From positions 1 through 13,461 of the forward strand of contig JBBITJ010000021.1 of the NCBI GenBank assembly GCA_037440825.1: a stretch of DNA of 13,461 bases, given 5' to 3'. Shown here one piece after another: positions 1 to 13,461 of this stretch. The number at the start of each line of letters is the position of its first letter. Position 1 is the first letter of the stretch. This DNA comes from Candidatus Micrarchaeota archaeon (GTDB lineage: Archaea; Micrarchaeota; Micrarchaeia; Anstonellales; Bilamarchaeaceae). The translations under genes were made by a program, and so were the position numbers. The notes beneath the pieces are model-generated. The model did not search any database and was not told the DNA's origin. It saw only the letters and a list, made by a program, of their open reading frames with translations.

Positions 1-3
1 GGA

Positions 4-759
4 TTATTTCCTGAAATGTACGAGCGCGTACGCACCCACGGCTCCGACCGTGTAGAATATCAGCATCGGCAGGGAAAGCAATCCCAGCGAATACTTGATT
101 ATCACGAATGCGACCGCTATTCCGCCCCACAGCTCCAGCTCGAGAAACCTCTTCTGCGCGTTCACGAAAGCGAAGAACGAGATCATGTAGAAAAGCATGG
201 ACAGCGTCTGGGGCAGCATGGAAACGAGGGGTGCCCAGAACGAATCGCCGCTTATGGCGCTGTGCGCGGAGAATATCAGGATTATCGCGGACGCATACGC
301 GATCAACGCAGGAGCGAGGGCATCGTATGCCCGCTTTGCGCTGAAATCCGAAGTGAACCTGAATGCCATGAATGACACGAACGCGGAAATAGGCATGGAA
401 AGGAGGTCGGAAAAGATGGCTGCAGCCGCGCCTTCTGTGCCCTGAACGCCCCCCCTGAGCAGGAATGCGGCGCACAGCAGCGCTACTTTGATGAGCGCGG
501 GGGCGGCCGCGATAGCGAGCGAGAGCGCGACGAAATCCCTGTCCCCGAATCCGTATTCCATTCTCCGTGAAACCTCGGCAAACAGGAAATAGAACGCCAC
601 CACCACAATCCAGAAATTGGAGAGCGCGAAAGAATAGATTGGACTGTATGCGAGCGAGATTGCGGCAGCTGCGGCTGAAAGAAGGAACGCAGTAGTCAGA
701 AGAGAGATGGCATGGATCCATTTCAAGGTGAGCTTCTGCCCTCCGAACTCCAGCTCCAT
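4..759 (-). CDS. Hypothetical polytopic membrane protein (251 aa, roughly 7-8 hydrophobic segments)
   Basis: Long ORF, ATG at 759 to TAA at 4-6, almost entirely hydrophobic helices. The ATG sits 22 nt from the TTTATAAA box at 782-789 (leaderless geometry). No family motif recognised. Confidence 0.75.
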   Translation of the reverse strand: MELEFGGQKLTLKWIHAISLLTTAFLLSAAAAAISLAYSPIYSFALSNFWIVVVAFYFLFAEVSRRMEYGFGDRDFVALSLAIAAAPALIKVALLCAAFLLRGGVQGTEGAAAAIFSDLLSMPISAFVSFMAFRFTSDFSAKRAYDALAPALIAYASAIILIFSAHSAISGDSFWAPLVSMLPQTLSMLFYMISFFAFVNAQKRFLELELWGGIAVAFVIIKYSLGLLSLPMLIFYTVGAVGAYALVHFRK

Positions 760-781
760 GCACAGCTAATCGGGCGCTTCA

Positions 782-789
782 TTTATAAA
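782..789. promoter_or_regulatory. Palindromic TATA box shared by two divergent, probably leaderless genes
   Basis: TTTATAAA is a perfect palindrome with 22 nt between it and ATG 759 (-) and 21 nt between it and ATG 811 (+). Neither gene has a GGTG SD. Confidence 0.7.
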
Positions 790-810
790 GAATTCAGTGG
801 AGACAGCTGC

Positions 811-1329
811 ATGGCAATGCGCGAATTGGAAGGTTTCGCATTCGGGCTCGCGGACGGCATAATCTGCTTCCTCGCGATAATAATCGGAGTGCTTGCTGCA
901 ACGGGCAGCGCCAAGCTGGTGATCATCGCTGCAATAGTGGGAGGCGTGGCCGACGCGTTCGGCAATTCCATAGGGTTCTACATATCCCAGAAGATGGAGA
1001 AGGGGGTGCAGACGCGGGACAGGAAGATGAAGAAGACGGATTTCGTGCACAGCGAGAAGGAAGTGATAATGAACGGGGTGTTCTCGTTCATAAGCACAGT
1101 GGCCGTCCTCGTGATCGTGGTGATGCCATTCCTTTTCCTGGACCTCATGGCTGCGGCAGCGGTATCCACTTCCATATCAATCGTGATGCTTGCAGGAATA
1201 GGGGTTTACGCGGCAGAGCTGGCTGAGGAAAGCAAAGCAAAAACCGCGCTCACGTTCGTGATTCTCGCGCTGCTCGGCGCTGCTGCCAGCTGGTTCATAG
1301 GAGGATGGCTCAAAACGCTCCTTGCATGA
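811..1329 (+). CDS. VIT1/CCC1-family metal transporter-like membrane protein (short form, 172 aa)
   Basis: FGLADGII...GV...A and VADAFGNSIGFYISQK match the VIT1/CCC1 TM1/TM2 pattern (FGxxDG; AxAxSMxxGxYxS). About five hydrophobic helices. Start moved from the ORF-track 712 to ATG 811 (817 also possible). Confidence 0.8.
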   Translation: MAMRELEGFAFGLADGIICFLAIIIGVLAATGSAKLVIIAAIVGGVADAFGNSIGFYISQKMEKGVQTRDRKMKKTDFVHSEKEVIMNGVFSFISTVAVLVIVVMPFLFLDLMAAAAVSTSISIVMLAGIGVYAAELAEESKAKTALTFVILALLGAAASWFIGGWLKTLLA

Positions 1330-1335
1330 GCGAAA

Positions 1336-2880
1336 TCAGCCGAGATAGAGTTTTCCGAATTCCTTCTTTCCGTCCGAAGTGCAGTTTATGCCGAGGCGCC
1401 TGAGCGCGGTCGCGTCTTCCGGGGAGAGCATGTGCGTAGTGTGCAGTTCGGAGGATTGCAACGCCTCCAGTTTCGCGAACGCTTTTGCCGCGTTCTCGTC
1501 CCCCGCGGCGCTCACCGCGAGCGCGATCAGTATTTCAGGGACGTTGAGGTTCTCGGAATTCTCCGAATATATCTTCCTCCGCAATTTCCTCACCTGGGAA
1601 ACCGCCTCGCCCCACAGCACGTGCTTTCTGTCATGGACGAAAGCAAGCTTCTTTAGAGCGCTGATTATCGCGGCTGATTCCGCGTGCATGAGCGGGCTGT
1701 TATGCTCGCTCACAGTCTCGCCGTTCGGGAGCATGAGGGCGCACCCTATGCTGAGCCCCCTGTGCCCGGGAGCCCGTTTCGCGGCGTCGCGTGCGAGCGC
1801 GACCACAGGGCGTTCGTCCAACCTTATGCCCTGTCTTTTCATGAGCTTCTCCACGCGCAGCGACGCGTCCTCTGTTCCGGTTCCTGCGAGGAAATCCGCG
1901 CGGTAGCCGAAATAGCGCCGGATTATCTCCTGCCTCGCGGCGCGCTCGCAGAGCTCCAAATCCACTATCCCGCGGCTCACGAAATTCAGCCCCATGTCAG
2001 TGGGGGAATGGTAGCTGTGCATGAAATTGCCCGGAGAAATGATCTTTTTAATGATGTTGCTTATGATGGCGAAGCTTGCGACGTCGCGGTTGTAATTGAC
2101 AGCCGAAACCTTGTACGCTTTCAAGTGGTACGGATCAATCAGGTTGTAGTCCCCTATGTCGGCAGTCGCGGCCTCGTACGCCGCGTTTATCGGGCTTTCA
2201 AGAGGGAGGTTCCACACCGGGAAGCTCTCGAACTTCGCATATCCGGAATCATCTCCTTTCAGGTAATCCTGATAGACCATCGTGAGGCAGGTCGCCATCT
2301 TTCCTGAATTCGGGCCTGCGCCCGTCACTATAACGATGGACTTCTCCGTCCTGATGAACGGCTTCTTGCCGAAGCCGCGCGAGGACGCTATCGCCTTGAG
2401 GTTGTTTGGGTATCCGGAAATGAGGTCGCGGTAATAGACGTCGTACCCCTGCTTCCTCATGAACGCGCCGAATTCCTTGGCCGCAGGCTCGCCGGAGAAC
2501 AGGTTGATCACCACGTTCGGGACCTTGAAGCCGTACGCCTTTATGGAATCCAGCATCTTGAGCGAGAAATCCCAGTACGAGATGCCCAACGCGCCCATTT
2601 TTTTCCCGGATTGGAGGTCGCGTGCGCTCACGCAGAAGAGGAATTCGATAGGCCTCTTGTGCGCTAGCCTCTTTATCACGTTCATCTTCGCGTCCATGCG
2701 GTAGCCGGGAAGGACCTTCGCGGCGTGGTAGTCGTAAAGCAGCTTGCCGCCGAATTCCAGGTAGAGCTTGTCGAATTTCGAGGCGCGCTCTATGATGGCG
2801 TCAGATTGCGCCTTCACGTACGCCTCGTTGTTGAATCCGAATTTTCCAAGGTGGGAGAAGCGGTTTTCCAGCATGCGCAT
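1336..2880 (-). CDS. DUF1846 / UPF0371 family protein
   Basis: Recognisable family motifs: GFNNEAY, KLYLEFGGKL..DYHA..VLPG, GPNSGKMATCL, GYAKFESFPVWNLPL..P.NAAYEAATAD..D.N.IDP.HL.AY, VNYNRD, Y.SPTDMG.N, EIIRRY. The start could be ATG 2874. Confidence 0.9.
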   Translation of the reverse strand: MRMLENRFSHLGKFGFNNEAYVKAQSDAIIERASKFDKLYLEFGGKLLYDYHAAKVLPGYRMDAKMNVIKRLAHKRPIEFLFCVSARDLQSGKKMGALGISYWDFSLKMLDSIKAYGFKVPNVVINLFSGEPAAKEFGAFMRKQGYDVYYRDLISGYPNNLKAIASSRGFGKKPFIRTEKSIVIVTGAGPNSGKMATCLTMVYQDYLKGDDSGYAKFESFPVWNLPLESPINAAYEAATADIGDYNLIDPYHLKAYKVSAVNYNRDVASFAIISNIIKKIISPGNFMHSYHSPTDMGLNFVSRGIVDLELCERAARQEIIRRYFGYRADFLAGTGTEDASLRVEKLMKRQGIRLDERPVVALARDAAKRAPGHRGLSIGCALMLPNGETVSEHNSPLMHAESAAIISALKKLAFVHDRKHVLWGEAVSQVRKLRRKIYSENSENLNVPEILIALAVSAAGDENAAKAFAKLEALQSSELHTTHMLSPEDATALRRLGINCTSDGKKEFGKLYLG

Positions 2881-2894
2881 ACTTATGCTTCCAC

Positions 2895-2913
2895 ATTAAA
2901 AAAGTGCGCTTTT
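2895..2913. promoter_or_regulatory. Compact divergent promoter (ATTAAAAA / TTTTTAAT) overlapped by an inverted repeat AAAAG-tgcg-CTTTT
   Basis: Only 45 bp separate the divergent DUF1846 and dinB starts. The single AT-rich box (2895-2903) lies about 22 nt before ATG 2926. The inverted repeat is at 2900-2913. Confidence 0.5.
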
Positions 2914-2925
2914 CCTAATCACTGT

Positions 2926-4014
2926 ATGGGCAGGATAGTGCTTCACATGGACCTGGATTACTTCTTCGCGCAGGTCGAGGAGTCCGATAAACCGGAGTAC
3001 CTGGGAAGACCGGTCGTGGTGTGCATATACTCTGGAAGGGACGCCACCAGCGGCGTGGTCAGTACTTCCAATTACGAGGCCCGCAGGTACGGGGTGAAAT
3101 CCGGGCTGCCTATCCGAACCGCGATGAGGAAGCTGAAGGGCACTGATGCGGCATTCATACCTGCGAGGCACGAGAGGTACGCGGAGGTCTCGCAAAAAGT
3201 GATGGAGACGCTTGCGAGATACGGGGAGAAATTCGAGTACGTCAGCATAGACGAAGGAGTTCTGGAAATTACCAAGGCGAGCGACGACGATTACGGGAAG
3301 GCGGAGCGGATCGCGCTTGCAGCGAAGCAGGAGATACGGGAAAAAACCGGGCTCACGTGCTCGATCGGCGTGGGGCCCAACCGCCTCATAGCCAAGATAG
3401 CGAGCGATTTCAGGAAGCCGGACGGGCTCACCGTCGTGAAGCCCGATGAGGTAGAAGGGTTCCTCGCGGAAATGGATGTAGGGAAAATACCGGGCGTGGG
3501 CGCCAAGACCCGTGAGGTGCTGAACGCGGCCGGGATAAGGACGATCGCGCAACTCAGGGACGCGGAGCCCGGATTCCTCGCAGAGGCATTCGGAAAAAAG
3601 ACTGGCGGATGGCTGATAAACGCTGCACGAGGCATAGATGAGAGCGAGGTCGGCGCGCAGCAAGGAGAGCAGAAGCAGATAAGCCGCATAATGACGCTGA
3701 AGAGGGACACGCGGGATGTTGATGAGATAATGGATGCTATGGAAGAGCTCATCCGGGATATAGGGAAGGAAGTGCTGGAGAACAAGCTCACATTCCGGGC
3801 TGTCGGTGCGTCGGTGGTGGACGAGACGCTCAGGACGCATTCCAAAAGCAGGACGCTCCCCCGCCCCGCCGAAGATGCGGCTCAGATCGGGCGCGCTGCG
3901 AGGGAGCTTTTCGCTGCAATCGCGGCGGAGACGAAAACGGCTTTCAGGCGCGCGGGCGTGAAAGTGGAGGGGCTGGCTAGCGCCAAGGGGCAGAAGACGC
4001 TGGGCGAGTACTGA
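2926..4014 (+). CDS. dinB: DNA polymerase IV, Y-family (DinB/Dbh/Dpo4 type), 362 aa
   Basis: HMDLDYFFAQVEE, NYEARRYGVKSG, SIDE, TCSIGVGPNRLIAKIASDFRKPDG, HhH motif IPGVG, little-finger domain and C-terminal PIP-like QKTLGEY. True start is ATG 2926, not 2725. Confidence 0.96.
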   Translation: MGRIVLHMDLDYFFAQVEESDKPEYLGRPVVVCIYSGRDATSGVVSTSNYEARRYGVKSGLPIRTAMRKLKGTDAAFIPARHERYAEVSQKVMETLARYGEKFEYVSIDEGVLEITKASDDDYGKAERIALAAKQEIREKTGLTCSIGVGPNRLIAKIASDFRKPDGLTVVKPDEVEGFLAEMDVGKIPGVGAKTREVLNAAGIRTIAQLRDAEPGFLAEAFGKKTGGWLINAARGIDESEVGAQQGEQKQISRIMTLKRDTRDVDEIMDAMEELIRDIGKEVLENKLTFRAVGASVVDETLRTHSKSRTLPRPAEDAAQIGRAARELFAAIAAETKTAFRRAGVKVEGLASAKGQKTLGEY

Positions 4015-4020
4015 ACAAGG

Positions 4021-4061
4021 TTTAAAAATTGTTATTAACATTTATTGAAAAATTATTAATT
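4021..4061 (+). promoter_or_regulatory. AT-rich promoter of the rhodanese gene with two palindromes
   Basis: TTTAAAAA at 4021-4028, then TGTTA-T-TAACA (4030-4040) and AATTA-T-TAATT (4051-4061). Confidence 0.55.
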
Positions 4062-4086
4062 GTCGGCGGCGCGCCGGGGTAAGCGC

Positions 4087-4542
4087 ATGGACGGAAAATG
4101 GCTGGTGATCGGAATTTTCGCATTGGCGGCGATAATCGCGGCGTTCATATTCACGAATGTGTGCGTAGGATGCGCAACTGCAGGGGCCGCGCAGCCCCCA
4201 TCAGGAGGGAATCAGATGATAAAAAACATAAGCGTCCAGCAGGCGTACAGCCTCATAAACGAAAACAGCGGCAACGAAGATTTCGTGATCCTGGATATAC
4301 GCACCCCTGAGGAGTTCGCGCAGGGGCATCTTGCCGGGGCAGTGAACATGGACTTCTATTCTGACGATTTCGAATTGGAACTCGACGGGCTGGAAAAGAA
4401 CAAGACATATCTAGTGTATTGCAGGACCGCGCACAGGAGCGGGCTCGCGATGCCGCTGTTCAGGGAACTGGGCTTCAAGGACGTGTACAACATGGTCGGA
4501 GGCATAACCGCGTGGGTCGCTTCCGGATATCCTACGGAGTAG
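4087..4542 (+). CDS. Rhodanese-domain protein with N-terminal membrane anchor/signal
   Basis: ILDIRTPEEFAQGHLAGAVN, active-site loop YCRTAHRS and C-terminal VYNMVGGITAW..GYP. N-terminal hydrophobic helix WLVIGIFALAAIIAAFIF. ATG 4087 preferred over TTG 4060. Confidence 0.92.
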   Translation: MDGKWLVIGIFALAAIIAAFIFTNVCVGCATAGAAQPPSGGNQMIKNISVQQAYSLINENSGNEDFVILDIRTPEEFAQGHLAGAVNMDFYSDDFELELDGLEKNKTYLVYCRTAHRSGLAMPLFRELGFKDVYNMVGGITAWVASGYPTE

Positions 4543-4562
4543 TGTTTAGGGTTGAGAGTTCC

Positions 4563-4600
4563 GGAAAAATAAACCGAAAAGAAAAAGCAGAATCTAAAAT
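4563..4600 (-). terminator. Oligo-T archaeal terminator region after the helicase
   Basis: The minus strand reads ATTTTAGATTCTGCTTTTTCTTTTCGGTTTATTTTTCC directly after the helicase stop codon. Confidence 0.55.
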
Positions 4601-5866
4601 CTACCTTCTGGCGAACCTGTGCCTTCTCGGGCGGTTCATGTGCGAAGGCCTCGGGTCTCCCCCGTATCCGCCGTGGTATGGCCTTCCGCTCCCTCTGTGC
4701 GGTCCGTGCCTGTCCCTGTGCCAGCCGCCGTGGCCGCCGGGTCCGCGGGAACCAGCGTACGGATTGTAGGGGCCGACTTTCGGCCTGAATCCGGCACGCA
4801 CCGGCCTTCCGAAGAACGGGTTAGCCTCCACGAAAGTTATCGCCTTCCCGGTGGCGCCCATCCTTCCCGTCCTCCCTATGCGGTGGATGTGGGTGTGGTG
4901 GTCCATCGCCTCGTCGTAGTTGACCACGAGCGAGATGTTGTCCACGTGCAGCCCCCTTGCCGCGACGTCGGTCGCTACCAGTATGTCGGATTTGCCCTCT
5001 TTGAAGCCATGTATTATCCGCTCCCTCCTGTTCTGCGCCACGTCGCCGTGTATGTAGGATGAGTCGATGCCGGTCTCGCGCAGGCGTTTGCCGACGTATT
5101 CCGCGGCCCTCTGCGTCGCCACGAATATGATTATCTTCCCTGTAGGATCAGCCTGCTTCTGGCTCTTTATTATTTCCACGAGCTTGTCGAACTTCTGCGG
5201 CCTCTCGATCTTAATTTTCTCCTCCGCGATCTCCGGCGGCTTCTCCAGCTCGCCCACTTCCACGGTCTCGTACGACTTCATGTACTTTGACGCGATCCTG
5301 AGCACGTCGTCGTTTATCGTCGCGGAGAAGAGTTGGACCTTGCGCGCGTAGGACGTGTTGGACACGATTTTGTCCACATCCTCCACGAAGCCCATCTCGA
5401 ACATCTTGTCCGCCTCGTCGAGCACGACCAAATCGTATTCGTTGAGGTCTATTGTCCCCCTTTCGAAGAGGTCCAAAAGGCGCCCCGGCGTGGCCACGAG
5501 TATGTCCACTCCGTTGTAGAGCTGCTTTATCTGGGCGTCTATGTTCTGCCCGCCGTACACACATATCACGCGGTAGGGGTAGAACTTCCCGAGCGACCTG
5601 AGCTCGTTCATGATCTGGATGGCGAGCTCGCGCACGGGCGCGATTATGAGCGCCTTCCTTGCCTTGTTCGCTGCAAGAAGCTCGTATATGCCTATTCCGA
5701 ACGCGCAGGTCTTTCCGGTGCCGGTCTTGCTCCTCGCTATCACCTCCTTTCCGGAGACGATGAGCGGGATCACTTTTTCCTGCACTTCGGTGGGGCTCGT
5801 GAACCCCATGGACATCAATCCTTCTAGGGTATTCTGGGAGAGGCCCAAATCCTTGAATTCTACTAT
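4601..5866 (-). CDS. DEAD-box ATP-dependent RNA helicase (start uncertain: ATA 5866 favoured, GTG 5932 alternative)
   Basis: Full motif set: FKDLGL/GF..PTEVQ (Q), SKTGTGKT (I), PVRELA (Ia), TPGRL (Ib), DEAD (II), SAT (III), IIFV (IV), TDVAARGL (V), HRIGRTGR (VI). Basic Gly/Arg/His-rich tail. Confidence 0.95.
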   Translation of the reverse strand: MVEFKDLGLSQNTLEGLMSMGFTSPTEVQEKVIPLIVSGKEVIARSKTGTGKTCAFGIGIYELLAANKARKALIIAPVRELAIQIMNELRSLGKFYPYRVICVYGGQNIDAQIKQLYNGVDILVATPGRLLDLFERGTIDLNEYDLVVLDEADKMFEMGFVEDVDKIVSNTSYARKVQLFSATINDDVLRIASKYMKSYETVEVGELEKPPEIAEEKIKIERPQKFDKLVEIIKSQKQADPTGKIIIFVATQRAAEYVGKRLRETGIDSSYIHGDVAQNRRERIIHGFKEGKSDILVATDVAARGLHVDNISLVVNYDEAMDHHTHIHRIGRTGRMGATGKAITFVEANPFFGRPVRAGFRPKVGPYNPYAGSRGPGGHGGWHRDRHGPHRGSGRPYHGGYGGDPRPSHMNRPRRHRFARR

Positions 5867-6026
5867 GCTAACACCTTTTTCCTTGTTTTGCCTATTGCCT
5901 GTTTTCCGACTTTCCGGTCCGAAAGGACGCACGCTAAGGTAGAATGCGGTTGATTTTAGCGTGTCTCAAACTTATTCTGGCGCGCGAGGCAAAAAGTCAG
6001 CTCGCTCACTAATCGATTTCAAATAC

Positions 6027-6060
6027 ACTCCTTTACGCAATAGGAGTTTATAAGCTTTCG
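6027..6060 (-). promoter_or_regulatory. BRE-TATA promoter for the helicase with adjacent inverted repeat
   Basis: The minus strand reads CGAAAG-CTTATAAA (6060-6047), a typical BRE+TATA. ACTCCT-N9-AGGAGT (6027-6047) lies immediately downstream. Confidence 0.65.
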
Positions 6061-6230
6061 CTATAGCGCGAACGCTACTGCTTGTTCTCCCCGCCCCATA
6101 GAATGAACAGTCTCTCCTCCTTGTCCGAGATGGTGTCGTTGAACGCGCCTGTGAGCTTGACGAATACCTGAAACGGTTTATAACGAGGTGGGAATGGTGG
6201 AAGAAGGGATCGCGGGAACATGTCAGAAAC

Positions 6231-6246
6231 GAGGAACATTTATAAA
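6231..6246 (+). promoter_or_regulatory. TATA promoter of the r-protein operon
   Basis: Purine-rich GAGGAACA followed by TTTATAAA (6239-6246). Predicted TSS near 6268-6271. A second TATA-like TTTATAAC is at 6177-6184. Confidence 0.6.
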
Positions 6247-6277
6247 TCCTTTTCCCATAAATGATAGAACTACGCTT

Positions 6278-6417
6278 TCAGGGCTACTGCCGTAAGGACT
6301 TGTTCTTGATGCAGTTGCCTGACGTTGCGACACTCCTTCCGCAAGGAAGGAATCGGGACGATGGGAAAGGCATACCGTTACTATGCGATTCCAGGGCGAC
6401 AGTGCACGGTGTATACT
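6278..6417 (+). ncRNA. Candidate structured 5' leader RNA of the S17-spc operon (family unrecognised)
   Basis: Four consecutive hand-folded hairpins fill the space between the TATA box and the S17 SD. They include the perfect UCCUUCC-GCAA-GGAAGGA GNRA hairpin at 6334-6351. Confidence 0.5.
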
Positions 6418-6433
6418 CAGACAAGGTGAATGA

Positions 6434-6736
6434 ATGACAGAGAAATGCGATGACAAGAACTGCTATGTCCACTCCGGACTCAAGGTGAGGGGCGGAAGGA
6501 TCGAAGGAGTGGTCGTGAGTGACAAGGGCAAGAGGACCATAATCGTGGAAAAGAACACGACCTCCATCATGCCCAAGTACAACAGGATTTCCAAGAACGT
6601 CAGCCGCGTGCCTGCCCACAACCCGCCGTGCATAAACGCCAAAACGGGAGACAAGGTGCGCATAGGCGAGACCAAGAAGATAAGCAAGACCAAGGCATGG
6701 ACTGTGCTCGAAATCTTGAAGGGCGACAAGCAGTAA
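6434..6736 (+). CDS. rps17: 30S ribosomal protein uS17 (archaeal type)
   Basis: CDDKNCYVHSGLKVRG, GVVVSDK..RTIIVE, PKYNR, AHNPPCI, GDKVRIGETKKISKTK. GGTG SD 5 nt upstream. Confidence 0.97.
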   Translation: MTEKCDDKNCYVHSGLKVRGGRIEGVVVSDKGKRTIIVEKNTTSIMPKYNRISKNVSRVPAHNPPCINAKTGDKVRIGETKKISKTKAWTVLEILKGDKQ

Positions 6737-6747
6737 CGGTGATTTGA

Positions 6748-7146
6748 ATGAAAGGACTCGGATCCAAGGTTACGCGCGGGCTGCAGGTCGGCAGCAAGGT
6801 CGTTTGCCACGACAACAGCGGCGCGAAGGAGATTGAGATCATAAACGTGCTCAACTTCAGGGGCGTGAGGAACAGGTATCCCGCCGCTGGCGTAGGGGAC
6901 GTCGTGATAGCTTCGGTGAAGAAAGGCAAGCCGGAGATGATAAAGAAGGTCGTGAGGGCGCTCATAATAAGGCAGAAGATGCCGTTCAAGAGACCCAACG
7001 GGCTCACGGTGGAGTTCGAGGACAACGCTGCGGTGCTCATCACGGAGGACGGGCTTCCGGTGGGAACCGAGATCAAGGGCGTGGTAGCGAAGGAGGTATT
7101 CGAGAGGTACCCAAAGGTTACGGCCATTGCGCCTGCGGTTATCTGA
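6748..7146 (+). CDS. rpl14: 50S ribosomal protein uL14
   Basis: DNSGAK, AGVGDVVIASVKKGKPEM, FEDNAAV, GTEIKG.VAKE. Confidence 0.98.
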   Translation: MKGLGSKVTRGLQVGSKVVCHDNSGAKEIEIINVLNFRGVRNRYPAAGVGDVVIASVKKGKPEMIKKVVRALIIRQKMPFKRPNGLTVEFEDNAAVLITEDGLPVGTEIKGVVAKEVFERYPKVTAIAPAVI

Positions 7147-7160
7147 ATTGGTGATTATGC

Positions 7161-7580
7161 ATGAAGAGAGATGAAGCAAGGAAGGCGCGTTACGAGGCCA
7201 AGCTCCACGAGCGCAAGAACCTCATGAACATCCACGTTTCGAAGGACCTCAAGGCGAGGCTGAACATCAAGAAAAGGGCTCTGCTCGCGAACAAGGGCGA
7301 CAGCGTCAAGGTGATGAGAGGCTCGAACAGGGGCAAGAGCGCGAAGATCGCGAAGGTGAACTACAAAAAGCTCGTCGTTTACCTGGAAGGCATCTCGCGC
7401 AAGAACGCGAAGGGCACGGAAGTGCTGATTCCGTTCCAACCCTCGAACCTCATGCTCACGGACCTCAACATGACCGAGGCGAGGAAGAAGGAGTTCGGAA
7501 ACGTAGCCCCTGCGGCTGCGAAGCCCGCGGCAGTTCCGGCCAGCGCGCCCAAGGCGGCGGCTCCGGCAAAATCGCAATAA
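7161..7580 (+). CDS. rpl24: 50S ribosomal protein uL24 with Ala/Pro/Lys-rich C-terminal tail
   Basis: KOW motif KGDSVKVMRGSNRGK, G.EV.IP..PSNLM. Conserved position after L14. Confidence 0.96.
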   Translation: MKRDEARKARYEAKLHERKNLMNIHVSKDLKARLNIKKRALLANKGDSVKVMRGSNRGKSAKIAKVNYKKLVVYLEGISRKNAKGTEVLIPFQPSNLMLTDLNMTEARKKEFGNVAPAAAKPAAVPASAPKAAAPAKSQ

Positions 7581-7593
7581 CCAAGGTGAAATG

Positions 7594-8295
7594 ATGGCTA
7601 AAAAAGGAGGAACATACCACACTAAAAGGCTCGCGATTCCGAAAGCTATTCCGGTGAGCGACAAGAAGGCCAAGAAATTCATGATGACCACTTCTCCGGG
7701 AACGCACCCGAAGAAGCAGGCCATACCGCTCGGAGTGCTCATAAGAGACGTGCTCGGAGTGACCAAGAGCGCGGCTGAGACCAAGAAGGTGCTCAACGCG
7801 AAGCAGGTGCTCGTGGACGGAAAGGTGAGGAAGGACGAGAGGTTCCCGGTAGGACTCATGGACTCGGTCACTTTCGCGAACGCGAAGAAGTCCTACAGAA
7901 TTATAGTAAATAAGAAGGGTCAGCTCATTCCGGTAGAGACCAAAGACGCCGCCAGGAAGATCTGCAAGGTAGTCGGCAAGCGCACCGTGAAGGGCGGCAA
8001 GTTCAACATAACGCTCCACGACGGAAGGAACATAGCGACCGACGACAAGGTCAACGTCGGGGACAGCGTGATAATCAGCGTCCCGGACCAGAAGATCGCC
8101 AAGGTGCTCAAGTTCCAGGACGGCGCGAAGTGCCTCATCACGGAAGGGAAGCACGCGGGCACGGTCGCGAAGCTCGAAAGCATAATCGCGAGGCAGGAAG
8201 GGAACTGGCCAGAGGCCAGGCTCAAGGGCGCAGAGGAATTCATCACCGTGGCCAGGTATCTGCTCGTCGTTGATGATTCGTACGAAGGTGCATGA
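7594..8295 (+). CDS. rps4e: 30S ribosomal protein eS4
   Basis: HTKRLAIP, SPGTHP, IPLGVLIRDVL, VLVDGKVRKDERFPVGLMD, LHDGRNI, GKHAG. Start at ATG 7594 or 7591. Confidence 0.97.
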   Translation: MAKKGGTYHTKRLAIPKAIPVSDKKAKKFMMTTSPGTHPKKQAIPLGVLIRDVLGVTKSAAETKKVLNAKQVLVDGKVRKDERFPVGLMDSVTFANAKKSYRIIVNKKGQLIPVETKDAARKICKVVGKRTVKGGKFNITLHDGRNIATDDKVNVGDSVIISVPDQKIAKVLKFQDGAKCLITEGKHAGTVAKLESIIARQEGNWPEARLKGAEEFITVARYLLVVDDSYEGA

Positions 8296-8297
8296 TC

Positions 8298-8813
8298 ATG
8301 GCTGAGAATCCTATGAAAGAGATAATGGTCGAGAAGGTCACCGTGAACATCGGTGTCGGCTCGCCCGGAGAGAAGATGGATGGGATAAAGGGATTCATGG
8401 AGAAGCTCACTGGAGCTAAGTTCGTGGAGACCAAGGCAAAGAAGAGGAACCCGGTGTTCAAGCTCAGGGCGGGGCTGCCGATAGGGCTCAAAACCACGCT
8501 GAGGGGCAAGAGCGCGATGGAGTTCCTGGACAAGGCACTCGATTCCAGGAAGAGGAAGCTAAGCGCGTCCAACTTCGACAAGCGCGGGAACTTCGCGTTC
8601 GGGGTGAAGGAGTGCATAGACTTCCCCGGAGCTAAGTACGACCCCAAGGTCGGAGTGTTCGGATTCGACGTGTGCGTGACCCTCAAGAGGAGGGGCTGGC
8701 GCGTGAAGGATCGGATGAGAAGGGCGTCCAAGATAGGCAAATCCCATTTCATAAGCAAGGACGAGGCGATAGGGTTCGCGAAGAGCAAACTCAACGCGAA
8801 GCTCGAGGAATAG
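8298..8813 (+). CDS. rpl5: 50S ribosomal protein uL5
   Basis: NPMKEI.VEKVTVNIGVG, PIGLKTTLRG, NFDKRGNFAFG, YDPKVGVFGFDVCV. ATG 8298 fits the SD spacing. Confidence 0.97.
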   Translation: MAENPMKEIMVEKVTVNIGVGSPGEKMDGIKGFMEKLTGAKFVETKAKKRNPVFKLRAGLPIGLKTTLRGKSAMEFLDKALDSRKRKLSASNFDKRGNFAFGVKECIDFPGAKYDPKVGVFGFDVCVTLKRRGWRVKDRMRRASKIGKSHFISKDEAIGFAKSKLNAKLEE

Positions 8814-8823
8814 AGGTGTGATG

Positions 8824-8982
8824 ATGTCAAAGGTTGCGCTCGAGGAGAAATTCAAGGGGAAGGGCACGAGGAAGTGCAGGATCTGCGGCAACGCAAGGGC
8901 AGTGATCAGGAAGTACAACCTCCACATTTGCAGGAGGTGCTTTCGCGAGGTCGCAGAGCACATAAACTTCAGGAAGTACTAA
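8824..8982 (+). CDS. rps14: 30S ribosomal protein uS14 (zinc-binding type), absent from the ORF track
   Basis: Manual translation: MSKVALEEKFKGKGTRKCRICGNARAVIRKYNLHICRRCFREVAEHINFRKY*, with CxxC...CxxC. Lies between L5 and S8. Start at 8824 or 8821. Confidence 0.97.
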   Translation: MSKVALEEKFKGKGTRKCRICGNARAVIRKYNLHICRRCFREVAEHINFRKY

Positions 8983-8991
8983 GGTGATATG

Positions 8992-9372
8992 ATGGACATT
9001 CTTGCTGACGCGCTCAACACGATGAAGACGCACGAGATAGCGGGACAGAAGTTCTGCACCGTGAAGGCGTCCAAGCTCATCGCGAAGGTGCTTGAGATAC
9101 TGAAAACGGAAGGATACCTCTCAACTTACAAGCTGAAGGAGGACGGGAAGGGCAACCACTACGAAATCGAGCTGGCCGGGAAAATAAACGAGGCCGGAGT
9201 GGTGAAGCCGAGGTTCTCGGTGAAGAAGAACGAGTGGGCCAAGTACGAGCAGCGCTTCCTTCCCGCCTACAACATAGGCGTGATAATCGTCTCGACCTCG
9301 CAGGGCATAATAACCAACTTTGAGGCGCAGGAAAAAGGGATAGGCGGAAGGCTCGTTGCCTACGTTTACTAG
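8992..9372 (+). CDS. rps8: 30S ribosomal protein uS8
   Basis: MDILADAL, L.GKIN..GVVKPRF, E.RFLPA, IVSTSQGI, GIGGRLVAYVY. Confidence 0.98.
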   Translation: MDILADALNTMKTHEIAGQKFCTVKASKLIAKVLEILKTEGYLSTYKLKEDGKGNHYEIELAGKINEAGVVKPRFSVKKNEWAKYEQRFLPAYNIGVIIVSTSQGIITNFEAQEKGIGGRLVAYVY

Positions 9373-9381
9373 GTGTTGATC

Positions 9382-9867
9382 ATGGAGATACCGAACGGAT
9401 TGACAATTACCGTCGACGGCCTCACCGTGAAGGTGAAGGGTCCCAAGGGCGAGGTCAGCAAGCTTTTCAAGGCGAAGGACACGTCCATAAAGGTCAACGG
9501 AAACACTGTGCTCGTGGAGAGCCCGGACAGGGCGCTCAGGGGCACGATAGAGGCGCAGATCAGGAACATGATGTACGGCGTGCAGAACGGGTACTCGAGG
9601 AAGATGAAGATAATCTACGCGCACTTCCCGTTCACTTTCGAAGTGAAGGGAAACACGGTGAACGTGAAGAACATGCTCGGAGAGAAGGTCCAGCGCACAT
9701 TCACGCTCGTAGGCGGCACGAAGATCGAGGTAAAGGGCCAGGACCTCACGATTTCCGGCCCTGACAAGGACGCGGTCGGGCAGACAATCGCGAACATGAA
9801 GACTGCGCTCAAGATAAAGGAGAAGGACTGCCGCGTGTTCCAGGACGGCGTGTACGAGGTTGCGTGA
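9382..9867 (+). CDS. rpl6: 50S ribosomal protein uL6
   Basis: VKGPKGE, GT..AQIRNM..GV..GY, YAHFP, NMLGEK, VGQTIAN, KD.RVFQDGVY. ATG 9382 fits the SD spacing. Confidence 0.97.
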   Translation: MEIPNGLTITVDGLTVKVKGPKGEVSKLFKAKDTSIKVNGNTVLVESPDRALRGTIEAQIRNMMYGVQNGYSRKMKIIYAHFPFTFEVKGNTVNVKNMLGEKVQRTFTLVGGTKIEVKGQDLTISGPDKDAVGQTIANMKTALKIKEKDCRVFQDGVYEVA

Positions 9868-9886
9868 TTGCAAGCCGGTGATTATG

Positions 9887-10216
9887 ATGAACAAGAAATC
9901 CAAGCCCAAATTCAATGTCCTGAACGCAGGATTCAAGAAGAGGGTGAAGCACAGATGGAGGAAGCCTCGGGGCATAGACAATAAGAAGAGGATACGCCTC
10001 GCCTGGGCAGGCGCCAACCCGCGCATAGGGTACAAGAACGCGGCTGAAGTTAGGGGGATGCATCCGAGCGGCCTCATGGAAGTGCTGGTGCACAACGCAA
10101 TGGAGCTCAAGGCCGCGGCAGGAAAGGCGGCAAGGATCGCTTCGGGCGTGGGGAAGAAGAAAAGGGACGAGCTCAGGAAGCTCGCTGCGGAAATGAAGAT
10201 CCCGCTCCTCAATTAG
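9887..10216 (+). CDS. rpl32e: 50S ribosomal protein eL32
   Basis: KPKF, WRKPRGIDNK.R, P.IGY, RGMHPSGL.EVLVHN, IASGVGKKKR. Start at ATG 9887 or 9884. Confidence 0.97.
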   Translation: MNKKSKPKFNVLNAGFKKRVKHRWRKPRGIDNKKRIRLAWAGANPRIGYKNAAEVRGMHPSGLMEVLVHNAMELKAAAGKAARIASGVGKKKRDELRKLAAEMKIPLLN

Positions 10217-10224
10217 GTGAAAAC

Positions 10225-10653
10225 ATGCTTTCGACGATAAGAAGGCTCGCGGCCGATATCCTCGGCGTCGGCGAGAACAAGATAAGGATAAAGCCCGAAG
10301 AGATCGGCAGGGCGGAAGGCGCGCTCACGCGCGAAGACGTCCGCGGCCTCATACGGGACAAGGTAGTGTACGTGAAGAGCGAGCCGGGCTTCAAGGTCAC
10401 GAACCAGAGGAAGAAGAAGCTCGCTGGCTCCAGAAGGGGAAGCATGAACACACGCACACCTTCCAAGGAGAAATGGATGACCAACGTGAGGGCGCAGAGG
10501 AAGTACCTTCGCCAGCTCGTCACAGAAGGAAGCCTGGAGAAGAAGCACAAGCGCGGCGTTTACATGAGGATAAAGGGCGGCTCTTTCAAAGGAAAGAAGG
10601 CCATGCTTCTCTACCTCAAGGAGAACGGGCTCTACGTCGAGCCGAAGAAATGA
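10225..10653 (+). CDS. rpl19e: 50S ribosomal protein eL19
   Basis: RRLAADILGVGENKI, A.TREDVR.LI, GSRRG, KEKWM..VRAQR..LR, YMRIKGGSFK. Confidence 0.97.
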   Translation: MLSTIRRLAADILGVGENKIRIKPEEIGRAEGALTREDVRGLIRDKVVYVKSEPGFKVTNQRKKKLAGSRRGSMNTRTPSKEKWMTNVRAQRKYLRQLVTEGSLEKKHKRGVYMRIKGGSFKGKKAMLLYLKENGLYVEPKK

Positions 10654-10668
10654 TAGCAAGGTGTTGAC

Positions 10669-11154
10669 ATGAAGATAAAGACCACATTCATGATGCCCTT
10701 CCGCAGGAGAAGGGAGGGGAAGACCAACTACGCCAAACGGCTGGCTGCGGTGAAGAGCGGCGAGACCCGGATGGTCGTAAGGAGGTCGAACAAGGGCTTC
10801 CTCGTGCAGTTCGTGGACTATGCCGAGAAGGGAGACAAGACGCTCTACAGCGTGCACTCCTCGAAGCTGAGCGAGGTGGGGTTCCCGGCAAAGGCGAACA
10901 CGCCTACTGCATACCTCTTAGGGCTCTACGCAGGGAAACACGCCAAGGCCAAGGGCGTGAAGAAGGCGATTGCGGACATAAACGTGACCGCATCCAGGGG
11001 CGCTGTGGTGTTCGCAGCGGTGAAGGGCGCGATCGACGCGGGGATAGCGATTCCCTTCGACGAATCCGTGCTTGTCGCCGAGAGGCTGAACGGCTCGCAC
11101 CTCAAGGGAGTGAAGGACGCCTTCGAGGCTGCAAAGAAGAAGATACTCGCGTGA
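10669..11154 (+). CDS. rpl18: 50S ribosomal protein uL18
   Basis: FRRRREGKTNY.KRL, RMVVRRSN, NTPTAYLLG, VFAAVKGAIDAG..IP. Confidence 0.97.
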   Translation: MKIKTTFMMPFRRRREGKTNYAKRLAAVKSGETRMVVRRSNKGFLVQFVDYAEKGDKTLYSVHSSKLSEVGFPAKANTPTAYLLGLYAGKHAKAKGVKKAIADINVTASRGAVVFAAVKGAIDAGIAIPFDESVLVAERLNGSHLKGVKDAFEAAKKKILA

Positions 11155-11168
11155 TTTGAGGTGCTTGC

Positions 11169-11807
11169 ATGGCTGAAAAGGTAGCGATTGTTGACAAGGA
11201 AACGTGGAATCCCAAGACCGAGATAGGGAGGATGGTCAAGAGCGGGGAAATCACTTCATTCGAGCAGATAGTGGACATGGGTAAGCCCGTGCTCGAGCCC
11301 GAGATAGCTGATGTGCTGCTCACAGGGATGGAGGCGGAGACGCTCCTGATAAAGAGCACCCAGCGCGTGACTGACTCCGGAAGGAAGATCCAGTTCCGCG
11401 TAGTCGTGGTCGTGGGAGACAAAAACGGCCACGTGGGCATAGGAGTCGGGAAATCCGACGAGATAAAGCCCGGTATAGATTATGCGGTGATGGACGCGAA
11501 GAAGAAGATGATATCGCTCAAGAGGGCGTGCGGATCTTGGGAGTGCAAGTGCCACACCGAGCACTCCATACCCAAGGCGACCACGGGCAAGGAGGGAAGC
11601 ACGGTGGTGACGCTCAAGCCGGCCCCCAAGGGGCTCGGGCTAGCGTCCAACGCGACGGTCAAGAAAGTCCTTTCGATCGCAGGAGTGAAGGACGCATGGA
11701 GCACCACGAGCGGGAACACGAACAACGTGTACAACACCGCGATGGCGACCATAAAGGCGCTCGAGAACATCTCGATGGTCAAGCCGCACAACGTGAGGGG
11801 CAGCTGA
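11169..11807 (+). CDS. rps5: 30S ribosomal protein uS5
   Basis: W.PKT.IGR.V..G.I, EPEI.D.LL, QRVTDSGR, CGSWEC.C...HSIP, L.PAPKGLGL. Confidence 0.98.
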   Translation: MAEKVAIVDKETWNPKTEIGRMVKSGEITSFEQIVDMGKPVLEPEIADVLLTGMEAETLLIKSTQRVTDSGRKIQFRVVVVVGDKNGHVGIGVGKSDEIKPGIDYAVMDAKKKMISLKRACGSWECKCHTEHSIPKATTGKEGSTVVTLKPAPKGLGLASNATVKKVLSIAGVKDAWSTTSGNTNNVYNTAMATIKALENISMVKPHNVRGS

Positions 11808-11818
11808 AGGTGAAGGAC

Positions 11819-12250
11819 ATGAAAATCGCAATAATACGCATCAGGGGTCGCAGGAACATGAACCCGAAGATCAAGAAGACGCTCGAGCTCATGAACCTCA
11901 GGAAGCCGAACCACTGCGTCCTCATGGACGACAGCCCGTACACGAAGGGCATGCTCAACCTCGTGAAGGACTACGTGACATTCGGTCCGATAAACGAGGA
12001 CGCTCTCGTGCACCTCCTTTACAAGAGAGGGAAGAAGGGTTCGAAGAGGCTCTCGGAAATCTCAAATGAGGCGGAGATAAAGGACATGGCCAAGAAGATC
12101 GCCGAAGGCGCGAAGGTGAAGGAATTTGTTGATCCGGTATTCACGCTGAAGCCGCCGAGCGGAGGAAGGAGGGATATAAAGCAGCCCTACCCTGCAGGCG
12201 AGCTGGGCGCGAGACCGGATATGTCGACCCTCGTGAAGAGGATGGCATAA
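11819..12250 (+). CDS. rpl30: 50S ribosomal protein uL30 (archaeal long form)
   Basis: MKIAIIRIRG, TLELMNL...NHCV, GML..VKDYVTFG, F.LKPP.GG, GELG.R. True start is ATG 11819 after the GGTG SD. Confidence 0.96.
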   Translation: MKIAIIRIRGRRNMNPKIKKTLELMNLRKPNHCVLMDDSPYTKGMLNLVKDYVTFGPINEDALVHLLYKRGKKGSKRLSEISNEAEIKDMAKKIAEGAKVKEFVDPVFTLKPPSGGRRDIKQPYPAGELGARPDMSTLVKRMA

Positions 12251-12266
12251 TCATCTGGTGATAATC

Positions 12267-12686
12267 ATGGCAAACAGGAAAGATCGCAAAACGAAAAGCT
12301 GGCGCGGCCACCGCACGCACGGTGCGGGCAACGTCAAGAACAGGAGGGGAAGCGGAAACCGCGGAGGAGTCGGAGGCGCAGGGCTTAACAAGCACAGGAA
12401 GACCTGGACAGTTAAGTTCGAGCCCAAGCACTTCGGAAACTTCGGCTTCGTGAACCCGACGCACAAGGACGTCTGCACGATGAACGTGTTCGAGATCGAG
12501 AACAAGGCGAAGAAGGGCGAGCTCCAGAAGAAGGACGGCAAGCTCTCCATCACCTTCGAAGGCAAGGTGCTCGGCGCAGGAGAAATCACGGTTCCGGTCA
12601 GCGTCAAGGCGGAAGGCTGGAGCAAGAAGGCCGAGGACAAGATAAAGCAGGCGGGCGGCAGCATCGAGAAGATCGCCGCTTCCTGA
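12267..12686 (+). CDS. rpl15: 50S ribosomal protein uL15
   Basis: RGHRTHGAG..KNRRGSGNRGG.G.AG..KH, FG.FGF, KVLGAG, S.KA.DKI.QAGG. Confidence 0.97.
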   Translation: MANRKDRKTKSWRGHRTHGAGNVKNRRGSGNRGGVGGAGLNKHRKTWTVKFEPKHFGNFGFVNPTHKDVCTMNVFEIENKAKKGELQKKDGKLSITFEGKVLGAGEITVPVSVKAEGWSKKAEDKIKQAGGSIEKIAAS

Positions 12687-12687
12687 A

Positions 12688-12716
12688 TTCCATTTTCCAT
12701 TTGGTTTTTGCTTCGT
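12688..12716 (+). terminator. T-rich terminator-like tract after rpl15
   Basis: TTCCATTTTCCATTTGGTTTTTGCTTCGT directly after the rpl15 stop codon. Confidence 0.5.
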
Positions 12717-12730
12717 TCGATTGAATTTCA

Positions 12731-12744
12731 TTAAGCTTTTAAAA
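12731..12744 (+). promoter_or_regulatory. Probable separate TATA promoter for secY
   Basis: TTTTAAAA at 12737-12744 in a 101 bp gap. It is about 43 nt before the secY ATG, leaving room for a short leader containing the GGTG SD. Confidence 0.55.
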
Positions 12745-12787
12745 GTAGGGACAGAAGAGGAGCACAAAACTCGTCAGCGGTGAACAA

Positions 12788-13461
12788 ATGGGTCTCATAG
12801 ACATACTCTCATCCATCGCAAAAGTCCTTCCTGAAGTCAAAGTCTCGGACAGGCCAGTCATGATCAAGGAGAAGATCATGTGGACCGTTGCGGCGCTCGC
12901 GATATTCTTCATCATGTACAACGTCACCGCCTACGGAGTGAACCAGAGCATGGTCGCAACGGATTTCCTCCAGGTGATAACCGCTTCCAAGATAGGGTCG
13001 CTCCTTACCGTGGGCATAGGGCCGATAGTGCTCGCATCCATATTCCTCCAGCTCTTCAAGGGCGCAGGGCTCATAAACCTGGACATGAACAAGATGGAAG
13101 AGAGGAAGAAGTTCCACGAGGCGCAGAAGGTCCTCGCGATAGTGCTCGCGCTGGTGGAATCCGCGATTTTCGTTTACAGCGGGAAGACGCTCCTTTTCGA
13201 CACGCAAGTGTCGACAGATGCGACCGGAGCGGTAATCGGGACTATAATCAACCCGGTGACCGCCTCGCTGGTGATATTACAGATCGCGACAGCTGCGATA
13301 ATACTTTTCTACCTTGATGAGGTAGTATCCAAATACGGGATAGGAAGCGGCATAAGCCTGTTCATTGCAGCCGGTGTTTCGCTGGCGATAATAGGGGGCG
13401 TCACGAACCTCGTGTTTGGGGAGAACGGAGTGACCGAAACGCTCGTGGGAGGAGGGGCTGA
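12788..13461 (+). CDS. secY: Preprotein translocase subunit SecY (5' part, runs off the window)
   Basis: Manual translation: MGLIDILSSIAKVLPEV...KEKIMWT...GSLLTVGIGPIVLASIFLQLFKGAGLI...ILFYLDEVVSKYGIGSGISLFIAAGVS. Canonical position after L15. Confidence 0.97.
   Translation, partial: MGLIDILSSIAKVLPEVKVSDRPVMIKEKIMWTVAALAIFFIMYNVTAYGVNQSMVATDFLQVITASKIGSLLTVGIGPIVLASIFLQLFKGAGLINLDMNKMEERKKFHEAQKVLAIVLALVESAIFVYSGKTLLFDTQVSTDATGAVIGTIINPVTASLVILQIATAAIILFYLDEVVSKYGIGSGISLFIAAGVSLAIIGGVTNLVFGENGVTETLVGGGA

Follow-up and report, generated by a model that had tools for sequence, protein, structure and literature searches.

The helicase gene and its start codon

The window analyzed here, a stretch of 13,461 nucleotides of Micrarchaeota DNA, is one contig (C21) of an 875-kb genome assembly (G000) that consists of 45 contigs and is 95.6% complete. 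Beside the genes of a spc cluster, it carries a gene whose predicted product is a DEAD-box RNA helicase of superfamily 2, an assignment that draws on both of its domains and on its signature motifs. The translation matches the Pfam families DEAD (PF00270, E = 9.2e-47, residues 26–189) and Helicase_C (PF00271, E = 6.1e-31, residues 224–337), both above the curated cut-offs. The motifs read from the translation are intact (FKDLGL...GFTSPTEVQ, SKTGTGKT, PVRELA, VLDEADKM, FSAT, and HRIGRTGR) and are what we take to be the upstream phenylalanine with the Q motif, followed by motifs I, Ia, II (DEAD), III (SAT), and VI. The protein ends in a basic tail rich in glycine, arginine, and histidine.

The 5′ end of this gene reads, on the minus strand, aaaaaGGTG-TTAGC-ATA-GTA-GAA-TTC-AAG-GAT-TTG, with the GGTG core at 5875–5872 (Table 1). 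An in-frame ATA thus lies 5 nt past GGTG and directly precedes the region of the Q-motif phenylalanine. A first-pass annotation of the DNA had proposed exactly this arrangement of GGTG, a 5-nt spacer, and ATA, and scripted coordinates confirm it on the minus strand. That annotation had also stated that no ATG occurs between the upstream in-frame TGA and FKDLGL; the translation agrees, the GTG at 5932 being the only canonical codon in that interval. On the 3′ side of ATA, the in-frame canonical codons are TTG 5848–5846, which encodes the leucine of DLGL, ATG 5815–5813, and ATG 5809–5807.

Table 1. Features of the helicase locus in the window, with the basis for each assignment.
Feature	Position	Strand	Basis or remark
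DEAD-box RNA helicase coding sequence, read from ATA	4601..5866	minus	421 codons plus TAG stop (4603–4601); translation, Pfam
Proposed initiation codon ATA (AUA)	5864..5866	minus	In frame, 5 nt 3′ of GGTG; conservation
Spacer TTAGC, 5 nt	5867..5871	minus	TTA invariant in the five ATA loci
Shine–Dalgarno sequence AGGTG, with an A-run 5′ of it	5872..5876	minus	Complementarity to the 16S 3′ end ...GATCACCTCC (contig C27)
Upstream in-frame GTG, the sole canonical alternative, judged unused	5930..5932	minus	No Shine–Dalgarno sequence; extension not conserved
Nearest in-frame stop on the 5′ side, TGA	5966..5968	minus	Translation and scripted coordinate check
Putative archaeal promoter, BRE-like CGAAAG and TATA CTTATAAA	6047..6060	minus	Motif recurs in relatives
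Out-of-frame mini-ORF GTG-TTA-GCA-TAG	5863..5874	minus	GTG lies within the Shine–Dalgarno sequence and the stop overlaps ATA (A-TAG); probably incidental

Because the 16S rRNA of this genome, found in contig C27, ends in ...GATCACCTCC, which is complementary to AGGTG, GGTG is a true Shine–Dalgarno (SD) core. To describe its use across the genome we relied on a gene set from a rough, home-made gene caller (825 ORFs), in which GGTG stands 4–9 nt before a canonical start in 268 genes (ATG in 234, GTG in 19, and TTG in 15). The commonest distance from GGTG to the start is 5 nt (123 of the 268 canonical starts), and the helicase ATA sits at this normal spacing of the organism. The SD of the helicase is itself an ordinary GGUG of 4–5 nt, and the UUA on its 3′ side adds no complementarity to the 16S tail that would extend the pairing. 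The spc cluster follows the same usage: as noted in the first-pass annotation, all 15 of its genes have GGTG 5–7 nt before their ATG, 14 of 14 by script and the gene for L30 by a separate check (GGTG at 11809–11812, then 6 nt and ATG).

Conservation of the ATA codon

The read support of base 5864, raised as a point to check in the first-pass annotation, was addressed with a Logan contig of DNA run X1, a subsurface metagenome, which covers 5500–6184 at a depth of 13.3 and agrees with the ATA and with the rest of this segment (0 differences). This contig may share its sample with the assembly of the window, and its agreement mainly excludes a slip by one assembler. The same stretch was absent from two further runs that we searched (X2 and X3), and a search for runs that contain it listed no RNA run.

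Comparison with related genomes speaks to the codon more directly. Our genus set comprises eight genomes, G000 included, and six of them have an orthologue of the helicase; the other two (G006 and G007) gave only distant helicase matches. Five of the six orthologues (G000, G001, G002, G003, and G005) read GGTGTTAnnATA, followed by x-E-F-x-x-L, and where the first-pass annotation had left room for an ATG in close relatives, these relatives thus have ATA. Pairwise identity of the helicase among the five genomes is 63–79%. All five loci share the ATA, the GGTG, the TTA of the spacer, and the 5-nt spacing without variation, and the leaders on the 5′ side of the A-run are unalignable apart from a promoter-like TTATAAAC box. 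As a background for this invariance we followed codon retention within the helicase coding sequence. ATA is kept in all five species at 1 of the 20 other columns that have ATA in G000, and a single codon is kept at 1 of the 14 columns that are isoleucine throughout. Of 400 aligned columns, 198 have the same residue, one with degenerate codons, in the five species, and 8 of these 198 keep one codon in all five. Because ATA, GGTG, and the 5-nt spacing are invariant while ordinary codons vary, we conclude that they are under constraint at the nucleotide level. By this comparison, the non-AUG codon is retained beyond synonymous drift, with G004 as the exception. The orthologue in that genome has no ATA; it reads GGA GTG CAA TTC within a GC-rich open frame that reaches the end of the contig.

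To place the codon in a wider setting, we fetched 189 homologous loci, of which 21 were duplicates and 4 were not evaluable, leaving 164 distinct loci. In 156 of them, an in-frame ATG coincides with the aligned N-terminus or closely precedes it, and one (that of G004) has GTG only. The remaining seven have no nearby canonical start and consist of the five ATA loci and two loci with longer, ATG-led extensions. Among these 164 loci the ATA layout is confined to one Micrarchaeota genus; other genera of the family have an ATG one codon 3′ of the ATA position, mostly behind GGTG or AGTG. A metagenome scan for more orthologues returned only homologues of ≤45% identity and no further members of the genus, and a contig-level scan of genomes recovered G005, G003, and G002 again. 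The five ATA loci belong to one genus and may go back to a single event.

Promoter and leader

The TTATAAAC box and the bases that follow it recur upstream of the ATA in G005 (−163), G001 (−135), and G002 (−289). With the corresponding motif in the window as a putative promoter, the transcript is predicted to start near 6024 and to have a leader of ≈158 nt; predicted leader lengths across the ATA loci range from ≈135 to 290 nt. We find little sign of structure in the predicted leader of the window. The fold of 6025–5840 is no stabler than those of shuffled sequences (z = +1.66), 194 of 200 shuffles folding at least as well, and a leader that acts as a thermosensor or in the manner of a riboswitch is therefore not supported. 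The stem in which the first-pass annotation had placed GTG 5932 appears solely in the minimum free energy fold of a leader whose overall stability does not exceed that of its shuffles. At gathering thresholds, no Rfam family matched anywhere in the window, nor did any match 5840–6450 at E ≤ 1, and the window contains no tRNA genes.

Candidate near-cognate starts on other genes of the lineage

A scan of G000 for SD-spaced non-canonical codons yielded three more credible cases; near-cognate starts are rare in this genome, with ≈4 credible cases in ≈800 genes. The genes for L37Ae and LeuS of G000 were checked as well and begin with a canonical ATG, and a search for Mrp/ParA (PF10609) gave no match. 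The UppS gene (PF01255; C23:7079) reads GGTG, GAAAA, and ACG, and its first canonical codon is residue 44, past the DGNRRWA motif. In G004 this gene likewise has ACG at GGTG+5, yet an in-frame GTG occurs two codons earlier, and the other species have GTG, TTG, or ATG at the same position. The AspRS gene (PF00152 and PF01336; C4:53195, minus strand) reads GGTG, GAACC, and ATC in G000. Its counterparts in G005 and G006 have ATT at GGTG+5, with no canonical codon following the upstream stop. At the protein level, G000, G006, and G003 share conserved residues 2–13 of AspRS; G005 lacks the methionine at residue 14.

The third case is a DUF460 gene (PF04312; C14:15635, minus strand), in which the codon is ATC in G000; in G001, G002, G004, G006, and G007 it is ATA, at GGTG+5. 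In a family-level sample of 25 DUF460 loci, 14 have a near-cognate codon (ATA, CTG, or ATC), 10 have a canonical one, and 1 is unclear. Seven of these loci have the in-frame stop of an upstream, unrelated hexapeptide-repeat transferase gene immediately before the ATA, CTG, or ATC (...GGT GAG TAG ATA...), and because this stop adjoins the near-cognate codon, there is no room in these loci for another start. We also considered an AA_kinase gene (C1:4934) as a further case and rejected it; behind a normal SD and ATG, its frame appears to be shifted by 1 nt.

Taken over all of these loci, near-cognate sites fall at exactly GGTG+5 in 25 of 31 cases, as against 123 of 268 canonical starts, in a hand tally of related loci that is descriptive only. 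At the gene starts of G000 we detected no enrichment of AUH behind GGTG (spacer of 5 nt, Fisher p 0.47), and crude genome-wide AUH counts in this genome are dominated by internal GGTG. The use of ATC, ATT, ACG, ATA, and CTG at GGTG+5 by AspRS, UppS, and DUF460 weakens the idea of a link to initiation fidelity or ribosome maturity that is specific to the helicase. A general dependence of such starts on the fidelity factor aIF1 is plausible, in view of its action on non-AUG complexes in other archaea and of the TTG start of its own gene in this lineage.

Alternative readings of the helicase start

Standard ORF rules would choose GTG 5932 in the window, which would add 22 codons, make the ATA an ordinary isoleucine codon, and turn GGTG into coding sequence for Gly-Val. 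Comparable codons exist in four of the five ATA loci, in which an in-frame GTG or TTG (TTG in G005, G003, and G002) lies 15–21 codons upstream and would give an extension of 15–21 residues, and an A/T-rich box is found ≈30 nt before the TTG of G002. We nevertheless consider an upstream start distinctly unlikely. In G001, an in-frame TAA stands seven codons 5′ of the ATA, and the interval contains no ATG, GTG, or TTG; the extensions of the other four loci are unalignable, with nothing in common beyond the K-G-V encoded by the SD. None of the upstream codons has an SD ahead of it. With the conserved TATA 135–289 nt upstream, these codons would be neither leaderless nor SD-led, GTG 5932 itself lying ≈92 nt into the predicted leader. 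An upstream start would also leave the invariance of the ATA unexplained, given the variation at 19 of the 20 other ATA columns. The first-pass annotation had held that a conserved extension from GTG 5932 would speak against initiation at the ATA; conservation of this extension is lacking, and in G001 a stop interrupts it. Its exclusion comes strictly from this one species, together with the lack of conservation. As judged from these sequences, a usable canonical start is absent, strictly so in G001, and in G000 in the sense that GTG 5932, the only candidate, lacks both an SD and a conserved extension. A start on the 3′ side of the SD, at the nearest in-frame canonical codons (TTG 5848 or ATG 5815/5809), is very unlikely and would produce a helicase that lacks the N-terminal phenylalanine of the Q motif. 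A distance of 24 nt separates that TTG from the SD, G002 has TTA and G004 has CTC in its place, and at residue 20 G001 has TTC (Phe) instead of the ATG. The residues ahead of these codons are conserved, including the phenylalanine that would be lost, and the ATG found at or before the aligned protein start in 156 of 164 homologous loci likewise argues against so late a start.

Neither the invariant TTA of the spacer nor the mini-ORF that overlaps the ATA is explained by a model in which the SD places the AUA, and both raise the question of whether the AUA is instead reached by termination and reinitiation after translation of the mini-ORF GUG-UUA-NNA-UAG/UAA. All five ATA loci retain the mini-ORF in the form GTG-TTA-NNA-TAG/TAA, with a stop that overlaps the ATA (A-TAG or A-TAA) behind the invariant TTA, and the seven DUF460 loci in which a near-cognate start abuts the stop of the upstream gene indicate that stop-adjacent restarts occur in this lineage. 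However, the GUG of the mini-ORF is itself a segment of the SD, and no further SD precedes it. For the stop to arise, a purine at position 1 of codon 2 is sufficient (G, G, G, A, and G), which in five related sequences is weak evidence, and AspRS and UppS have near-cognate starts without any such mini-ORF. We regard reinitiation as distinctly unlikely. We also considered, and rejected, a +1 or −1 slip by which ribosomes on the mini-ORF would enter the helicase frame, as inspection showed no slippery site. That the ATA is an artefact or a sign of decay, through a base-call error at 5864 or in a gene dying after loss of its start, is barely credible. The genome is a metagenome-assembled genome in 45 contigs, and at least one other gene, the AA_kinase gene noted above, appears frameshifted by 1 nt at its start; against this, five species whose genomes were assembled separately share the ATA, the X1 contig agrees with it, and the frame of 421 codons is open, contains all of the helicase motifs, and is residue-conserved at 198 of 400 columns.

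Initiation factor aIF1 and the initiator tRNA

A gene for aIF1 (PF01253) is found in seven of the eight genus genomes, and in all seven it starts with TTG, 7 nt behind AGGTG. At the level of the order, 29 aIF1 loci comprise 15 with TTG, 7 with ATG, 4 with GTG (poor alignments in two cases), 1 with GTG followed directly by ATG, and 2 with near-cognate codons only, such that at least 21 of the 29 have a non-ATG start. For comparison, TTG accounts for 15 of the 268 SD-led starts genome-wide in G000. Excerpts of PMC6237735 describe aIF1 as destabilizing non-AUG complexes in Sulfolobus and as proofreading initiation complexes in Pyrococcus. In the G000 assembly, no tRNA with a CAU or UAU anticodon (initiator, elongator-Met, or Ile2) was found by ARAGORN with or without introns, among 34 Rfam tRNA matches, or by a scan for anticodon-loop motifs.

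Proposed mechanism and its implications

The layout of the helicase start, its conservation at the nucleotide level, the lack of a usable canonical start, and the presence of the same layout on other genes are direct observations. With a probability of roughly 0.78, we read them as real near-cognate initiation of the helicase at AUA, which would be held in place by SD pairing and would act as a conserved brake on synthesis. The core of the first-pass reading, translation from an SD-spaced AUA, is well supported by the comparison of orthologues. In such a mechanism, an mRNA would be made from a BRE/TATA promoter ≈180 nt upstream and would carry a long, A-rich, weakly structured leader. The small subunit would dock through pairing of AGGUG with the 3′ end of 16S rRNA (...GAUCACCUCC), and this pairing, at the commonest spacing of 5 nt, would put the AUA into the P site. 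Initiator Met-tRNA would presumably pair with the first two bases of the AUA, a C34–A mismatch being tolerated at the third. Because aIF1 would disfavor such complexes, the AUA would constitute a built-in brake, and helicase output would probably be low and dependent on the stringency of initiation.

A broader extension of this mechanism is improbable. The helicase (AUA), AspRS (AUC or AUU), UppS (ACG), and DUF460 (AUA, AUC, or CUG), each placed exactly 5 nt behind GGUG, might form a small, conserved weak-start regulon whose output is set by an aIF1 that is itself started at UUG (7 of 7 loci in the genus and 15 of 29 in the order). Such a regulon would correspond, in archaea, to the bacterial IF3/infC circuit and to the autoregulation of eIF1, and synthesis of the helicase would rise when aIF1 is limiting, as in the cold or in slow growth. 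If true, the link to aIF1 would be the first sign of a start-stringency circuit in archaea.

Initiation at these codons would also have practical consequences. Gene finders that allow only ATG, GTG, and TTG would give the helicase a false 22-residue extension or cost it the phenylalanine of the Q motif, and would place the start of UppS in the same genomes beyond its catalytic motif. Short test substrates for the fidelity of start-codon selection in archaea would be available in the conserved GGUG+5+AUA sites, and a reconstituted system for such tests exists in the 30S subunit of P. abyssi with aIF1, aIF1A, and aIF2. Such substrates could show whether archaea, like bacteria, brake expression by means of weak starts.

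Comparison with known systems

Our search of the literature on non-canonical starts in archaea and DPANN and on autoregulation of aIF1 through UUG, carried out mostly on listings, found no report of an archaeal gene with a conserved AUA start. In Haloferax, excerpts of PMC7261190 report ribosome profiling with harringtonine in which ≈30% of putative alternative initiation sites were near-cognate; these were set aside.

The predicted leader and the nature of the gene product invite comparison with cold-regulated helicases. The deaD mRNA of M. burtonii has a long 5′ UTR. Long 5′ UTRs are likewise described for E. coli cspA and for crhC, and M. burtonii deaD, E. coli csdA, and Anabaena crhC are listed as cold-regulated DEAD-box helicase genes, in excerpts of PMC1484253. 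The gene in the window resembles these in being a stand-alone DEAD-box gene with an unusually long predicted leader. Unlike them, it shows no cold-box or stable structure, and a near-cognate start is not among the features that the excerpts of PMC1484253 describe for those genes.

A second comparison concerns the control of initiation factors by their own start sites. According to excerpts of PMC6237735, e/aIF1 discriminates against non-AUG codons, and eIF1 autoregulates its synthesis through a poor start context. The aIF1 gene of this lineage, with its non-AUG start (TTG), parallels the logic of both infC and eIF1. It differs from the eIF1 case in that no autoregulation of archaeal aIF1 is described in those excerpts of PMC6237735, and the connection to the helicase would be a further step that we infer.

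The closest precedents are bacterial. The start codon of E. coli infC is AUU, a codon of the AUH class to which the helicase AUA also belongs. In S. aureus, weak starts behind a strong SD occur in infC, ccpN, and citZ (AUA) and in cvfC1 (AUU), and AUA and AUU starts yield ≈10% of the output of AUG, or up to 30% depending on the medium (excerpts of PMC13009471). The same source cites the autoregulation of E. coli infC and the AUU start of E. coli pcnB (Binns and Masters 2002). With the S. aureus genes the helicase start has in common an AUH codon, a strong and well-spaced SD, retention of the non-AUG codon across relatives, and the absence of a canonical alternative. It differs in that the organism is an archaeon, in which proofreading falls to aIF1, aIF1A, and aIF2 rather than to IF3, in that its SD is ordinary rather than extended, and in that the case for it is built from sequence. 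By this analogy, the AUA start of the Micrarchaeota helicase would be the known bacterial device of a weak start behind a strong SD, here in an archaeon.

Helicase distribution and upstream region

With the window helicase as query, no DEAD-box orthologue was found in G006 or G007, two genomes of the same genus, where the best matches were to other helicases (E 7.7e-7 and 1.8e-9, respectively). Because the orthologue was not found in G007 despite an estimated completeness of ≈97%, the helicase gene may be dispensable within the genus.

Directly ahead of S17 lies a 58-codon ORF whose end overlaps the S17 gene in an ATGA, with the S17 Shine-Dalgarno (SD) sequence inside its last codons. This ORF is a candidate for a small, leaderless first gene of the spc operon. 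Relative to the window, contigs of the subsurface metagenome DNA run X1 have one extra base behind 6189 and lack one base at 6223, both at partial depth, which points to strain heterogeneity in the intergenic region between the helicase and the spc cluster.

Features in the window and in other contigs of the assembly under study (G000)
Feature	Location	Strand	Remark
58-codon ORF	window 6261-6437	+	TTTATAAA box ~17 nt before its start
UppS	C23:7079-7831	+	apparent ACG start, 5 nt behind GGTG
AspRS	C4:51834-53195	-	apparent ATC start, 5 nt behind GGTG
aIF1 gene	C8:32442-32669		cut by contig end
DUF460 gene	C14:14913-15635	-	compared with L226-L231, L261-L285

Start codons and tRNAs

The first canonical codon of the G000 UppS gene lies only beyond its DGNRRWA motif, and the apparent start codon of AspRS is ATT in both G005 and G006. 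Within the genus, and at 14 of 25 loci read at family level, the DUF460 gene starts with ATA, ATC, or CTG. At seven DUF460 loci, the near-cognate start directly abuts the stop codon of an upstream hexapeptide-repeat transferase gene (C-terminal end ...QGE*), and the SD sits within the last codons of that gene. Rfam matches across the whole G000 assembly comprise 34 tRNAs, many of them intron-bearing, with lengths of 85-150 nt; none with the CAU or UAU anticodon of an initiator, elongator Met, or Ile2 tRNA could be recognized in the assembly.

Two reading-frame irregularities were also observed. The UppS genes of G003 (L198) and G007 (L199) carry an in-frame insert with stop codons between P-D-G and N-R-R-W-A, of five codons including one TGA in G007 and longer, A/T-rich, and with several stops in G003; possible explanations are a small intervening element, splitting of the gene, or an artifact of assembly. 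An amino-acid-kinase family gene (G000 C1:4880-4990) has its conserved ORF in a different frame from its SD and ATG, with an apparent 1-nt frameshift close to G/T runs, an apparent assembly error or broken gene.

Start codon of aIF1

The start-fidelity factor aIF1 begins with TTG, 7 nt behind AGGTG, in all seven genus loci (L216-L222). Among 29 order-level loci (L232-L260), the starts read were TTG in 15, ATG in 7, GTG in 4 (two of these from poor alignments), GTG followed directly by ATG in 1, and only near-cognate codons in 2, namely L252 (CTG) and L253 (ATT/ATA). By comparison, of the 268 starts in G000 that follow an SD, only 15 are TTG, and the pattern at aIF1 suggests autoregulation in the manner of infC or eIF1.

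Follow-up and report, generated by a model that had tools for sequence, protein, structure and literature searches.

A conserved structured RNA leader, probably a novel regulator of ribosomal-protein synthesis, in a family of Micrarchaeota

The spc operon of Escherichia coli is controlled by one of its own products. Ribosomal protein uS8 binds a structure in the operon mRNA, and this operator lies at the start of the L5 gene and mimics the uS8 site of 16S rRNA. In archaea, the textbook example of translational feedback exerted at an rRNA-like site in mRNA is the leader of the Methanococcus L1 operon, which is bound by uL1. Few cis-regulatory RNAs have been identified in archaea, and candidate ribosomal leaders have been described for L4 in Archaeoglobi, eL15 in Euryarchaeota, S15 in Halobacteria and S15 in Methanomicrobia (Eckert and Weinberg 2020, PMC7247131). 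None of the leaders in that paper precedes S17 or spc genes, and the sections considered here mention neither S17 (uS17/rpsQ), L14 nor DPANN archaea (PMC7247131). More broadly, the portions of the literature covered here contain no ribosomal leader for Micrarchaeota or DPANN, or for an archaeal S17/spc cluster.

The window analysed here is a stretch of 13,461 nt (contig C21) from a Micrarchaeota (DPANN) genome of 875 kb that is 95.6% complete. This genome, like all others used in the analysis, was assembled from a metagenome. The window encodes a ribosomal-protein operon that begins with S17 and continues, by Pfam, with L14, L24, S4e, L5, S14, S8, L6, L32e, L19e, L18, S5, L30, L15 and SecY. 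A DEAD-box helicase gene (4601-5932) lies upstream and points in the opposite direction, leaving a spacer of about 500 nt before S17. A preliminary description of this DNA had proposed that the operon is headed by an unrecognised RNA leader with four hairpins (H1 to H4) and rRNA-like GNRA motifs. The features of the spacer and operon that frame the leader are as follows.

6239-6246, + strand: TATA-box-like sequence TTTATAAA, found by reading the sequence; presumed promoter of the S17 operon
6270-6275, + strand: conserved 5′ word CUACGC; predicted transcript start
6425-6428, + strand: Shine-Dalgarno site GGUG, 5 nt before the S17 ATG, found by reading the sequence
6434-6736, + strand: uS17 gene, first gene of the operon (Pfam Ribosomal_S17, E = 4.2e-22)
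7591-8295, + strand: eS4 gene, inside the S17-to-SecY operon

The locus resembles the E. coli spc operator in that an mRNA structure occurs in an operon with L14, L24, L5, S14, S8, L6, L18, S5, L30, L15 and SecY. The element here, in contrast, heads a transcript that starts with S17 instead of lying at the start of L5, and it bears only a loose resemblance to the uS8 site of the organism’s own 16S rRNA. It differs from the Methanococcus L1 leader in operon, protein and structure. With the leaders of Eckert and Weinberg it shares the general pattern of covarying structures 5′ of archaeal ribosomal-protein genes, identified by comparative genomics and assigned a ligand by inference. It differs from them in the genes, in the lineages (none is DPANN) and in structure, in a comparison with the sections of the paper considered here (PMC7247131).

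The TATA-like sequence is presumed to be the promoter of the operon. Its start lies 31 nt before a conserved CUA(G)CGC word in all seven aligned leaders of the genus, the window included, and this fixed distance makes a transcription start near 6270 plausible. CUACGC occurs at the equal TATA distance in genomes G007, G001 and G002, G004 has the variant CUAGCGC, and the word is also present in G029 and G033. A TATA-like pattern (TTTA[TA]A[AT]) lies 5′ of the motif described below in 24 of 24 leaders checked, a set that does not include locus L038. A scan of the window for bacterial promoters and terminators was uninformative because the host is an archaeon.

RNAfold of the presumed leader (6270-6433, + strand) returns H1, H2 and H3 as originally drawn, and the minimum free energy (MFE) and centroid structures agree. 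The predicted elements are listed here.

6278-6322, + strand: H1, UCAG-GGC-ACUGC / GCAGU-GCC-CUGA with an apical AAGGA-CUUG-UUCUU hairpin; in the MFE and centroid structures
6323-6360, + strand: H2, the core motif (RNAfold), consisting of P1, an internal loop, P2 and an apical loop
6323-6330 / 6353-6360, + strand: P1 of H2, CGUUGCGA/UCGGGACG
6331-6333 opposite 6352, + strand: internal loop of H2, CAC opposite A
6334-6340 / 6345-6351, + strand: P2 of H2, UCCUUCC/GGAAGGA
6341-6344, + strand: apical loop of H2, GCAA
6364-6392, + strand: H3, GGAA..GCAUA / UAUGC..UUCC, with the loop CCGUUAC at 6375-6381; in the MFE structure
6401-6417, + strand: H4 of the preliminary description; outside the MFE structure and excluded from the conserved element

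The pairs that flank the H2 internal loop have a base-pair probability of 0.98 in the window. The predicted MFE of the leader on the + strand is -54.9 kcal/mol, compared with -47.3 +/- 4.2 kcal/mol for dinucleotide shuffles (z = -1.81), and the minus strand gives z = -1.60. Of 200 shuffles, 10 fold equally well, so that the folding energy by itself does not exceed what chance would give.

The fourth helix and the GNRA motifs did not survive closer analysis. H4 has no counterpart in G004 by eye, and RNAalifold on six leaders of the genus places no helix there. In its place the MFE structure has a weak hairpin that joins CAC (6405-6407) to the GUG within the Shine-Dalgarno site. The paired probability of that site is predicted at 0.26, so that it is mostly open in the ensemble and there is no obvious sequestering switch. 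A related arrangement, in which the loop sequence CACC would act as an anti-Shine-Dalgarno against GGUG, was rejected, as its pairing probability exceeds 0.1 in only one of 24 leaders. The GCAA tetraloop (6341-6344) caps H2 in the window only, and G004 and G005 have other loops. GUAA (6292-6295) does not form a hairpin loop in the predicted fold, and GNRA motifs are not conserved.

A blastn search with the leader against 60 relatives matches only G004 (75% over 173 nt) and G005 (75% over 78 nt), the remaining matches being short and confined to the TATA region. We also gathered the DNA upstream of S17 itself, a gene located in 57 of 61 genomes, and read 50 loci. In every one of the eight genus genomes, a TATA box precedes a leader some 160-290 nt long. 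H2 is present in all eight, although further upstream in G003, H1 could be traced in seven, and the hairpin with the loop CCGUUAC (H3) occurs in five with the loop invariant. The same loop word is also found in G016.

The helices covary within the genus. RNAalifold on a MAFFT alignment of six genus leaders independently recovers H1 and the base of H2. In this alignment 87.5% of the cells are paired, compared with 75.5% after shuffling, and 10 of 19 pairs have changes on both sides, whereas slid controls are 27-47% paired. H1 shows both-side changes in five of its seven predicted pairs, with 85.7% of the cells paired, and the lower stem P1 of H2 also covaries. H3 is 78% paired across six sequences against 47% when shuffled, with both-side changes in all six pairs. 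For both the whole alignment and H3, 0 of 500 shuffles reach the real value, counts that overstate significance because the sequences are related. The covariation analysis draws on 6-25 related sequences throughout, and its pattern, consistent despite these small numbers, raises H1 to H3 above chance. Three of the four hairpins initially proposed therefore stand, on the predicted fold and on covariation in relatives.

A shorter motif, probably a form of H2, occurs elsewhere in the family, which we refer to as f1. Outside the genus, the consensus core upstream of S17 reads CGAACAC, a variable hairpin and GAUUCG. RNAalifold folds this family core into a 4-bp P1 (CGAA/UUCG), CAC opposite A, and a P2 of 6-10 bp whose sequence differs in every genus. 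In a MAFFT alignment of 12 cores from outside the genus, 92.2% of the cells are paired compared with 78.6% in shuffled alignments (reached by 0 of 500). Both-side changes affect eight of the 13 pairs, a number equalled by five of 500 shuffles, and slid controls drop to 18-46% paired.

We anchored 25 instances on the internal loop, all located upstream of S17 and including the window. All 25 have an A-U pair immediately below the loop; above it, 22 have C-G and three have U-A. The loop is CAC opposite A in 17 instances, AAC opposite AAA or AAG in four, and UAC opposite A, C, AAA or AAG in the other four. Among the positions closest to the loop, four in P1 and seven in P2, pairing is seen in 80-100% of the instances, and a single position can show as many as six different standard pairs. 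In total, 349 of 411 cells are paired against 31-47% in slid controls, a figure that is biased upward since the 3′ anchors were picked by script for maximal pairing. The core pairs include 20 G-U but a single A-C, and we therefore take the + strand to be the functional one. The genus and family alignments bear out the preliminary description in this respect: immediately before the operon that starts with S17, the + strand carries a conserved, covarying and non-coding structure.

The window H2 and the family core are probably one motif. A covariance model built from five family-form cores (R1) recovered the remaining seven hand-picked loci with E <= 0.0042 in 97 kb, and it later recovered the unpicked loci G034 and G141 and a public locus, L175. 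The genus form of H2 is undetected by R1 and by R2, a broader model from 16 sequences, and the 3′ strands of the long and short H2 forms could not be aligned together by MAFFT. The claim of a single motif therefore rests on position, on plan and on intermediate forms. The position between a TATA-like box and S17 is common to the window and the 24 other instances. Two loci are intermediate in form: G016 has the CCGUUAC word together with a UAC/AAG loop, and the metagenome locus L187 carries in tandem a genus-type GCGA[CAC]U...A[AA]UCGC and a family-type AAA[CAC]C...G[A]UUU.

The internal loop invites comparison with the C-loop of rRNA, an asymmetric internal loop in which two cytosines surround an exposed adenine and which has been described as an RNA–protein binding site (PMC2952876, PMC3273805). 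The 17 instances with CAC opposite a single A, the window among them, form 3 x 1 loops. In contrast, eight of the 25 have AAC or UAC, and six of the 25 have three nucleotides on the opposite strand. The likeness is suggestive of a C-loop-type protein docking site in H2, the C-loop itself being defined by three-dimensional base triples between its cytosines and the flanking pairs.

By inspection, the motif is present in eight of eight genus genomes and in 15 of 26 other f1 genomes (12 of 20 genera), and none of the 16 genomes inspected from eleven further families in the order has it. In the 11 of 26 other f1 genomes that lack the element, Rpp29 or SUI1 abuts or lies near S17, usually with no spacer, and the element is thus dispensable. 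Rpp29 or SUI1 directly before S17 is the usual archaeal arrangement. Four genomes that have both Rpp29 and the motif (G008, G014, G010 and G030) carry a new TATA box and the motif inside a spacer of 130-220 nt between Rpp29 and S17. In G025 the motif ends only 2 nt before the Shine-Dalgarno site.

Model searches agree in placing the motif mainly in this family, although they undercount because of strict filters and narrow models. R1 gave 12 matches in 11 of 151 genomes of the order, with a single match in each except for one genome with two (f1, 9/73; family f6, 2/42; other families, 0/35). Among the seven best of the 12 matches, six are sites upstream of S17. The match in G064 (30.4 bits) is probably false: it follows a ScpB-like gene with no S17 nearby and reads CAAAAGC in place of CGAACAC. 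The three f6 matches (24-27 bits) are at loci without an S17 match. R2, applied to 151 genomes of the phylum, gave five matches, all upstream of S17 and all in f1 (5/26), and none in the 124 genomes of 19 other families. A metagenome scan found the motif in three of 80 loci, with the genus type only as one copy in L187. As far as sampled, the element appears restricted to one Micrarchaeota family.

The leader is a single-copy sequence. Blastn of 6230-6440 against its own genome returns only itself, with other matches at E values of at least 0.3. It is unrecognised in Rfam 15, as had been suspected: the whole window has no match at gathering thresholds, and 5850-6550 has none on either strand at E <= 10. 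Archaeal RNase P RNA was considered for the leader, since S17 commonly follows the Rpp29 gene, and was rejected. The single RF00373 match in this genome, a candidate RNase P RNA, maps to contig C9 (67.9 bits against a cut-off of 84 bits, E = 3.5e-19), and Rpp29 is encoded on contig C3. Two known motifs were likewise rejected by eye: the leader has no second 3-nt bulge 4 bp away, as in a bulge-helix-bulge, and no tandem G-A pairs, as in a kink-turn.

The suggestion that the leader mimics rRNA found no statistical support in three approaches. R1 scores at best 9.1 bits on the 5S gene, the 16S gene and three 23S genes, and two-block identity between the 25 cores and rRNA is no better than in reversed controls. 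By eye, the motifs of G003, G007 and G001 are like a 23S hairpin (UUCCGAUACCUU...AAUCGGA, about nt 1216-1262 of the G017 23S gene). In the two-block test at this hairpin, G007 and G001 reach 23/32 against 20 for the reversed control, the window reaches 19 against 22, and only the 5′ block of G003 matches. A scan of rRNA for the NAC-loop pattern was too noisy for use. The 5S rRNA loop was rejected as a model: CGAACAC also occurs in the organism’s 5S rRNA, but the leader bases are paired in a covarying helix.

The third approach concerned a hairpin of the host 16S rRNA, nt 363-392, with the sequence CCUUCG[CAA]UGCAC-GCAA-GUGUG[A]CGAGGG. It covaries among four 16S genes of the family, and we take it to be helix 15. 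The window H2 follows this plan of a helix, CAA opposite A, a second helix and a GCAA loop, but it departs from it at the third base of the internal loop, and relatives do not retain the apical part of H2. A covariance model of the hairpin (R3) assigns H2 8.0-9.3 bits in three of 26 loci and misses the window. Protein bS16 is reported to bind h15, and eS4 to have a similar role in eukaryotic subunits (PMC6007441). As R3 matches H2 weakly in so few loci and misses the window, eS4 is a weak lead as a ligand and is no better founded than uS17, suggested by its place as first gene, or uS8, suggested by the bacterial operator.

We think it likely that the leader represents a novel element controlling the synthesis of ribosomal proteins. 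Our main proposal, in which we place about half of our confidence, is that the region from about 6270 to 6433 would be the structured 5′ UTR of the S17-to-SecY mRNA and would act as a feedback operator for a protein of the operon. The conserved core of such an operator would be H2, two helices around an asymmetric [C/A/U]AC loop opposite A or AAA/AAG, flanked in the genus by H1 and by H3 with its CCGUUAC loop. We propose that an operon-encoded protein may dock on the H2 internal loop. When in excess over free rRNA, this protein could bind the leader and thereby lower expression of the operon.

The means of lowering expression may differ between genera. In nine of 24 predicted ensembles, all from leaders of other genera, the top pair of P1 has a probability below 0.5, and P1 is outcompeted by a following hairpin with which it shares two bases. 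The hairpin just 3′ of the motif contains a U4-U5 tract in G008, G012, G015, G017 and G031. A switch stabilised by protein, or attenuation, could work with such competition between P1 and the next hairpin. The genus of the window lacks these features, and no U-tract follows H2 in its leaders, so the mechanism there may not be the same.

H3 offers a further possibility. Its loop CCGUUAC (6375-6381) is the exact complement of GUAACGG in the host 16S rRNA (GGGUAACGGCC), a word that presumably forms the apical loop of 16S helix 11, the helix bound by uS17. The S17 mRNA leader might thus pair with naked, S17-free 16S rRNA in a kissing contact. In such RNA–RNA sensing of ribosome assembly, which would do without a free protein, translation of the S17 operon would be linked directly to how much unassembled rRNA is available. 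We regard this as a long shot.

Several other explanations of the conserved leader have to be weighed against feedback by an operon protein. The structure could act in cis in another way, by protecting the 5′ end or stabilising the mRNA, in processing, in attenuation at U-tracts, or through a non-ribosomal factor. Conservation and covariation are equally well accounted for by such roles, which also agree with the outcome of the rRNA mimicry tests, and attenuation could use the U4-U5 tracts that follow the motif in several leaders outside the genus, where P1 is outcompeted in nine of 24 ensembles. Poly-U also follows the archaeal S15 leaders (PMC7247131). The window and its genus, however, have no such tract after H2, and the exclusive place of the motif ahead of a ribosomal-protein operon is the pattern of a feedback leader; we consider a non-feedback role possible but on the unlikely side. 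A separate gene for a small non-coding RNA some 130 nt long, with its own promoter and a transcript that ends or is cut before S17, would account for the compact multi-hairpin form and the strong TATA box. It would also fit G004, in which a T6 tract and a second Shine-Dalgarno site with an ATG lie between the structure and S17. The window, on the other hand, has no T-tract between H3 and the start of S17 and no second TATA-like box that can be seen between the structure and S17, and the motif of G025 leaves just 2 nt before the Shine-Dalgarno site. Rfam offers no match to a known RNA, and an RNase P RNA candidate and Rpp29 are located elsewhere in the genome, which together make a separate RNA gene quite improbable.

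A leader without RNA function, in which promoter-proximal DNA is conserved among close relatives and the hairpins arose by chance, would explain why the folding energy is within chance and why blastn matches only two of 60 relatives, and the shuffle tests are inflated by relatedness. Chance hairpins do not, however, predict both-side pair changes in several helices, a fall to 18-47% paired in slid controls, or whole-genome matches that are unique and fixed in position. The motif is moreover kept in 12 of 20 family genera despite replacement of the hairpin sequence between the conserved words, and we find the absence of any RNA function very improbable. A 58-codon ORF (6261-6437) does exist and overlaps the S17 start by ATGA, so that a small protein could be encoded in place of a structured RNA. 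Only 15 nt separate its ATG from the TATA box, which places the ATG before the probable start of the transcript, and the ORF has no Pfam match. The homologous regions of G005 and G002 contain stops in all three frames, the frame is broken in G004, and alignment gaps between relatives are not multiples of three; a coding function has next to no probability. The same low standing applies to a copy of a mobile hairpin repeat, given the single blastn copy in the genome and one model match per genome, with one genome excepted.

The feedback leader that we favour would thus be a new structural class within the leaders of ribosomal-protein operons. To our knowledge, there is no precedent among archaeal leaders for feedback control of an operon that also encodes eS4, eL32 and eL19. 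The leaders described in the sections of PMC7247131 considered here do not provide one either. The host genomes are smaller than 1 Mb, yet a covarying leader of about 160 nt is kept. Its conserved core, two helices and a CAC/A loop within about 40 nt, is small enough to be convenient for binding assays and structure determination. The identity of the ligand could reveal how feedback acts on an operon of archaeal type, with eS4, eL32 and eL19 among its products.

The loop of leader hairpin H3, CCGUUAC (window 6375-6381), which is invariant, is exactly complementary to the word GUAACGG in the organism's own 16S rRNA (GGGUAACGGCC).

Contig C27, 16S rRNA gene nucleotides about 255-265: word complementary to the H3 loop

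In two related genomes (G002 and G016) the complementarity between loop and 16S rRNA extends to 8 nt. The match may be a coincidence, because a given 7-mer is expected by chance in about 9% of cases in an RNA of 1.5 kb.

The helix-loop-helix motif of the leader occurs twice, in tandem, upstream of S17 in a metagenome locus (L187, positions 270-360). One copy is of the type found in the window's genus and the other is of the family type.

Further features were seen upstream of S17 in relatives. The last ~70 nt before S17 in L032 (genome G004) carry a duplicate of the Shine-Dalgarno sequence and ATG, from which an upstream ORF of 12 codons starts. A T6 tract comes next, downstream of the structured leader and still ahead of the start of S17. 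The motif is absent from the 190-nt SUI1-S17 spacer of L041 (G020), and in its place stand two imperfect direct repeats of ~26 nt each (GGAAAAA.GTTTCCGAC.GA.TTGAA). A direct repeat of ~44 nt (GATCGATGCAAAAATGTATTTTTTGCAGTTGTGAACGAAGTTCAC) is present in two copies just upstream of the promoter in L053 (G015), ~200-290 nt upstream of S17.

The window's own genome encodes a candidate RNase P RNA, which scores below the Rfam cut-off of 84 bits, and the RNase P protein Rpp29, whose gene lies on a different contig and away from S17. A 23S rRNA was not found anywhere in this genome assembly.

Contig C9, 19113-19344: RNase P RNA candidate, 67.9 bits
Contig C3, 50140-50385: Rpp29

Elsewhere in the window, a Y-family DNA polymerase gene is overlapped on the opposite strand by an ORF that has no Pfam match and is probably spurious.

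Window 2725-4014, + strand: Y-family DNA polymerase gene with IMS domains
Window 2896-4041, - strand: 381-codon ORF

Positions 60-221 of L069, from a genome of another family of the same order (G103, family f6), match a group II intron domain with a score of 43.5 bits, adjacent to a tRNA gene.

Some relatives have long rRNA matches. The 23S rRNA matches of L076 (G008) and L077 (G015) span 4.8 kb and 4.6 kb, respectively, whereas that of G017 spans 2.9 kb; the 16S match of G015, whose loci are L077 and L266, spans 2.6 kb. These sequence spans suggest that the rRNA genes of these Micrarchaeota (G008 and G015) hold large insertions or introns.
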